From the NCBI GenBank assembly GCA_029977385.1, contig JAPOKZ010000002.1, forward strand, positions 15,492 to 79,491: a stretch of DNA of 64,000 nucleotides. The letters run 5' to 3'. The stretch comes from Methanobacteriota archaeon. Lineage in GTDB: Archaea > Thermoplasmatota > Poseidoniia > Poseidoniales > Thalassarchaeaceae. The notes under the pieces are model-generated. The model saw nothing but the letters and a program-made list of their open reading frames with translations, had not been told where the DNA came from and made no database searches. This document shows, in pieces, positions 1 through 64,000 of this stretch; the first letter of the stretch is position 1; each line of letters opens with the position of its first letter. Both the position numbers and the translations under genes were made by a program.

Positions 1-318
1 GCTCGTAGTCTACTGGCACTTGTGGGATTGGAAAACGAGGTAGATCGCTTCCCAGCAGAGATCAGTGGGGGTCAGCAGCAGAGAGTAGCCATAGCTAGAA
101 GCCTAGCAAAGAGGCCACGCCTCCTTCTTGGAGACGAGTTGACGGGCAATCTGGACTCACAGACATCATCTGTTGTAATGGAAGTCCTAGTCAAGGCGTG
201 TGAGTCAGAGAGCATCACATGTGTTTTTGTCACTCATGACGAGTCCCTGGTCCAATTCGCTACAAGAGTCATAAGGATCGATAGTGGGAAAATAATCTCC
301 GATGATATAGTAGGATAG
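1..318 (+). CDS. ABC transporter ATP-binding protein, C-terminal fragment (5' end lies outside the window)
   Basis: The translation contains an ABC signature and Walker B region (EISGGQQQRVAIARSLAKRPRLLLGDELTGNLD) and an H-loop (VFVTHD). The frame is open to the window edge. Confidence 0.9.
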   Translation, partial: ARSLLALVGLENEVDRFPAEISGGQQQRVAIARSLAKRPRLLLGDELTGNLDSQTSSVVMEVLVKACESESITCVFVTHDESLVQFATRVIRIDSGKIISDDIVG

Positions 319-326
319 GTGAGGAC

Positions 327-2783
327 ATGCTCAACCTACTAAACAAGCGTCTGGCCAGAAGTATGATGAGATCAAAGATCAGACTCGCTGCAGTTGTGGC
401 TATGGTGGTCGTGGCAGTCTTTGCTGGGGTTTCATTCGCAGCTTACGCGCATACCGTTTCTGGGATGTATGATGAAATCTACGAGGACTCCGAGAAAGGA
501 GTCAATCTTCCAGATTTGTGGATAGAGAATCCCAGTGGTACTTGGGACGGAGAAATCTCAGCCTCTCTTTGCGAGGATATTACCAGTAATTGGCCAGAAT
601 CCGATTTGGTCCTGAAGGAATGCGAGCCCAGATTGAGGCTCGATGGAACAATGTTCCACAAAACTACAGAGGAAGGGCAGCAGAAAGAGAAACTTGTCCC
701 AGCCGTGTGGCACGGAATCGACGAGGGATTAGTGGACCGAGTTTGGATGCCTGATCACGATTGCTGTTCTGGTAGAATGGCCACAGAGGAATCCGAGATA
801 GTCATCGACGCTCGTGTTGCAACGGGGATGGAGGTTTCTTTGGGCGATTCCATGACCATAGGTGCCGGAAACGGTAGAATGAACTTCACTGTCGTGGGAA
901 TCGGACTCCACTCAAACCACCTTTACTATGCAAAAGATGGAGATCTATTCCCTGCTGAACCGGGTACCCTGGCTACAGGGTATCTAACATCAGAGGGGCT
1001 GGAAAGACTGGCTAATCTGAGCAGTGGCTCTTCGAATCTTATACTAATCGACGTATTGGGAACACCAGCTTACAATCTTCCATCTACAGATGAGGACGAT
1101 GGTCCAGAACTAACTCTGATCGCTCAAGCCATAGATGAGGCCATTTCTAATTCAATAGATTCACCTTCTCTAATTTATGATCGCTCACAAGTTTTCTCAG
1201 TTGAAATCTTACGTGCCGATGCCGAAGGGGCTATGTTGTTTTACATCCCGATAACTGGGATGATAGCTGCCATAGCTGGAATCACCCTTTTCCTTAGTCT
1301 TCAAAGACTAGTCCAGTCCCAGTCTCGGGAGATAGCGATTTTGAGAACTCTCGGTGTTCCAAGGTGGGCAATAATGCCATCCTATGTCCTCATGCCACTT
1401 GCAATTGGAATCACTGGATCTTTGTTCGGATCGATTCTGGGTGTTTATTTGGGTGCACCCGCCATGCTTGCGTTCTACGAGGACTTCATGGGGATACCCA
1501 TTCTCCAACCAACGGAACTCGGGCAAATAGTGATGCAGATAGTGGTTGTTACAACAGCGGTAGTGCTTTTCTCTGGAATATTGCCAGCCATACAAGCATC
1601 TAGGCTTCAGCCTCTAGAAGTGATGAGGGGGGAGCATGAGATTAGGATTTCTTCCAGGAAGATACAGGAAATCACTTCCCGGCTTCCTGCAACCGCTGGC
1701 TTGACCATTAGGTCTAGTATCAGGAAACCAGCAAGATTGACATTCACATTCCTAGCAGTTGGACTTTCTATGTTGCTTTTCGGAAGCACGACTCTAATGA
1801 TGTCATCCATGGAAGAAATGACGGTGGGATCAGTCGAAGAAAATCAGAACTGGGACATCCAGGCTAATGTGTTGTTCGGAGGAGAGGGCGAAGTAATAGA
1901 ATGGGTTAATGATAAGGGGGGTTATCATGAGAGAATCATCACCTTCCCAGCAAATCCAGTCAATGACTCACGGGTGATTTCCGCCAATGGGATGGACGTC
2001 CTATCCACGGAAAGTGGCGCACTAATCCGACTAGATCTGAAAGAAGGAAAGATGCCCGAAGAAGGTCGTCAGACTAATCAGATTCTAATCGATGAAGGAC
2101 TGAACCATTTCCTAGGATGGGAGAGGGGAGAATTCCAGACTCTCATGTTCGGGTCGACCTCCACGTCCGTTGAGATCGTTGGAATTACTCAGGGAGAAAT
2201 GAGCAGGACTGTTTACTTCCACAGATCAGACTTGGCAAAGATAGTCGGGATTGAAGCAACATCGGTTCTGATAGACCTTCCAGATGGAGCGGTTCCAGAT
2301 AGCGACCTTGGAAACGCCTCGCTGGTAGTGATAGAAAAGGAAGACCTGGTTTCTTCGTACGAGTCAGTTCTAGAACAGCAGCAGGGTTTCTTGGGCTCCA
2401 TTCTTTTTCTGGGAATCCTAATTGCCATAGTTGTCCTGTTCAATACCCTGATCATCAATCTCTCTGAAAGAGATAGGGAGATTGCAACTCTGAGGGTGCT
2501 TGGGGCCCCAATGAATAGGCTTGGCTGGATGATGTTTGGGGAGCACTTAGCGATAGGACTGATTGGGGGGGTATTGGCATTTATCTTCACTTTAGTCGGA
2601 ACTCAAGCAATGATCTCGTCTTTCGTCCAATGGTCATTTTACATGACAGTATCAGCTGATCCGGCAGTAGCAATGCAGCTAATCGGGATTGTTGTGTTCA
2701 TCTCTGTCATCCTGACCCCATATGGCATGAGAAGAATCAGAAAGATGGATTTAGTCGAGAAGGTCAAAGACCTATCGCAATAG
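327..2783 (+). CDS. ABC transporter permease, FtsX/MacB-like with two permease modules
   Basis: An 818-aa ORF starts 9 nt after the ATPase. It has an N-terminal TM helix, two large extracytoplasmic segments and two clusters of TM helices, each followed by a SEREIAILR/ SERDREIATLR-type FtsX motif. Confidence 0.85.
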   Translation: MLNLLNKRLARSMMRSKIRLAAVVAMVVVAVFAGVSFAAYAHTVSGMYDEIYEDSEKGVNLPDLWIENPSGTWDGEISASLCEDITSNWPESDLVLKECEPRLRLDGTMFHKTTEEGQQKEKLVPAVWHGIDEGLVDRVWMPDHDCCSGRMATEESEIVIDARVATGMEVSLGDSMTIGAGNGRMNFTVVGIGLHSNHLYYAKDGDLFPAEPGTLATGYLTSEGLERLANLSSGSSNLILIDVLGTPAYNLPSTDEDDGPELTLIAQAIDEAISNSIDSPSLIYDRSQVFSVEILRADAEGAMLFYIPITGMIAAIAGITLFLSLQRLVQSQSREIAILRTLGVPRWAIMPSYVLMPLAIGITGSLFGSILGVYLGAPAMLAFYEDFMGIPILQPTELGQIVMQIVVVTTAVVLFSGILPAIQASRLQPLEVMRGEHEIRISSRKIQEITSRLPATAGLTIRSSIRKPARLTFTFLAVGLSMLLFGSTTLMMSSMEEMTVGSVEENQNWDIQANVLFGGEGEVIEWVNDKGGYHERIITFPANPVNDSRVISANGMDVLSTESGALIRLDLKEGKMPEEGRQTNQILIDEGLNHFLGWERGEFQTLMFGSTSTSVEIVGITQGEMSRTVYFHRSDLAKIVGIEATSVLIDLPDGAVPDSDLGNASLVVIEKEDLVSSYESVLEQQQGFLGSILFLGILIAIVVLFNTLIINLSERDREIATLRVLGAPMNRLGWMMFGEHLAIGLIGGVLAFIFTLVGTQAMISSFVQWSFYMTVSADPAVAMQLIGIVVFISVILTPYGMRRIRKMDLVEKVKDLSQ

Positions 2784-2792
2784 CGCATAGAC

Positions 2793-3575
2793 ATGCGAGT
2801 CGTAACTTGGAATCTGAATGGTATCCGAGCAGCTCATAGAAAGGGGCTAGATGATTTCATCGAGAGGATTGATGCAGACGTAATGCTATTCCAAGAAGTT
2901 AGGGCACTTCCCGAGCAGATGCCCAAGGAATGGTCCGAGCCGGAGGGATACGACGTGATTTGGCATCCTGCCGAGAAGAAGGGCTACTCTGGCGTAATGT
3001 CATGCTCGAGAGTCGGGATGATTGAGATTGAGAGGGGGATAGACACGGATCTCGATGAGACTAGAGACCCTGAAGGGAGGGTACTAGTGACAAAACATGG
3101 TAATTTGAGTTGCGTCAACATGTATCTTCCAAATGGATCAGCGAGACAAGAGCGTCAGAACTACAAGGATCAGTGGCTTGAAGACATGCTCCTCTGGAGC
3201 CAGAAATTCCTGGATTCCGATGAACCCGCTCTTCTCTGTGGTGATCTGAATATCGCGCACACTGAGGATGACATCTGGGATCCATCTGGAAACAAGCGTA
3301 CTTCGGGTTTCTTGGAGCACGAGAGGGAGTGGTTCGATAGGATGCTGGAATCTGGTTGGTCCGATCTCCTTCGTATACATGTGGGGGATGTCAAGGGCCC
3401 TTATTCGTGGTGGTCCAACTTCCGTAGGGCAAGAGAGAGGGACAGGGGTTGGAGGATTGACTACATCCTTGCTAACAAGGTTGCAAGACCTTTGATGAAA
3501 TCAGCAGAGATAATGAGGGAAGGTGGGCTTGTTGTTTCTGATCACGCTCCAGTAATAGTAGACTTGGAAATGTGA
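2793..3575 (+). CDS. xth: exodeoxyribonuclease III (AP endonuclease, EEP family)
   Basis: The N-terminus is MRVVTWNLNGIRA. FQEVR, GDLNIAH and VSDHAPV motifs are typical of the Xth/APE1 family. Length is 260 aa. Confidence 0.9.
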   Translation: MRVVTWNLNGIRAAHRKGLDDFIERIDADVMLFQEVRALPEQMPKEWSEPEGYDVIWHPAEKKGYSGVMSCSRVGMIEIERGIDTDLDETRDPEGRVLVTKHGNLSCVNMYLPNGSARQERQNYKDQWLEDMLLWSQKFLDSDEPALLCGDLNIAHTEDDIWDPSGNKRTSGFLEHEREWFDRMLESGWSDLLRIHVGDVKGPYSWWSNFRRARERDRGWRIDYILANKVARPLMKSAEIMREGGLVVSDHAPVIVDLEM

Positions 3576-3609
3576 ATACGCTCCACTTCGATTCACTATT
3601 TCCCCGCCG

Positions 3610-4464
3610 ATGATACTCTCATCAAGTCAGAGGGTATCCTTCAAGAGAGGGGAACATAGGCGATTAATCGTGAAAGACGTTCTAGCAGGTCGCTTGGAAA
3701 CGATTCTACCTGATGGAAGAGGGGTCTGGGTACCAATGGATCACAGTGCCTCCTCCTTCCCGGAACAGGGTTTGTTAGATTCGGATAGAGCTGTTGATAC
3801 AGTCATTGAAGGGGGGGCAGACGCAATAGTCATGCAGAAGGGGCCGATATCCCACCACTTCGCCAGAACTTCATGGGGTCGGTTCGTCTGTCATGCATCC
3901 TTGTCCACCATCCATGGTGGAGATCGTTCTCAAGACAAAGTCCTGGTGGCCACTCCTTCCGAGGGCCTGGATAGGGGGGCAATAGCAATGTCCGCGCAAG
4001 TCAATCTCGGAGATCCGGCAGAGCCAGAAATGGTCAAGAGGATGGCCAGAATAACTACAGGTTCCCATGAGAAAGATATCCCGGTATTGGGGATGTTCTA
4101 TCCGAGGGGGAGCAACCTGCACTTGGACGATTCAGACTCCACATCAGGCGTCGCTCATGCAGCTAGACTTGCATGGGAGTTGGGATGCAATGTTGTCAAG
4201 GTTCCTTGGACTGGCTCCGAGGAGTCTTTCAGGATAGTGACCTCCTCCGTTCCGATTCCAGTATTAGTTTCTGGAGGCCCCAAGGACGATGACTTCGGCA
4301 AAGTTCTGGAATTAGTTGAGAAATCAATTAATGCGGGAGGATCGGGAGTCTGCATGGGAAGAAACGTATTCTCCTCCGAGGATCCGGCTTCCAGGATCAG
4401 AGCATTGAGGGCTATTGTTCATGACGAGGCCAGCGCAGAAGAGGCTTCTAGGCATCTGAGGTGA
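3610..4464 (+). CDS. aroA': 2-amino-3,7-dideoxy-D-threo-hept-6-ulosonate (ADH) synthase, class I aldolase family (archaeal AroA')
   Basis: It has a DhnA-type aldolase pattern (VWVPMDHSAS..GL, GGADAIVMQKG, and a Schiff-base-type lysine context NVVKVPWTG). It lies directly upstream of DHQ synthase II. Confidence 0.75.
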   Translation: MILSSSQRVSFKRGEHRRLIVKDVLAGRLETILPDGRGVWVPMDHSASSFPEQGLLDSDRAVDTVIEGGADAIVMQKGPISHHFARTSWGRFVCHASLSTIHGGDRSQDKVLVATPSEGLDRGAIAMSAQVNLGDPAEPEMVKRMARITTGSHEKDIPVLGMFYPRGSNLHLDDSDSTSGVAHAARLAWELGCNVVKVPWTGSEESFRIVTSSVPIPVLVSGGPKDDDFGKVLELVEKSINAGGSGVCMGRNVFSSEDPASRIRALRAIVHDEASAEEASRHLR

Positions 4465-4465
4465 G

Positions 4466-5404
4466 ATGATGCAGATTTGGGTAGAAAATGAAGAGAACTT
4501 GGCCACTAATCAAAATACTGTCTCTCGCTTCTGGACTGGTTCCTCCAATGATGTTGCAGAAGTTTCAATCGACGTCCCCTCTGATCAGGATGAGGCTATT
4601 TCGCTCATTGGACTTGTGCCTTGGATTTTGGTCAGATGCACGGATTGGACAATGATACCTCTAGAGAATCTAGTCGCGTGCTCAAGAGGGACTCAGACTA
4701 GAATTGCTGCAGCAATAGATAGAGAGATCGAAATTTCAGGAGCAGCATTTGCGCTTGGAGGTGGTGTCGATGCTATTCTGGTTCCAGGAAGGATGTTGGA
4801 TGAAGCAGTCCAGTTTTTGGGAGATAGATGGACCAAGGAAGAAAACCCTGAGAATCGAAAAATAAATCCTACAGAGGCAAGAATACTATCTATGGAAAGT
4901 GCGGGAGTTGGTGAGAGAGTATGCATAGATCTGACAAGAAGGATAAACGAAGGTCAAGGGGCGGCCAGTGGTTCTATTTCTGGAAAATTATGTCTAATAC
5001 ATGGTGAAACTATTTCGTCAGAATATGTTCCCAATAGGCCATTCAGAATTAATGCTGGAGCGATTCACTCTTACATCCTGATGGCAGATGGAATGACCAA
5101 GTACATGAGCGAATTAGAAACAGGTGACGAAATAGCCATCTTGTCTTCTTCCGGATCTATCGAAACTGCAATAGTAGGTAGGCTAAAGATAGAATTGAGG
5201 CCCCTTCTCGTTGTCAAATTCGAGATTTCCGGAGAAGAGGGGCAGGTAGTAGTCCAGCAAGCAGAGACCGTTAGATTTGTTTCCCCGAAGGGGACGGCTG
5301 TTTCAGTAACAGATTCAAAGGCTGGAGACAAAATAACGGTATTCACAGACGACCGAGTAAGGCATATTGGAATTGCACTTGATGGGGAGATGGTGGAAAA
5401 GTGA
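4466..5404 (+). CDS. aroB': 3-dehydroquinate synthase II (archaeal AroB')
   Basis: A 312-aa ORF starts 1 nt after aroA'. Its position between ADH synthase and shikimate kinase and its general resemblance to the MJ1249 family support the call. No bacterial AroB motifs are present. Confidence 0.65.
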   Translation: MMQIWVENEENLATNQNTVSRFWTGSSNDVAEVSIDVPSDQDEAISLIGLVPWILVRCTDWTMIPLENLVACSRGTQTRIAAAIDREIEISGAAFALGGGVDAILVPGRMLDEAVQFLGDRWTKEENPENRKINPTEARILSMESAGVGERVCIDLTRRINEGQGAASGSISGKLCLIHGETISSEYVPNRPFRINAGAIHSYILMADGMTKYMSELETGDEIAILSSSGSIETAIVGRLKIELRPLLVVKFEISGEEGQVVVQQAETVRFVSPKGTAVSVTDSKAGDKITVFTDDRVRHIGIALDGEMVEK

Positions 5405-6255
5405 ATGTGCTAGGAGAAGGGGAATCGAAAGGTGCGATATCCATTCTCCATGCTCTGGGACTGAGCAGAGGTTGCTCTATAGGAATCCAACTAAAAACCA
5501 ATGTCAAGATTGTAGAAGATGCGATTGAAATTGAAGGTGACAGGCACGATCTTCTTGATGCAGTTGAGAAATGCTGGAGGGACAGAGGTCTCCCAATACC
5601 CGACAAATTCGGATGGAAGGTGGAAAGCTCAATCCCTATTGGCCAGGGTCTTAAGTCAAGCTCAGCATTGTCTTGTGCGGCTCTCAGGGCTCTCAACTCA
5701 TGCGCCTGGGCTGGTCTTTCTAACTCTGAGATCGCAGATATCGCTGCTAACTCCCAGCTAATCGCCAACTGTGCCAAGACTGGTAGTATGGACGATAATT
5801 GGGCGTCATTGGAGCCGGGCTGGAAGCTTGTAGACCCCAGTCTACCTGCGTCTGAGTCAATTATTCTCCAAGGAGACATTGATCCTGGTCTTTCGATACT
5901 CCTAGTACTTAGGGGAGAAAGATTAGTGGAGATTTCGCCTGAGGACTTTTCACATCATCAGCAGATTTTCGAGAGGTCCCTAGCTTCCATAATGAGGGGT
6001 TCAATTCTAGATGCATTGTCATCAAATGGAATGGCTGTTGCAGCAGCAACTGATGATCAAGAGGCTCTGAGAATTTGCAATTTGAGCATCGCATCAGGAG
6101 CCATTGCAGCTGGCATTAGTGGGTCTGGACCATCAATTGCTATAGTATGCTACGAGGAAGATTCACCATCTCTTTGCAAGTTATTTTCCGAATCTGGGCT
6201 AGAGGTCATTTCAACAGGCATTTATGTGAAAGATGAGATTTCCGAGGTGCAATGA
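5401..6255 (+). CDS. aroK: shikimate kinase, archaeal GHMP-kinase type
   Basis: It has a GHMP motif II-like segment (PIGQGLKSSSALSCAALRAL) and a C-terminal GSGPSIA motif. The GTG start overlaps the aroB' stop by 4 nt. Confidence 0.7.
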   Translation: MNVLGEGESKGAISILHALGLSRGCSIGIQLKTNVKIVEDAIEIEGDRHDLLDAVEKCWRDRGLPIPDKFGWKVESSIPIGQGLKSSSALSCAALRALNSCAWAGLSNSEIADIAANSQLIANCAKTGSMDDNWASLEPGWKLVDPSLPASESIILQGDIDPGLSILLVLRGERLVEISPEDFSHHQQIFERSLASIMRGSILDALSSNGMAVAAATDDQEALRICNLSIASGAIAAGISGSGPSIAIVCYEEDSPSLCKLFSESGLEVISTGIYVKDEISEVQ

Positions 6256-7349
6256 TGGGGATGGGACTTGGCGAACATCTGAAAGTCACGCTATTCGGAG
6301 AGAGCCACGGCAAGTGTGTAGGGGCTCTTTTCGAGGGAATCCCTCCAGGGACAGAAATCGACTTGGACGCCCTCGCCAACGACTTATCTCTCAGAAAACC
6401 TGGAAGAAGAGGGATGTCAGCTAGACTGGAGAAGGACGAATGCGAGATTCTGTCAGGAGTTCACGAGGGAAAGGCAACAGGTTGGCCATTGCTTATGATT
6501 GCAAGAAACTCAGATGCGCGATCATCCGACTATAGCTTCCTGCCCGATCATCCACGTCCAGGACATGCTGATATGGTTGAGGAAATCAGATCTAGCGGGT
6601 CCAATGACCCTCGAGGAGGCGGTTCACAGTCAGCTAGACTGACTCTAGGATTAGTGGCAGCAGGAAGCCAGGTAAGGAAAATGCTAGACGAAGCAGGATG
6701 GTCATGCCACGCCCATCTAAGTAGAGTGGGCGACATCTCATCCAGGCCATTGATCCATCTAGATACTTCCCAGACTCTAGAAGAGGGAACGGAGATGTCT
6801 AGGTTAAACTGCAGAGACCCCGAAGCTGCAGTAAGAATGGGGGAAGCGATTAGAAAAATTCGAAGGGAGAAGGACTCAATCGGCTCTGTGGTAGAGCTAT
6901 TGATTCTCGGACTTCCTATTGGAGTCGGAGAACCATGGTTCGACGGGTTGGAGCCATCTCTTGCTAGAGCATTAATGGCAATTCCTGGAGCTAGAGCAAT
7001 AGAGTTCTCCAATGGAATCGAGGCATCAAGAATGAGGGGCTCAGAGAATAACGATATGTGGGCACCAGGGCACGATTTACCTGAGTTGGAAGGGGCCGAG
7101 ACTGGAGATGCAGACGGGGCTTTAGGGGGTAGATCAACTGGAGCCCCGTTACGGGTTTTGGTGCACTTCAAACCTCCAAGCAGCTTACCAAGGGAGCAAT
7201 TCACCCTGCATCTTCCTAGTAACAAGAAACAGGCACTGAAGGTAGGCGGAAGGCATGATCCTGTTATCGGGCCTAGGGCAGCACCCGTTGTAGAAGCAGT
7301 TGCAATGCTAGTTGTAGCAGATCTGGGAATTGCCGGGGGATTCCTCTAG
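6252..7349 (+). CDS. aroC: chorismate synthase
   Basis: The N-terminus (LKVTLFGESHGKCVGALFEGIPPG), RPGHAD and GGRSTGA.. motifs support the call. It overlaps aroK by 4 nt. Confidence 0.92.
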   Translation: MMGMGLGEHLKVTLFGESHGKCVGALFEGIPPGTEIDLDALANDLSLRKPGRRGMSARLEKDECEILSGVHEGKATGWPLLMIARNSDARSSDYSFLPDHPRPGHADMVEEIRSSGSNDPRGGGSQSARLTLGLVAAGSQVRKMLDEAGWSCHAHLSRVGDISSRPLIHLDTSQTLEEGTEMSRLNCRDPEAAVRMGEAIRKIRREKDSIGSVVELLILGLPIGVGEPWFDGLEPSLARALMAIPGARAIEFSNGIEASRMRGSENNDMWAPGHDLPELEGAETGDADGALGGRSTGAPLRVLVHFKPPSSLPREQFTLHLPSNKKQALKVGGRHDPVIGPRAAPVVEAVAMLVVADLGIAGGFL

Positions 7350-8272
7350 CCGGATTGACTTTCTAGATACTGTTGAATCCTGAGAGGGAGGTTAATTGCG
7401 AACATCCCTGCTATCACGATGAAAACTAGAATAGTTCCCAATGCAACTCCGTAAACGCTAGTCAACTCCACGCTCTCCTCTAGACGATTTGCAGCAACAG
7501 AATCGAAAATACCTACGAATAGAGGAACGAAGAAATTGATGAACAGTGTTAGAGTTGCTACCAATGCTGCAACGATAGGAGTGTAACCAAGTGCCCTGTT
7601 ATACCTGTCCGTGATGCTCTTGACGTTCATCACGTATACTTCTCCAGTTCTTATCGAGGTATCGAGCATAGAGAAGCGGATTACTGCGCTAGAGACCTCG
7701 ATGTAAACGACTAGGAAGACTGCATACAATATCAGTAGCAACTTCTGCATGATTTCGTTCTCCGGCAAAAAATTCAACCCAAACTCGACCTTGCTTCCAG
7801 CGAACCTGATGGTGACCAGAATTAGCATTACGTAAGACAGTAGTATAGCCCTTTGGTCCCTTTGCCAAACCCCCCAGAAACCAGATATCAGTCCAATTAG
7901 AATCATCAGTAGGTGGAGCCATAGCCCTAGGAAGCCAAGACCGATCATGTTTGATATCGCGAACCATGCAGTCCCAGAAACAGGCGTGAGCATGAAAGTC
8001 AGAAATCCTAGTACCAAGAGCGAACCTATTGCTCCCATCTGAAGGTTAAGGACCATTTTGTTAGGCGATACAAACTCCCTATTAACGAGAATCGGACCTC
8101 CGAAGATAGCATCTATCCAACTTGGTATGGCGACATCTGGAACCGCATCATCGGGTATCCCGCTGTCTGCTTTCAGTGTTCCAGCAGCCCGTTTTCTGCT
8201 AGGAGCCGATGAACGTACCACCTTCCCCTCATACAGGTGCGAAGTATCTACTGGACTCTTGCCTTCTTCCAT
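7346..8272 (-). CDS. polytopic membrane protein, unknown function; last gene of the MoxR/DUF58 run
   Basis: The 308-aa ORF has at least 6 hydrophobic helices and starts 12 nt after the DUF58 stop. I recognised no family motif. Confidence 0.55.
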   Translation of the reverse strand: MEEGKSPVDTSHLYEGKVVRSSAPSRKRAAGTLKADSGIPDDAVPDVAIPSWIDAIFGGPILVNREFVSPNKMVLNLQMGAIGSLLVLGFLTFMLTPVSGTAWFAISNMIGLGFLGLWLHLLMILIGLISGFWGVWQRDQRAILLSYVMLILVTIRFAGSKVEFGLNFLPENEIMQKLLLILYAVFLVVYIEVSSAVIRFSMLDTSIRTGEVYVMNVKSITDRYNRALGYTPIVAALVATLTLFINFFVPLFVGIFDSVAANRLEESVELTSVYGVALGTILVFIVIAGMFAINLPLRIQQYLESQSG

Positions 8273-8284
8273 AATTGCAACACC

Positions 8285-9604
8285 TCAGAATCCTCTTGCA
8301 CCAGCCAGAGCCGTGAATAGTAGCATGTCTGGCTCCCAGTCCATGACATACGCCCCCAGTCCTCTAAGCTCTGTCATCAGAATGTCCCTCTCAGTTTTCA
8401 GTACCTCGTAGCCTGTTCTATCTATTCTCCTAGCATCGAATTCGAACTCTAGGCTGCTAGGTGAGAGTACAGTGACCTCGAAATTCCTTGCCCTCAGGTC
8501 CCTTACAGCATCGACTATTGTCGGATCATCCTCTAACGGGGACAGGATGATGATGGGGCTGCCTCTGTGAATGTGGGGCATGATCCTAGTAGTTACAATC
8601 TTCAGTGGAGTATTCCCCTTCGCCATAGCTCCTGCCAGTTTTGTCAGTATCACATACAATTGCTTCTTCCCAGTATCTCTGTCTACTGAAACAATCTCGT
8701 CCCCATAAACTACGAGCCCTACAGAGTCGCGCCTGGACAGGAAGTGCTGAGTCAGACTAGCTGCCGCTCTAGTGCTGTATACCAGTGAGTTTCTGCTCAC
8801 TGGTCCAGTTTCGCTGACTGCCCTGCTGTCAACCAGAATAATTACGTCGCTAACAGCATCCCTTTCAAATTCGTTAACCATCATCTTTCCGTCCTGTCTA
8901 GCAGTCGCTTTCCAGTTCACTTTCCTTATCGGATCGCCTGGCAAGTACTCTCGAAGGTTGTAGAAATTAGAACCCTCGCCCGGATTTCTGATGTTCACTG
9001 CTCCAGTGAAGATCTTAGGGACCCTGCTCTTGATCATTGCATCTTTGATGTCCTCCATCTTCGGGAAAACAAGGAAGTCGTCGTAGAGTTGTACCTCCTT
9101 CTCATTGTGAAAGAGGCCCAATTCATCTTGTACCCTGATGCAAACAGGACCAATTGTGTAGAACCCCCTCAAAGGGGTCTCTATTGTGTAGGAAATCTCC
9201 GTCTCTCTTTTTGGACCTATTTCCATTAGAACGTAATTGGCCCCTTTCTTGATTCTCATTACCTCGGGGACCCTATCTCTGACTTCCAAGACCTTCGCAA
9301 TTGCAGATCTATTCTGGATTCTAAGGGTCACGTCTATCTCGCCATCCTCGAAAACTCTTGATGACGAGGTCTTCCTCATAGCGACAATACTCTGTAGCTG
9401 GATGCCCTCATCGAGTACTGCCTCCTCGAGCCTTCTCCCAGAGGATGCGACATCCCCATGCGCTGTCCTAAGGGCTGCCCACGTTAGGAATGAAAGTAGA
9501 ACCACTGCCACTGTTACTAACTGTTGGTTTCGCAGCACTAGTCCTAGCAGGTACATCGCAACCGAAAGAGATGCGAACATCGCAGACTTTCGGCTCCAGG
9601 CCAC
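8285..9604 (-). CDS. DUF58-family protein (vWA-like fold) with N-terminal TM helices
   Basis: It carries the diagnostic DUF58 segment NFYNLREYLPGDPIRKVNWKATAR, followed by VIILVDS. It lies immediately downstream of a MoxR ATPase, the canonical pairing. Confidence 0.8.
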   Translation of the reverse strand: MAWSRKSAMFASLSVAMYLLGLVLRNQQLVTVAVVLLSFLTWAALRTAHGDVASSGRRLEEAVLDEGIQLQSIVAMRKTSSSRVFEDGEIDVTLRIQNRSAIAKVLEVRDRVPEVMRIKKGANYVLMEIGPKRETEISYTIETPLRGFYTIGPVCIRVQDELGLFHNEKEVQLYDDFLVFPKMEDIKDAMIKSRVPKIFTGAVNIRNPGEGSNFYNLREYLPGDPIRKVNWKATARQDGKMMVNEFERDAVSDVIILVDSRAVSETGPVSRNSLVYSTRAAASLTQHFLSRRDSVGLVVYGDEIVSVDRDTGKKQLYVILTKLAGAMAKGNTPLKIVTTRIMPHIHRGSPIIILSPLEDDPTIVDAVRDLRARNFEVTVLSPSSLEFEFDARRIDRTGYEVLKTERDILMTELRGLGAYVMDWEPDMLLFTALAGARGF

Positions 9605-9620
9605 CTTTACACCTCAACAT

Positions 9621-10694
9621 TCAGACCGTTGGTACATTCGCAGCATTCTTTCCGTGTAGAATATCTCGAATGACCTCTCCGGTCTCAAGTCCCTTAATCT
9701 GATGCTCTGGTTTCAGAATAATTCTGTGAGCCACTGCCAACTCTGCAATTGACTTCACATCGTCTGGAGTGACGAAGTCCCTTCCTCTCATGGCTGCAAC
9801 AGCCCTACTAGTCTTCAGTAGGGCTTGAGAACCCCTCGGCGAAGAACCTACGAGAACTCTCGGATCCTCTCTAGTTCTTGCTACGATATCCACCATATAC
9901 TCCCTGACTGATCTATCGACATAAACCTCCTCGCAAGACTTCTGCATCTTGACTACTATACTTGGATCAGTGATGCTGTTTACCTCGACTTCGTCAGTCT
10001 TCCTGTTTATCCTTCTCTGTAGGATTTCATTCTCATCTGCTCTGTCGGGGTACCCAACCATCATCTTCATCATGAATCTGTCAAGTTGAGCCTCTGGAAG
10101 TGGGTAAGTCCCTTCTTGCTCAACTGGGTTCTGGGTTGCCATAGTCAGGAAAGGGGAGGGAAGCTTGTGGGTAACTACTCCGATCGTGACCTGCTTCTCC
10201 TGCATTGCCTCCAGAAGAGCCGCCTGTGTCTTCGGAGGGGCTCTGTTAATCTCGTCAGACAGGAGCAGGTTGCAGAATATGGGGCCCGGCTTGAAGGTAA
10301 ACTCGCCTTTCTTAGCATCGTAAATATTTGTCCCAGTTATGTCTGCTGGAAGAAGGTCTGGTGTGAATTGGACTCTCTTGAAGTCGCATCCCAGGGCATC
10401 AGCGAAAGTGTTCGTCATCAGAGTCTTTGCTAGTCCTGGAAAATCCTCGAACAGTAGGTTTCCATTCGAAAGAATGTCTACCATCACGTTATCAATCACG
10501 TGTGATTTACCGATGATTACCTTCTGTACTTCGGTACTGATTGCCTGCCCCATGGCTCCGGTTGCAGACAAAACCTCGTCGACCTTGCTCGATCCACGGG
10601 CCTCTTGTGCTTTCTTGGCTAAAGCGGCATCCTGTGTGCCGGTATTCGGCGCTTGCATCCCTTTTGGTGGTCCTGTTTCACTCATTTTTTTCAC
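9621..10694 (-). CDS. MoxR-family AAA+ ATPase
   Basis: Motifs include a Walker A-like GNLLFEDFPGLAKT, Walker B/sensor LLLSDEINRAPPKTQAALLEAMQEKQVT, TQNPVEQEGTYPLPEAQLDRF and GSSPRGSQALL. Confidence 0.9.
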   Translation of the reverse strand: MKKMSETGPPKGMQAPNTGTQDAALAKKAQEARGSSKVDEVLSATGAMGQAISTEVQKVIIGKSHVIDNVMVDILSNGNLLFEDFPGLAKTLMTNTFADALGCDFKRVQFTPDLLPADITGTNIYDAKKGEFTFKPGPIFCNLLLSDEINRAPPKTQAALLEAMQEKQVTIGVVTHKLPSPFLTMATQNPVEQEGTYPLPEAQLDRFMMKMMVGYPDRADENEILQRRINRKTDEVEVNSITDPSIVVKMQKSCEEVYVDRSVREYMVDIVARTREDPRVLVGSSPRGSQALLKTSRAVAAMRGRDFVTPDDVKSIAELAVAHRIILKPEHQIKGLETGEVIRDILHGKNAANVPTV

Positions 10695-10703
10695 TCCATT
10701 TTA

Positions 10704-12317
10704 TTAGTTATTTTTTCCCCATCGGCGAATAGTTTGCATCAACTTGCGCAACTCTTGTGGCGTGTACGTCCGGCTTTGGCTATAAGCCAATTCCACGAGA
10801 CGCGGATCCCCGATCATCGCCTGTACTTCAGGCGGAGGAGTCATTGCCATCTGATCTCTGGTAAGGTCGTGGTGAATCCTAACTTTAGTCAGAAGGGATT
10901 TCCTGACCCTATCTCTATATGTGGCCGGATCTAGTTTCTCAGGACGCTGGTTGAATTTAGTTAAATCAAACACATGCCTCCAATTCTCCTTTTCGGGGAC
11001 TACCATCATAGCTACGAGTAGGAGGAGGGTGACGTTCAGAACTACCAGCCACTTTAGGAATTGATTAGAAGTAAGCAAGACAACTGTCCCCATAGTCTGA
11101 ACGAAAGGCTCGGAGACAATTCCAGTTACGTGCCTGCTCTCGTCGAAAACGACTTGGAAGTTCGAAGGGTCAGTTCGAATCGGGGCATTCAGATCTACAT
11201 TATCGAACTCCATCATATCGTATACTAGTAGTCTGAAGTATCTCTCATTCCCATCCCACTCATTGTTATTGAGAATCTCTTGAGTCCAACAATTGTTTCG
11301 CGTGTAATCACCAATTGCCGAGCAGTCTTGACTTAGGCCTTGATCCTGAGCGACTGCTAGTTTCCATAGCATATTCGAGAAAGCCTCGTCATCCGCTACG
11401 AAAACAATGCTTCCGGTGACTTCCAACTCGCCGACTCCAGCCGAAAACGCCCCTCTGCCTTCATCGGCTACTTTGTCTAGGACTTTTATCCCAGGGTAGT
11501 CGAACCTCATCATTAGCCTAAGATCTCCAGTCGCAGGATTGGCAGGATTAGTTGGATCGCCATCTCCTGCTCGATCAATAAATGCTGAAGGAGAAGCGGT
11601 CCCTAGCGTCATGATTCTCCTGTGATTTGGGTCTTCGATATCTTTGTCCGTCGGTTCGAACATCATTCCTGTGGGGCCCTTGTACATCACGGGAAGCCTA
11701 CAGTCGTTCAGACCGTCCGGATTCTGAATCTGGAATGCAGTACATCCTTGCATCAGTGCTCCAGGGGACATATCCCCTATGTCCTGATTGACCGGAGACG
11801 CACTCCAGACATTGCCCCAGTCAATGAACTGATTCGACTGTTGAGTGTAAACCCAATGCTGCTTATCATCCAGCAGGGGCGCATCCATATATCTGACTCC
11901 GAATAGTATGGCTAGATTGTGGGCCTGAGTATTATCAGCCGCGACGATTACCTTTCCTCCTTTCTCAGTGACGAATCTGAAAATCTCATCTGCCTCGGTC
12001 TGATCGATCGGTTTCTCAGGAGCAACTATGGTCAGAAGTGTTCTATGCGGGTCCTTCCAATCATTTACCAGCATAGGTGTGGACATAGTATTAGCAACAT
12101 AGTAACCCGAGTCTCTATTCTCAACGTACTCTCCCTCGAAAGTATCTCTCATATCTGATAACTGGCCCAAGCCGTCGTTATCGTAAGCAGAATAATTTGA
12201 TGATTTTCCGACAACGAAGAACATGGGCATGACCAAGAGTAGGATTGACGTAATTACTAGGGAATACAAAACGTTCCTGTTGAATCTAGCTTCACTATCC
12301 ATGTCATCAATCGCCAT
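10704..12317 (-). CDS. DUF4350-like membrane-anchored protein associated with the MoxR operon
   Basis: It has N- and C-terminal TM helices flanking a large outer domain. The segments LLTIVAPEKPIDQTEADEIFRFVTEKGGKVIVAAD and VVFDESRHV resemble DUF4350. It ends 9 nt upstream of MoxR. Confidence 0.5.
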   Translation of the reverse strand: MAIDDMDSEARFNRNVLYSLVITSILLLVMPMFFVVGKSSNYSAYDNDGLGQLSDMRDTFEGEYVENRDSGYYVANTMSTPMLVNDWKDPHRTLLTIVAPEKPIDQTEADEIFRFVTEKGGKVIVAADNTQAHNLAILFGVRYMDAPLLDDKQHWVYTQQSNQFIDWGNVWSASPVNQDIGDMSPGALMQGCTAFQIQNPDGLNDCRLPVMYKGPTGMMFEPTDKDIEDPNHRRIMTLGTASPSAFIDRAGDGDPTNPANPATGDLRLMMRFDYPGIKVLDKVADEGRGAFSAGVGELEVTGSIVFVADDEAFSNMLWKLAVAQDQGLSQDCSAIGDYTRNNCWTQEILNNNEWDGNERYFRLLVYDMMEFDNVDLNAPIRTDPSNFQVVFDESRHVTGIVSEPFVQTMGTVVLLTSNQFLKWLVVLNVTLLLLVAMMVVPEKENWRHVFDLTKFNQRPEKLDPATYRDRVRKSLLTKVRIHHDLTRDQMAMTPPPEVQAMIGDPRLVELAYSQSRTYTPQELRKLMQTIRRWGKNN

Positions 12318-12338
12318 GGTTTCTGATCCCCTTTTAGT

Positions 12339-12355
12339 TGGGCCGTAGGCCCAAG
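12339..12355 (-). terminator. perfect 7-bp stem / 3-nt loop hairpin (TTGGGCC-GTA-GGCCCAA) in the only sizeable gap of the minus-strand run
   Basis: The inverted repeat is read directly from the sequence. It lies in the 112-nt spacer between the secreted-protein gene and the DUF4350-like gene. Its function (terminator, processing site or attenuator) is not established. Confidence 0.3.
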
Positions 12356-12429
12356 CAACATCCTCCCGACAATTAAATCACGGTTATATGTTGCTGAGCA
12401 TAGTTCGCTAATCATGTTGGATGCGACAT

Positions 12430-13380
12430 TTATTCAATTAAATTCTCATTTCTTTGGATATAAGCCATTGCTGCAAGCAGTCCAATAGTTAGAACTCCCA
12501 ATCCGGGAGCTGGGAGGTTTGACTCTATCGAGTCCTCTGTATCGCTGACATCGTTATCCTGTCCCCCAGAGCCAGAATCTCCGGTTGGCGGAGGCTCCAC
12601 AGTAACTCTCACTTCGTCTTCCGAGGCACCGGATGCTCCATTCCTTTTCGATGTCACAGAAACCGTGATGTCACAGTGTCGCTTAGGATGGCTTTCTGAT
12701 GCGGTTACCCTGAGATCAGCATCCTTGGCTCTTCCGGACTCAATATTGCCGCTTACAAGCGCGTCTAGTCCATTATCCGTTGTCAATAGTGGGCAGTCGT
12801 CCCTTACGTTGACTTCGGCTACTCCATCCTGTGCGTTTCCATTATTTCTCACGGTCACGGTTAATATTGTCTCTGAGCCAGAGTTCATAGGTCCGAATGG
12901 CTCAGAAATATCCACGACTAAATCAAATATTGATGGTATCTCCAAGTCTCCCTCTCTGTTCTGTGAAGAAGATAGGGGATCTGGAATGCCCTGTCTAGCA
13001 GTTATCGTTGCTGTAATTGAGAATTTCTCTTTCTTTTCAGCGTCTTGGGATAGTACGTCTATTCCACTGATCTTTAGATCAAATGTCTCGTTCGTACCGG
13101 AAGAAATGGACTCTTCCTCGGGACCCTCATGACTTCCTCCGAACGGAATATTATACTCAAACTGAACCGTTATCTCTGTCAATCCTGAATTTTCTACGAA
13201 GAACTCGACCTTAGCCGAACCATCGTCTGACAAGACAAAAGAATTGGTTGCGTCCTCTCCTGGATATTTTATCCCTAACTCCCAGGATTCCAACTCCTGT
13301 CCAGATGAGGGGGGGACTGACACTATAGATGCCGTTAGAATGGCCCAAATCATCAAAGAGCGAACTCTCAAACTCATCAA
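12430..13380 (-). CDS. secreted two-domain (Ig/CARDB-like) protein with a C-terminal membrane anchor
   Basis: It has a signal peptide (MMSLRVRSLMIWAILTASIVSVPPSSG), two beta-rich domains, an acidic and Ser/Gly linker, and a C-terminus of LPAPGLGVLTIGLLAAMAYIQRNE. Its ATG overlaps the stop of the FAD-subunit gene (ATGA). Confidence 0.6.
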   Translation of the reverse strand: MMSLRVRSLMIWAILTASIVSVPPSSGQELESWELGIKYPGEDATNSFVLSDDGSAKVEFFVENSGLTEITVQFEYNIPFGGSHEGPEEESISSGTNETFDLKISGIDVLSQDAEKKEKFSITATITARQGIPDPLSSSQNREGDLEIPSIFDLVVDISEPFGPMNSGSETILTVTVRNNGNAQDGVAEVNVRDDCPLLTTDNGLDALVSGNIESGRAKDADLRVTASESHPKRHCDITVSVTSKRNGASGASEDEVRVTVEPPPTGDSGSGGQDNDVSDTEDSIESNLPAPGLGVLTIGLLAAMAYIQRNENLIE

Positions 13381-14360
13381 CTCACCAGTAATTTTCTACA
13401 TGCCCTTTTCGTTAAGACCTTCACCATCTTCCTTCTATATGATGGCGAGAACCAGGTGTTCTGGACAGGCTTAACTGCATTTCTAATAGACTCTGCTAGG
13501 TTTTCCACGGTCTCCGCTCCACTCCAGTTCTCTAGCGCGTCTTCGGCTTCTTCTGAATGCAAACTAGGAATCGACTCTAGGCCAGTGGTTGCCACTCTCA
13601 GACTAGACGGCCCTTCCTCCTTATCACCCTTCCAGAGGACTGCTACGCCTGCTTCAGGGAAGTCCCACGACTCGCGCTGCCTCAACTTCTGGTAGTCTCC
13701 GCTCCAATCAGATGAATCTTCAGGGAGGGTGATGTGAGTTACCATTTCTCCGGTTTTTAGGACATTCCTGGTCATTCCATCTAACTCGAAGAAATCACAT
13801 AGCGGCATCGAGCGCGTTCCTTCGGGGGATGCTAGGTGGATTGTAGCTTCTAGACACATCAAGACGGGCGCTAAATCAGCTTGATAGGTCGCAACGCATA
13901 GAGTATTCTGGTTTGGAATAACTCTACAATCAGCCCCAGTACCACAATCACATTTGTGACACCAGTCAATCGACTCTCTCCATGTTTCCGACTGATTAAT
14001 CCAGTAGCAGCGCGTATCTAGACAAATATTTCCGCCAACGGTTCCGGACCTCCTGATCATCACGCTGGCGATTGAGTCTGCGGCCTTGGCCAAGACAGGA
14101 TGAGTCGACTCGTGATCCGATAACTCATTGATACTGACCATAGCACCAATGCTTGTTCCACTAATTTCTCGTAGCTCTGGGATAGAAGATAGAGAGATAA
14201 CGTGCCCCTTCACATTTATGTGCCACTTGTAGTTTGGAAGAAGGTCAGTTCCTCCAGCCACCCAATCGAAATCCTCTCCAGATTCAGAAAGCTCTCTCGA
14301 CATTTTTAGTGCTTCATCCAAACTCTTCGGCGAATGAACACGGAAGGGTGGCATCCTCAT
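13377..14360 (-). CDS. molybdenum hydroxylase FAD-binding (medium) subunit, CoxM/XdhB-like
   Basis: The FAD_binding_5-like N-terminus has AGGTDLLP and GTVGGNI motifs. It overlaps the large-subunit gene by 4 nt. Confidence 0.85.
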   Translation of the reverse strand: MRMPPFRVHSPKSLDEALKMSRELSESGEDFDWVAGGTDLLPNYKWHINVKGHVISLSSIPELREISGTSIGAMVSINELSDHESTHPVLAKAADSIASVMIRRSGTVGGNICLDTRCYWINQSETWRESIDWCHKCDCGTGADCRVIPNQNTLCVATYQADLAPVLMCLEATIHLASPEGTRSMPLCDFFELDGMTRNVLKTGEMVTHITLPEDSSDWSGDYQKLRQRESWDFPEAGVAVLWKGDKEEGPSSLRVATTGLESIPSLHSEEAEDALENWSGAETVENLAESIRNAVKPVQNTWFSPSYRRKMVKVLTKRACRKLLVS

Positions 14361-17146
14361 TTACGACCCTCCGCATGACGTCTTTCTTTGTGCTCCCAAG
14401 CTCTTCCAGCCAATCTAGGAGACTCCAGATATCCCTCTCCCGGGGTCACTCTTACTGACCACCTCGGATCAACTTCGTCAGGAGGTATAGCTGGGTCTAG
14501 GCCGAATAATGCACCATTGTGATAATCCGATCTATCCTCATCAAGCCTCCTATCCTTATCTCTAATGCCATGTTCGTCGGCCCTTTTTTCTAGAACTGCT
14601 TGAAGGTCTGAGTGTTGAAGAGAGGGGTTTGTCAGATTATTCGGGTCTGATACCCCTTCTTCTCTACAACGCTTCTCAATCATTTTGTATACCTTCTCTG
14701 GCGACATTGGTAACTCAGAGGTTCTGATTCCTATAGCATCGTAAACGGCATTACAAACAGATGGTAGAATCGGAAGTAGAGGCCCCTCTCCGGCTTCTTT
14801 GGCTCCAAACGGTCCTTCTGGATCATTAGACTCCACGATTATTGGAATTACTTCAGGCATTTCGTGAATACTTGGAATCTTGTAATCTAGGAGATCTGGA
14901 TTCATCAGATTTCCACTTCTCCCATATCGCATTTCTTCCGATAGAACCTGACCCATCCCCATGTGACAAGATCCAATTATCTGTCCCTTTACTGCCAACG
15001 GATTCAGAGCCTTTCCACAATCGTGAGCCGCCCATACCTTGTCTACCTTTATTTGTCCAGTTTCCACATCTACTGAGACTTCTGTGACATACGCAGAGAA
15101 AGAGTATGCTGGTGCAAGTCCAGCCGCCGCTCCCTTGTGCATCTTCCCCATAGGGGGCGTCCTGTATGCTCCAGAGGCAACCAAGGCTCCCCTATCTTCT
15201 TGGGATTTGTGAAGAGCTTCGAGGTAGGAGACTCCAACCGCTGGATCCTTCTTCAGGAAGATTCTCCTATCCCCAATAATCAAACCACTTCTTTCCGCCC
15301 CTGTGATTTCTACAGTAGCATCAAGTAACTCATCCCGGATTTGCATAGCTGCTGAAATAGCCGCATTGGCATTCATGAAAGTCACTCTGGACGAGTAAGA
15401 ACCCAAGTCCACAGGAGAAGTGTCCGAATCTCTCGATTTCACTCTGATCATATCTAGAGGTAGACCTAGTACCTCTGCAACAGATTGGGCTACGACTGTG
15501 TCTGACCCTTGACCTATGTCTGCGGCCCCAGTATGGATGGTGACTCCACCATCCATATCGATCTTCAGATGAACGGTTGCATGGGGAAACTTATTCGGAT
15601 CCCAGTGGATAGGAAGTCCACTCCCTGAAATGAAGAAACCGCAACCAATTCCAATTCCCTTGCCAAGAGGAAGTTTGCGGAATTTTCTATCCCAGCCACT
15701 TTCTTCTCTGACCCTCTCTAGACAATCTCTCATCCCTATGCTTGTTACTCTGAATCCGGTAATTGTGGCCGAGTGTGGGGGTAGAAGGTTTGCTAAACGC
15801 AAAGATATCGGGTCAACACTCAACTTCTCAGCTAAGTCATCAAGACCTACTTCCACTGCGCATCTAGAATTAACCGCTCCATGACCTCGCATAGCACCAC
15901 TGGCAGGTTTGTTCGTCCAAACCCTAGCCCCCGTGTAGTGGAAAGCACCGATTTCGTAGGGGGCAGTATGGAGAACTCCATTGTAATAGGTTGTAACATG
16001 CCCGAAAGATGCGAATGCACCTCCATCTATTAGTGCGTCAGTCTCTATCCCGCATATTCTTCCTTCGTCATCGGCATGCAGGTTCATCTCAATTCGAGAA
16101 GGATGGCGACCTCTGTTTACCCAGTAAACCTCCTCTCTGTCGAAAGTTATGCGAACGGGTTTACCAGACTTCCTCGCAAGAATCGCCGCACACATTTCAT
16201 GCGGGAAGGGATCAGACTTTCCACCGAAACCACCCCCGACAAAGGTCCTATGAACATTGATTTGGTGCATTGGAATCTCCAATACATCAGCCAGCGCTCT
16301 GTGAACGTAGTGCGGAACCTGCTGCGGTGTGTATAGGGTGAGTCTTCCTGACGGGTCCCAGTGCGCCACTACTGCATGTGGCTCGGTAAATGCGTGGTTC
16401 ACTCCGGCGAAAATCCAATTCTTTTTGTGGCTAGCAACAGAATTTTCTTTCATTCCCTCAATATCTCCGAATTCTTGGAACACTCTCTTCTGGATGTTTG
16501 AATCTCCAATGTGGTATTGTCCCCTGTCATGAATGGGGTCTTCGTTATCTTCGAGCCCCTTTCTCATGTCATGAATCGGTTCAATCAATTCGTACTCCAC
16601 TTCGATAAGCCTCTCCGCCTCTCTAGCGGTAGCCTCGTCGATTGCTGCTACGCATGCCACAAGATCTCCTGCATGTCGAACCTTTTCTACAGCCATCGCA
16701 TGCTCGTCCTTTGTCACAGGGAGAACCCCGAACCTATTCTTCGCATCATCTCCCGTTGCAACTGCGACTACTCCAGGTAACTCCAGGGCCTTTGTGCAAT
16801 CAACAGATAGAACCCTGGCATAGTGATGAGGGGAACGTACAATCCGTCCAATCAACTCTCCTGGGAGTCTTACGTCGTCTCCGTAATGTGCCTGCCCAGT
16901 TACCTTCCAAGAACTATCCACAAGGGCAGTCGATTTACCAATCACTCTTCCGCTAATCAGCCCATCGTGCCTGTGCGAGCCCCATTCCTGGGCTAGCTTC
17001 CCACCTTGAGACTCGGGAATCATTTCTGGATCTGTCGTCTCAGAGAATTTTCCTTTCCCCCCTGATCCAGGTCTAGAAAATGGAAGTTTTCCGGGTTGTT
17101 GCCTGTAGCCCACTATTTCCTTCGGAGTATCCTCTTTTTCAGACAT
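14357..17146 (-). CDS. molybdopterin-binding large subunit of a xanthine dehydrogenase/aldehyde oxidase-family hydroxylase
   Basis: Motifs include GGGFGGKSD, MRGHGA, IGQGSDT and GAKEAGEGP. The ORF is open back to 17200, but the ATG at 17146 lies 1 nt after the small-subunit stop, so I prefer it as the start. Confidence 0.9.
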   Translation of the reverse strand: MSEKEDTPKEIVGYRQQPGKLPFSRPGSGGKGKFSETTDPEMIPESQGGKLAQEWGSHRHDGLISGRVIGKSTALVDSSWKVTGQAHYGDDVRLPGELIGRIVRSPHHYARVLSVDCTKALELPGVVAVATGDDAKNRFGVLPVTKDEHAMAVEKVRHAGDLVACVAAIDEATAREAERLIEVEYELIEPIHDMRKGLEDNEDPIHDRGQYHIGDSNIQKRVFQEFGDIEGMKENSVASHKKNWIFAGVNHAFTEPHAVVAHWDPSGRLTLYTPQQVPHYVHRALADVLEIPMHQINVHRTFVGGGFGGKSDPFPHEMCAAILARKSGKPVRITFDREEVYWVNRGRHPSRIEMNLHADDEGRICGIETDALIDGGAFASFGHVTTYYNGVLHTAPYEIGAFHYTGARVWTNKPASGAMRGHGAVNSRCAVEVGLDDLAEKLSVDPISLRLANLLPPHSATITGFRVTSIGMRDCLERVREESGWDRKFRKLPLGKGIGIGCGFFISGSGLPIHWDPNKFPHATVHLKIDMDGGVTIHTGAADIGQGSDTVVAQSVAEVLGLPLDMIRVKSRDSDTSPVDLGSYSSRVTFMNANAAISAAMQIRDELLDATVEITGAERSGLIIGDRRIFLKKDPAVGVSYLEALHKSQEDRGALVASGAYRTPPMGKMHKGAAAGLAPAYSFSAYVTEVSVDVETGQIKVDKVWAAHDCGKALNPLAVKGQIIGSCHMGMGQVLSEEMRYGRSGNLMNPDLLDYKIPSIHEMPEVIPIIVESNDPEGPFGAKEAGEGPLLPILPSVCNAVYDAIGIRTSELPMSPEKVYKMIEKRCREEGVSDPNNLTNPSLQHSDLQAVLEKRADEHGIRDKDRRLDEDRSDYHNGALFGLDPAIPPDEVDPRWSVRVTPGEGYLESPRLAGRAWEHKERRHAEGRK

Positions 17147-17147
17147 A

Positions 17148-17738
17148 CTAATCTCCACCAAATCCTGGATGAGGATCGCTCTTTGAATCAGTCGAGTCAC
17201 TAATTGATTCTCCCGAGATTAGGATTTCCGAAGCAGCTTTGACAGAGTCCACTATCTGTTGGAAGCCAGTGCATCGACATAGGTTTCCCTCTATTGCTTG
17301 CTTAATCTCTTTATCATCGGGTTTGGGATTTTCAGATAGCAATGCAGAAATTACCACTAGGAAACCTGGAGTGCAGAATCCACACTGACTGCCTCCGCAC
17401 TCGGCGAATGTCTGCTGTATCGGGTGCAGATGGTGCCCATCAGCCAATCCCTCTACCGTTGTGATATCGGTTTGTTCCGCATCTACTGCTAATGTCAGAC
17501 AAGACAATCTAGGCTCCCCGTTAATTAGTACAGAACAGCAACCACAAGTCCCCATATCGCATCCGCGTTTAGTCCCCAGACTTCCGACTCTATCCCTCAA
17601 AATGTCTAGCAGAATCGCATTGCTCTCGATAAAAAAAGTAACTTCATCGCCATTCACCTTGGCATTCCACTCGACCGAATCGGAAGGGGGTAGCATAGGT
17701 AGCCGGAACTGCACCACATTGTGACCAATCGAGCTCAT
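17148..17738 (-). CDS. [2Fe-2S]-binding small subunit of the Mo hydroxylase (CoxS-like)
   Basis: It has plant-type and second-cluster cysteine motifs: GCDMGTCGCCSVLINGEPRLSC and CGFCTPGF...CRCTG. Confidence 0.9.
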   Translation of the reverse strand: MSSIGHNVVQFRLPMLPPSDSVEWNAKVNGDEVTFFIESNAILLDILRDRVGSLGTKRGCDMGTCGCCSVLINGEPRLSCLTLAVDAEQTDITTVEGLADGHHLHPIQQTFAECGGSQCGFCTPGFLVVISALLSENPKPDDKEIKQAIEGNLCRCTGFQQIVDSVKAASEILISGESISDSTDSKSDPHPGFGGD

Positions 17739-17764
17739 CCTTTGAGCATTCGGTTCCGGTGAGA

Positions 17765-18409
17765 CTATTGGAAATCCTTGACTGCTCTTTTTAGAACTTC
17801 AGACTCTGCTCTTTTCAGATGCTCGCCAGTCGTGCTTCTGGCTATTCCTAGCTCATCTGCAAGTTGCTTCAATGTGACCTCTCCTCCATCTTCGTAGTAG
17901 CCTCTGAACACGGCAAGTTCTAGCACCTCTCTCTGTTTTTCTGTTAGGAAATCGAGATCTTTTGAAGAACCATTCTTCACTGTCTGAACACTAATTGTGT
18001 CGGGAGGCATTACTTCTCTAACGAACTCCAGGAAACTTCGTATCGAACTAGAAATTCCAAAGATTCTGAATTCTAAACCGTTTTTTGAATCGATCCCGTA
18101 GGGGGGGTAGACATAGATGTTCGATAACTCCAATGCCGAAAGTGCTAGAGGATGGGTGCAAAGAATACTAACCAGTATCCCATCCTCATCCTCTTCGTGT
18201 GTTTCGAGAACCTCAAAACTCTCTAACTCTGAGATTTCAGACAGATTACGTCCTTTGTTAATCTTCAACTCTACCAATTGGGTAACTCCTCCAGGATTAG
18301 TAGAAAGGTGCCCGAGAACCTCTATTCTCTGGCATATTTCCATCATTTCGTCTATCTCGTCAATCCCGCAAAGTGAGGAAACCTTCCACCTTAGGAGCAC
18401 CTTCCTCAT
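17765..18409 (-). CDS. HTH_10 (bacterio-opsin activator-like) transcriptional regulator
   Basis: The C-terminal segment LTEKQREVLELAVFRGYYEDGGEVTLKQLADELGIARSTTGEHLKRAESEVL is the typical archaeal HTH_10 signature. Confidence 0.7.
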   Translation of the reverse strand: MRKVLLRWKVSSLCGIDEIDEMMEICQRIEVLGHLSTNPGGVTQLVELKINKGRNLSEISELESFEVLETHEEDEDGILVSILCTHPLALSALELSNIYVYPPYGIDSKNGLEFRIFGISSSIRSFLEFVREVMPPDTISVQTVKNGSSKDLDFLTEKQREVLELAVFRGYYEDGGEVTLKQLADELGIARSTTGEHLKRAESEVLKRAVKDFQ

Positions 18410-18446
18410 AGGAATGGGAATCTATTCTTGATATTTAGAGCACACC

Positions 18447-19661
18447 CTAGTTCCAATATGCCTCTCTTATGTCTTGATTCGACTCCATACAGAGCTCCAC
18501 GTCGAATGGTCTCTGAGACATCGAACTGCTCCCATTCAGGTGTTCGATAATGGGGATGACATTGCTTTCGTTAACTACTCCCCACCCTACTTGTGTGCAG
18601 GGAGCAACAGGCGAAATTGGCGTTGTACCCGATAGAGGATCCCAAGTGGAAAATGACGGATACCATGCTGATAGATTCAATGCATCCCTAATGTCATCGT
18701 TGGTAAGAGAAAAATTCGATCCGTTCACTAATAGCCCCATTCTTTCTTCAGGATCGGCGCCAGAGGAAAAATCTCCATATTCTGACCTGAGTGAGACCAA
18801 TACTTTGGAGAGTAATCCAGCTGTCCTTGGTGTAGCAAACGAGGTCCCCGAGGTCTGATGATAACCATCAATATCATCATGATTGGGAAGCATTTGAGTC
18901 CAGTCTGCAGCTATGTCAGGGTATGATCCACTCATCGTCTCTTTCTGATCATCATCCTCTTCAGCATAACCCGAAACACCAATACTCCATGGGGGTCCTG
19001 CTGTGGAGTCTTGAACTGCGGGAGAAGGGGAGTTGTCCGCAGCACCTGTATGGATTTTATTTTCCTGTACTACTGCCACTTTAGTAGCATCTTCGATACC
19101 CGGAACAGGTACTGAAAGTATAGGCCCGAAACTCGTGGTAATCAAATCCACCAGAGGTTGGTTAGCAGCTGCGAGTACAGCTGCATCACTGAAACCCTCT
19201 ACGAAGAAAATTACCGCATCAGGATTCGCATCAATAACTGCCCCGGTTACTGCAGTTCCGTGCCCATCACTCGGATCGTCAAGTATTGGAATATCGGTAT
19301 TATCATCGGGGGTGGTCCCAATTATTCTCGAGCCCTTGAACCACACTATGTCTCCGGAACCAATCACATCCCAGCAACTCTCCCTATCGGCTTCGTATCT
19401 CTCTTCCCAAGTTCCATTTTTGCTTATTTCACAAACCTTGTTCACTCCCAGTTGATCCAGAAGCCATTGGGGGTAAGACTCGTTCATCGAGAAGTGATTG
19501 TGATATACGTTTATTCCCGTATCTACGGGAGCAACTACGCTGAATGCTCCGAAGTTTTCCTCGATAACTAGGGGGGCCTCGTCACTCCCCTCCTCCCCAA
19601 TACAGCCTGCTAAACTCGCAGAAATGATGAGTATAGAAGTCAGAGCGGGCAGGACCTTCAC
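18447..19661 (-). CDS. secreted subtilisin-like serine protease (S8), lipobox-like signal peptide
   Basis: The catalytic triad contexts are VAPVDTGI (Asp), DGHGTAVTG (His) and SGTSFATPRTAG (Ser). The signal peptide ends in SLAGCIG. Confidence 0.8.
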   Translation of the reverse strand: MKVLPALTSILIISASLAGCIGEEGSDEAPLVIEENFGAFSVVAPVDTGINVYHNHFSMNESYPQWLLDQLGVNKVCEISKNGTWEERYEADRESCWDVIGSGDIVWFKGSRIIGTTPDDNTDIPILDDPSDGHGTAVTGAVIDANPDAVIFFVEGFSDAAVLAAANQPLVDLITTSFGPILSVPVPGIEDATKVAVVQENKIHTGAADNSPSPAVQDSTAGPPWSIGVSGYAEEDDDQKETMSGSYPDIAADWTQMLPNHDDIDGYHQTSGTSFATPRTAGLLSKVLVSLRSEYGDFSSGADPEERMGLLVNGSNFSLTNDDIRDALNLSAWYPSFSTWDPLSGTTPISPVAPCTQVGWGVVNESNVIPIIEHLNGSSSMSQRPFDVELCMESNQDIREAYWN

Positions 19662-19692
19662 GACTTCCGGAATTTAACCCCTAATTTGATAC

Positions 19693-20532
19693 TTAGGTAA
19701 GCATGGACTTCCTTTCCAGAGATAGAACCTCTGCACAAACTGCAATTGCAATCTCTTCTGGGGAATCTGCTCCTATGTCTAGACCAATCGGGCATCTCAC
19801 GGAGTCAATAAGCAACTTCTCTACCCCACTCTCAAATGCCTTCTTCTCAAAAGCCGACCATTTCTTCTTAGATCCGATAGCCCCAATCCTTGGCCTTCCG
19901 ACTTCATTGCAAGCTCCAAGTAGTCCTATGAGCAACTCTTCGTCAACAGACCAATCATGACTCAAAAGTAGAATATCAGAAAAACGGCTTAGAGACTCCT
20001 TGGTTTCCTTTCCAAGAAAATCCTCAACAGAGGAGCAGAAGTGCTCCTTAGCACCCGGATAACGACGCACGTTACAATACTCTTCCCTGACATCGAATAC
20101 GCTATACGGCCAATCGAGAGAATCGCACGTTCCTGCTATGGAGAGCCCCACATGTCCCCCTCCTGCGATCAGGATATTCGGCAGCGGCTCGATCACCTCC
20201 ATAGATACAGTCACCTGCCCTCCGCATAGGCTGTCAAGGGAAGAAACCTCTTTTCCTTTCCCATCTCTGTTCAGTAAGAATTTCTCAATCCTCCCTCCTC
20301 TTTTCCTGATGTATGAAATGTCATGATCAAGAATTTCTCCAAGTGCCTTTTCCACCCTAAGCTCCAATCCTGCTCCGCCCACAGTTCCGTATTTTGCTCC
20401 AGATGAACCAATTGCCAATCTTGCACCGGGTTTTCCCGGAACGCTACCTTTAGCCTGAATAACCGACGCAATAGCTACTCTTTCTCCAGACCTTGCCCTT
20501 TCGAGGGCCCAAGATAGCACCGCTATTGTCAC
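19693..20532 (-). CDS. XdhC/CoxI-family molybdenum-cofactor insertion accessory protein
   Basis: The N-terminus is GERVAIASVIQAKGSVPGKPGARLAI. A central Rossmann-like segment ILIAGGGHVG is typical of XdhC/CoxF/CoxI. Confidence 0.8.
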   Translation of the reverse strand: MTIAVLSWALERARSGERVAIASVIQAKGSVPGKPGARLAIGSSGAKYGTVGGAGLELRVEKALGEILDHDISYIRKRGGRIEKFLLNRDGKGKEVSSLDSLCGGQVTVSMEVIEPLPNILIAGGGHVGLSIAGTCDSLDWPYSVFDVREEYCNVRRYPGAKEHFCSSVEDFLGKETKESLSRFSDILLLSHDWSVDEELLIGLLGACNEVGRPRIGAIGSKKKWSAFEKKAFESGVEKLLIDSVRCPIGLDIGADSPEEIAIAVCAEVLSLERKSMLT

Positions 20533-20573
20533 GTCCTACCTGAGGGGGCACTCATCCTTTGGGGTTGCGATGC

Positions 20574-21422
20574 CTAACCTAGGGCTACATCAAGCATCAT
20601 CATCACAGTGAAACCAATCATTACTCCCATTGTGGCTATGTCTCCATTCTTCCCCCTGTGTGCCTCCGGCACTAACTCCTCTACCACCACGAAGATCATT
20701 GCACCCGCAGCGAATGCAAGTGCATACGGTAGAATAGGGGTCATGTAGACTATTGCAGCAGCACCTAGTACTGCAGATAGGGGCTCCACCATCGCAGATA
20801 GTTGACCCCACCAGAAACTCTCCTTTTTCGTCAATCCTTCTCTCCTTAGAGGTACAGATACAGCAGCTCCTTCAGGAAAGTTCTGAATCCCAATCCCAAT
20901 CGTCAAGGCAATAGCCGCACCTAGCCCCTCTCCCGAAGAAGCCGCTCCGAATGCTACTCCAACAGCCAATCCTTCTGGTACGTTGTGCAAGGTTATCGCA
21001 GAAATCAGGAGTTTGCTCCTGTGCCAACTTGTTTTCACCCCCTCTACCTCTTCTGGGGGGGCTCCAGGATGGAGGTGGGGAAGATATGCGTCAATCACTC
21101 TCATGCAAACTCCTCCAAAGATGAAACCTATCGCTGCTGGAAGGACTTTGGCAAGCCCCTCGCCATCCGTTTGATCTATTGCAGGGCCAAGAAGGCCGAA
21201 GCAACTCGCCGCAATCATGACTCCAGCAGCGAATCCTAGCATTCCATCTAGGGCCTTTCTGTCTATTTCTCGGAAGAAAAAAACTAGTCCCGCTCCTGCA
21301 GCAGTCATGAACCAAGTGAACAAGCCCGCCAACAGTGCCTGCTCGATCGGACCCAAACCGTCAAACACTTCTTCGACGTTCACAATACCTGCTCCAAAAT
21401 CGTGCATTTCAAGTTTCTTCAT
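20574..21422 (-). CDS. zupT: ZIP-family divalent metal transporter (ZupT-like)
   Basis: It is polytopic and carries HNVPEGLAVG and QNFPEGAAVS signature helices. Confidence 0.85.
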   Translation of the reverse strand: MKKLEMHDFGAGIVNVEEVFDGLGPIEQALLAGLFTWFMTAAGAGLVFFFREIDRKALDGMLGFAAGVMIAASCFGLLGPAIDQTDGEGLAKVLPAAIGFIFGGVCMRVIDAYLPHLHPGAPPEEVEGVKTSWHRSKLLISAITLHNVPEGLAVGVAFGAASSGEGLGAAIALTIGIGIQNFPEGAAVSVPLRREGLTKKESFWWGQLSAMVEPLSAVLGAAAIVYMTPILPYALAFAAGAMIFVVVEELVPEAHRGKNGDIATMGVMIGFTVMMMLDVALG

Positions 21423-21984
21423 TCACACATTGTAGTTTCTCAGACAATTCTCTAATGTCCTCCGGAGTATCTATGTTCATTTGCAGAAACCTGTCGGGAA
21501 CCTCGAATTTACGAGCCTCGATTACTTCTCTTAATGGCAAGTTTGGCGAACTCTTCCTAATTTTCTCGACATCTTCGGAAGCAAGTGCCAGGGGGTGTCC
21601 ACCCCTTCCATCCTTCATCGGACAGCAGGTCTCTTCAGAGCCAATTAGAAGATCCAGGGTAGAATCTGAGAATCCCGGGCGGTCCACGGGAACAACAAGC
21701 AGTCTGTAATCCTCTTTTCTGGAGGAATCAATACTGGCGATTCCGACTTTCAGAGACCCCGTCCTCCCATTGTCTGGATTCGGGTTTAAGACAACATTCG
21801 CTTCACTAACTATATTGGAAATCTCGCCAAAGTTTCCTTCATTTGCAACTATGGTGATATTTGTTACTCGACCCGACAATCTTTGAGAAAACCAACTTAT
21901 TAGAGTCTCAGAACCGACGTCGATTAATGCCTTATCTCTGCCAAGCCGTCTGCTTGAACCAGCCGCAAGAATAACGCATTCCAC
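21409..21984 (-). CDS. MobA/MocA-like molybdenum cofactor nucleotidyltransferase
   Basis: The N-terminus is VILAAGSSRRLGRDKALI. The 191-aa length is typical. The 3' end overlaps the ZIP gene by 14 nt. Confidence 0.75.
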   Translation of the reverse strand: MECVILAAGSSRRLGRDKALIDVGSETLISWFSQRLSGRVTNITIVANEGNFGEISNIVSEANVVLNPNPDNGRTGSLKVGIASIDSSRKEDYRLLVVPVDRPGFSDSTLDLLIGSEETCCPMKDGRGGHPLALASEDVEKIRKSSPNLPLREVIEARKFEVPDRFLQMNIDTPEDIRELSEKLQCVNEET

Positions 21985-22016
21985 ACTATCTCCCCGAAAT
22001 CAGAATAGCCCTCTCG

Positions 22017-22976
22017 CTAAAATAATCCTTCTAGAAAACCGCCCAGATATGCCATGTAGAATAGGTAAGTTGCAATCATCATTATTCCAATATTCTTCGT
22101 GAACTCCTTGTCTGATATGAGCATCCATACTACGAAACCCGATGTTGCCATCACTACTAGGATGTCTCTCTGGAACTCTGCATCAACAGGAATGCCACTT
22201 CCTATAAGACTTGCAATTCCAATTATTCCCATTATGTTCATGACATTCGAACCTAGCACATTTCCTACAGCTACTCCTCCTTGACCTCTAATCCCGGCTA
22301 CAAGCGTAACAGCAAGTTCTGGCAATGAAGTGCCAAGCGCTACCATCGTTAGGCCGATAACTGCCTCCGAGACTCCGAAAGTCTCAGCAATATTAGTTGA
22401 ACCAGTTACAAGAAGCTCTGCACCGTACCATATCATCACGCCTCCGAGCACACACGACGGGACCGCAACGGACATTTTGTTTGGTAGCCATGAGTCATCG
22501 AAATCATACGCATCGTCCCCCGCAATTGCAACTGAGTAGGTGTAGTAGTAGTAGCCGATCAGACATGTCAACATCACTACTCCTCCTAGAACGGGAACTT
22601 CTCCAGAATAGACGAATATTGCCATGAATAGGGTGGCCACCACTACGGCAAGAGCGTCTCTATTTACGCCAATTTCTGAATCAGATTTAGCCCCTAAGAA
22701 TGCTGCTGCTCCCAAGACCAACATCACGTTTGCGACATTAGAACCTAGGACTCCTCCAACAGCAATATTCGGCACGTCGTTCTCAATAGCCTCAATTGCA
22801 ACGGCCAATTCAGGTAGTGAGGTTCCAATGGCTACTACTGTGAATCCCACCACCAGTGGCGACACGCTAAGACTCTGAGATATCCTTGTAGCACCTTGAA
22901 CCAGGGCCTCCCCTCCAAACATTAGCAGAGCAAACCCGCCAAGGACGAAAGCGATATCAACCACAGTCTCATCCAT
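22017..22976 (-). CDS. Ca2+/Na+ antiporter (CaCA family, YrbG-like)
   Basis: It has two alpha-repeat motifs, GTSLPELAVAIEA and GTSLPELAVTLVA, and about 10 TM helices. Confidence 0.85.
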   Translation of the reverse strand: MDETVVDIAFVLGGFALLMFGGEALVQGATRISQSLSVSPLVVGFTVVAIGTSLPELAVAIEAIENDVPNIAVGGVLGSNVANVMLVLGAAAFLGAKSDSEIGVNRDALAVVVATLFMAIFVYSGEVPVLGGVVMLTCLIGYYYYTYSVAIAGDDAYDFDDSWLPNKMSVAVPSCVLGGVMIWYGAELLVTGSTNIAETFGVSEAVIGLTMVALGTSLPELAVTLVAGIRGQGGVAVGNVLGSNVMNIMGIIGIASLIGSGIPVDAEFQRDILVVMATSGFVVWMLISDKEFTKNIGIMMIATYLFYMAYLGGFLEGLF

Positions 22977-23030
22977 ATTCTACTCCCGCGACTCTTCACA
23001 ATTTACTCTTTTCCAGGCATTTTGCCGATT

Positions 23031-25895
23031 TCATTTTGCACATGCTCTCTCGATATGCCTGGTAACAACTTCGACACTGGGTATCGTGTGGTCCTCAAGT
23101 GTGGGTGAGAAAGGAACTGGCGTATCCAATGCTCCAATTACTACTGGCGGAGTTTCCATCCTCCAGAACGACTCCTCGATAATTCTACTAGAAACTGTAT
23201 GCCCGAAACCACCAGTCCACTGAGATTCTTGAAGAACGATTAGTCTACCAGTCCTAAGTACGGATTTGATGCATGTTTCCGAGTCAAAGGGGACCAGAGT
23301 TCTAAGGTCAACTATTTCCACTTCAATCCCCATCTTCGATACCTTCTCTGCTGCATCCAGTGCAACGTGTACCATGGCGCCCCAGGTGACAATAGTGAGG
23401 TCCCTTCCTCCTCTGATTACGCCTGCTTTTCCAATCGAACTATCCCCATCTCTCAGTCTATTCGCCACGTCCTCTGTATTCACAATTTGATTGATTGACT
23501 TCCCCCATCCGGTTATCCCGCCCCTCAGACCATACAGGCCAATGTGCTCTAGATAGACCACAGGATCGGGTAGATGGTGCGACTCAATTAGCAAGTCATA
23601 AGCATCCTGTGGATTACTAGGGGTCACAATGATTAATCCTGGATCGTTAGTTAGCCATGATTCAATCATGTTAGCATGAAATGGTCCACTCCTAGTCTTC
23701 GCACCCAGAGGAATTCTCACTGTCAAGGGTACCTCTGCTCCCCATCTCCATCTTAATTGAGCCGCATTATTGACTAGAGGGTTCATTGCCAGAGCTGCAA
23801 ATCCTCCGAACTGGATTTCAGCTAGTGGCCTCATCCCTCCCAAAGCCGCTCCTGTAGCCGAGTGGATAATTATCGCTTCAGATAACGGCATATCAAGCAG
23901 TTTTGATTGATGCCCCCTAGCCTTGAGACCTAGATTCATTCCGAATGCACCGGCTACTTCCATGTCCTCCCCCATAAACAACATCTGATCGCCGAATTCA
24001 TCTGCTAGTGCTGCCATTGCATTCTGAATTGCCCTGCTGTAAGTCCAAGAATTGGGGGCATCGGAGAACTCAATTGATAGCTCCCCGGGCTTAATAATAG
24101 GCTCAAAACTAGCCCTTGATCCATCAATCCTCAGAAGTTGATTCTCATGACTAGTCGCGTCTGAGATGGAGGTAATCCCCTTGACAACCGAATTTCCCTC
24201 CGGCCACTGCATTTTTTCTAGTTCGCTCCTAGCCATCTCCACCCCCTGCTCTTCTTTCTCCTGTATTCGATTGAGCCTTTGTTCCCCAACTCCGAGTTTT
24301 ATCAGCAATTCCCTATGATTGGGAAGAGGATCTTTCTCTGACCAATATCTCAGTAATTCCCGATCAACATAGCCCGGAGGGTTTCCGCTTGCTGCTCCGA
24401 GGTATAGGTCATCATGATGGTGAGCGTGCCCACAACCCCTCATTGTTTCAACGTGAATCAACGTAGCTCCGCATCCGTCTTTAGCGAACTCTTTAGCAAC
24501 TGCAGTAGATGAATAGAATAGGGCTGGATCGGATCCATCGATAGTCCATGCAGGAATTCCCATTGCATGCCCCTTGTCGCCAAATGTCTCAGCACCTGAT
24601 TGAGCAGAATTGAGAGTATCTAGTGCAATCTGATTATTCTGAATCATGAAGCATATTGGCAAACCACGAACTCCAGCGAAATTCATGGCCTCCCAGAACT
24701 CACCGCTACTACTACAACCCTCTCCTACGGGGGCTAAGTGGAATCTACTAATCCCTAGTCGACTCGCAGCTAGGGCTACACCGGTAGTAGTTGCACTTGC
24801 AATTGGCAATGGCGCAGTAGGCGGAAGGACCCCCTTCTCCCAGTTCCCGATATGCAGGTCTCTGCCACCGCTTCCTTGAATGCCTCCGTCCATGTATGAT
24901 TCTGCCTTGCCCATTTGGGCAGAGAACACCTCGATCGGGGTCTGCCCCATTGCAAGTGCTAGGCCCATATCTCTGATCATTGGAGCTACAATGTCTGCAT
25001 TATGACGTGTTTCTTCGGTTAAGTCAACTGCTCTTGTCATGGCCGTAGCGCAAGCGACCACTCCTTCCTGCCAGGTGGATCTGAAACCTTTTCCACCAAA
25101 AATACCTCCATCCGGAGTGGGTAGCCCATTAGCAAAGAGATCCTTCAATTCCTCATCCACCAATCTCGTCCGAATCATTCTTCTTTGCCATTCTATTCTA
25201 TTTTCGACAGTAATAGAAGAATAGTGAGCAATTCTTCTCATGCATAGCGTCAGATCGATTAGCAATCTGTCCAATCTTCTCTTCAGGAAGACCTCACCCT
25301 GTCTCATCGGTATTATTTCTGATTTCGTAAGGTCCGATAGAGTGGGATGCAACATCCTTTCTAAGTATCTTTGTTCGATTTTCTCGATTAATCGTATGGA
25401 GAATTCGTGAAACTCTTCACCAGTCATTTTTTCTTTACATTTTATTGAATCCCAACATTCTGAAACAGAATTTAGATGCCCATCCTGCCTCTCTGCTACA
25501 AACTCTAGTAAACTCTCCTTGGCTCTTTTTGAATCTAGTTTTGAGGGAAAAGTCAATGGATTTTCAGGAATCCACCCTGCACCCCATATTTTTGGCATAG
25601 TTGTTCGAAACTTTTCATTTCCAGACTCGTCAACAGATATTGTGGAATCTCTGATAGTGCCTTGATTCCTTCTTTCAATCTCTTCTTCAAGTGCCACCAC
25701 GTCCTTTGAGTCCCTTTCCCAAATTTCGACATTCCTGAGTCTACCCTTTCCCGAGGAAGATCTATGCAGGGTAGTCCGTACTCTTTTGCCGCACCCCACA
25801 CATCTTCTGTCTAATTTATTTGACTTATCCGATCTAGTCTTCCAGCTTTGGTGGAGGTGGCATTCGGGACACTTCCAGATGCCTACTCTCGCCAT
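23031..25895 (-). CDS. fused E1 alpha-beta component of a TPP-dependent 2-oxoacid (or acetoin) dehydrogenase with an N-terminal zinc-ribbon extension
   Basis: The alpha part has a TPP motif (GEGCSSSGEFWEAMNFAGVRGLPICFMIQNNQIA). The beta part has MGEDMEVAGAFGMNLGL and LLDMPLSEAIIIHSATGAALGG. The N-terminal zinc ribbon is CPEC-x19-CVGC. The ORF is open to a GTG at 25910, and the first ATG is at 25895. Confidence 0.85.
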   Translation of the reverse strand: MARVGIWKCPECHLHQSWKTRSDKSNKLDRRCVGCGKRVRTTLHRSSSGKGRLRNVEIWERDSKDVVALEEEIERRNQGTIRDSTISVDESGNEKFRTTMPKIWGAGWIPENPLTFPSKLDSKRAKESLLEFVAERQDGHLNSVSECWDSIKCKEKMTGEEFHEFSIRLIEKIEQRYLERMLHPTLSDLTKSEIIPMRQGEVFLKRRLDRLLIDLTLCMRRIAHYSSITVENRIEWQRRMIRTRLVDEELKDLFANGLPTPDGGIFGGKGFRSTWQEGVVACATAMTRAVDLTEETRHNADIVAPMIRDMGLALAMGQTPIEVFSAQMGKAESYMDGGIQGSGGRDLHIGNWEKGVLPPTAPLPIASATTTGVALAASRLGISRFHLAPVGEGCSSSGEFWEAMNFAGVRGLPICFMIQNNQIALDTLNSAQSGAETFGDKGHAMGIPAWTIDGSDPALFYSSTAVAKEFAKDGCGATLIHVETMRGCGHAHHHDDLYLGAASGNPPGYVDRELLRYWSEKDPLPNHRELLIKLGVGEQRLNRIQEKEEQGVEMARSELEKMQWPEGNSVVKGITSISDATSHENQLLRIDGSRASFEPIIKPGELSIEFSDAPNSWTYSRAIQNAMAALADEFGDQMLFMGEDMEVAGAFGMNLGLKARGHQSKLLDMPLSEAIIIHSATGAALGGMRPLAEIQFGGFAALAMNPLVNNAAQLRWRWGAEVPLTVRIPLGAKTRSGPFHANMIESWLTNDPGLIIVTPSNPQDAYDLLIESHHLPDPVVYLEHIGLYGLRGGITGWGKSINQIVNTEDVANRLRDGDSSIGKAGVIRGGRDLTIVTWGAMVHVALDAAEKVSKMGIEVEIVDLRTLVPFDSETCIKSVLRTGRLIVLQESQWTGGFGHTVSSRIIEESFWRMETPPVVIGALDTPVPFSPTLEDHTIPSVEVVTRHIERACAK

Positions 25896-25910
25896 ATTGT
25901 TCCGAATCAC

Positions 25911-26125
25911 GAATGAGCCTAGTACAACAATATTCGCCTACATTTAACTTATTTAACCACAATAAACAAAATATGTGGTATAAAATTGAAAATATTAAAA
26001 TTTTAACCACAATAAAAAGTAATACTGTAAAAATATATACCACTTTTAATTAATTATAATATAATTGACTCAAAATATTGATAATTACCATAATTAAAAG
26101 TGATACTATTACGAATTATACCACA
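25911..26125. other. 215-bp extremely AT-rich spacer carrying the upstream region of the E1 gene
   Basis: By hand count it is about 20% G+C over 25921-26125, against roughly half in the flanking genes. It contains direct and inverted short repeats (see the repeat feature). Confidence 0.8.
25952..26016. repeat. perfect 15-bp direct repeat TTTAACCACAATAAA (25952-25966 and 26002-26016), spaced exactly 50 bp apart
   Basis: Read directly from the sequence. The related ACCAC cores TATACCAC occur at 26036-26043 and 26117-26124, and the inverted GTGGTATA at 25975-25982. Confidence 0.85.
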
Positions 26126-27235
26126 TTAATATTTAATTACCGTAGAATCTACCTCGTCCGACCAGGAATTTATTCCCCCGACTAGGTTGTAGATCATGCC
26201 ATTACATAATCCCGAATCTGCAATGAATCTGGCTACTGCATCGGACCTTTGCCCACTACGACAATAAACAACAATGTCACCTTTTGAGGGTAATTCATCC
26301 AATCTAGATGGTATTTCTAGATGCATTATTCTCAAATCGGTACCTCCAATTGATGAAATCTGTTCTTCATGCGATCGTCTGACATCAAGAAGGAAAGGAG
26401 TCCAACCCTCATTCCTTCTTTTTGAGAAATCCTTTGCCCCAATCTCCGAAAACCCCATCTCTTTGCTGTCTGCAAGAGAAGTCACTCTTTCTCGTTCAGA
26501 GTTGAATGAAAAGCCCAGCCTCCTGAAATCCATAGTCAAAGCATCAATTACAAGCAATTCTCCAGACAGGCAGTTTCCAATATCCAGAATGATCTTGATA
26601 GCCTCAGTAGCTTGTATGGTGCCGACAATTCCGGGAAGAATTCCAAGAACTCCTGCCTCTGAGCAATTTGGTGCTAATTCTGGGGGTGGGGGTGATGGAA
26701 ACAAATCCCTGTAGTTGGGACCGCCCTTGAAATTGAATGTTGATACTTGACCCTCAAATCTGTGTATACTTCCAAAAATCCACGTTTTATCTTGAATCTC
26801 ACAAGTGTCACCAATCAGATATCGAGACTCAAAGTTGTCCGTACCGTCAATTACCACGTCAAATCTGGAAATTATTTCCATTGAATTCTCATTTGTCAGT
26901 TTTTCCTCAATTTCTTCAATAACTATATCCGGATTTAATTTAGAAATCCAACTGGATGCAGACTTAACCTTTGGAATTCCAATAGAGGATGAGCTATGAA
27001 TAATCTGTCTCTGTAAATTCGATGAACTTACTTTGTCATTGTCTACAATTCCTATTTTTCCGACACCGGCAGCAGCCAAATACATCAGTGCAGGAGAACC
27101 GAGGCCCCCTGCTCCAACAACAAGAACTGATGATTTCAGTAATTTCTCTTGACCTGCAGAACCAACTCCTGGGAGGACTAGGTGCCGTGCATATCTATCT
27201 CTCTGCTCCTGGCTAAGGTAGCTTGACATTGTCAT
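26126..27235 (-). CDS. MoeB/ThiF-type adenylyltransferase fused to a C-terminal rhodanese domain (MoeZ/Uba4-like)
   Basis: Motifs include RYARHLVLPGVGSAGQEKL, a nucleotide loop VGAGGLGSP, and a rhodanese active-site loop VVYCRSGQRS. The ORF is open to 27292, but that start would overlap trxB by 22 nt, so I prefer the ATG at 27235 (MTMSSYL). Confidence 0.85.
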   Translation of the reverse strand: MTMSSYLSQEQRDRYARHLVLPGVGSAGQEKLLKSSVLVVGAGGLGSPALMYLAAAGVGKIGIVDNDKVSSSNLQRQIIHSSSSIGIPKVKSASSWISKLNPDIVIEEIEEKLTNENSMEIISRFDVVIDGTDNFESRYLIGDTCEIQDKTWIFGSIHRFEGQVSTFNFKGGPNYRDLFPSPPPPELAPNCSEAGVLGILPGIVGTIQATEAIKIILDIGNCLSGELLVIDALTMDFRRLGFSFNSERERVTSLADSKEMGFSEIGAKDFSKRRNEGWTPFLLDVRRSHEEQISSIGGTDLRIMHLEIPSRLDELPSKGDIVVYCRSGQRSDAVARFIADSGLCNGMIYNLVGGINSWSDEVDSTVIKY

Positions 27236-27270
27236 CGTGAAAGGGGGTCCAATCAAGGTACCTTCGGTCC

Positions 27271-28200
27271 TCAATCTTGCTCTTCCAACCATTTTTCTGC
27301 GTCAATCGCGGCCTGACAACCCATGCCAGCGGCTGTTATGGCTTGACGATACCTTTTGTCGACTACATCACCCGCAGCAAATACTCCTGGAACCTCAGTC
27401 ATTGTATTCTCCTTATGCACAATGTATCCCTCTGAGTCAGTCTCGATTTGATCACCTAGGAATTGAGTTATTGGTTTGTGACCAATTGCAATGAATGCTC
27501 CAGCGCAACTAATCTCCTCCTCCGAACCATCTCGAGGATCCTCGAGCACCGCTCCAGTGAGGCCTTGTTCGCCTGCAATCCATTTTTTCACTTGTCTGAA
27601 CGTCTTGATTTCTATTTTGGGATGCTTTTCCGCTCTTTCGTACATCACCTTAGATGCTTTGAAAACATCTCTCCTGTGGATGACTGTAACCTTACTCGCA
27701 AACCTAGTCAGGAAAGTTGCCTCCTCCATTGCTGAATCTCCTCCTCCAACAACAATAATCTCCTCATCCCGGAAGAAAGCCCCATCGCAAGTAGCACATG
27801 TGGAAATCCCGCGCCCTTTCTGCTCCTCCTCACCTTCTGCCCCAAGCCAGATTGCTTCTGCACCCGTGCAAATGATCAATGACTGGGCCCTATACTCCTC
27901 TCCCTCGACCCAAACCGCAAAAGGACGTTCCGAAAGATCAACTCTTTCCACATTCTTGTCATGAACCTCCAAACCGAACCTTTCGGCCTGCTCCCTCATA
28001 TCGATCATCATTTCTGGCCCTCCTATTCCCTTAGGGTATCCGGGGAAGTTCTCAACATCTGAAGTTAGCATCAATTGACCCCCCGACATGTAACCAGCGA
28101 ACATCAATGGATTCAGCAGGGCTCTAGCCGTGTACAGGCCCGCTGTGTATCCTGCCGGGCCGGAACCAACAATGATCACACTCCTGACGTGCTCTCCCAT
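27271..28200 (-). CDS. trxB: thioredoxin-disulfide reductase
   Basis: Motifs are GSGPAGYTAG (FAD), the redox-active CATCDG, and GGGDSAMEEA (NADPH). Confidence 0.92.
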   Translation of the reverse strand: MGEHVRSVIIVGSGPAGYTAGLYTARALLNPLMFAGYMSGGQLMLTSDVENFPGYPKGIGGPEMMIDMREQAERFGLEVHDKNVERVDLSERPFAVWVEGEEYRAQSLIICTGAEAIWLGAEGEEEQKGRGISTCATCDGAFFRDEEIIVVGGGDSAMEEATFLTRFASKVTVIHRRDVFKASKVMYERAEKHPKIEIKTFRQVKKWIAGEQGLTGAVLEDPRDGSEEEISCAGAFIAIGHKPITQFLGDQIETDSEGYIVHKENTMTEVPGVFAAGDVVDKRYRQAITAAGMGCQAAIDAEKWLEEQD

Positions 28201-28282
28201 AAGTTGCCGAGGTGTGAGGCATCCTTTGAATCTTGACAGTCAGACACCCCGATCTATTTGGGCATATTGGAGAAAGAAATTG

Positions 28283-28290
28283 TAATATAA
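28283..28290 (+). promoter_or_regulatory. putative archaeal TATA box (TAATATAA) with a purine-rich BRE-like tract upstream
   Basis: It is centred about 26 nt upstream of the ATG at 28312, which suggests a leaderless transcript of the GYD gene. Confidence 0.4.
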
Positions 28291-28311
28291 CAACCATCAA
28301 GAGGCTAAATT

Positions 28312-28632
28312 ATGCCAAAATACATGTATTCTGGAAACTACACTAAGGAAGGTGCCGCTGGTCTACTAAAGGACGGGGGTAAGGCGAGGAAGGAAGAAGC
28401 GAAGAGGATAGTAGAAGCAATGGGCGGGTCCCTAGAAGCCTACTATTGGTCATTCGGCGAGATGGATTTCATGATGATAGCCGATGTCCCAGAGGCAATG
28501 GCCGTGAAGTTCTCCCTCCATGTTGGAGCATCCGGGGTTTTCAATGGAAAGCTGACGCCTCTAATCACGGTTGAGGGTATGGAGGCAGCTACTTCGACTG
28601 AATTGCCTTCTATGCGCCTTCCTGGCGAGTGA
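28312..28632 (+). CDS. GYD-domain protein
   Basis: The 106-aa ORF begins MPKYMYSGNYT..EGAAGLLKDGG..R.EEAKRIVEAMGGSLEAYYWSFGEMDFMMI, the characteristic GYD-family pattern. Confidence 0.7.
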   Translation: MPKYMYSGNYTKEGAAGLLKDGGKARKEEAKRIVEAMGGSLEAYYWSFGEMDFMMIADVPEAMAVKFSLHVGASGVFNGKLTPLITVEGMEAATSTELPSMRLPGE

Positions 28633-28641
28633 TACCACCAT

Positions 28642-29037
28642 TCACTCAGACATTGCCGCTACTGCGCCAACTGCCGATCTGGCATGAGGCTCTAGTCTGG
28701 GCTCTATATGCCTAGGTTCTGCACCAGGTCCTATGATCCCCAATCCTATCGCTTTGTTGTGCTTGATTTGCAGTTCAATCACTGACTTGGTGACGGACTG
28801 CCCCATAACTAGGCCGTGGTCTGTCTCCCCCCTTTCGATAATTCCCAACACTACTGCTCCATGTATGTCTGTACTCTGGAGCATCCTATCTAGTGCCAAA
28901 GGAGCTTCCATAGACCCAGGCACCCATATGATGTCAGAAACTTCCCAATTTTTGGAACTGGCCTCATCAATGGCATAGTTCAGCATCCTCTCCACTTGTT
29001 CTCTGTGGAAAGACCCGCAGACAATTCCCAGATTCAA
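28642..29037 (-). CDS. ribH: 6,7-dimethyl-8-ribityllumazine synthase
   Basis: The 131-aa ORF has VPGSMEAPLA, and GIIERGETDHGLV resembles the archaeal RibH motif VPG..E.PLA / G.VI.GET.H. It overlaps ribE by 4 nt. Confidence 0.8.
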   Translation of the reverse strand: MNLGIVCGSFHREQVERMLNYAIDEASSKNWEVSDIIWVPGSMEAPLALDRMLQSTDIHGAVVLGIIERGETDHGLVMGQSVTKSVIELQIKHNKAIGLGIIGPGAEPRHIEPRLEPHARSAVGAVAAMSE

Positions 29038-29636
29038 GATTCAGCACCCATCCTCAACATAGCCTCTACCACTGCCTGAGTCCTCGAATCTATCTCAATG
29101 TTCACCAAATCTCCTTCGAATTTATTTCCTATGCTGGTAATCCTGAGGGTCTCAGGGATAATGTGCAGGTAGAAACCCATTTCATCACATTTTCCTACAG
29201 TAAGAGACATCCCATCAACTGCGATATAGCCCTTCTCTAGAACAAATTGGTTATATCCATCTGGAACGGATATCAGAAAATCTACGCCATCCCCTACTTC
29301 TTCCCTTTTCAGAATCTCTCCCGTCCCAATAACGTGTCCAGAGAGGATGTGACCGCCTAACTCATCTCCTAGGCGTAGAGACCTTTCCACATTTAGCACG
29401 TCGCCCACCAGTCTTTTGGAAAGGGTTGTTCTGCCCAATGTCTCAGTAATAGCATCAAAGGCTACTTTCCCGTTTTCGAAATTCACTACTGTCATGCAAA
29501 CTCCGTCTAAAGATACGCTTGCACCTATTTCCAGATCGTCATCGAATCCATTCAAATCTACAGTAAATGTACGTATTGAATCCCCATCAACAATCTGCAC
29601 TATGGGGGCAGTTCCTGCAACAATTCCAGTAAACAT
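29034..29636 (-). CDS. ribE: riboflavin synthase, bacterial/eukaryotic trimeric type
   Basis: It has the canonical N-terminus MFTGIV and an internal repeat, SLDGVCMTV / AVDGMSLTV. The ORF is open to 29678, but MFTGIV begins at 29636, 2 nt after the ribL stop. Confidence 0.85.
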   Translation of the reverse strand: MFTGIVAGTAPIVQIVDGDSIRTFTVDLNGFDDDLEIGASVSLDGVCMTVVNFENGKVAFDAITETLGRTTLSKRLVGDVLNVERSLRLGDELGGHILSGHVIGTGEILKREEVGDGVDFLISVPDGYNQFVLEKGYIAVDGMSLTVGKCDEMGFYLHIIPETLRITSIGNKFEGDLVNIEIDSRTQAVVEAMLRMGAES

Positions 29637-29638
29637 TC

Positions 29639-30100
29639 TCAATCTTCCTCGTAGGGTCCACCTTCTGTTCCGGGCCAAAGGTCAAGGATTCTTGCGATAA
29701 TCTTTCTAGTTCCGTCAAGATCGTCAGATAGACCTTCAACTCTTGTTACTTTTACGTGTTCGAATCCATGCTGATCCAATCCTTTCCTGATTGCGTCGAT
29801 AGAGTGCTTCTGGTCGTAACCCAAGGCGATTAAATCAGGATCTATCTTCTTTAGAATATCGAAAATAGGCACTCCAGGGGGATTACCAATTATTGCCTTA
29901 TTTACGGGTTTTAGCCCCTCCACCATTCTCCTCCTCAACTCCTGGCCGGTAACTGGCTCGTGTTTTTGCTTCCTCACTGTTTCATCATGCGCAATTACGA
30001 CAACTAGCTCCTCTCCAAGTGATTTCGCTTGCTCGACATAGTGCAGATGGCCAGCATGTAGTAAATCGAAGATACCCACTGCCATCACCTTAGTCATCAT
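29639..30100 (-). CDS. ribL: FAD synthase (CTP-dependent FMN adenylyltransferase, archaeal RibL type)
   Basis: The 153-aa cytidylyltransferase fold has GIFDLLHAGHLHYVEQAK. It sits inside the riboflavin cluster. Confidence 0.8.
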   Translation of the reverse strand: MMTKVMAVGIFDLLHAGHLHYVEQAKSLGEELVVVIAHDETVRKQKHEPVTGQELRRRMVEGLKPVNKAIIGNPPGVPIFDILKKIDPDLIALGYDQKHSIDAIRKGLDQHGFEHVKVTRVEGLSDDLDGTRKIIARILDLWPGTEGGPYEED

Positions 30101-30122
30101 CCAGCCTCCTCAGATTCCTCGC

Positions 30123-30854
30123 CTAATCTTTTTCATTGAAAATTGTAGAAATCTGCTCACCGGTAATCATGGGGATGCCATACTTGCTCGCATAAGCCCT
30201 AGCTCCTTCCAATGATAAAGCGCCGTCTCCCTCTGGTTCAAGCATCTCCGCGCCGATCGTACAAGCGGTCAAACCCGCCAATCTTGCTATTGAAACGGCA
30301 AGCTCCGTATGGCCCTGACGCGTCTTTAGACCGCCGGGGGACTCTCTGCATACAGGGATATGTCCTGGGGTTCTGAACTCCTTCCCAAGCCTTTCCTTCG
30401 CCTTAGCCCCATCTTCTCCATTTTCGATCAGTTCTCCAGATAATTCTCCGAATCTCCTCGTTGTTAGTGATCTGTCTCTATCCGTAATTCCAGTGTATGT
30501 CTCTCTGTGGTTCAGTGAAAGAGTGAAGGCGGATCTTGAGTCATACTGGAGATCATTAGTTACTAGATGTCCCAAGACGGGGTTCTCTGCTACCAAAGAC
30601 TCGTGCGAGTGAATATCCTGCAACCAAGGAAGTCCAAACATTTCCCCAATCTCGTTACCTATGGCAAGGAATAGAAGGCCCCCACAGTCGTTTCTGAGTC
30701 TTCTAATCACTTCTGGCGTTGCTGCTGCTGCATGCCAAAGAAGGTCGGTTTCCATCTCTCGATAGTCCGAATCGTAAATCATCACAGGCCTTCCAGATTT
30801 GAAGGCAGATATCGCCTCGCCCACCCCATTGTCCATGCCACGCGGAGAGGTCAT
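30123..30854 (-). CDS. ribB: 3,4-dihydroxy-2-butanone-4-phosphate synthase
   Basis: Motifs include AISAFKSGRPVMIYDSDYREMETDL and PGHIPV. The ORF is open to 30986, but conserved sequence starts after the ATG at 30854 (alternative ATG at 30836). Confidence 0.85.
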   Translation of the reverse strand: MTSPRGMDNGVGEAISAFKSGRPVMIYDSDYREMETDLLWHAAAATPEVIRRLRNDCGGLLFLAIGNEIGEMFGLPWLQDIHSHESLVAENPVLGHLVTNDLQYDSRSAFTLSLNHRETYTGITDRDRSLTTRRFGELSGELIENGEDGAKAKERLGKEFRTPGHIPVCRESPGGLKTRQGHTELAVSIARLAGLTACTIGAEMLEPEGDGALSLEGARAYASKYGIPMITGEQISTIFNEKD

Positions 30855-30886
30855 TGATACCCGATATTTTCGGTCTAGAAAAAGTG

Positions 30887-31780
30887 ATGTCTTCGAGCCT
30901 CTGGGGTTATCCCGTGAGTGACCCCCTGGAATCCTCGGCTCCATTGCGGGTGGATTTAGCAGGAGGGTGGACTGACGTACACCCATACCCTACAGATTTC
31001 GGAGGGGAGGTGGTAAACTTCGCAATAAAGCATAGAGTAACGATCAGGAAACTTGAGGAGGGGGAAAATTCAGACCTAGAATTCAACTTTCCAGTACCTC
31101 GCGGTTCTGGTCTGGGCACCAGTTCGGCGATGAATGTTGCATTGGCAGCCCTCAATTCGCCCAGTCAATTAGAGAAACCTGAGGAAATAGCCGAGCAAGC
31201 ATTTGTTTCTGAATCACAACAAAATCGCTGTGGAAGGCAAGATCATTGGGCTTCCGCTATCGGCGGATTTAATCATCTTCTTTTTATTGGAGACTCGGTT
31301 GAAAGGATGCCATTCGAGCCAATGAAATCATCTCTAAACTGGCTGAAGAAGCACATGGTAATTTCTTATTCAGGAATTAGCAGAAATTCGGGGGAAATCC
31401 AGGAATCAGTATGGTCTAGGTATTCAAATGGGGATGAGAGAGTTGTCCAAGGTTTGCACAAAATTAGGAGCTCTGCTAGAGAAATGGCAAATGGTTTGCA
31501 ACAGGATAGGAGAGATCTGGTAGTTTCCTCATTGAGGGGGGTCTGCGAGGGCGTCGATATGATAGATCCAACAATACACGATCCGTTTCGAGGTGTTGTC
31601 ATGCATTTGATTGAGTCTGGATCGATTGTGGCATGGAAGGCGCTAGGTGCTGGCGGAGGGGGTTGTTCCGCATTACTTTGCTCACCTAATGGCAAGGAAT
31701 ATGCGACTCAGTACATCGAGAACCAGGGTTGGAAAATCATGGATTGGGACTACGATGAGCAAGGAGTTCAGGTTATTTGA
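30887..31780 (+). CDS. GHMP-family sugar kinase (COG2605-like; HddA/fucokinase-like), substrate unknown
   Basis: Motifs are APLRVDLAGGWTDV, GHMP motif II PRGSGLGTSSAMNVA, and motif III GAGGGGCSALLC. The ORF is open from a TTG at 30854, and the first ATG is at 30887. Confidence 0.7.
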   Translation: MSSSLWGYPVSDPLESSAPLRVDLAGGWTDVHPYPTDFGGEVVNFAIKHRVTIRKLEEGENSDLEFNFPVPRGSGLGTSSAMNVALAALNSPSQLEKPEEIAEQAFVSESQQNRCGRQDHWASAIGGFNHLLFIGDSVERMPFEPMKSSLNWLKKHMVISYSGISRNSGEIQESVWSRYSNGDERVVQGLHKIRSSAREMANGLQQDRRDLVVSSLRGVCEGVDMIDPTIHDPFRGVVMHLIESGSIVAWKALGAGGGGCSALLCSPNGKEYATQYIENQGWKIMDWDYDEQGVQVI

Positions 31781-31829
31781 TGAATATTGTAGTCCTAAAT
31801 CTCAAACATGACCAATTGTCCGAGCACCT

Positions 31830-34800
31830 ATGGCCGGACGCCGTTCGATGTTTTTCCCTCTGGCTCTTTTGGTCCTAATCGCCCCTATGGCGTCTTCCTC
31901 TATCTGGGTTGAAGAGATCCCTAAAGGTGGTTTTGATGCCGAAGGAAAGTGGTCCCCATCGGTGGAGTCAGACATCCATTGGGAATGGTGGACACATTGG
32001 AGTAGGGACAAGGATTCTAACTCCATTGACGATAGACTGGAATGGCTAATTGAGCAACCTGAGGAAGTCAAGAGAGATTGGTGGAGGCGTGCTCCGGATG
32101 GACACGCTAGGATATTCGTAGACTACGATCACCACCCAACGGACGCCGATATTTCCGCCTTGGAGTCACTAGGAGTGGAAGTTACTTTCAGGTTCGGATA
32201 CCTCAATACGGTTTCAGCTACTTCACCAGTGTCTTCAATATTGGACGATGATGGAATCAGATCACTCAGTGGGGTTGTGATGATCGAGGACCTCGGACTG
32301 GCCGAGACAAACATGAACGAAGCCGTACCCAACATGGGGGTCGATTCGGTATGGAATGACTTAGGTTTAGACGGAACAGGCTCTGTAATCGCAATTCTCG
32401 ATACTGGTGTTCGTGGTGATCACGAGGGATTGAACGACATGGACGATGACCCGTTTACCTGTATCGATGATCCTCCTGAGCCCGATCCTCTGGATCCTGA
32501 GCCACAGCCAATTCCTGCAGACTGCGATCCAAAGATTATTGCTTTCTTTGATGCAGTTTTCACTGATGATGAACAAGATCCATCCACGTCATATGATTCG
32601 GGCACCCACGGCACTCATGTCGCAGGAATTGCCGCTGGTTCTGGTGGGGGGCAGACAGACCCCGGAACTGGTTCGAGGTATGTCGGTGCTGCGCCAGGGG
32701 CCTATCTGATCAATATCCTCGGGTGTTGTGATGGCGATATTGAGGATGTAATGCAAGGAGCGCAATGGGCTATTGACAATAAAGACAAGTTCGGGATCGA
32801 TATCGTCACCTCCTCCTTGGGGGAACAGCAGTTCGAGGTTCATATCGACAATGACGGGAGTTCAGCTTGGAGCCGCCAGATGGATATGGTCGTCGAGGCG
32901 GGAATCATAACCACGCTCTCGGCGGGTAACGAATTCGGTGGGGCGACACTTGCTGGTTGTAACACGATCGACAGCCCAGGAGACGCTCAGTTACCAGTTA
33001 CAGTGGCCAGTCTTGACAAGGATCTAGGCCTAGCGATTTACAGCAGTCGCGGGTACACCTCGGACTTCAGAGTCAAGCCTGATGTCGCTACTATCGGCTC
33101 CAATATCATGGCTCCCGACGCAGCGACTCAGGATGGTTATACAAGCAAGTCGGGAACTAGCATGGCCACGCCACTTATGGCCGGTATCGCAGCACTGATG
33201 GTTCAAGCAAACCCCGATTTGACACCAACAGAGTTCAAGGATATCATTTCCGCTCACTCAATTGAGAGGGATATCCAACTCTTGAACGATCCAGGATTCA
33301 ACGACTGCAGCGTCCTAGAAACCCGTCCCGATAATGAGTTCGGTTATGGCCAGGCCGACCCAACCGCCTTCGTCGAGGCGGCTGGAAGCATAGATAGGTC
33401 ACTGAACGTGTCAATGGAAGTCTCCACTCTGCAAGAAATAGGGAACGAGAGCTATGTCACAGGCACCTCCAGTGGAGCAGCCCCGGGTACTGGGCTAGTT
33501 GAGATCAAGGTAGGGGGAGGGGCTTGGTCGGGAGCAGCAGACCTTTCCAAGGACGGGGACTGGTCGTCTTGGAGCATAAAATTAGACCCTCATGAAAAAT
33601 CAGGAAACTCGACAATTTATGCTAGGTTGGTAGTTTCAGATGACAGTATCTCTCCAGTGGATGCCAGGAGGGTGATATTGGTAGATGCTCAATTTTCTGG
33701 CTCATCATCATCCTCAGGATTGACAAACCTAGGACCAATTGCCTTCTTTGTTCCCTTCCTCCTTGCAATAGTACTGGTTTTGTTTGTCGGTAGGAGGGAA
33801 GAGTGGCTACAAAGCCTAACCTCTACTCCGAGTGACGAAACTCAAGAAATTTCGACTTCGCCCGCGGAGCCAGAGGAAACCTTGTCTTGGTCCGAGAGAA
33901 TGTCGAAAAACATAACCGAGCTAGGCAAGGGAGGGGCGATAACTGAGAATCCGATCAAGAGAGTGCTAACTCTTTGCCTCCTATACTTCGCTCAAGGTCT
34001 CCCTTCAGGTTTCGCAAGTGTGACCTTTGCTGCATATCTAGTAGCAAACGGTGTTTCAGTGCCTGAGATAGCGATTCTTTTCGCTACTGTATCCCTCCCA
34101 TGGACCTTCAAGTGGATTTGGGGGCCTGTAGTTGATTCAGTTTACATTGAGAAATATGGCCCTCGAAGGCAATGGATCGTGTTCGCCCAAACCGGAATGG
34201 CACTTACTCTGGGCTCCTTGCTCCTAGTTCCGGACTTGAATGGGCAAATCGACCTGGTTGCGAGAATCTTATTCGTTCACAACATATTCTCATCTCTTCA
34301 GGACGTAGCCACAGATGCTCTCGCCGTTGAGGTCCTAGAACCTGATGAGGTAGCTAGGGTGAATGGCCTCATGTTCGCCGCAAAGAGGGTGGGGATTATC
34401 TTCGGAGGGGCAGTACTGGGGGTATTAATCACCAAGATAGGGATCTCTGGAGTCATAGCCGCGCAATTAGTGATGCTTGTATTCATCATCATGGTGCCAC
34501 TTTTCATGGTCGAGAAGCCCGGAGTCCAACTGTTCCCGTGGTCTAGAACTACGGATGTCACCGAATCACTCGATTCAAGGTCTGAATCCGGAGCATTGGT
34601 GGCTGAGGTGGTGGAGGAATCAGAAGAGGCTCCGTGGGAACAAGAGGAAGTGTTCCGAGTAGCAAGAACGGTCGGGTACAGTATTGCCGACAACCGAGTA
34701 TCACTCGCCTCCTTCTTCGCAGTTTCCGGAGTCTGCATTTGGCTGTTCGGCTTTGTGCTTGATGTCTTCACCGTGGACTGGGGCTTCGGTAAGAATGTCC

Positions 34801-35741
34801 GAATAGGATTCCCGGCACTAGATGCCAAACAAATCCTCGGATTCGACCTCAGGCCATGGTCTGGAACAAATAGGATCAGCCTCGCACTCATCGTCCTATC
34901 GGTAATTTCGATGGGTAGCTCCAGACTCATTTCACCACAATCAAAAGAATCTATGCCAAACCCACTCGCGCTGATTTTAGCTCCACTCGGTGCAACATCG
35001 AGACATTTAGATCCAGAGTCTATTCGAAAAACGGTCGCGAGAACATCATTCTACCTGACCAAGGCCTTCTCAGTCCGGTCAGCGTTTCTGCTGGTAATTG
35101 CTGGGCTTTTGGGTGAGCTTTACTACTTCACTTCGCCCATATATGTTGATATCTTCATCAATGAGGCAGGATGGTCTCAGAGTAAGTACAACGGGATAGT
35201 AGGTGGGATTGCCTTGCTAGGATCGGTTTCGGGACAGATAATCGGAGGGGTCCTCGGGGATAAGTTCGGGATTCGTAGAGTAGCTATGGTCTCCTTCTTG
35301 GTTCTAGCCCTGGCAAACGCCACTTTCGCTTTCTTGGAGCCCATGTGGGGGAATACCTTGGTCATGACGGTGTACCTAATAGGCCAGTACTTCGTAGCTG
35401 GAATCGCTCTCATTTGTATTATTTCGCTTTGTATGAGGCTGACATGGAGTAAGGTCGGAGGGACACAGTTCACTGCATACATGTCTATTCTGAACACCTC
35501 CGTAGTTTTCGCATACACTTTGACAGAGAAGATGATATCTATCTTCAACTACACTTCTGCGATCTATATCGGTGCCGCCCTGACTCTCGTCACCACCTTC
35601 TTCCTACTCTTCATCGATGAGAATGAGACCGATCGCGTCCTCGAGGGCAGAGGTGGTGGTGACGACGAATTCGATGACCTAGGGGAATCTCTCTGGTGGG
35701 ACTCCGAAGAAGGAGGCGAGAAGCCTGTCGCAAGTGCATGA
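31830..35741 (+). CDS. fusion protein: secreted subtilase (S8) - Ig-like spacer - TM helix - AmpG/PAT-family MFS permease
   Basis: This is an uninterrupted 1303-codon ORF with a signal peptide. The subtilase triad is D191 (AILDTG, nt 32400), H260 (SGTHGTHVAG) and S444 (SGTSMATPLMAG), with oxyanion SAGNE. A TM helix spans aa 634-654. The MFS core from about aa 708 has LLYFAQGLPSGF and LPWTFKWIWGPVVDS..GPRRQW motifs like AmpG. Confidence 0.8.
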   Translation: MAGRRSMFFPLALLVLIAPMASSSIWVEEIPKGGFDAEGKWSPSVESDIHWEWWTHWSRDKDSNSIDDRLEWLIEQPEEVKRDWWRRAPDGHARIFVDYDHHPTDADISALESLGVEVTFRFGYLNTVSATSPVSSILDDDGIRSLSGVVMIEDLGLAETNMNEAVPNMGVDSVWNDLGLDGTGSVIAILDTGVRGDHEGLNDMDDDPFTCIDDPPEPDPLDPEPQPIPADCDPKIIAFFDAVFTDDEQDPSTSYDSGTHGTHVAGIAAGSGGGQTDPGTGSRYVGAAPGAYLINILGCCDGDIEDVMQGAQWAIDNKDKFGIDIVTSSLGEQQFEVHIDNDGSSAWSRQMDMVVEAGIITTLSAGNEFGGATLAGCNTIDSPGDAQLPVTVASLDKDLGLAIYSSRGYTSDFRVKPDVATIGSNIMAPDAATQDGYTSKSGTSMATPLMAGIAALMVQANPDLTPTEFKDIISAHSIERDIQLLNDPGFNDCSVLETRPDNEFGYGQADPTAFVEAAGSIDRSLNVSMEVSTLQEIGNESYVTGTSSGAAPGTGLVEIKVGGGAWSGAADLSKDGDWSSWSIKLDPHEKSGNSTIYARLVVSDDSISPVDARRVILVDAQFSGSSSSSGLTNLGPIAFFVPFLLAIVLVLFVGRREEWLQSLTSTPSDETQEISTSPAEPEETLSWSERMSKNITELGKGGAITENPIKRVLTLCLLYFAQGLPSGFASVTFAAYLVANGVSVPEIAILFATVSLPWTFKWIWGPVVDSVYIEKYGPRRQWIVFAQTGMALTLGSLLLVPDLNGQIDLVARILFVHNIFSSLQDVATDALAVEVLEPDEVARVNGLMFAAKRVGIIFGGAVLGVLITKIGISGVIAAQLVMLVFIIMVPLFMVEKPGVQLFPWSRTTDVTESLDSRSESGALVAEVVEESEEAPWEQEEVFRVARTVGYSIADNRVSLASFFAVSGVCIWLFGFVLDVFTVDWGFGKNVRIGFPALDAKQILGFDLRPWSGTNRISLALIVLSVISMGSSRLISPQSKESMPNPLALILAPLGATSRHLDPESIRKTVARTSFYLTKAFSVRSAFLLVIAGLLGELYYFTSPIYVDIFINEAGWSQSKYNGIVGGIALLGSVSGQIIGGVLGDKFGIRRVAMVSFLVLALANATFAFLEPMWGNTLVMTVYLIGQYFVAGIALICIISLCMRLTWSKVGGTQFTAYMSILNTSVVFAYTLTEKMISIFNYTSAIYIGAALTLVTTFFLLFIDENETDRVLEGRGGGDDEFDDLGESLWWDSEEGGEKPVASA

Positions 35742-35991
35742 ATTCCTACAGGAGGCCGACGAAGACTTCGTGGTCTTCACACAGACAATATGCCCATACT
35801 GCACACGGGCTTTCAGAACCCTGGATTCCAAGGGTCTGACATACATAGAGGTGAATCTGGATAACTTCGAAGGACTTCGAAGGGAAGTAGTAATGGAGAC
35901 CGGTCATCGAACAGTCCCCGTAATTTTCGATATGCGGGGTGGACACCCCGTATTCGTCGGAGGTTCAGACAACCTTCTGGAATACCTCTAG
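35734..35991 (+). CDS. glutaredoxin-like protein
   Basis: The 85-aa ORF has a CPYC active site, TVPVIF and a GGSD motif. It overlaps the upstream gene by 8 nt. Confidence 0.8.
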   Translation: MHEFLQEADEDFVVFTQTICPYCTRAFRTLDSKGLTYIEVNLDNFEGLRREVVMETGHRTVPVIFDMRGGHPVFVGGSDNLLEYL

Positions 35992-36947
35992 AGTGACCAA
36001 GACTGGGTTATTCCACCTGCAATTCTGACTCTCAAGAATGTTGATCCACCTGTGAAGGTCGCAGTCAGGGTGTATTCTCCAGAAGGATATGGGATCGTAC
36101 CTAGGGTGCCCATCTCACTTGCTCCGGGCCCCCAAATCCTCTCAAGTACCGAAATTGACATATGGTCCCTCAAGGTAAAGGAGATGGATGATCCAGAGCC
36201 ACATTCTGCGTCGATGAAGTAGATCATCTCATCCCAGTCTCCATCGCTGGGGTGGTCACTAACGAGGAAAGTATCTCTGAACTCAATGTCATTCCCCGGG
36301 TCTTCCCAAGTTTCGCTGAATAGATCCCCTCCTCTGACAAAGTAGACGTCTCCGGTATGTCCAGAACCCGAGTCAGACAACATCATCCTAAGGTTAGAGT
36401 CTCCTGCAGGATTCTTCCACGTGAATGACTGGAAGAAGCCAATTTCGCTGTCGAAAACGTAATCCAGCCTCGAACCATCATCGGAGTTCGCAATTACTAC
36501 TGCTGTGCTTCCTGAAACATCCGAAACGAAGGCACTCCATTCTGTTGAGAAAAGGGTGAATGTCCATGGCTCTCCTTGCTTTAGGGGAAAGCTCAGTACT
36601 TGCTGTGGGGCGCCGTTTTCGAACGCACCAAGATCAGAATGCGTAATCCTCCCAAGGAATGGATTGTGGTTCAGTACGGCATGCCTCCTAGCCTCGGTAA
36701 GACTGGATATAGCTAGCATATACGCAGTCCCGTCCTCTTCACTCGTACTTGCTACTACCAGTCTCGCAGTGTCGTCACTGTAGTCTGGGGTTGAGAATGT
36801 GTACAGCCACCAGTCTCCCGTCTCCCATGTGGGCAGCTCAATCTCATTCGATCCACTTCCACTTACTCCTGAGGATCCTCCTGTACAACCGACAAGGGAG
36901 AAAGAAAGAATGACTACGACCATTGCCAACGCGCGATACCCGCTCAT
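35988..36947 (-). CDS. secreted lipoprotein-like protein, unknown function
   Basis: The signal peptide ends in a lipobox-like SLVGCTGG, and the body is beta-rich. I recognised no family. Confidence 0.5.
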   Translation of the reverse strand: MSGYRALAMVVVILSFSLVGCTGGSSGVSGSGSNEIELPTWETGDWWLYTFSTPDYSDDTARLVVASTSEEDGTAYMLAISSLTEARRHAVLNHNPFLGRITHSDLGAFENGAPQQVLSFPLKQGEPWTFTLFSTEWSAFVSDVSGSTAVVIANSDDGSRLDYVFDSEIGFFQSFTWKNPAGDSNLRMMLSDSGSGHTGDVYFVRGGDLFSETWEDPGNDIEFRDTFLVSDHPSDGDWDEMIYFIDAECGSGSSISFTLRDHMSISVLERIWGPGASEMGTLGTIPYPSGEYTLTATFTGGSTFLRVRIAGGITQSWSL

Positions 36948-36998
36948 GGCATACGCTAGAGCTGACCTGTCAAGAGTCTGACGCTCTTTGGTTTAGCC

Positions 36999-39080
36999 TC
37001 AAAGAGCCCCTAGCTCCCCACCTTTCGTCAGCATTCCAGCGATTACAACGCTGACGATACTCATCAGTTTGATCAGGATGTTCAGGGATGGGCCACTAGT
37101 GTCCTTGAATGGGTCTCCAATGGTATCGCCCACCACAGCAGCACCATGGGCTTCGTCGCCCTTTGCAGCGCCCTCTATGTGTCCTTGCTCTATTGCCTTC
37201 TTGGCATTGTCCCAAGCCCCTCCTGCATTTGCCATGAAAAGGGCCATCAGAACACCGCTAGCTGTTGCACCTGCCAGGGTTCCGCCCAGTGCTGCGCTAC
37301 CCAGTAGTAAACCAATTACTACCGGACTCGAAACGGCCACTACGCCTGGCATCACCATTTCCCTAAGAGCCGCCTTGGTGGAGATATCCACGCAGGTGGC
37401 ACTGTCTGGCTCAACTCCCTCTCGACCCTCTAGAAGTCCGTCTATTTCCTTGAACTGCCTCCTTATCTCGGTGATCATGTCTTCGGCTGCTCTTCCAACT
37501 GACTTCATCGTCATCGCCGCGACCACGAATGGTAGTGCAGCACCGATTAGTAGTCCTATTACTACCATAGGCTCCGTCAGACTCAGATCCTCCGCCTCAA
37601 GGTTAGCACTTGTCTTGAAGGCGGCGAAAAGAGCCAGTGCAGTCAATGCCGCACTTCCAATTGCGAATCCCTTGCCGATTGCTGCGGTTGTGTTCCCGAT
37701 CGAGTCGAGCCCATCTGTGATTTCTCTGACATCATCCCCCAGGCCTGACATCTCTGCAATTCCTCCAGCGTTGTCTGCTACTGGGCCATAGGCATCCACA
37801 GTCATGGTTACGCCAACTGTACCCAGCATCCCCATTGCTGCCATTGCAATCCCGTAAAGACCTAGTTCCCCGCCTCCCATGACGTGATTGGCCCCGAAGA
37901 TTCCCGCTGCCATCAGTAAAACTGGGAGGAATACAGATTGCATTCCTACTGCTAGCCCAGCTATTGCATTGGTTGCACTCCCGGTCTTGCTCGCTTCCCC
38001 AATGTAGGGGATGGCCTTTACCTTGAAGAAGAATACATCTTCAATTCCGGTGTAGTACTCAGTAACTAGTCCAATTAGAATTCCAACTAGAGAGCCTATG
38101 GCGACGGCTTGGATTACTGTTGTTGGCAGATCGAGATATTCTAGGACTAAGTAGCCTCCACCGATGAAAAGTGCAGCGGCTATGAATGTGGTATTCCTTA
38201 GTGCTGCTCCAGGATCCATATTCTGCATCGCAGTAATGGAGAATACTCCAATAATCGAAGCGATGTACCCGACCACAGCCAGTACGATTGGAATCATCAG
38301 GTAGTCCGCTGAAACATCGGCATTATCCATTGCAGCTGCAATTACCATTGCTGCGATAATGCTACCTACGAATGATTCGAAGATATCAGCTCCCATTCCC
38401 GCAACGTCTCCGACGTTATCTCCGACGTTGTCCGCAATAACGCCAGGGTTCCTTGGGTCATCCTCGGGAATTCCCGCCTCAACCTTGCCGACAAGATCCG
38501 CACCAACGTCTGCAGCCTTGGTGTAGATGCCGCCTCCAACTCTCGCGAAAAGTGCTATCGAAGAGGCCCCCATTCCGAATCCAGCAATGTTTTCCACTGT
38601 CAGGAACTCGGTTTGAGTTAGGTAGTACATCAGTGAGATTCCGGCTAGCCCCAATCCTCCAACTGCCAGACCCATCACTGCACCCCCATTGTATGATGTG
38701 GTTAGTGCGGCTGATTGGCCACCATCAGCAGCAGCCTGTGCAGTTCGGCCATTTGCGCTAGTTGCAGAGCGCATTCCAGAGAATCCTGCAGCCACGCTGC
38801 AGAGCGCCCCTATGATGAATGCGATCATGGTCTCCATACCGAGACCATTTTCCTCCCCCCCAAGGAGAAGTGCTATTGCCACGATAACAATGAAACCGGA
38901 TAGTAACCGATATTCTGCCCAAAGGAAAGCCATCGCACCATCATAGATTCTCTCAGTAATCTTAGCCACTGTCTCGTTTTCGATCTTTATTGAATTCACC
39001 TTATTGTAAAGGAAATATGCAACAACAAGCCCGAATAGACCCGCTGCAATCCCTATCATCCCTAGTTGTTCTCCATCCAT
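36999..39080 (-). CDS. hppA: membrane-bound proton/sodium-translocating pyrophosphatase
   Basis: The 693-aa polytopic ORF has [28 protein letters not shown], and [17 protein letters not shown] signatures. Confidence 0.95.
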
Positions 39081-39157
39081 AGTTACACCATCAGTTCGGC
39101 TCGCCGAATCGAGTGCTCTATTTAATCCAAATCCAATTGCAAAACTACCTTTGCTGT

Positions 39158-40135
39158 TTAGTCAATATTTGAATGTACAACCGAGGCAAACGAATTCAGG
39201 ACCCCTGCTCCGTCGTGTTCCCTTTGGAATGAGGCCATTTCTTCCTCAGAAATGTGGCCCCATTCGAATGCTCTTTCCACCCTAGCTTTGGCTGCTTCGG
39301 GGTGAAACTGGACCCCCCAGGCCGGAAGTCCAGCCCCATCTTCTCCTAAAACCCGAACCGCGGTAACTCTGTTGTGTTCAGCCGAACCAAGTAGCAAGCA
39401 ACTCTCTGGAACTGTCGTAACATGGTCTTGATGGGAGTATAACGCCACGGGGGCCCCGCCCTCGCCGCTTCCTCTGGTGGAAAATAACTCGTCAGATGAG
39501 CCATGTGAATTTAGTGCAAGTTCCCAGACTCCGCTGGACATTGACTCTGCTCTTTCTATTCTGCCTCCAAGAGAGTGACATAGAAGTTGGTGACCAAAGC
39601 AGATTCCCAGAGTTGGGATGCCCATTCTAGATGAGCACCTCATCAGCGCCCCTCCTCCACTCATCCACTCTTCCCACATCGTAACGTTTCTCCTCGATCC
39701 ACTACAGACTACAGCATCAGGCTCAATGGTTCGAATCCAATCCTCAGTCTTTTCATCATCTCCGTGTAAGGGCATTGCTATCCTTCTGAAGACCACCTCA
39801 TTACCATGCATCTCCATGAAACACTCTTCCCAGAATGGATACTCGTAGTCCCATTTAGGAACGTCATCCTCCGAAATTTCCACCAGCCCTTCCTCTTGAG
39901 CCCGTAAACCCGCTTCATCTGATTGCATTTGCGGCGTCACGAGGAGAACCTCAACCGCCCCCATCTCCGCAATTGGCTGTATCACCTCTTGATTGCCACC
40001 ATGCCCAAACTCAGATCTTTCTACCAAGAGGTCGATTAGTATGACTCGCGTAACCCTGTCCACGTCACTCCGAAGAGGCAATTCTTTGAAAGACTCCCGC
40101 CCTCTAGGAGGGGGTAACATATGGTCGACAAACAA
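39158..40135 (-). CDS. class I glutamine amidotransferase-domain protein with about 110-aa N-terminal extension
   Basis: It has the nucleophile elbow GICFGHQLL and a QFHPE motif. An alternative ATG lies at 40120. Confidence 0.7.
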
Positions 40136-40396
40136 CTCATCCTTGACTCAGTCGGACCTGTCCAGGCTGTTCTAGACGCTCATGATGGAGTGGTAAATGT
40201 GGTTGATACTACTGATGGGGTGATAATGATATCATTGGAGGGTGGCTGTACCGGTTGTAGCGCAACTCCCATGACCGCCATGCAGATTTACTACTCTCTG
40301 ATGAAACTAGATGAGGTTCAGGATGTAGTTTTCGTTAACGGGGAGCTTCCAGACTACATGCGTTCTTTCATCAATGACAAACTAAATTCAGAGTAA
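40121..40396 (+). CDS. NifU-like (Nfu C-terminal domain) Fe-S cluster protein
   Basis: The 91-aa ORF has the pattern ..VLDAHDGVVNVVD..DGVIMISLEGGCTGCSATPMT (CxxC). Confidence 0.7.
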   Translation: MVDKQLILDSVGPVQAVLDAHDGVVNVVDTTDGVIMISLEGGCTGCSATPMTAMQIYYSLMKLDEVQDVVFVNGELPDYMRSFINDKLNSE

Positions 40397-40729
40397 CTAA
40401 TCCTCATCTCTTCGTGCCTTGATTATACTGTGAGGGTTCGACTCTCCTTGGACGTCTTTCCCCTTTATGTTCATCACCGACGCAATGGCCATCATCACCG
40501 CTATCACTGCAAATGGCCTTGCAATGTTCTTTGAACCCCATATTTCTCCTCCTGAATAGTGCAATACGAAAAGAAGTGCTGCGGAAGATAGGCAAATCAC
40601 AGAGATCATCCTCTGGGCTATTATCTCGCTCCTAGTTGTCTTTGATAGAGAACCTATCGCCATCCAGAGGAAAGTAGCCAGGCCACATAGACTCAGAGAG
40701 GCAGTCTCGGCCAACTCTAGATATTCCAC
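40397..40729 (-). CDS. small membrane protein, unknown function
   Basis: The 110-aa ORF has three hydrophobic helices. I recognised no family. Confidence 0.4.
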   Translation of the reverse strand: MEYLELAETASLSLCGLATFLWMAIGSLSKTTRSEIIAQRMISVICLSSAALLFVLHYSGGEIWGSKNIARPFAVIAVMMAIASVMNIKGKDVQGESNPHSIIKARRDED

Positions 40730-40807
40730 GTGAAGACCCGATGAGAGGTGGTTTGAGTATGTTATGATTAATCAACAAGCCAATATATTGCACTATTATG
40801 GGCATTT

Positions 40808-41197
40808 ATGGGAATATCGCCCCGATCTAGGTGGTCCAATCGCGATGAATCATCATACAAGGAGCAGAGATTAGGAAACAAATCTGGAATTAGGCCTAGA
40901 ACGAGTAAATGGGCCGAGCCATTCGCAGACGCTTCTGCATCAATGCTAATTGTTGGGCAGTTGACAAGCCTGGTAACATTGGTAATGATGCATGCAGGAA
41001 AATCTCCCGATTCAGGATCTTTGGAGAATACCTCATGGGTACTAGGAGAATCGGCATTTCTGGTGGCCGGCGGCTTCGGAATCATCTCATTCCTCTGTTT
41101 ATTCAAAGTATCCTTTTCCCGAAAAGCCCCTAGGAGGAGGAAGAGGATGGCTAGAATTTGGCTACTATCTTTCCTCCTTTCGACACAACTGACTTGA
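40808..41197 (+). CDS. hypothetical small membrane protein (uncertain; a competing ORF lies on the opposite strand)
   Basis: The 129-aa ORF has two hydrophobic segments and a basic tail. It competes with the 40768-41235 minus-strand ORF, and I cannot decide between them by eye. Confidence 0.25.
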   Translation: MGISPRSRWSNRDESSYKEQRLGNKSGIRPRTSKWAEPFADASASMLIVGQLTSLVTLVMMHAGKSPDSGSLENTSWVLGESAFLVAGGFGIISFLCLFKVSFSRKAPRRRKRMARIWLLSFLLSTQLT

Positions 41198-41229
41198 GTG
41201 CCTAAGTACTCCGGAGGCTGGTAACCACC

Positions 41230-42093
41230 ATGCATCCAGCAACCAATGCAACTTTTGCAATCTCAGGATCTCTTCTATTCATTGGAATCCTCTTCTTAGG
41301 TACTGGGACCCCAATTCCTCTTCTCGACTCGACTGATGATGATTCGGAGGTACAGTTCTTCTTCTCTGGAACAGAGACAAACCTATCGTTCGAGCAAACA
41401 GACTCCGGGTCCAACAATGGATGGGCCGTTTACACCTATGGGTCGTATAACGACTCGGATGGAGATGGTCGGTGGGACGATTGCTTTTCAGTCGAGATTT
41501 CACTTCTGAATGAATCGGGAGAGGACTTCCATTACCCAGCTTGTGAAGTTTCCACTCAAAGGGAAGATATCGCCGATATGATATACATAGGCCAGCTTTG
41601 CTTCGATCCAAACAACTCTTCCTCTCCTAGCTGTAGTGACGGCAACTACTCTATGGAGTCAAGCCGATTTGTTAGAATTTCCCAAGAGTTCGAAAAACCG
41701 GACGTTTCCATATTGTCCTCAATTGCCGGTTGGTTCAGAGAAGGGCTAGTTTCCGGGGTCTCCCTAATTTGTGGAGGGTTAATGTTGTTTTCACTCGCGA
41801 TGCTACTCGCAATAGCCCTGCCGGATCCCTCGGAAGAACCAGTAAAAAAGAAGAGAAGCGGGCCAACCGCAGAATGGCGGGCATACTCCCTATCTGGACA
41901 GGAGAGGGGGGATGATGGCATGCCCAAGGCATTCAGCAGACATTCCGAGAGGAAGGATCTCTTTAGGAAGCCCAGGAAGGGAAATGTAATCGGTGGCGTC
42001 CATAAGTCAGGCGGATTGTATCTGGAGGGGTGGAAGTCGGAAGACTCAGATGCTGCATACAAGAAAAAAGTGGAAGATAAAAGGGGAAAATGA
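41230..42093 (+). CDS. membrane protein with a Cys- and Asp-rich outer domain, unknown function
   Basis: It has an N-terminal TM/signal anchor, an acidic cysteine-containing outer domain of about 150 aa, a second TM helix and a basic cytoplasmic tail. Confidence 0.5.
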   Translation: MHPATNATFAISGSLLFIGILFLGTGTPIPLLDSTDDDSEVQFFFSGTETNLSFEQTDSGSNNGWAVYTYGSYNDSDGDGRWDDCFSVEISLLNESGEDFHYPACEVSTQREDIADMIYIGQLCFDPNNSSSPSCSDGNYSMESSRFVRISQEFEKPDVSILSSIAGWFREGLVSGVSLICGGLMLFSLAMLLAIALPDPSEEPVKKKRSGPTAEWRAYSLSGQERGDDGMPKAFSRHSERKDLFRKPRKGNVIGGVHKSGGLYLEGWKSEDSDAAYKKKVEDKRGK

Positions 42094-42094
42094 C

Positions 42095-42250
42095 TCAAAG
42101 CAGCAGAGGAACGAGAATCATAAGTATCCCCACCATCACGATTACTCCTATTGACCTGATCAGAAGTCCGAATATCGAATCTAGAACCATGCCGCTGTAG
42201 GGCTTTCGAGCCTTTCTCACGTAGACCGGAGAAACCTCTTCTTCATCCAT
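42095..42250 (-). CDS. unlisted 51-aa tail-anchored membrane peptide (below the 60-aa ORF-track cutoff)
   Basis: My reading of the minus strand gives MDEEEVSPVYVRKARKPYSGMVLDSIFGLLIRSIGVIVMVGILMILVPLLL-stop. It fills the gap between nadE and the convergent gene and begins 9 nt after the nadE stop. Confidence 0.3.
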   Translation of the reverse strand: MDEEEVSPVYVRKARKPYSGMVLDSIFGLLIRSIGVIVMVGILMILVPLLL

Positions 42251-42259
42251 AACCTAGCC

Positions 42260-43036
42260 TCAATCATCCGGATACAATTTGAAAACCGGAATCGGATTCA
42301 TTTTATGCGAATTTGATTTATTCAGCCTCTGGTAGATGTCCAAGACCTTCCTTTCGCGTTCAGATAAATCCTTATCGCTAGGAAATTCCGATTCCTTCAT
42401 GGCCCACTCTAACTCTTCGTATGAGGCGCCTAACTGCTCTTCATCCGATCTTCCATCTCCCCACAGTCCGTCAGTAGGGGCTGCTTGAATTATTTCTTCG
42501 ATGATATCCAATTCGTGTGCAAGGAAGTATACCTCAGTCTTGAGTAAATCCGCAATCGGAGATATATCTACTCCTCCATCACCATATTTTGTGTAAAAAC
42601 CAACTCCGAAATCTTCTACTTTGTTGCCTGTCCCTACCACCATTCCTCCGTTAGAACCAGCAGTTGCGTACAAGGCAGTCATTCGAAGTCGGGCACGAGA
42701 GTTTGCCAGTGCTAAATCGGAAACTTCATTCTTTGAAATCGACTCTACAAAACTGTCATACGTCCCTGAAAGGTTGAGTATCCTTTCCTCTACGTTGTCA
42801 AAATTGTCCTTTAGCCAAGAGATATGTTTCATGGACAAATCGTTCTGCTGTGTTTTTTGATGAATAGGCATATTCACCGCTATCGTGCGGATCCCAGTTC
42901 GTGCTGAGAGAGTTGAGGTCACTGCAGAATCCACTCCTCCCGATACACCAACAATTAGCGACCGGATATTATTTTCCTGAGCATAGTCCGAAATCCAACT
43001 GGTTATTTCTTCCGCCAAGGCATTCCAATTCCGCAT
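42260..43036 (-). CDS. nadE: NH3-dependent NAD+ synthetase
   Basis: It has the PP-loop LIVGVSGGVDSAV and the segment GTGNKVEDFGVGFYTKYGDGG. Confidence 0.9.
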   Translation of the reverse strand: MRNWNALAEEITSWISDYAQENNIRSLIVGVSGGVDSAVTSTLSARTGIRTIAVNMPIHQKTQQNDLSMKHISWLKDNFDNVEERILNLSGTYDSFVESISKNEVSDLALANSRARLRMTALYATAGSNGGMVVGTGNKVEDFGVGFYTKYGDGGVDISPIADLLKTEVYFLAHELDIIEEIIQAAPTDGLWGDGRSDEEQLGASYEELEWAMKESEFPSDKDLSERERKVLDIYQRLNKSNSHKMNPIPVFKLYPDD

Positions 43037-43047
43037 GTGGGTCCCTC

Positions 43048-43263
43048 CTAAATTTCAATCGCATGATAACCTGTCGAGTTAACTATCTCTATTACTCGGT
43101 CAATAGAAACATCACTCAAAGTAGTGATGTATCCTTTGCCCGTTTCATGAGATATATCAGCATCAATAACCCACAAGGCTTTGTTGAGGACTGTAGTGAC
43201 TCTTTTTGAGCATCCGCCACACGTCATCCCGTTAATCTTCAACTTGTGCACAATTTCTGCCAT
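43048..43263 (-). CDS. copZ: heavy-metal-associated copper chaperone
   Basis: The 71-aa HMA fold carries GMTCGGC. Confidence 0.85.
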   Translation of the reverse strand: MAEIVHKLKINGMTCGGCSKRVTTVLNKALWVIDADISHETGKGYITTLSDVSIDRVIEIVNSTGYHAIEI

Positions 43264-43313
43264 AATCCATGCAATTTCGCATTTGATTTTAATTATCGTA
43301 TTCTACGTGTGGG

Positions 43314-45575
43314 TTAGGTAGGCTCCCATCTCCTGAGCAGAAGAGAATTTCCAACCACGCTTACTGAAGACAGCGACATCGCCGCAGCAGCGAATGCAGG
43401 CGGTAACAATTCTCCAGTCCATGGATAAAATAAGCCCATTGCAATAGGGATGCCAATCAGGTTGTAAAGAAACGCCCAAACTAAATTACTCCTTATTTTG
43501 TTCATCGTTGCCCTCCCTAAATCCAATGCTGCAACTGCATCAGATAGGTCATTTCGAATTAGAACTATGTCCGCACTCTCTAGAGCAATCTCACTCCCCG
43601 AACCCATTGCTATTCCTACGTCTGCAACTGCTAGAGCCGCTGCATCGTTTATGCCGTCTCCAATCATGGCAACCGTTCCACCCTTCTGTAAATCCAGAAT
43701 TGCATCGGCCTTTTCATGAGGCTTAACCTCCGATATCACTCTGTCAATTCCAACTGTAGCCGCTATTGTACTCGCGACCTCTTCTCTGTCGCCTGTCAAC
43801 ATCACTACTTCGATTCCATTTTTTTGCAGTGCCGCTACGGAAGACTCAGAATTCTCACGGATTTCATCTGCTACCTCAATATACCCCAATATCTCTTTCT
43901 CTTCAGAGACAAGAATTACAGTTCTTCCCAGTGTAGATCTTGTTCCAATCTCCTCTTCGATTCCTTCTGGCATCCCAACCCCTAACTGCTCCATCATCGC
44001 TAGATTCCCAACTCCAACAATAGCTCCGTTCATAACGCCGGATAAACCCATTCCTGGGAATGTCCTAATAGCGTCAATTTTGTATCTTTCACATCCATAT
44101 TCAGTTGATGCAGAGTTTATTGCACTAGCAATTGGGTGGGTTGACTCGTATTCTAAACCGGAGGATATTGATAGAATCTTTTCCCTACTACCTCGCAAAA
44201 CATTGATTCCGCTAACTCTGGGTCTTCCAGAGGTTATGGTTCCGGTCTTGTCCATAACCACTATACTGGTCGAATGTGATTTCTCCAATGCAGATATTCC
44301 CTTGATCAATAAACCCTGGGAGGCCCCCGTGCCAGTCCCCACGACCAAGGCAGTTGGCGTTGCAAGCCCTAAAGCACATGGGCAAGCTATCACGAGTGTA
44401 CTGACCAATACCATGACAGATATCTCTGCCGCTGACATGGCTGAACCAGGCGCAAACTTGTCCGCATAGATTAGCCAGAATGAGGAAGCAATTATGGCTG
44501 CAAACATAACTGTAGGTACGAAGACTCCCGATACCCGATCAACTAATCTTTGAATCGGTGCTTTCCCCATTTGCGCTTCTTCAACTAACTGGATTACCTT
44601 TGAAAGCATAGTTTCATGAACGAGTGAAGTAGTTCTAGCCAGCAAAGTCCTGTCCATTACGATAGTTCCCGCAACAACTTTGTCACCAGGCCCTTTTGAA
44701 ACTGGGGTGGACTCTCCAGTCATCATCGACTCGTCTATCATGCCGATTCCATCTTCTATCGTTCCGTCTAACGGAACGGTCTCGCCCGCCAGTATCTTGA
44801 CTAGCGAACCCTTTGGAACTAAATCCACTATTTTCTCTTGAATTTCTCCATCATCTGTTACCAATCTAGCATTTCTCGGCTGGAGCTTCATTAGCCCGTG
44901 AATGGAGTCCGTAGCCTTCAGTTTGGCTCTTGATTCTAAGTATCCTCCTAACAAGACAAATGAGATAATGAACGATGAGCCATCGAAATAAACGTGATCC
45001 GACTCTCCCAGAAAATTCGGTAACGCCGAAATAATGGGGGCGAGAGTGACAGAGCATGACCAAAGCATGGCCACAGAAGTGCCGATATGGACTAATACAT
45101 CCATGTTAGCGATTCTATTAGCGATTGATTTCCATGCACCTAGATGAAATTCTAATCCGCAGTAAAAGTAAACAAATGTTGATAGAATCATCGCAAGAAA
45201 AAGACGGGTGTTCAATGAATTCCACTCCCCAAAATCATCTTCCATCATAGTCAACCAAAAAATAGCACACGAAAGGGAGAGTGAAATAATCACTCGCGTA
45301 AGTTGCTTTGAGACTTCTTCTTCTTTCTTCCTTCTGACTTTCAGAGCTGGGATTAACTCCATCGCACCAAAACCAGCACCAGTTATCGCATCCACACATT
45401 CTTTAATTTCGGACTCTGAAAATCGCTCAGGAAATGATATAGTCGCTCTTTCTAATGTCAGATTCACTTCAGCCTTAGTGATTGACTCAATTCCAGATAG
45501 CACCCGCTCAACGGATGAAGCACACGCCGCACATGTCATTCCCGTAACACTTAGTGTTAATTTGCGATCATCCAT
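43314..45575 (-). CDS. copA: copper-translocating P1B-type ATPase
   Basis: It has an N-terminal HMA domain (GMTCAACASSVE), a TM CPC motif (ACPCALGLATP), the phosphorylation site DKTGTIT, and GDGINDAAAL. Confidence 0.95.
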   Translation of the reverse strand: MDDRKLTLSVTGMTCAACASSVERVLSGIESITKAEVNLTLERATISFPERFSESEIKECVDAITGAGFGAMELIPALKVRRKKEEEVSKQLTRVIISLSLSCAIFWLTMMEDDFGEWNSLNTRLFLAMILSTFVYFYCGLEFHLGAWKSIANRIANMDVLVHIGTSVAMLWSCSVTLAPIISALPNFLGESDHVYFDGSSFIISFVLLGGYLESRAKLKATDSIHGLMKLQPRNARLVTDDGEIQEKIVDLVPKGSLVKILAGETVPLDGTIEDGIGMIDESMMTGESTPVSKGPGDKVVAGTIVMDRTLLARTTSLVHETMLSKVIQLVEEAQMGKAPIQRLVDRVSGVFVPTVMFAAIIASSFWLIYADKFAPGSAMSAAEISVMVLVSTLVIACPCALGLATPTALVVGTGTGASQGLLIKGISALEKSHSTSIVVMDKTGTITSGRPRVSGINVLRGSREKILSISSGLEYESTHPIASAINSASTEYGCERYKIDAIRTFPGMGLSGVMNGAIVGVGNLAMMEQLGVGMPEGIEEEIGTRSTLGRTVILVSEEKEILGYIEVADEIRENSESSVAALQKNGIEVVMLTGDREEVASTIAATVGIDRVISEVKPHEKADAILDLQKGGTVAMIGDGINDAAALAVADVGIAMGSGSEIALESADIVLIRNDLSDAVAALDLGRATMNKIRSNLVWAFLYNLIGIPIAMGLFYPWTGELLPPAFAAAAMSLSSVSVVGNSLLLRRWEPT

Positions 45576-45759
45576 CGCGAACCTCCCGTTTAGAACAACA
45601 CTCCGTTAATTGCCATTCTCCTGCATCCAGAGAAACACACCCACATCCGCAGGTGCACATCCAGCCCACGGAATCCCACCCCTTTCCACCATCGGAACGA
45701 GAGTAAATTCGCTTCATTTTACAGCCACAGTCACAAGCCTTTGCCGGTATTCTAGGCAT
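45568..45759 (-). CDS. small cysteine-rich protein heading the copper operon (possible metal-binding or sensor protein)
   Basis: The 63-aa ORF (from the ATG at 45759) has CxCxC, then 21 residues, then CxCxCxC, plus a CC pair. Its stop overlaps the copA start (ATGGATGA). A TATA-like element lies about 27 nt upstream. The ORF is open to a TTG at 45783. Confidence 0.5.
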   Translation of the reverse strand: MPRIPAKACDCGCKMKRIYSRSDGGKGWDSVGWMCTCGCGCVSLDAGEWQLTECCSKREVRDG

Positions 45760-45782
45760 TGTTCTCCCGATTATTGTAGTCA

Positions 45783-45789
45783 ATATAAA
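45783..45789 (-). promoter_or_regulatory. putative TATA box (TTTATAT on the minus strand) for the copper operon
   Basis: It is centred about 27 nt upstream of the ATG at 45759, within the AT-rich divergent spacer shared with ileS. Confidence 0.35.
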
Positions 45790-45840
45790 TACTATTATTG
45801 ACTACATAAAATAATTTTATCCAAAAAAGAGATATAAATT

Positions 45841-48800
45841 TTGAAATTAGACTCCCCCAACTTCAAAAAAACCAATCAACCCCACCATCCCGTGGTAGTG
45901 CCCAAGACAGTAGGGGAATTGGATTCTGTTTCTCTAGAATCTAATCAAATCCTCAATTGGCAGGAAGAAGGGACCTTTGAACGAAGTATCGACCAAAGAC
46001 GAGTTCATGAATCCCCGTTCACATTCTTGGAGGGGCCCCCAACAGCAAATGGGAAACCCGGAATCCACCATGTCATATCCAGACTATTCAAAGACTTGGT
46101 TTGTAGATGGAAGACAATGGAGGGCCATGTAGTAGAAAGGAAGGCAGGATGGGACACGCACGGCCTTCCAGTTGAAATCGAAGTCCAGAAACAATTGGAT
46201 CTCATGAGTAACGAAGCTATCGAGAAATATGGGATGGAGGCATTCAACAAGAAATGTAAGGAGAGCGTTTGGACCTACGAAGAGGCATGGAGGGAGATGA
46301 CAGAGAGGATGGGCTTCTGGGTAAACATGGAGGACCCATATGTGACTCTACACGATGAATACATAGAATCGGCATGGTGGTCACTTAAGCAGATGTTCCA
46401 GAAGGGACTATTGTTCCGTGGACACAAGGTGCTTCCTTATTGTCCTCAGACTGGAACGAGTTACTCAACTCACGAGGTCTCACAGGGATACAAGGAAGTC
46501 ACAGAACCCGCAGTCTTCGTGAAGTTCAGACTAGAGGATGACAATGCTTCAGTTCTTGCTTGGACCACCACTCCGTGGACTCTCCCAGGAAACGTCGGAT
46601 TGGCCGTTGGACCAGATGTGACATACTGCAGAGTGAGAATCACTGAACCGGCTTCCGAGTCATGGGAAGGGCGAGGAGGAGGAGAAGTTGGCGAGGAACT
46701 GATATTGGCCAAGGACCTTATTGGGAACGTAATGAGAAATCATGCTGACGTGATAGAGGAATTCCCGGGCTCGGCTCTTGTCGGAAAGTCATACTCGCCC
46801 CTATTCCCAGGTGCAATTGACAGGGGATCATCCGAGTCAGCATGGACGATTGTCTCTGCAGACTTCGTCACCACCACCGATGGAACAGGGGTGGTCCATA
46901 CTGCTGTGATGTACGGTGAGGATGACTACAGGTTAGGGATGGAGGTCGGATTCCCGGCACAGCACACAGTTGGCATGGACGGGTCTTTCGTTTCCGGAGT
47001 CCATGAGAATCTAGATGGACGATACGTGAAGGACTGCGATGACGAGATCATCAGACTATTGGATGCCAGGGGACTTTTGTACAGGGAGCATGATTACACT
47101 CACGACTATCCCCATTGCTGGAGGACAGACCACCCCCTTCTATACTATGCAATGGACAGCTGGTTCGTCAGGATGACGGCTGTCAGGGACCAGATTCTTT
47201 CTCACAACTCTAGCGTCGAATGGGCCCCCGAGTGGACCGGGACAAAGAGGATGGGCGAGTGGCTATCCAACATCAAGGACTGGGCCATCAGTAGGGAGAG
47301 ATACTGGGGGACTCCTATTCCAGTCTGGATCTGCCCCGATTGCGGGGCCGAGCACTGCGTCGGAAGCATAGAGGAGATGAATAAGATGAGTACCGCAGAC
47401 TCCCCTACTCCCCAGGAACTACACAGGCCATATGTCGACGACGTGAAATTGGTGTGTACGAACAAAGAATGCTCAGGCGAGATGGTCAGGGAGCCCTATG
47501 TCATGGATTGCTGGTTCGATTCTGGATGTGCTTCGTTCGCACAGTGGCACTATCCATTCGAGAATGAAGAATTGTTCGAAGGTTCGTTCCCAGTAGACTA
47601 CATCTGCGAGGCTGTCGATCAGACTAGAGGCTGGTTCTACTCGTTACTTGCGGTTGCAACCACAGTGTTCGATGAGCCTTGCTTCCGGAGATGCCTATCC
47701 TTGGGGCATATACTGGACAAGGACGGAAAGAAGATGAGCAAATCAAGAGGAAACGTTGTGAATCCATGGGATCACTTCAACAAGGAGGGCGCCGATTCCA
47801 TCAGGTGGTACATGACCACACAAAGCGCACCATGGTCCCCTACCAATTTCGATCCCAATGGAGTTCGGGAGTCGTACGCAAAGATGTTCCTCACCCTCTG
47901 GAACGTCTACAGGTTCCATGCCGATTATGCAGCCCTGGATGGTTTCGATCCCGATGAAGAGTCAGCCTTCGTTCCAGTCAGCGAAAGGAGTCCATTGGAC
48001 CGTTGGATACTCTCCAAGGTCACCGAGATAGCCGATGACTATCACTCGAACTTCGTCTCATGGGACTTCCACAAGGCAGGAAGAGGATTAGAGGACTTCG
48101 TTGTCAACGATCTCTCAAATTGGTACGTCCGAAGATCAAGAAGGAGGCTATGGGATGAGGCAGATAGCAACGACAAGAGAGCGTGCCAGCACACCTTGCA
48201 TGAGGTCCTACTAGTGGTTTGCAGACTCATGGCACCGGTATCCCCCTTCACACCAGATCACATCCACAGGAGCCTGACCGGCTCCTCCGTCCATCTTGCC
48301 GACTGGCCGGTCGGCTCGGAGATTGTTGACAGAGCGCTCCCCAAAAGGGACTTCGGGCTTGAGCAGGAGATGGCTCTAGTGAGATCCCTAGCAGAGGCAG
48401 GTAGACGAATCAGAGTGGATTCGAACAGGAGGCAGAGGCTCCCTTGCAGGACAGGATGGATAGTCGGGGGGCCAGATATTTCGCGCTTCAGCGAGATACT
48501 AGCTGAGGAGCTCAATGTAGAGGTACTTTCTACAGAGAAGGATCTTGATGCCTTCCAGAGAATAGTCCTTGAGCCAAATAGGAAGGTACTCGGATCCAAG
48601 TGCCGTTCCGATCTCCCAGACGTTCTGGCCCAGCTAGACATGGCCGACCCCGAAGAACTACTGCTCGAGATAGAGGCGGGAATTGCCGCACTGGCAGGAT
48701 ACGAGATTACCATGTCGGACATTGAGATCAGGAGGGTCGAAAGGGAAGGTTTCGCCGCGCAGACTCTATCTTTTGAGGAGGGCGACGTATCCATTGTCCT

Positions 48801-49074
48801 GGATATGCACATCGACTCAGACCTCCTATCGAAGGGACTAGCTAGGGACATTACAAGAAGGATCCAAGCCAAAAGAAAGGAGCTTGACTTGCAAGTAGAG
48901 TCTTCGATAGTACTGTCGGTTTGGATTGAAGGAATGGAATTAGAGGACAGAGATTGGCAGCATATCACATCGGAGACTAGAGCAGGAGAGTCCTCACTGA
49001 ACGAAGGTGAACCCTCAGAAGAGTCTGACAAATTCGAGGTCGATGGGACTATTGTTCACTTCCAGATTCGTTGA
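45841..49074 (+). CDS. ileS: isoleucyl-tRNA synthetase
   Basis: It has a HIGH-type motif (PPTANGKPGIHHV), KMSKS, a CP1 editing domain and Zn-type cysteines. The start codon is non-ATG and uncertain: TTG at 45841, or GTG at 45892 or 45898. There is no in-frame ATG before the conserved core. Confidence 0.93.
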   Translation: MKLDSPNFKKTNQPHHPVVVPKTVGELDSVSLESNQILNWQEEGTFERSIDQRRVHESPFTFLEGPPTANGKPGIHHVISRLFKDLVCRWKTMEGHVVERKAGWDTHGLPVEIEVQKQLDLMSNEAIEKYGMEAFNKKCKESVWTYEEAWREMTERMGFWVNMEDPYVTLHDEYIESAWWSLKQMFQKGLLFRGHKVLPYCPQTGTSYSTHEVSQGYKEVTEPAVFVKFRLEDDNASVLAWTTTPWTLPGNVGLAVGPDVTYCRVRITEPASESWEGRGGGEVGEELILAKDLIGNVMRNHADVIEEFPGSALVGKSYSPLFPGAIDRGSSESAWTIVSADFVTTTDGTGVVHTAVMYGEDDYRLGMEVGFPAQHTVGMDGSFVSGVHENLDGRYVKDCDDEIIRLLDARGLLYREHDYTHDYPHCWRTDHPLLYYAMDSWFVRMTAVRDQILSHNSSVEWAPEWTGTKRMGEWLSNIKDWAISRERYWGTPIPVWICPDCGAEHCVGSIEEMNKMSTADSPTPQELHRPYVDDVKLVCTNKECSGEMVREPYVMDCWFDSGCASFAQWHYPFENEELFEGSFPVDYICEAVDQTRGWFYSLLAVATTVFDEPCFRRCLSLGHILDKDGKKMSKSRGNVVNPWDHFNKEGADSIRWYMTTQSAPWSPTNFDPNGVRESYAKMFLTLWNVYRFHADYAALDGFDPDEESAFVPVSERSPLDRWILSKVTEIADDYHSNFVSWDFHKAGRGLEDFVVNDLSNWYVRRSRRRLWDEADSNDKRACQHTLHEVLLVVCRLMAPVSPFTPDHIHRSLTGSSVHLADWPVGSEIVDRALPKRDFGLEQEMALVRSLAEAGRRIRVDSNRRQRLPCRTGWIVGGPDISRFSEILAEELNVEVLSTEKDLDAFQRIVLEPNRKVLGSKCRSDLPDVLAQLDMADPEELLLEIEAGIAALAGYEITMSDIEIRRVEREGFAAQTLSFEEGDVSIVLDMHIDSDLLSKGLARDITRRIQAKRKELDLQVESSIVLSVWIEGMELEDRDWQHITSETRAGESSLNEGEPSEESDKFEVDGTIVHFQIR

Positions 49075-49082
49075 AATTGAGA

Positions 49083-50501
49083 CTATAGATAGCGCTCTGG
49101 AATCAACATCTCAACCCCGAATAGTGGGTCGGGATCGGTCGAGTCGTGGTATGCAATGAATGATCCTCCATCCGGGAGTATGCCCATACTGGCGAAGTCG
49201 AATCTGATGTCATTCCCCGCCCCAGAAGTCGAGTCAAGATCCCCCTGTCCGAGATAGGTAAGAACGTCAGGCTCCAAGCTCTGGGAGAACTCACGCACAT
49301 GGTAGGCGACGTCGACGTCCGGTCCCTCTGCGCTCTGGAACCTAACGTTAAGCACGAATAGGTCATGCACCCCGCTAGAGTGGAACTCCCACTCCTCGAT
49401 CTCAGTCGCTCTCTCTGAGAGGTTGTATGACTTGTTTTCCCACGTCTCCCCACCGTCCCACGAAAGCATGTGCATGAGGGAAGTCTGCCCAGAGCTTACG
49501 CAGTGCAGGGCAGTAGATGAGTCGAATGCGCAATACTGTGAGGGCAACGAGGAACCATTCAGGGTCACCCCAGTCCACCAGTTGAGTGAAGTGTCCAGAA
49601 AGGCATCACTTCCGTCAATGAAGTAGCTTGGAAAGTACAGGCCACCAGAGGGAACTGGAAAGGCCCTCATCTCTTTGTGTGGCTTGGTGAAGTCCCACTC
49701 TGGCCCTAGACTTTCGGGACTCAGATCTACCTCCATAACGTCCAGGCTCTCGTCTCTATCCGGGAACCCGAAATAATCGTAATTCAGACCATCTGTTGAT
49801 ATCTGCCCTCCGACGTTCTGGACCTGATGCCAGAAATTCGAAATAACTAGACTGGCCCAAGGTCCGTTGCCATATAGTCCGCCGTTTATCGGGCCCACCA
49901 CCTCCACCTGCCATGACCTATCATAGAATGGCTCTGGAGTCCTATTGAAGCACCAGCTCCACTCCTGGTCCTCAGAATCATAGAAGAATGCGTAGAATTG
50001 ATCAGCTCCGCTTGTGCTTGGGTAGGGAAACCATCCCATCGAGATAAGATCGCCATTGGTTGCCTGAACTATGCTTCCTTCTCCTAGGCCTTCCTGCCCG
50101 GGTACAGTGGGCTTGGGCTCAAGACATCCCAATTGAGAGAAAATACTAGGCCTGTATTCCTGCCAAGTCAGACCCCTATCCTCAGACCATGTCGGATATT
50201 CCCCGCCAAAGTTCAGGATCCATCCCTCCTTGGTCGCCGCTAGGTAATGCTCGCAGCAGTTTCCCCCATGCTCGTTTCCGAACACTGTCCACGTGGCGTT
50301 CCCCCAAGTCTCATTTTCTACTGGATCGGCTACTACGAACATACGCGGATCCTCATGCCCGCTTGGATCAATTAGAACATAGTCGCGATTCCAGTCGAAC
50401 TCCTGTTCGCTCGAGGTTACCTCCTCTAGACAGCCCGGCAAGAGAAACATTAGTGCCAAAGCCAGAGATGCTATTATTCGACCCGGTATCATTGAGAGCA
50501 C
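49083..50501 (-). CDS. secreted BNR/Asp-box repeat protein (sialidase-like beta-propeller), lipobox-like signal peptide
   Basis: It has two Asp-box motifs, SEDRGLTW and SWDGGETW. The signal peptide ends in LLPGCLEE. Confidence 0.55.
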   Translation of the reverse strand: MLSMIPGRIIASLALALMFLLPGCLEEVTSSEQEFDWNRDYVLIDPSGHEDPRMFVVADPVENETWGNATWTVFGNEHGGNCCEHYLAATKEGWILNFGGEYPTWSEDRGLTWQEYRPSIFSQLGCLEPKPTVPGQEGLGEGSIVQATNGDLISMGWFPYPSTSGADQFYAFFYDSEDQEWSWCFNRTPEPFYDRSWQVEVVGPINGGLYGNGPWASLVISNFWHQVQNVGGQISTDGLNYDYFGFPDRDESLDVMEVDLSPESLGPEWDFTKPHKEMRAFPVPSGGLYFPSYFIDGSDAFLDTSLNWWTGVTLNGSSLPSQYCAFDSSTALHCVSSGQTSLMHMLSWDGGETWENKSYNLSERATEIEEWEFHSSGVHDLFVLNVRFQSAEGPDVDVAYHVREFSQSLEPDVLTYLGQGDLDSTSGAGNDIRFDFASMGILPDGGSFIAYHDSTDPDPLFGVEMLIPERYL

Positions 50502-50549
50502 GTACTTCCGTGATGATGGTAATATATCGCACTTTCATAGAATTGATGA

Positions 50550-51983
50550 CTATTCAATTCTCCAAGTAGCTCCGCTTGGACCATCCTCGACTATTACTCC
50601 CATTCCTGTTAGCTCATCGCGAATTTCATCTGCTCTAGACCAGTCCTTTGATTCCCTCGCTTCATCCCTCTCCAAAAGAAGACTCTCGACACGCTGGGAG
50701 ATCTCATCCTTCGCACTCTCCTGGCTCTGAATTTTCTCCAGAACATCAGAATCCTCGGGAAGAATTCCAAGAACATCTCCAGCGTACTCAGAAATCCAGC
50801 GTACGGCTCCAGCAATCTCTCCAGAATCCCCTCCCGAGTCCAGAAGGAATCTCATTCTCTTGGCCACCGACTGCACCTCGACAAGAGCGACTCTCGTGTT
50901 GAAGTCGTCATCCATCCCCGACTCAAATTTACTAGTAGCTTCTTCCAACCAAGAGAACCCTCGCCAGTCCGCGCTTCCTTTCTTCGCCAACCCTTCCCCG
51001 TAGCACGTTACTAGCCTGTGTTGATGAATCTCAGAGTCGTCTATCATTACCTGGTTGAAGTCTACTGGCTGACGATAGGGAGCGTTGATCAGGGTATATC
51101 TCAATACAAGAGGGTCGACTTTCTTCAACGCCTCCGATATTGTCCAGAAGTTGCCCAATGACTTACTCATTTTCTCCCCATCTACGTTGACCATACCGTT
51201 ATGAATCCAGTACTGCACAACTGGATCGTGCCCCAGACAGCATTCTGACTGGAAAATTTCAGCCTCATGATGAGGGAAAATGAGATCGGAACCACCTCCA
51301 TGGATGTCGAACCTCTCTCCTAGGTGCTTGAGTGACATCGCAGAGCACTCGATATGCCAACCTGGCCTCCCATTTCCCCAAGGACTCTCCCACGAAGGCT
51401 CTCCAGGCTTCGCCATCTTCCACAGAGCGAAGTCCCTATGATCCCTCTTTCCAGAACCGGTTTTATCGACCCTCCCACCGGCACCGGATCTGACCATTTC
51501 CAGGGTTTGTCCGGTGAGCTGCCCATACTTCTCTGGGGAAGTATCGATTTCGAAGTAAACCCCATCCTCGGCTAGGTAAGCATTGCCCTTCTCAATTAGC
51601 GACCCAACCATCTCAATTATTTCTGGTATGGTTTCGGTTACTCTTGGGTATGCATCTGCTCTAATTACGTTCAGTGAATCCATAGATTCGAAGTAGTCCT
51701 CGATGTATCTGTTGGAAATTTCTAGGAAGTCAACTCCCTCTTCATTGGCAACTGCGATAATCTTGTCATCTATGTCGGTGAAGTTCGTTATGTAATCGAC
51801 TTCGAACCCCCTCTTGCGCAGCCATCTGACTATGATATCGAATGATATCGCCTGTCTAGCATGTCCAATGTGACTAGGGGAGTAAGGGGTAATTCCACAG
51901 GCATATAGTCCGACCTTGCCTTCTTCTAAGGTCACCAATTCTCTCTTTTTCCGAGATCTAGTGTCGAATACCCTGACTGTCAC
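50550..51983 (-). CDS. cysS: cysteinyl-tRNA synthetase
   Basis: It has HIGH (PSHIGHAR), KMSKS (KMSKSLGN), and Zn-binding Cys/His contexts (ACG..., HIECS). Confidence 0.95.
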
Positions 51984-52009
51984 TGGTTAGTGACATGGCA
52001 CTTCAGACA

Positions 52010-52699
52010 TCAACCCCTCGCTGCTTGAATTAGTGCAGAGAATAGTAAGTCATGCCCCTTACGTTCTGGGTGCCACTGAACCCCTATGCAGAATTTCTTG
52101 TCTCTACGCTCCACTCCTTCGATAAGACCATCATGATCCGCCCTCGCTGAAACTTCCAGGCTCCCAGCATCCGAAACACCCTGATGATGAAGCGAGTTTA
52201 CTGTGAACGAATCTCCCATGATTCTTGCCAACTGTGAATCCCCCTCTACGACCACTCCGTGCTCAGTTGATTTCCCAAAGAAACCGCCATGCCCCTCATG
52301 TCCGGGAGTCGTGTCGAGATGTTGATGCATCCTCCCACCATGTGCAACACTGAGGATTTGCATTCCTCTGCATATGCCTAGGAGGGGCATGTCTCTCTCA
52401 AGAGACCTCTCGATCAGTCCCATCTCTGAATAGTCCTGTTCCGGGTAGAACTCGGTAGTCATCGGGCCGGGCTCCTCGTTGTAATTGGCCGGTGAAATAT
52501 CGGGTCCCCCAGAAACTATCAGCCCATCTATCGAATCCAACAGGCTGGTCATGTCTCCTGCAGGCGGGATAATCATCGGCACCCCCCCAGCTTTGTCAAC
52601 CATTGAAACATACGCCGAAGGCAAGATAGCAGCATGCCTGACAAAATTGCTGTACTGGGCTTCCCTCATGCAGCATGTAATGCCAATGATTGGCTTCAT
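52010..52699 (-). CDS. gamma-glutamyl hydrolase-type class I glutamine amidotransferase (peptidase C26, PuuD-like)
   Basis: Motifs are GICRGMQIL, LHHQ and QWHPE. Confidence 0.8.
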   Translation of the reverse strand: MKPIIGITCCMREAQYSNFVRHAAILPSAYVSMVDKAGGVPMIIPPAGDMTSLLDSIDGLIVSGGPDISPANYNEEPGPMTTEFYPEQDYSEMGLIERSLERDMPLLGICRGMQILSVAHGGRMHQHLDTTPGHEGHGGFFGKSTEHGVVVEGDSQLARIMGDSFTVNSLHHQGVSDAGSLEVSARADHDGLIEGVERRDKKFCIGVQWHPERKGHDLLFSALIQAARG

Positions 52700-53100
52700 T
52701 CGATCACCGAGGACTCTCTTTCCAGTCTGGCACTTCTGAATGACATAACTCCCACTACAGTGAAGGATATCCCTATCACAAGAAGGAGAAGATGCGAGGC
52801 AATTCCAAGCCAGGACATCTCATCAAACGTTGTTGCTATCCTAGCCCCTCCCAATGCCATCAATAGAGCAAAAACCATGGATGCATGCATGTAGTGGTGC
52901 CTGTTAGCAGGATTTCTCACTGAGAGGAATCCAAGAAATAGCATTGGCAGTCCGAAGAAGGCCGGAATCATCGCTGTAATCGATGGGGGGTCCGCACTCT
53001 GGATGAAATAAGCAACCACTCCCCATACGGATAGAATTGCACCATCCATAATCGCAATCTGGGGAACGGTCATCCCGAACATCCTGAACTCTGAGGTCAT
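52696..53100 (-). CDS. small membrane protein, unknown function
   Basis: The 134-aa ORF has four hydrophobic helices and overlaps the downstream gene by 4 nt. Confidence 0.45.
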   Translation of the reverse strand: MTSEFRMFGMTVPQIAIMDGAILSVWGVVAYFIQSADPPSITAMIPAFFGLPMLFLGFLSVRNPANRHHYMHASMVFALLMALGGARIATTFDEMSWLGIASHLLLLVIGISFTVVGVMSFRSARLERESSVIE

Positions 53101-53169
53101 AATCTCCGGCGAGTGTTCAGATTAATGATTGTCTCGACTGGAGAGACTGAATTCAAATATTGGATTTAG

Positions 53170-55158
53170 CTATGTCTGTCCATGAATCTCTTTGTCCTTG
53201 GCCACAATCTGTTCCCAGAGCAGTTCTGCAACGTCCATCACTTCCATCTCAGCTCCAACTGAGTCAAGTCCATCCTTGACCATAATCGAGCAGAAAGGAC
53301 ATCCTACAGCTACTGTATCGCATCCAGTCTCCGCGAGCTCCTTGGCTCTGATTTCGTTAACTCGTTTGTCAGCATCCTCCTCCATCCACATCTGAGCACC
53401 ACCGGCACCACAGCAGAAGGAGTCCTTCCCACTCTTCTCAGTCTCAACGTCCACGCCTCCTATCACACTCCTAGGCTCATCGACGATTCCTCCTATTCTT
53501 CCTAGGTAGCATGGGTCGTGGAAAGTAATACTGCGGCCATTCTTCTCGACCTCGGGGAGCTTGCCCTCCTCCTGCAATTTAGCTAGAATTTCCGAATGAT
53601 GGAATACCTCCAACTCTTCTCCACCGTAGTCCCCGTACTCTTTTCCAAGTGTGTGGAAGCAGTGTGGACAGGAGGCAATTATTCGCTTTACTCCCAACTC
53701 TTGGAAGGTCATTAAATTCGTCTCTGCTAGCATCTGGAAAAGATATTCGTTCCCAGCTCTCCTTGCTGGATCCCCGGAGCATCCCTCTTGCATCCCCAGT
53801 ATTCCAACATCTAGTCCGGCTTCCTTCAGTAGTGATATGGTGGATCTAGCAACCTTCTGGTTTCGTTCATCAAAGCTAGCAGCACAACCTACGAAGTAGA
53901 TATACTCGGCAGGCTCGCCGATTTTGACATCTAGATCAGAGGCCCAATCAGCCCTCTCGTGCTCCCCGAAACCGTAGGGATTAGACGCAGACTCTATGTT
54001 GCCCATCGCCGTGTTCAGGATTTCGGGGTATTCCATTGTCTCCATCATCGCGTTTCTCCTCAAATCCGTAAGTTTTGGAACATGCTCTATGTAAAGAGGG
54101 CATACATCGACACAAGCATTGCACGTAGTACAAGCCCAAACCGCCTCATCGGAAATGCGCTGCATCATCGTCTCGTCAGGAGTCCCCCCAGACAGGAGAA
54201 TGGGGGCGTGCTCGTTAGCGTAATCTCTGACGTCATGGATAACTTGCATGGGGTTTAGGCCCTTGCCCGAAGCATATGCAGGACATACATCCTGACACCT
54301 AGCACATGAGGTACATGACCATCCGTCAATTAGTTGCCTCCAAGTATACTGCGTGTATGTGCTAACTCCGAATGAGTCTATGTCCAATTCCTCCAGTGGC
54401 ACAGCTAGGCCCTGCTCATCGGTAGCAAGCGGGCGCATCTTCGCCGCTGGGCCAGTGTCATGGAAGAACACGTTGGGAACGGCCATAACCAAATGCATAT
54501 GCTTTGAAAGTGGGATAAGGAAAAGGAATACAGATATTGCCAACATATGCAACCAATACGCTGCTACCACTGTGCTATCTGATAGGCCAAAGAGGCTGAA
54601 TTGGTGTCCTATGGGCTCCCAGAAGGGACTGGGGTCTTCCTTTGATTCGACCATGAATGAGGTTGTGGTGATTGTGAAAATTAGTAGTAGGATCGCGTTT
54701 CCTTCCAACTGCGACTTACCTTTGAGCTTCTCAGGAGTGAATACTACGCGGCGAACCAATGCAGAAACACACCCAATGAGCGCCATTGTGTAGCCCAATT
54801 CGACCATCCCGTTCCAAGGCCCAACAAGAATGTCTGGCAATACTTTTCCCGAGAAAGCATTAGCTGTGGCTAGATCGAACATATCCGATGCTAGCATCAG
54901 GAAGCCCCAGAACATCAGAACGTGCATTGTCCCTGCAACACGGTCTCTCAGAACTTTCTTCTGCCCCAACCAACCGATTATGAATTCCCTGACTCGGGGG
55001 CCCCATGAGTCAAATCTAGAGTCAGGAGAACCTATCATTACTAGACGAGTTGCCTTCTGTACCTGATAGACAAAGAATCCTATAGACAGGCTCCCCATTA
55101 GGAGCAAAATCATCCAACCATCTACCGGCCCGTAAGTCTGTAAGAGGGGGTGCTTCAT
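53170..55158 (-). CDS. membrane-anchored heterodisulfide-reductase-like Fe-S oxidoreductase (HdrD/GlpC/DsrK-type with fused N-terminal membrane domain)
   Basis: The N-terminal domain has about 6 TM helices. There are two 4Fe-4S ferredoxin motifs (CTSCARCQDVCP and CTTCNACVDVCP) and two CCG-type Cys-rich domains (FVGCAASFD...CPHCFH and DPCYLGR...CCGAGG...GCPFC). Confidence 0.8.
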   Translation of the reverse strand: MKHPLLQTYGPVDGWMILLLMGSLSIGFFVYQVQKATRLVMIGSPDSRFDSWGPRVREFIIGWLGQKKVLRDRVAGTMHVLMFWGFLMLASDMFDLATANAFSGKVLPDILVGPWNGMVELGYTMALIGCVSALVRRVVFTPEKLKGKSQLEGNAILLLIFTITTTSFMVESKEDPSPFWEPIGHQFSLFGLSDSTVVAAYWLHMLAISVFLFLIPLSKHMHLVMAVPNVFFHDTGPAAKMRPLATDEQGLAVPLEELDIDSFGVSTYTQYTWRQLIDGWSCTSCARCQDVCPAYASGKGLNPMQVIHDVRDYANEHAPILLSGGTPDETMMQRISDEAVWACTTCNACVDVCPLYIEHVPKLTDLRRNAMMETMEYPEILNTAMGNIESASNPYGFGEHERADWASDLDVKIGEPAEYIYFVGCAASFDERNQKVARSTISLLKEAGLDVGILGMQEGCSGDPARRAGNEYLFQMLAETNLMTFQELGVKRIIASCPHCFHTLGKEYGDYGGEELEVFHHSEILAKLQEEGKLPEVEKNGRSITFHDPCYLGRIGGIVDEPRSVIGGVDVETEKSGKDSFCCGAGGAQMWMEEDADKRVNEIRAKELAETGCDTVAVGCPFCSIMVKDGLDSVGAEMEVMDVAELLWEQIVAKDKEIHGQT

Positions 55159-55261
55159 GAGTGCTCACCGGGGTTTTCCCAAAACCCTCGACCACAAACA
55201 AGACCTTGAAACAACCGCTAAGCAGGCCAACAATCATGTCCTAATGTGTAGGCCACAGGAT

Positions 55262-56233
55262 ATGCCAAGCGCATTCGCACCAGGCAAGTGTATCCTTTTC
55301 GGTGAGCATGCGGTAGTTTTCGGCCATCCTGCTGTAGCTGTGGCTATTGATCAGGGAGTAAGAGTTAGTGTGAAGGCCTCCGATGCGTGGAGTCTCGAGG
55401 GTCAGCCATTCGAGCCTGCTAGGCATCCACATATTTCTCACATCATCAAGAATATCTTCCAGTACAATGGCCAACCTCTGGATATTGACGTCGAAAGCTC
55501 TCTTTTCTCCGCAGCCGGGATGGGCTCTTCCGCTGCTCTATCAAATGCCTTCGGCGCAGCAATGCACTCTCATCTGAACCCCAGCACCCCACTCGATCCG
55601 ATAAAATTAGCAAAAATGGCTCACTCCGCAGAGGCAACAGCCCAGAAGGGCAGGGCAAGTCCGACAGATACAGCAACAAGCGCTCTTGGAGGATGTGTAG
55701 TGGTTTCGGGAGAGAATGTGACAGGTACTAGACATGTTTTCGATACTAGTTTGGAGACTCCCGAAGGATCGAGGAACTGGTCGATAAACGTAGTAGACCT
55801 TCCTTCAGATATTGGCGACGCTTGGTTAGTATTGGGATACTCTGGCACGGGTTCTCCAACTGGAAGAATGGTGGCCAAAGTAGCGCAACTAATCTCCGAG
55901 TCCCCACAGAGGATGGAGGAAATGGAGGCAATTTCGAATATTACTAGGGCAGGATTGGCGGCCCTCTCTGCTGGAAACCTAGAGGGTTTGGGAATGGCAA
56001 TGGATGCCTGTCACGAAAGCCTCAGGAACTTGGAAGTCAGCACCAAAAAGTTAGATCGTATGGTCAGCGCTGTCAGGCCTCACTCCCTAGGTGCAAAACT
56101 GACTGGTGCTGGCGGAGGGGGGTGCATGGTCGCCCTTACACAGGATCCAGCCAGAGTTTCGGAGGCTATCGAGATCGCTGGAGGCAGGCCCCTTCAAACA
56201 AAATTAGGTGCCGAAGGAGTCAGTATTCAGTAG
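55262..56233 (+). CDS. mvk: mevalonate kinase
   Basis: Motifs are APGKCILFGEHAVVFG, GHMP motif II GMGSSAALSNA, and motif III KLTGAGGGGCMVAL. The ORF is open from 55157. Candidate ATGs lie at 55244 and 55262, and the latter gives the usual short N-terminus. Confidence 0.85.
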   Translation: MPSAFAPGKCILFGEHAVVFGHPAVAVAIDQGVRVSVKASDAWSLEGQPFEPARHPHISHIIKNIFQYNGQPLDIDVESSLFSAAGMGSSAALSNAFGAAMHSHLNPSTPLDPIKLAKMAHSAEATAQKGRASPTDTATSALGGCVVVSGENVTGTRHVFDTSLETPEGSRNWSINVVDLPSDIGDAWLVLGYSGTGSPTGRMVAKVAQLISESPQRMEEMEAISNITRAGLAALSAGNLEGLGMAMDACHESLRNLEVSTKKLDRMVSAVRPHSLGAKLTGAGGGGCMVALTQDPARVSEAIEIAGGRPLQTKLGAEGVSIQ

Positions 56234-56284
56234 CTAAGATTGAAAAAATAGCCACTCCATTTGTTCGCCTTCTTTATATTACCA

Positions 56285-56291
56285 TTTATAA
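56285..56291 (+). promoter_or_regulatory. putative TATA box TTTATAA (a second, TTTATATT, lies at 56273-56280)
   Basis: It is centred 26 nt upstream of the tbp ATG at 56314, consistent with a leaderless transcript. Confidence 0.5.
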
Positions 56292-56313
56292 GAGGGCAGT
56301 CGGTCGTCCTTCT

Positions 56314-57027
56314 ATGCTCAGCGATGAAGAAAGACTTACTGTAGTGAATGTGGTAGCATCTACCAGGGTAGCGGAGGAACTTGACCTCCCGGACATAGCG
56401 ATCCAATTGAACTGTGAATACGAGCCAGAGCAGTTCCCAGGGGTAGTCTACAGGGTAGTAGACCCAAAACTGGCAATTCTGATGTTCAGATCCGGAAGAG
56501 CAGTTTGTACTGGCGGTAAGAACGAGGATAATATCCAGACAGGCATAGAGAGAATGATTGGAGATCTAAGAAACGCAGGAATAGAGACCTGGGATCTGAA
56601 GGACGTCGAGATCGAGGTTCAGAACATGGTAGCAACTTACTCTCTTTTCTATCCCGAGGACTACGGGGAAGTCGCAAAGATGGATGACATCAACACCAAG
56701 GTAATCGATGAAGATGGAGGAATCAGAGCAGCCACCGATGAGGAAGTTGAAAATGAAGATCCAAGGATTAGAGGAATACTGGAAGGGGAGCCTTTGGCAG
56801 CTCTACCAAGAAAACTCAATCTGAACAACCTGACATTCCACCTACCGTTCGACAAGGTTGAATACGAGCCAGAGCAGTTCCCGGGATTGATCTACAGGCT
56901 AGACTACCCCCGAGTAGTGTGTCTTATCTTCGGTAGCGGGAAAATGGTGATTACCGGTGCTAGACATAAGGACGAGATTCTTGAGGCAGTAGAGCAGATA
57001 AAAGACGAGTTAGCAGACCTCCTGTAG
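56314..57027 (+). CDS. tbp: TATA-box-binding protein with an insertion in repeat 2
   Basis: It has two TBP repeats, each with EYEPEQFPG and F(R/G)SGK..(C/I)TG. I prefer the ATG at 56314 because the longer ORF from 56122 overlaps mvk and adds non-TBP sequence. At 237 aa it is longer than the usual length of about 180. Confidence 0.9.
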   Translation: MLSDEERLTVVNVVASTRVAEELDLPDIAIQLNCEYEPEQFPGVVYRVVDPKLAILMFRSGRAVCTGGKNEDNIQTGIERMIGDLRNAGIETWDLKDVEIEVQNMVATYSLFYPEDYGEVAKMDDINTKVIDEDGGIRAATDEEVENEDPRIRGILEGEPLAALPRKLNLNNLTFHLPFDKVEYEPEQFPGLIYRLDYPRVVCLIFGSGKMVITGARHKDEILEAVEQIKDELADLL

Positions 57028-57068
57028 AGTTCAACCAATGTTATTGGGCAGACCTGCCTGCGAAAGCT

Positions 57069-60000
57069 ATGCGCGCCGCCTCCATAGCTAGTATGGCCGT
57101 CTTCATTCTCGCCTTTGCACAAATTTCCCATTCTATTTCGCCCGATGATCTCCATTTCTCAGACTCCAACCCTATTGAATCCAAAGTGCAGGCAATGACA
57201 ACCACTGGGACTGCCGATGTCCCAATTTGGCGGGTAAATGACAACTGGATGTACGATGGGTTCCTAGACGTGGGAGATTTTGTTGCGGACTCGGGAGTAT
57301 CCACTAATGTCGAAACGCTAGATGGGTCGCTAGATAGAACTGTGGAGGACATCTTCTTGATGGAAATAGACGGTGAGGAAACTCTAGTTTACGAGGTAGA
57401 ATCGGTCGGAGAATACGAGTCAGACGGGGTAATACAAATCGATGGGACTAGTGGCTGCCTCTATGTGGACATGCAAACAACCGAGATAATCAGAGTTTCT
57501 GATCTAGCCACTTATTCACAGGAAGTAACAGTTGACGTATACTTTGATCCGCTGTTCTTCGGATGCGCATCTTGGTTGAGGCAGGATATCGGAGAGCTCG
57601 TTGTCGAGAATACATATGAGCCCCCATTGGAGAACTATGACTTCCCAATCTCGGTAGGAGAATCCTGGGCGATGGATTACGAACAAGCCACTGATTACAG
57701 CGGTTCCAGCAATTACGTCGACATACCCGATGACTCGAGCGACTCCAACTCAACCAGTTGGGCGGTAGTGAGCCAAGGAAACTCAGGAGTTGCCTACCCA
57801 GGATGCTACCAGTCATTCAACGTCACAGCATACGACTCTGACGGAGAAGAGACCGGATTCAATTGGTACTGTCCAGCCGTACGAGGGGAGGTAAAGAGTA
57901 CTATGGAGCAGGCTTTCGGGTTCCTTGCAGTACATGAGCTAGTGAGTTATCAACCAGTTCAAAGGGGGAAGTTGGTCTCTATCGATGTCCAGTACCCACT
58001 CTCGCCCACTGATATCGAGATATCCGCCTGGATCAATGTTACTGATCAGGGCCAAGGCGTATCGGGGCAAGAGATACAGTTCAGATACGAATCAGATCAA
58101 CAGTTTCAGAATGTGACAACTGATGAAAATGGATCATATCACATCGTTTTCAATACAGGATCCAATCCAGATGATACCGATGGACCTGGAGAGCTAGGCA
58201 GCCACGGAATAATCGCTTGGATTAGCAATGAGCGGATAATCGGTGGTAGGACCCTGATGATTGACTCAGAGATCCATGAGATAGACTTGGTGACTAGATC
58301 ATCAGCAGTTACTGTACAGAGGTTCCGACCCTCCACGGGGAACCAATTGACTCTGGACTCATCGATTGGTTTTGCTGCAATCTCTGGAGATGTCCTGACC
58401 TTCTCCGTACCTGTATTTAATAGAGGACTGATTCAATCCCCTAACTCCACAATAGTGGTAAGTGCCCCCGATGGGGGAGAAGTGTTCGGTACAGTTCCAC
58501 CACTAGGGAGCCTACAGGAATCGAGGGTATCGGTGAACTGGACAGTCCCCGAGTCGCAGCAATTCGGAAACGTGTATCTGTTCTTCGAGGTTGATCCTCA
58601 AGAGGAAATCTCCGAGGATGGGAACAGGACGAACAACCAGGGCTCGTTTGTCCTATACATTGGAGGTCTACCCCTGGCCTTCCTTTCACACTCCAGTGAG
58701 GTCCAGACCCATGAGATAGTGACACTTGACGCCTCCTCCTCATACGATTCAGATGGAGGGTATATCGAATGCGAGTTCCACATCCAGAAAATAGATGGCT
58801 CAACATTCCAGGAAACCGATGAAGACTGTATCTTGGAATGGTCTTGGCCAGATGATGGAACTTTCTCTATTGAGGTATTAATTACCGACGGAGAGAGCGA
58901 TGCGATCTCAGCCCAGTCTACAATCTCAGTAGTCAATAGGCCCCCGGAGATTTCCATTGGCACTGACAACGATGAAGTCGTTGTGACCAACCAAATCACT
59001 TTCTTCGTGACCAATAGCAGCGATATCGACACACTGAACCCCTCCGCACCAGTGGAGATTCTGTGGAATGCTGGATGTTCGGAGGGCCAGGTAGGACAGT
59101 CTTGTACCTTGACTCCGATAGTAGAGGGCAACCTAACCGTTTCAGTCATGGCAACAGATGACGACGGAGCCATAACGATGGCCCAACACTCAGTTCACGT
59201 AACCAATATTGCCCCGTCCAATCCTGTCGCTGAACTATACTTGGGTGAGACTAGAATTTTCCCGGATAGCAGAGGCGTATTCACCGTACTAGAGGGGGAC
59301 GAAGTCACATTCTGGGGCCAGGCGGACGACTCCTCGAACGATATAGAATCTCTAAAACATGTCTGGAAGCCGTATGCAGAGGATATTCCAGAGCTTAATT
59401 TCTCCAGCTTCGGTGAGAGGAGTACCCTTTCAGGGATTACATACAACACTTCGGGAATGCATCTCGCAACTCTTCAGGTATTCGACGACGACGGAGAATC
59501 AACAGAAGTCCTGATTGTGCCCATACAAGTGGAGAACGTAGCACCTGAAATTTCACCTATTACCACTACTTTGGGCGAACTTGAAGAGGATGAGGATTTT
59601 ACTATTTTACCCCAGGTAATAGAAACAGGAACCGACTCAGAGCGACTTGTTCAGTGCTTCGATCTTGATCCCGAAGATGATTCGAATTCAGACGGACAGC
59701 CTGGAAACGATTGCGACGTGGAATCTCCATTCCTTGCCTACTCATGGCCAGACTCGACTTCTGCCCCCGACTCCCTCATCTTCCACGTTACAGACGATGA
59801 TGGCGAATCTGCATCAATCGAGTTCTCCTTCTCCGTTGTTAACACGCCCCCGGCTGCTTACGCCTCTGCAAGCGTCTCTAATCCCACCGAAGGGGACTCA
59901 ATCGTGCTTTCTGCCAATGGGACCGTAGACTCCCAAGCAGATATGGATTCATTGGATTTCCACTGGGATATCGATATCACCCATGACTCCGATGGCGATG

Positions 60001-60521
60001 GCGATCCTGCGAATGACGTTGACTACACTGGTAGGTGGATCGAGTTCTCCTATGACTCCGGGGGCTCCAAAAAGGCACAACTGACCGTCTTTGATGACAG
60101 TTCTAGCCATTCTGTAACCATGGATCTAGAAGTGGCAGAGGCCTCCGAAACATTCTCTGAAGCGCTGGTCTCCAACATCGCTCCGATAATCTTCATCTTG
60201 GTCGCAGTCTCAATAGGTGCTTGGGTTTTGATCAGAAACCCGGGGCAGAGTCGCTCGGAAGAGGAAAAGAAAGCCTCAGATATCGATTTCGACGCGGCAT
60301 TCGATGAACCGGAGCCTCCCGTCGTAGACCCCAACGAGATGTTCGCACCATCCGGAGACTCGTCACTGGAAGATGCAGCAATTCTGGATGGTCTTGACGA
60401 AGTTCTCGATGAGTTAGGATTGGGAGGGGGGGATGCTTCAGAAATCCCATCGGCACCAATAATTGACGAAGCAAACAGTAACTTGGACCTCGAAGACATA
60501 GAAGCACTCTTTGAGGAGTAG
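57069..60521 (+). CDS. large cell-surface protein with tandem PKD-like domains, a C-terminal TM anchor and an acidic cytoplasmic tail
   Basis: The signal peptide is MRAASIASMAVFILAFAQISHS. Five segments with a period of about 95 aa end in (V/T)DD(D)G.S......V.N..P (for example ATDDDGAIT...VTNIAP and VFDDDGEST...VENVAP). A TM helix lies at about nt 60166-60240, followed by a tail of about 93 aa rich in Asp and Glu. Confidence 0.75.
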   Translation: MRAASIASMAVFILAFAQISHSISPDDLHFSDSNPIESKVQAMTTTGTADVPIWRVNDNWMYDGFLDVGDFVADSGVSTNVETLDGSLDRTVEDIFLMEIDGEETLVYEVESVGEYESDGVIQIDGTSGCLYVDMQTTEIIRVSDLATYSQEVTVDVYFDPLFFGCASWLRQDIGELVVENTYEPPLENYDFPISVGESWAMDYEQATDYSGSSNYVDIPDDSSDSNSTSWAVVSQGNSGVAYPGCYQSFNVTAYDSDGEETGFNWYCPAVRGEVKSTMEQAFGFLAVHELVSYQPVQRGKLVSIDVQYPLSPTDIEISAWINVTDQGQGVSGQEIQFRYESDQQFQNVTTDENGSYHIVFNTGSNPDDTDGPGELGSHGIIAWISNERIIGGRTLMIDSEIHEIDLVTRSSAVTVQRFRPSTGNQLTLDSSIGFAAISGDVLTFSVPVFNRGLIQSPNSTIVVSAPDGGEVFGTVPPLGSLQESRVSVNWTVPESQQFGNVYLFFEVDPQEEISEDGNRTNNQGSFVLYIGGLPLAFLSHSSEVQTHEIVTLDASSSYDSDGGYIECEFHIQKIDGSTFQETDEDCILEWSWPDDGTFSIEVLITDGESDAISAQSTISVVNRPPEISIGTDNDEVVVTNQITFFVTNSSDIDTLNPSAPVEILWNAGCSEGQVGQSCTLTPIVEGNLTVSVMATDDDGAITMAQHSVHVTNIAPSNPVAELYLGETRIFPDSRGVFTVLEGDEVTFWGQADDSSNDIESLKHVWKPYAEDIPELNFSSFGERSTLSGITYNTSGMHLATLQVFDDDGESTEVLIVPIQVENVAPEISPITTTLGELEEDEDFTILPQVIETGTDSERLVQCFDLDPEDDSNSDGQPGNDCDVESPFLAYSWPDSTSAPDSLIFHVTDDDGESASIEFSFSVVNTPPAAYASASVSNPTEGDSIVLSANGTVDSQADMDSLDFHWDIDITHDSDGDGDPANDVDYTGRWIEFSYDSGGSKKAQLTVFDDSSSHSVTMDLEVAEASETFSEALVSNIAPIIFILVAVSIGAWVLIRNPGQSRSEEEKKASDIDFDAAFDEPEPPVVDPNEMFAPSGDSSLEDAAILDGLDEVLDELGLGGGDASEIPSAPIIDEANSNLDLEDIEALFEE

Positions 60522-60535
60522 GCTGCGGCCGTGCT

Positions 60536-61006
60536 GTGGTCAATCTGTTCCGTCTCCTAGGACTGCCTAATCCGAACAACACTCCGAAGGCAACTCAAGG
60601 CAGTGGTCTGAGGGCCACTGAACCAGGTCCTAAGGCAGGAAATAGATTCCACGATCTAGGAGAGTCGAGATGGTCTGAGAGGACGAAGAGAATAACCGAC
60701 CGCCCCTTCAGGAAAGTAATCTACATGGAGCCCGATGGCCTTCACAGAATTCAATTAGAGGGAGTGGAGGGGAATCTATCCTCGGGAGATATGGTAATCG
60801 TGGATCTCAGTTCACTGAATCACATGCCAAGCCAGCAATCGGTATGCTCTAGGAAGACTCAGGAACTTGGAGACAGGACGAATCTACACGTATTTGCTTT
60901 GAATGAGGATGACACTCTTTTGATGATCCCAGGAGCTAAGATGAGGGTTGATACGCACAAGCACATGCTCGGATCCCCTTCGCTTGAAAGGGCTATAGAG
61001 AACTAA
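60536..61006 (+). CDS. SepF-like (DUF552) cell-division protein candidate
   Basis: The C-terminal core (SGDMVIVDLSSL...ELGDRTNLHVFALNEDDTLLMIPGAKMRV) resembles archaeal SepF. The GTG-initiated N-terminus VNLFRLLGL looks like an amphipathic membrane-targeting helix. Confidence 0.45.
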   Translation: MVNLFRLLGLPNPNNTPKATQGSGLRATEPGPKAGNRFHDLGESRWSERTKRITDRPFRKVIYMEPDGLHRIQLEGVEGNLSSGDMVIVDLSSLNHMPSQQSVCSRKTQELGDRTNLHVFALNEDDTLLMIPGAKMRVDTHKHMLGSPSLERAIEN

Positions 61007-61015
61007 ATACCTCTG

Positions 61016-61219
61016 CTATTCCTCTTCCAGCCATTCGTCAAGCTCGCCATTGGATACTTCCATGACTGCATGCTCTGTAAAGTCACGATAATTTTCCCAT
61101 TTCTCAATCTCTTCCTCTGAATCTTCTCTATCCTTCTTCCTCTGGATAGAGTCATTGGCGTATACCACGCATCTGCGTAGGAAGGAAGTCACCAGCGAAC
61201 GACGTTCTTCAAGGTCCAT
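61016..61219 (-). CDS. small acidic hypothetical protein
   Basis: The 67-aa ORF starts 1 nt after the bcp stop. I recognised no family. Confidence 0.4.
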   Translation of the reverse strand: MDLEERRSLVTSFLRRCVVYANDSIQRKKDREDSEEEIEKWENYRDFTEHAVMEVSNGELDEWLEEE

Positions 61220-61220
61220 C

Positions 61221-61700
61221 CTATCCGACCTTCAATTCCTCAATCAGAGAATCAACATGGCCCTTGGTTTTCACGCCGTAACCAGCCCACGCTATCTTCC
61301 CATCGACACCAATTGCGAAGGTTGAGCGCAGTGTGCCCATGTATGTCTTGCCGTACATGCTCTTCTCCCTCCAAGTACCATAGGATTCGTGTAGGGCGGC
61401 ATCCTCATCTACAATCAAATCGAATGGAAGATCATGCTTGTCAATGAACTTCTGATGTGACTTCGCGCTATCCGTAGAAACCCCAATTACCTTCCATGAG
61501 CTGTCTTCAAATCTCCCGAAGTTATCCCTGAAGTCACACGCCTGGATTGTGCATCCTGGCGTATTATCCCTGGGGTAGAAGTACAGAATAACCCCTTTTC
61601 CAGTGGAAAGTATCTCCGAGAGAGAGACCTTTCCTCCATCCGTTACTTCAGCCTCGAAGTTCGGGGCTTCATCTCCAATTGCTAGTTCTACCGTTGCCAT
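61221..61700 (-). CDS. bcp: thiol peroxidase / peroxiredoxin, Bcp type
   Basis: It has the motif YFYPRDNTPGCTIQACDF. Confidence 0.9.
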   Translation of the reverse strand: MATVELAIGDEAPNFEAEVTDGGKVSLSEILSTGKGVILYFYPRDNTPGCTIQACDFRDNFGRFEDSSWKVIGVSTDSAKSHQKFIDKHDLPFDLIVDEDAALHESYGTWREKSMYGKTYMGTLRSTFAIGVDGKIAWAGYGVKTKGHVDSLIEELKVG

Positions 61701-61737
61701 GCAAAGCCGTGTCGAACCAGACTCATGAAGGCTACCA

Positions 61738-62310
61738 TCACTCGATATAGCTCTTCAAAGATACAGATGCAGGCATCGATGGAGGCTCGCTGAATCCGAA
61801 GCAAGCGTTGGTGGTGAAACTTTCCGACCCACCAAGCTCCTGTCCATGGAAACTAGCTTCGGCAGTCAGAACCTTTGATATCGATCTAATTGAGTACCAC
61901 TCTCTTCTGTTGTTCTTAGTTCTGCCATATGTCTTTGTGCCGAAAATAAGCCTTGCAAAGAACGCTTCTATGCTTGAGATGAACCACAGTGGTCTCCAGA
62001 TGGGAATGGGGAGGGCTATCCCCCAAGAGATACTCACAGACAGGCCCCCTCCTTCGATCGATATGCCTCTACGCGTCCTTTCGACCATAATATCGGTTAT
62101 CTCCACACTTTCGAAGTTGTACAGTTCCGAGACATATTTTGCGTGCTCATCGGAAGGGGATAGAAGGATCCTGGTGCCGTCCGGTCTTGCCCACATTATG
62201 TTGGTAAAACTGCCAATTGGAGACTCTCGCCAGTCTCCAATAACTATCCTGTCGCCACTTGAGAATCCTGTAGAAGTAATCCTGCCTACGAAAATTTCCA
62301 AATCAACCAC
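61738..62310 (-). CDS. hypothetical protein, probably GTG-initiated and coupled to nth
   Basis: The ORF is open to 62376, but that start would overlap nth by 74 nt. A GTG at 62310 overlaps the nth stop (GTGGTTGA). I recognised no family. Confidence 0.45.
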   Translation of the reverse strand: MVDLEIFVGRITSTGFSSGDRIVIGDWRESPIGSFTNIMWARPDGTRILLSPSDEHAKYVSELYNFESVEITDIMVERTRRGISIEGGGLSVSISWGIALPIPIWRPLWFISSIEAFFARLIFGTKTYGRTKNNRREWYSIRSISKVLTAEASFHGQELGGSESFTTNACFGFSEPPSMPASVSLKSYIE

Positions 62311-62956
62311 CCGTTTCTTCCCTGATCCTCTTCTTAGTGGCCGCCCAAGAGCAAATCGGGCATGATGAAAGGTCATGCCTCAAAGCCGGACAGTACTCTC
62401 TTCCGAAATATATGATTTGCAAATGTCTTCTGTTCCACGTTTCTTCTGGGAAGACCGCCTTCAAATCCCTCTCCGTCTTCACTACGTTCCTGCCGTCAGA
62501 AAGCCCCCATCTGGCTGCCAGTCTGTGTATGTGGGTATCAACTGGAAAAGCTGGAACTCCGAATGCCTGACTCATAACCACGCTTGCTGTCTTGTGCCCA
62601 ACTCCTGCCAATGATTCGAGGAATTCCCAGTCAGGCTTCACTACTCCTCCCTCTTCGAGAATCTGCTCTGCCATTCTACTGAGGTTCTTCGCTTTGGTAG
62701 GGGCAAGCCCAATTTCTCTAATTATCTGGCGAATCTCCTCGACTTCCAGGCGAGCCATCTTCTCAGGGCTACCAGCAATCTCGAACAATTTCGGAGTTAT
62801 CTCGTTCACCTTCTTGTCTGTAGACTGAGCGGAGAGCATTACTGCAACAAGAAGGGTGTAAGCGTCAACGTGATCCAATGGGATGGGGGTCTCTGGATAT
62901 TTAGAGTCCAGAATTTCCCCTATCCTAGTCGCTTTCTCCAATCGACGCAATATCAA
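62303..62956 (-). CDS. nth: endonuclease III (HhH-GPD DNA glycosylase with Fe-S cluster loop)
   Basis: It has the HhH motif LESLAGVGHKTASVV, a catalytic-region VDTHIHR, and a C-terminal Cys cluster (CPALRHDLSSCPIC). Confidence 0.9.
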   Translation of the reverse strand: MILRRLEKATRIGEILDSKYPETPIPLDHVDAYTLLVAVMLSAQSTDKKVNEITPKLFEIAGSPEKMARLEVEEIRQIIREIGLAPTKAKNLSRMAEQILEEGGVVKPDWEFLESLAGVGHKTASVVMSQAFGVPAFPVDTHIHRLAARWGLSDGRNVVKTERDLKAVFPEETWNRRHLQIIYFGREYCPALRHDLSSCPICSWAATKKRIREETGG

Positions 62957-63159
62957 GCCTCCAAATCTGGATTATCGCCATCCCTCCATCCGATCATAAC
63001 TCCCACCGCGATGCAACCGAAAAACGGTGCGTAACAGGAAAGCCAGAGGGTAGTATCCCACTCCTCGGGACTTCCACTCATTACCCACCCAATCAATGCA
63101 AGTAACACTCCGGGCACGGACGCCAGAGTCCCGAACAACATGGCCCTACCCACTCCCAT
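62953..63159 (-). CDS. small two-helix membrane protein, unknown function
   Basis: The 68-aa ORF has two hydrophobic helices. It lies between the symporter and nth and overlaps nth by 4 nt. Confidence 0.4.
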   Translation of the reverse strand: MGVGRAMLFGTLASVPGVLLALIGWVMSGSPEEWDTTLWLSCYAPFFGCIAVGVMIGWRDGDNPDLEA

Positions 63160-63189
63160 AGGGCTAACAGGAAGGTTCCTGACTTGACT

Positions 63190-64000
63190 CTAACGGGGCG
63201 TCACTTTCTCAACCCATTTTGCCATTATCGCAGTCTGCGCCATCGAAAGAGCAGCAGCCCACCAAATCCACTTCGGAAGACCAAATGACCAAGTCCCAGT
63301 TTCGCTCCACCACCAGAAGTCCTGAGCCAATACAAAAACCGCTAATAATCCAGCCAAGGGGGCTATGTCCGAGCCTTTTATCTCAAATCGCCAGGAAAAA
63401 TCCTCTCCGATCTTGAAGTACTGCTGAGTCGCAACAAGTCCAACCGTCGCTGCGAATAAAGATGGAATTACGGCAGTGGGAACCGCTCCTTTGACCGGTT
63501 CCACCCACCATCCATCGAAGGACTCGGGAGAGAAAACGGCTAGAATCACGACGGCCTCTCCTGCAAGAATAGAGGTAACAACTGCCCTCCCATCAATCTC
63601 ATCGAAGTGAGCAGAAGCGAGAACTGAGGGGAACATTACGGCATACATGGAGAAGGCTAGAAGTCCGAGGTTAAGGATGGATAGATTAGACCAGACAGAT
63701 AGTATAAGCCCAAGAACGGATAGTGAGACGATTACAAACTCTCTACTCCAGTCTTCATGACTATCCTTGCCAAGCAAGTCCCTGGTCACAAGTGACCCCG
63801 TGGCTAGAAGCTGTGAATCCATTGTGGACATTAGGGCAGCAAGTCCCGCAACCAATACCAAACCTCCCAGCCATTCACCGCCCACGTCCATTATCATGGT
63901 AGGCAGAATATTGTCCGAACCTGCTGTATCCAAGTCCGGGTAACTCAGATGGCCAATTGTCCCAATCAAAATCGGGGGTACGAAAGCCAACCATGCCACT
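63190..64000 (-). CDS. sodium:solute symporter family protein, C-terminal part (5' end lies outside the window)
   Basis: It is polytopic, with the SSF-typical segment GLAALMSTMDSQLL. The frame is open to the window edge. Confidence 0.8.
   Translation of the reverse strand, partial: VAWLAFVPPILIGTIGHLSYPDLDTAGSDNILPTMIMDVGGEWLGGLVLVAGLAALMSTMDSQLLATGSLVTRDLLGKDSHEDWSREFVIVSLSVLGLILSVWSNLSILNLGLLAFSMYAVMFPSVLASAHFDEIDGRAVVTSILAGEAVVILAVFSPESFDGWWVEPVKGAVPTAVIPSLFAATVGLVATQQYFKIGEDFSWRFEIKGSDIAPLAGLLAVFVLAQDFWWWSETGTWSFGLPKWIWWAAALSMAQTAIMAKWVEKVTPR

Follow-up and report, generated by a model that had tools for sequence, protein, structure and literature searches.

A subtilase-permease fusion protein in Poseidoniales archaea and its possible function

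A fused open reading frame

The locus considered here, on a 64,000-nucleotide stretch of DNA from a Poseidoniales archaeon (the window), raises the question whether a single gene encodes both a secreted protease and a membrane transporter, and what such a protein would be for. A preliminary description, made from the sequence, had proposed one open frame of 1303 codons at 31830-35741, with which the ORF coordinates and the ATG start agree. The predicted features of its product are as follows (TM0, single membrane helix).

31830..35741, +, whole coding sequence, 1303 aa plus stop, ATG start: S8 subtilase, TM0 and PAT/AmpG-like MFS in one fusion
31830..31901, +, Sec-type signal peptide, aa 1-24, cleavage site approximate (hydropathy peak at aa 7-25)
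31902..32369, +, Trp-rich N-terminal region and presumed propeptide, aa 25-180 (orthologue conservation)
32370..33359, +, S8 subtilase catalytic domain, aa 181-510 (Pfam 2e-43, full model)
32400-32402, +, catalytic D191 (DTGV motif at 191)
32607-32609, +, catalytic H260 (HGTHVAG motif at 260)
32928-32930, +, oxyanion N367 (SAGNE at 364-368)
33159-33161, +, catalytic S444 (GTSMATP at 442-448)
33360..33728, +, beta-sandwich spacer and Ser-rich stalk, aa 511-633 (AF2 strands, pLDDT 70-80)
33729..33797, +, TM0, out-to-in membrane helix, aa 634-656, ending in RR (hydropathy, AF2, motif conservation)
33798..33950, +, cytoplasmic acidic Ser/Thr-rich linker, aa 657-707 (low pLDDT in AF2)
33951..34505, +, MFS N-bundle, TM1-6, aa 708-892 (profiles, AF2, Foldseek; extended motif A, D825/D829)
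34506..35012, +, central insert, aa 893-1061 (acidic loop and hydrophobic helices 959-981 and 1009-1033)
35013..35606, +, MFS C-bundle, TM7-12, aa 1062-1259 (profiles, AF2, Foldseek; dN/dS 0.02-0.04)
35607..35738, +, acidic cytoplasmic C-terminal tail, aa 1260-1303 (low pLDDT in AF2)

The S8-permease fusion is genuine and is kept across Poseidoniales and Marine Group III (MGIII). Full-length orthologues share 60-93% identity with the window protein, and the single-ORF fusion was found again in more than 120 full-length clusters at 90% identity, drawn from five data sources (JGI, ENA, NCBI, Tara and Logan). It is present in about 70 Poseidoniales species genomes. The 79 GTDB species loci include the single-cell genomes AG-343-E09, AG-422-I18 and AG-422-I22, and one of them lies on a 1.6 Mb contig; the MGIII orthologue is P0122. 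Independently, it was annotated by JGI as 'subtilisin family serine protease/MFS family permease'. The linker keeps its frame through indels in all orthologues despite its divergence and is under purifying selection, which is strong in both halves of the fusion (dN/dS of about 0.02). A split at the S8/permease junction was found in none of the approximately 70 complete S8 loci fetched, and the sole broken copy among the loci fetched (L069) is frameshifted, yet inside the S8 domain. An artefact, be it misassembly, read-through of two neighbouring genes or a pseudogene, found no support and is effectively refuted by this continuity of frame, by the selection on the linker and by the JGI annotation. 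The earlier claim of a real fusion is thereby upheld, as independent assemblies across the order carry the same single ORF where split genes might have been found.

The protease half and its anchor

The proposed signal peptide was recovered at the N-terminus. Since a twin-Arg occurs in just 65 of 120 orthologues, it does not qualify as a conserved Tat motif. The adjoining 'pro-region' of the preliminary description is conserved (aa 25-180; 53-92% identity among orthologues, dN/dS ~0.05), and its role as a propeptide is presumed; no Pfam match, I9 propeptide included, was obtained for aa 24-185 even at E<=10. This region also lies outside what AF2 modelled.

The S8 domain is as complete as had been claimed. 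Peptidase_S8 (PF00082) aligns over its whole length (model 1-288/288) to aa 182-507 with E=2e-43 and 149 bits against a cut-off of 21.8 bits, and the four canonical motifs are at the expected positions. D191, H260, N367 and S444 are invariant in 35 sequences, with Asp, His and Ser in this order, and dN/dS of the domain is 0.016-0.019. Judged by these residues, the protease is catalytically intact and apparently active. Between D191 and H260 lies an acidic, Pro-rich insert of ~37 aa with two invariant Cys. The S8 part stayed at pLDDT <50 in AF2 and counts as not modelled, and its placement over the permease mouth is outside the model.

Behind the protease, AF2 predicts a beta-sandwich at aa ~526-617 (pLDDT 70-80), in accord with the beta-rich spacer described before; a CBM_6 match to it is weak and sub-threshold (Pfam, E=0.003). 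For TM0, previously placed at aa 634-654, the hydropathy profile shows its highest peak (635-653) and AF2 predicts a helix (636-656); its motif FF.PF...RR[DE] is common to all ectodomain-MFS relatives. The following linker (dN/dS 0.16-0.19) is the site of recombination breakpoints. Positive charges gather on the side predicted to be cytoplasmic, which makes the proposed topology self-consistent: the protease outside, TM0 leading inward and the MFS N-terminus in the cytoplasm agree with the signal peptide and the charge distribution. The product is one polytopic membrane protein with about 15 TM helices.

The closest solved relative of the S8 domain by sequence is Tk-SP (3afg, 2.7e-38). As in Tk-SP, halolysins, NisP and C5a peptidase, the S8 domain is followed by a beta-sandwich or jelly-roll domain, and the enzyme would be secreted with an N-terminal extension and retained at the cell surface by a C-terminal anchor. 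However, the anchor helix here runs on into a complete transporter. The ordinary anchored-subtilase version of the same module also exists: the stand-alone homologue P0121, with an 80% identical S8 domain, ends just past its own TM helix, and no permease gene was found within about 5 kb of it.

The permease half

Both the sequence and the predicted fold identify the C-terminal half as a genuine AmpG/PAT-like MFS permease. MFS_1 (PF07690) starts at aa 715 with E=3e-27 and 95.8 bits against a 33.4-bit cut-off, BT1 (Pfam) matches aa 722-895, and Acatn (PF13000) matches aa 714-794 with 48.7 against 23.7 bits, yet with just model positions 4-85 of 546 aligned. In the full-protein profile search, Peptidase_S8, MFS_1 and Acatn were all above cut-off. 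AF2 predicts 12 core MFS helices in a 6+6 fold (pLDDT 70-88), and a Foldseek search with this model gave 294 PDB matches at E<=1e-3, the best 50 of which are all MFS transporters. AmpG and, in a second tier, SLC33A1 are the top structural matches; the exporters EfpA and QacA are also among the matches. POT structures appear among the best 50 of 294 at ranks 20, 35, 37 and 48 only, as generic MFS fold matches, and PTR2 (POT/PTR2) gave no Pfam match to the window protein at E<=1.

The AmpG/acetyl-CoA-transporter-type motifs, on which the first assignment of a full MFS core had been based, were located as LLYFAQGLPSGF at aa 717-728, TFKWIWGPVVDS at aa 759-770 and GPRRQW at aa 777-782, and the predicted fold agrees with that assignment. 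The MFS motif A between TM2 and TM3 (G-x-x-x-D-x-x-G-x-R-R) is present as WGPVVDS...GPRRQW with D769, R779 and R780 invariant; K761, W764, P766, D769, R779/R780, W782, D825 and D829 vary little or not at all. AmpG itself (PAT family, TC 2.A.1.25; PDB 9c3f, 8zgz, 9j9z) is the best match for aa 708-1260 in both sequence and predicted fold. The two have the extended motif A W-x-P-x-x-D ... R-R-x-W in common (W65, P67, D70, R79/R80 and W83 in AmpG), as well as a cytoplasmic N-terminus of the permease. K761/D825/D829 and motif A map onto AmpG K62/D125/D129 and D70/R80, the roles of the AmpG residues, including the K62/D125/D129 cluster, having been described (PMC11568325).

Nevertheless, by the curated cut-off the permease falls outside the AmpG family proper. 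The AmpG model TIGR00901 (NCBIfam) aligns almost end to end (aa 710-1260, model 4-415/417, E=5e-35) at 120.9 bits, below its 350-bit cut-off, and the equivalog models NF008867 and NF008238 also score far under theirs. Among the AmpG-residue equivalents compared, which include the functionally tested Tyr of the sugar pocket (Y152) and the C-bundle pair K235/E336, Y152->K852, K132->A832, K235->L1093 and E336->Q/R1186 are altered, and D238->E1096 is the sole conservative change. In AmpG, a C-terminal helix pair, TM13/14, forms a hydrophobic vestibule (PMC11568325). AF2 places no such pair after TM12 of the window protein, where only a short helix (aa ~1264-1272) and the low-confidence tail follow; the extra pair lies between TM6 and TM7 instead. 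TM0 and the 630 aa N-terminal ectodomain have no counterpart in AmpG. The host differs as well: to our knowledge, archaea have no murein, so the canonical AmpG substrate GlcNAc-anhMurNAc(-peptide) is not expected in Poseidoniales.

The central insert had been suspected of containing extra helices, and two are predicted; its extent was corrected from aa 893-1010 to about aa 893-1061. It varies between lineages (dN/dS 0.15-0.20) and is missing from a second permease group (P0124, P0128, P0131, P0132). In contrast to a decayed anchor, the MFS bundles with their dN/dS of 0.015-0.04 (0.015-0.020 in the N-bundle), like that of S8, suggest a functional transporter.

A family with exchangeable ectodomains

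Judging by sequence, the S8 fusion is one member of a recombining family with interchangeable ectodomains on a TM0-permease chassis. We define this family as the ectodomain-TM0-PAT-like MFS proteins of Poseidoniia, consisting of signal peptide, ectodomain, TM0, acidic linker and PAT-like MFS, with the sequence pattern FF.P[WF]F...R[RDE] in TM0 and R..(T/S)LC.LY.AQG.P.GF at the MFS start. The pattern was found in the window protein, P0122 (S8, MGIII), P0123/L074-79, P0124 and P0131 (domain U), P0128 (M28), P0132 (cupredoxin) and P0130 (domain V). Besides the M28 peptidase, S8 has as alternatives a cupredoxin whose type-1 Cu ligands are intact (~36 of 120 clusters), the beta domain U (35) and the beta domain V (~35). 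The permease, TM0 and the first part of the linker are conserved as a unit.

In another Poseidoniales lineage, the orthologous locus holds an M28 aminopeptidase fused to TM0 and MFS, and in several lineages M28 or domain U has taken the place of S8 at this locus. L074 carries domain U and L017 carries S8, yet their permeases are 84% identical; S8 modules are also joined to permease cores just 54-60% identical to that of the window protein. The phylogenies of the protease and permease halves are discordant, which points to intragenic recombination. The neighbourhood consists of housekeeping genes (riboflavin genes, a sugar-type kinase and an H+-PPase) and offered no functional hint and no precursor or biosynthetic genes.

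Possible function

The most likely mechanism, held tentatively and at somewhat less than an even chance, is a 'digest-and-import' unit. By the predicted topology, the Sec signal exports the N-terminal half with pro-region, S8 subtilase and beta-sandwich, TM0 brings the chain back to the cytoplasm, and the acidic linker leads to the 12-helix PAT/AmpG-like MFS, which keeps motif A and the buried K/D/D cluster of AmpG proton coupling and has a two-helix hairpin between its bundles. At the cell surface, the tethered subtilase would then cleave protein, dissolved or in particles, and the proton-driven permease, covalently linked at 1:1 stoichiometry and nanometre distance, may import some of the products, probably short or modified peptides, so that a free-living planktonic cell would lose less hydrolysate by diffusion. 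Direct passage of cleavage products to the importer, as suggested in the preliminary description, is a reasonable hypothesis rather than a finding. Extracellular peptidases of the S8 and M28 families were reported for all MGII MAGs, which are regarded as protein degraders (PMC6864105). As P0121 is anchored by its TM helix alone, TM0 is enough to anchor the protease; a permease is not needed for that purpose, which makes some functional coupling the simpler account of the fusion. The second, independent peptidase fusion (M28) also counts in favour. Against it count a permease that falls outside the POT/PTR peptide transporters, the low AmpG score and altered AmpG-residue equivalents, a permease type that does not co-vary with the ectodomain, and P0121 without a nearby permease gene; the cupredoxin variants and the near-identical permeases with non-protease ectodomains speak against tight product channelling.

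Alternatively, transport might be unrelated to proteolysis, with S8, M28, cupredoxin, U and V as independent surface modules joined to the permease for convenience, e.g., because this aids expression, stable display on the membrane or localisation in an archaeon with an S-layer or without a wall. We consider this unlikely. In its favour, the ectodomains are functionally heterogeneous up to a redox cupredoxin, S8 or U sits on nearly identical permeases, the halves have discordant histories with whole cassettes replaced at one locus, and P0121 has the S8 module without a permease. However, with TM0 already anchoring the ectodomain, a 12-14 TM 'anchor' would be a needless cost; two unrelated peptidase families were independently recruited, TM0 and the linker start are conserved together with the permease, and the fusion was kept through the whole depth of Poseidoniia with its junction intact. 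A fairly improbable reading is envelope turnover, in which the subtilase trims or turns over surface (glyco)proteins of its own cell, whose released (glyco)peptides the permease re-imports, as an archaeal analogue of AmpG recycling. AmpG being the closest solved relative of the permease, the conserved N-bundle binding/proton cluster and a near-universal gene in a housekeeping locus agree with it, and so does the conservation of the S8 domain above its housekeeping neighbours (92% identity to L016 vs. 71% for ribB and 74% for PPase), which is easier to reconcile with a fixed endogenous substrate than with a generalist enzyme for feeding. The protease is nevertheless dispensable in the lineages that replaced it, and the sugar-contacting Y152 and K132 of AmpG are not conserved. 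Less probable still is that the MFS exports a small precursor (peptide or metabolite) which the tethered subtilase matures outside. LanT/LanP of lantibiotics and peptidase-containing ABC exporters follow a similar logic, the PAT family member SLC33A1 moves its substrate out of the cytosol, and exporters were among the Foldseek matches; but the neighbourhood lacks precursor or biosynthetic genes, the logic of a leader peptidase does not suit the variants with M28, cupredoxin, U or V, and we know of no established MFS exporter for protease-sized peptide substrates.

Comparison with known systems

Neither a description of the fusion nor a characterised equivalent was found in the literature searched, within which it is previously undescribed; the earlier statement that no characterised protein tethers an extracellular protease to a permease thus held there. 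Peptidase-transporter partnerships are known from eukaryotes. ACE2 or aminopeptidase N partners the amino-acid transporter B0AT1, and rBAT/4F2hc pairs with SLC7 in heteromeric amino-acid transporters. Mammalian PepT1/2 (MFS) bind trypsin through their extracellular domains (PMC4597091), a precedent for coupling digestion to import. They resemble the fusion in having an extracellular hydrolase(-like) ectodomain on a single TM beside a secondary transporter (ectodomain, 1 TM and 12 TM carrier) and in the proposed aim of a higher local product concentration. However, they are separate proteins, linked non-covalently or by disulfides, whereas a single archaeal polypeptide of another MFS subfamily is found here, and its coupling is putative.

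PCATs, which combine a C39 peptidase with an ABC exporter, likewise join a protease covalently to a membrane transporter. Their peptidase lies in the cytoplasm and processes cargo while ATP drives its export; protease clan, transporter superfamily, membrane side and probably the direction are different here. Archaea of Marine Group II/III, abundant in the ocean, encode a predicted outward-facing protease tethered by one helix to an AmpG-like transporter, which, if digestion and import are indeed coupled, may let a free-living cell retain what it digests. The 'selfish' utilisomes of Bacteroidota, multi-protein outer-membrane complexes of surface hydrolases and SusCD/RagAB in diderm bacteria, have no homology to the window protein, but would share this ecological logic of a surface depolymerase coupled to an importer that keeps products from competitors.

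Architecture and topology of the fusion protein

The preliminary description had proposed that one open reading frame joins a secreted subtilase to an MFS permease, and the frame was recovered as described, with 1303 codons, an ATG start and no interruption:

31830-35741, + strand: signal peptide, pro-region, S8 subtilase, spacer, single out-to-in helix (TM0), linker and PAT/AmpG-like MFS permease

The subtilase domain is complete, with Pfam Peptidase_S8 matching aa 182-507 over the whole model (1-288/288, E=2e-43). The suggested profile search also bore out the MFS assignment of the second half, where MFS_1 starts at aa 715 (E=3e-27) and the Acatn and BT1 matches fall on the first MFS helices; every motif quoted earlier was located at its position. 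The single helix between the halves coincides with the top hydropathy peak and with an AF2 helix (aa 634-656) and terminates in RR. Lys and Arg number 13 in the cytoplasmic and 5 in the outside loops of the predicted topology, with many more at cytoplasmic helix ends. Because positive charge thus lies on the predicted cytoplasmic side, the proposed arrangement is coherent, with the protease outside, TM0 leading inward and a cytoplasmic MFS N-terminus.

The spacer described as beta-rich was modelled by AF2 as a beta-sandwich (pLDDT 70-80), and its CBM_6 match was weak and sub-threshold. The central insert of the permease, suspected of carrying additional helices, extends over about aa 893-1061 and does hold two, both hydrophobic (959-981 and 1009-1033). 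For aa 150-1303, AF2 gave a pTM of 0.50 with a pLDDT below 50 in the S8 part, so that the inter-domain geometry is unusable; the low confidence is probably due to the 35 alignment rows being more than 85% identical in S8. A conserved Tat signal was considered and dropped, as no more than 65 of 120 orthologues have a twin-Arg. Within the S8 domain, an acidic, proline-rich insert of about 37 aa, DMDDDPFTCIDDPPEPDPLDPEPQPIPADCDPK, lies between the catalytic Asp and the catalytic His (aa 191-260, window 32400-32609); many of its positions, both Cys included, are invariant over 35 orthologues. No paralogue of the fusion gene was found within the 64,000-nt window.

Conservation of the fusion and constraint on both halves

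That the fusion is real, as had been argued from its topology, was confirmed by a protein search of JGI, ENA, NCBI, Tara and Logan sources, which returned more than 120 full-length clusters with both domains (1223-1317 aa, 60-92% identity), some already named 'subtilisin family serine protease/MFS family permease' by the JGI pipeline. GTDB contigs, searched at one genome per species, yielded 79 loci, all from Poseidoniales including Thalassarchaeaceae (MGIIb). Among these loci are three from single-cell genomes (two at 93%, one at 81% identity) and one on a 1.6 Mb single-contig MAG. Whether relatives carry fused or split genes could be answered as well: in the loci examined, leaving aside six without S8 and the frameshifted L069, both domains share one frame unless cut by a contig end. 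The L069 frameshift falls inside S8 rather than at the junction and reflects a sequencing error or a pseudogene. Locus L045 (NZWI01000049.1) was deposited as a Neomarinimicrobiota MAG, yet its fusion gene is the archaeal one and its riboflavin genes resemble those of Poseidoniales, so it is probably mis-binned.

After 50% clustering of 1.84 billion proteins, the architecture occurred in two representatives only, the Marine Group II (MGII) cluster and P0122 (1176 aa, 48% identity), whose members are assigned to Marine Group III (MGIII) by NCBI and UniRef. It therefore spans the class Poseidoniia, and none was seen outside it.

Across 35 diverse orthologues there is no variation at the catalytic residues D191, H260, N367 and S444 or at the MFS motif A positions. 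Pairwise Nei-Gojobori dN/dS was calculated against close relatives with unsaturated dS.

Pairwise dN/dS by region of the fusion gene
S8: 0.016-0.019
MFS N-bundle: 0.015-0.020
MFS C-bundle: 0.020-0.037
Linker: 0.16-0.19
Central insert: 0.15-0.20

By these evolutionary criteria both halves are functional, and the low values in the MFS bundles show that the permease is no decaying anchor. Recurrence in independent assemblies together with purifying selection rules out misassembly or read-through, and the chance that the fusion is an artefact is negligible. In several lineages, the S8 domain (window 32370-33359) is more conserved than the flanking housekeeping genes; against L016, for example, S8 is 92% identical, ribB 71% and the H+-PPase 74%. 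For an exoprotease presumed to serve nutrition, this degree of conservation is unusual.

Identity of the permease

TIGR00901 (AmpG family) was the best NCBIfam transporter model (aa 710-1260, model 4-415/417, E=5e-35), but its 121 bits miss the 350-bit cut-off of the family. By sequence, the nearest solved structures are AmpG (4e-11) and SLC33A1/AT-1 (1e-10). AF2 modelled the MFS part with a pLDDT of 70-88, and this model likewise matched AmpG best (E=2.5e-13), followed by SLC33A1 and then other MFS proteins. Residues identified as functionally important in a cryo-EM study of E. coli AmpG (PMC11568325) were mapped onto the window protein through a HMMER alignment. Retained are K62 (K761), W65 (W764), P67 (P766), D70 (D769), R80/81 (R779/780), W83 (W782), D125 (D825) and D129 (D829), and their equivalents in the window protein are all invariant or nearly so. 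In contrast, Y152, K132, K235 and E336 are replaced by K852, A832, L1093 and Q/R1186, and the extra helix pair, C-terminal in AmpG (PMC11568325), is predicted to be central here. A Pfam search of the window protein did not match the POT family of peptide transporters. Judged from these comparisons, the permease is a PAT/AmpG-like MFS protein, neither an AmpG orthologue nor a POT member, and it is probably proton-coupled.

A family of permeases with exchangeable ectodomains

The main new result is that the S8 fusion belongs to a wider ectodomain-permease family. At six MGIIb-type loci without S8 (L074-L079), a gene of 884-892 aa occupies the same syntenic position, downstream of riboflavin genes and a GHMP-type kinase. 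Here, an all-beta, Cys-containing domain of about 210 aa (domain U) takes the place of pro-region, S8 and spacer and leads into the same TM0, linker and permease. The idea that domain U is a diverged beta-sandwich spacer was rejected (hhalign probability 0.14%); BLAST similarity is confined to the last strand and TM0. AF2 modelled domain U of P0123 as all-beta, with a pLDDT of at best 50-74 that does not allow a fold search.

Further ectodomains in cluster representatives
P0128: M28 aminopeptidase, TM0, MFS
P0132: cupredoxin with intact type-1 copper ligands, TM0, MFS
P0124 and P0131: domain U, TM0, MFS
P0130: domain V, a further novel beta ectodomain

When the TM0-MFS portion of P0128 was used as query, 120 Poseidoniales clusters of a second permease group were listed. 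They comprise about 9 with M28, about 36 with cupredoxin, 35 with domain U (counted with a purpose-built HMM), about 35 with domain V and 5 partial ones. All family members share the TM0 motif FF.P[WF]F...R[RDE] and the permease start R..(T/S)LC.LY.AQG.P.GF; a few C-terminal fusions were also recovered by exhaustive search. The cupredoxins of P0132 and P0364-P0405 (loci L089 and L090) are plastocyanin-like, with the copper ligands C-x-P-H-x-x-M intact, and TM0 joins them to a permease of the same kind.

P0128 occupies the orthologous locus, where it is followed by an unknown gene of 320 aa, the H+-PPase and GATase, and its PPase is 87-91% identical to that of the window while the permease reaches only 37-52%. 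P0124 is also syntenic with the window gene, whereas P0131 and the MGIII S8 fusion are located elsewhere. The window-gene locus is a hotspot for cassette replacement. The loci in which an M28- or domain U-TM0-MFS gene replaces the S8 fusion are L080-L082 (L080 gene 6001-8610), L074-L079 and L083.

Exchange was also detected within the S8 fusions, with the identity of the flanking genes ribB and PPase as a yardstick. Close relatives of the window organism (L009-12, L033, L035, L039, L060), with ribB at 76-85% and PPase at 90-95%, are 90-95% identical in S8 but only 49-64% in MFS, while distant ones (L017, L020, L029 and others), with ribB at 59-71%, reach 78-79% in S8 and 72-76% in MFS. Sliding-window identity located the change-over around aa 540-700 (nt ~33450-33930), across spacer, TM0 and linker, and pairwise identity matrices gave different trees for the two halves.

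Identity of the halves between selected loci
L009 and L072: S8 80%, MFS 94%
L009 and L039: S8 98%, MFS 71%
L074 (domain U) and L017 (S8): S8 not applicable, MFS 84%

These discordant identities imply that ectodomain and permease modules have been swapped repeatedly among Poseidoniales lineages, always restoring the fused architecture.

A stand-alone form exists as well. P0121 (672 aa, 9 contigs) is a complete pro-S8-spacer-TM-anchor protein whose S8 domain is 80% identical to that of the window, with no permease gene within about 5 kb of its loci; it is the natural unfused counterpart of the window fusion. Its contigs (L091-L094, e.g. L091 1649-3667) are low in GC (40%) and carry SnoaL_2 and GtrA downstream.

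Possible function

An intact subtilase is thus predicted outside the cell on a stalk, joined by TM0 to a constrained AmpG-like permease. Our preferred reading, held tentatively and at somewhat less than even chances, is that surface proteolysis is coupled to uptake: S8 would cleave protein at the cell surface and the linked permease would import one product class, the covalent link providing fixed stoichiometry and proximity. Since TM0 alone anchors P0121, anchoring does not account for the permease. The coupling is further favoured by the recruitment of two unrelated peptidase families, S8 and M28, onto the chassis of TM0 and permease, and by host ecology, as extracellular S8 and M28 peptidases are reported in all MGII MAGs (PMC6864105). 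By analogy, it gains support from mammalian PepT1/2, whose ectodomains bind trypsin (PMC4597091). Against it stand the variants with cupredoxin, U or V, permease types that do not co-vary with the ectodomain types, the AmpG score below cut-off and the negative POT search, the stand-alone S8 without an adjacent permease, and AF2, which gave no support for protease-permease docking.

If the ectodomains were instead mere passengers on the chassis, variants without a peptidase and the free pairing of types would be less awkward than for coupled uptake, though the recruitment of two peptidase families speaks for coupling; we consider the passenger model unlikely, if still the strongest competitor. 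Re-import of (glyco)peptides from the cell's own envelope, as in AmpG-like recycling, could draw on the retained AmpG residues, but Y152 and K132 of AmpG are changed, and we regard it as improbable. Less probable still is export through the permease followed by processing outside. Extended to the whole family, coupled proteolysis and uptake would become a recombining system of 'ecto-enzyme permease' cassettes in Poseidoniia, with S8, M28, cupredoxin and two novel beta domains as modules on a conserved TM0 and a PAT-like, putatively proton-coupled permease. In each fusion, a reaction at the surface (cleavage, trimming, redox release or capture) would then be linked directly to the import of what it yields, a generalization that we put forward with greater reserve, at roughly one chance in three.

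Novelty and significance

The earlier impression that no characterised protein has this design holds for the open-access literature, in which neither an S8-MFS fusion nor ectodomain-bearing PAT-like permeases of MGII/MGIII were found described. The one paper found to name both 'Poseidoniales' and 'subtilisin' gives extracellular S8 gene counts only (PMC6864105). The Encyclopedia of Domains match was unrelated to the fusion, and database names are automatic ('MFS transporter', 'hypothetical protein' or the JGI double name). Each of the component families is familiar; an extracellular protease covalently joined to a secondary transporter, and a modular recombining family of this kind, are not.

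Among uncultured plankton, Marine Group II archaea rank with the most abundant, and they are thought to live off protein degradation. For free-living cells, how extracellular hydrolysis pays off when products diffuse away is an open problem, and a transporter with a covalently attached protease would solve it in minimal form, with one gene; if true, planktonic archaea in dilute seawater would possess a single-polypeptide 'selfish' mechanism. Whatever the function, the data define an MFS permease family with swappable ectodomains and show intragenic module exchange across an archaeal order. Moreover, counts of 'extracellular S8/M28 peptidase' and 'AmpG/MFS transporter' in MGII surveys partly refer to the same proteins.

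Gene neighbourhood

The neighbours of the window gene are housekeeping genes and offer no functional clue, and those of plain MFS relatives were no more informative; in a single bacterial relative (n=1), Pro_racemase, DAO and amidohydrolase genes are close by. Promoters and terminators scanned for with bacterial models carry no meaning in an archaeal host. Four other features of the window are of note:

35988-36947, - strand: convergent conserved gene, 319 aa, signal peptide, lipobox-like 'LVGC', beta-rich
30854-31780, + strand: GHMP-type sugar kinase upstream of the fusion, 308 aa, listed TTG start
30123-30986, - strand: ribB, divergent from the kinase
23031-25910, - strand: 959 aa, apparent 2-oxoacid dehydrogenase E1 alpha-E1 beta fusion

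The 319 aa gene has no Pfam or NCBIfam family and adjoins the fusion gene in S8, M28 and domain U loci (45-94% identity). The best NCBIfam similarities of the kinase, heptose-7-phosphate kinase and fucokinase, are far below cut-off. Since its TTG start overlaps ribB by about 130 nt and its relatives are shorter (283-285 aa), the true start probably lies downstream. In the 959 aa frame, an N-terminal region of about 300 aa without a match precedes the apparent E1 alpha (aa ~300-578) and E1 beta (623-958) parts.
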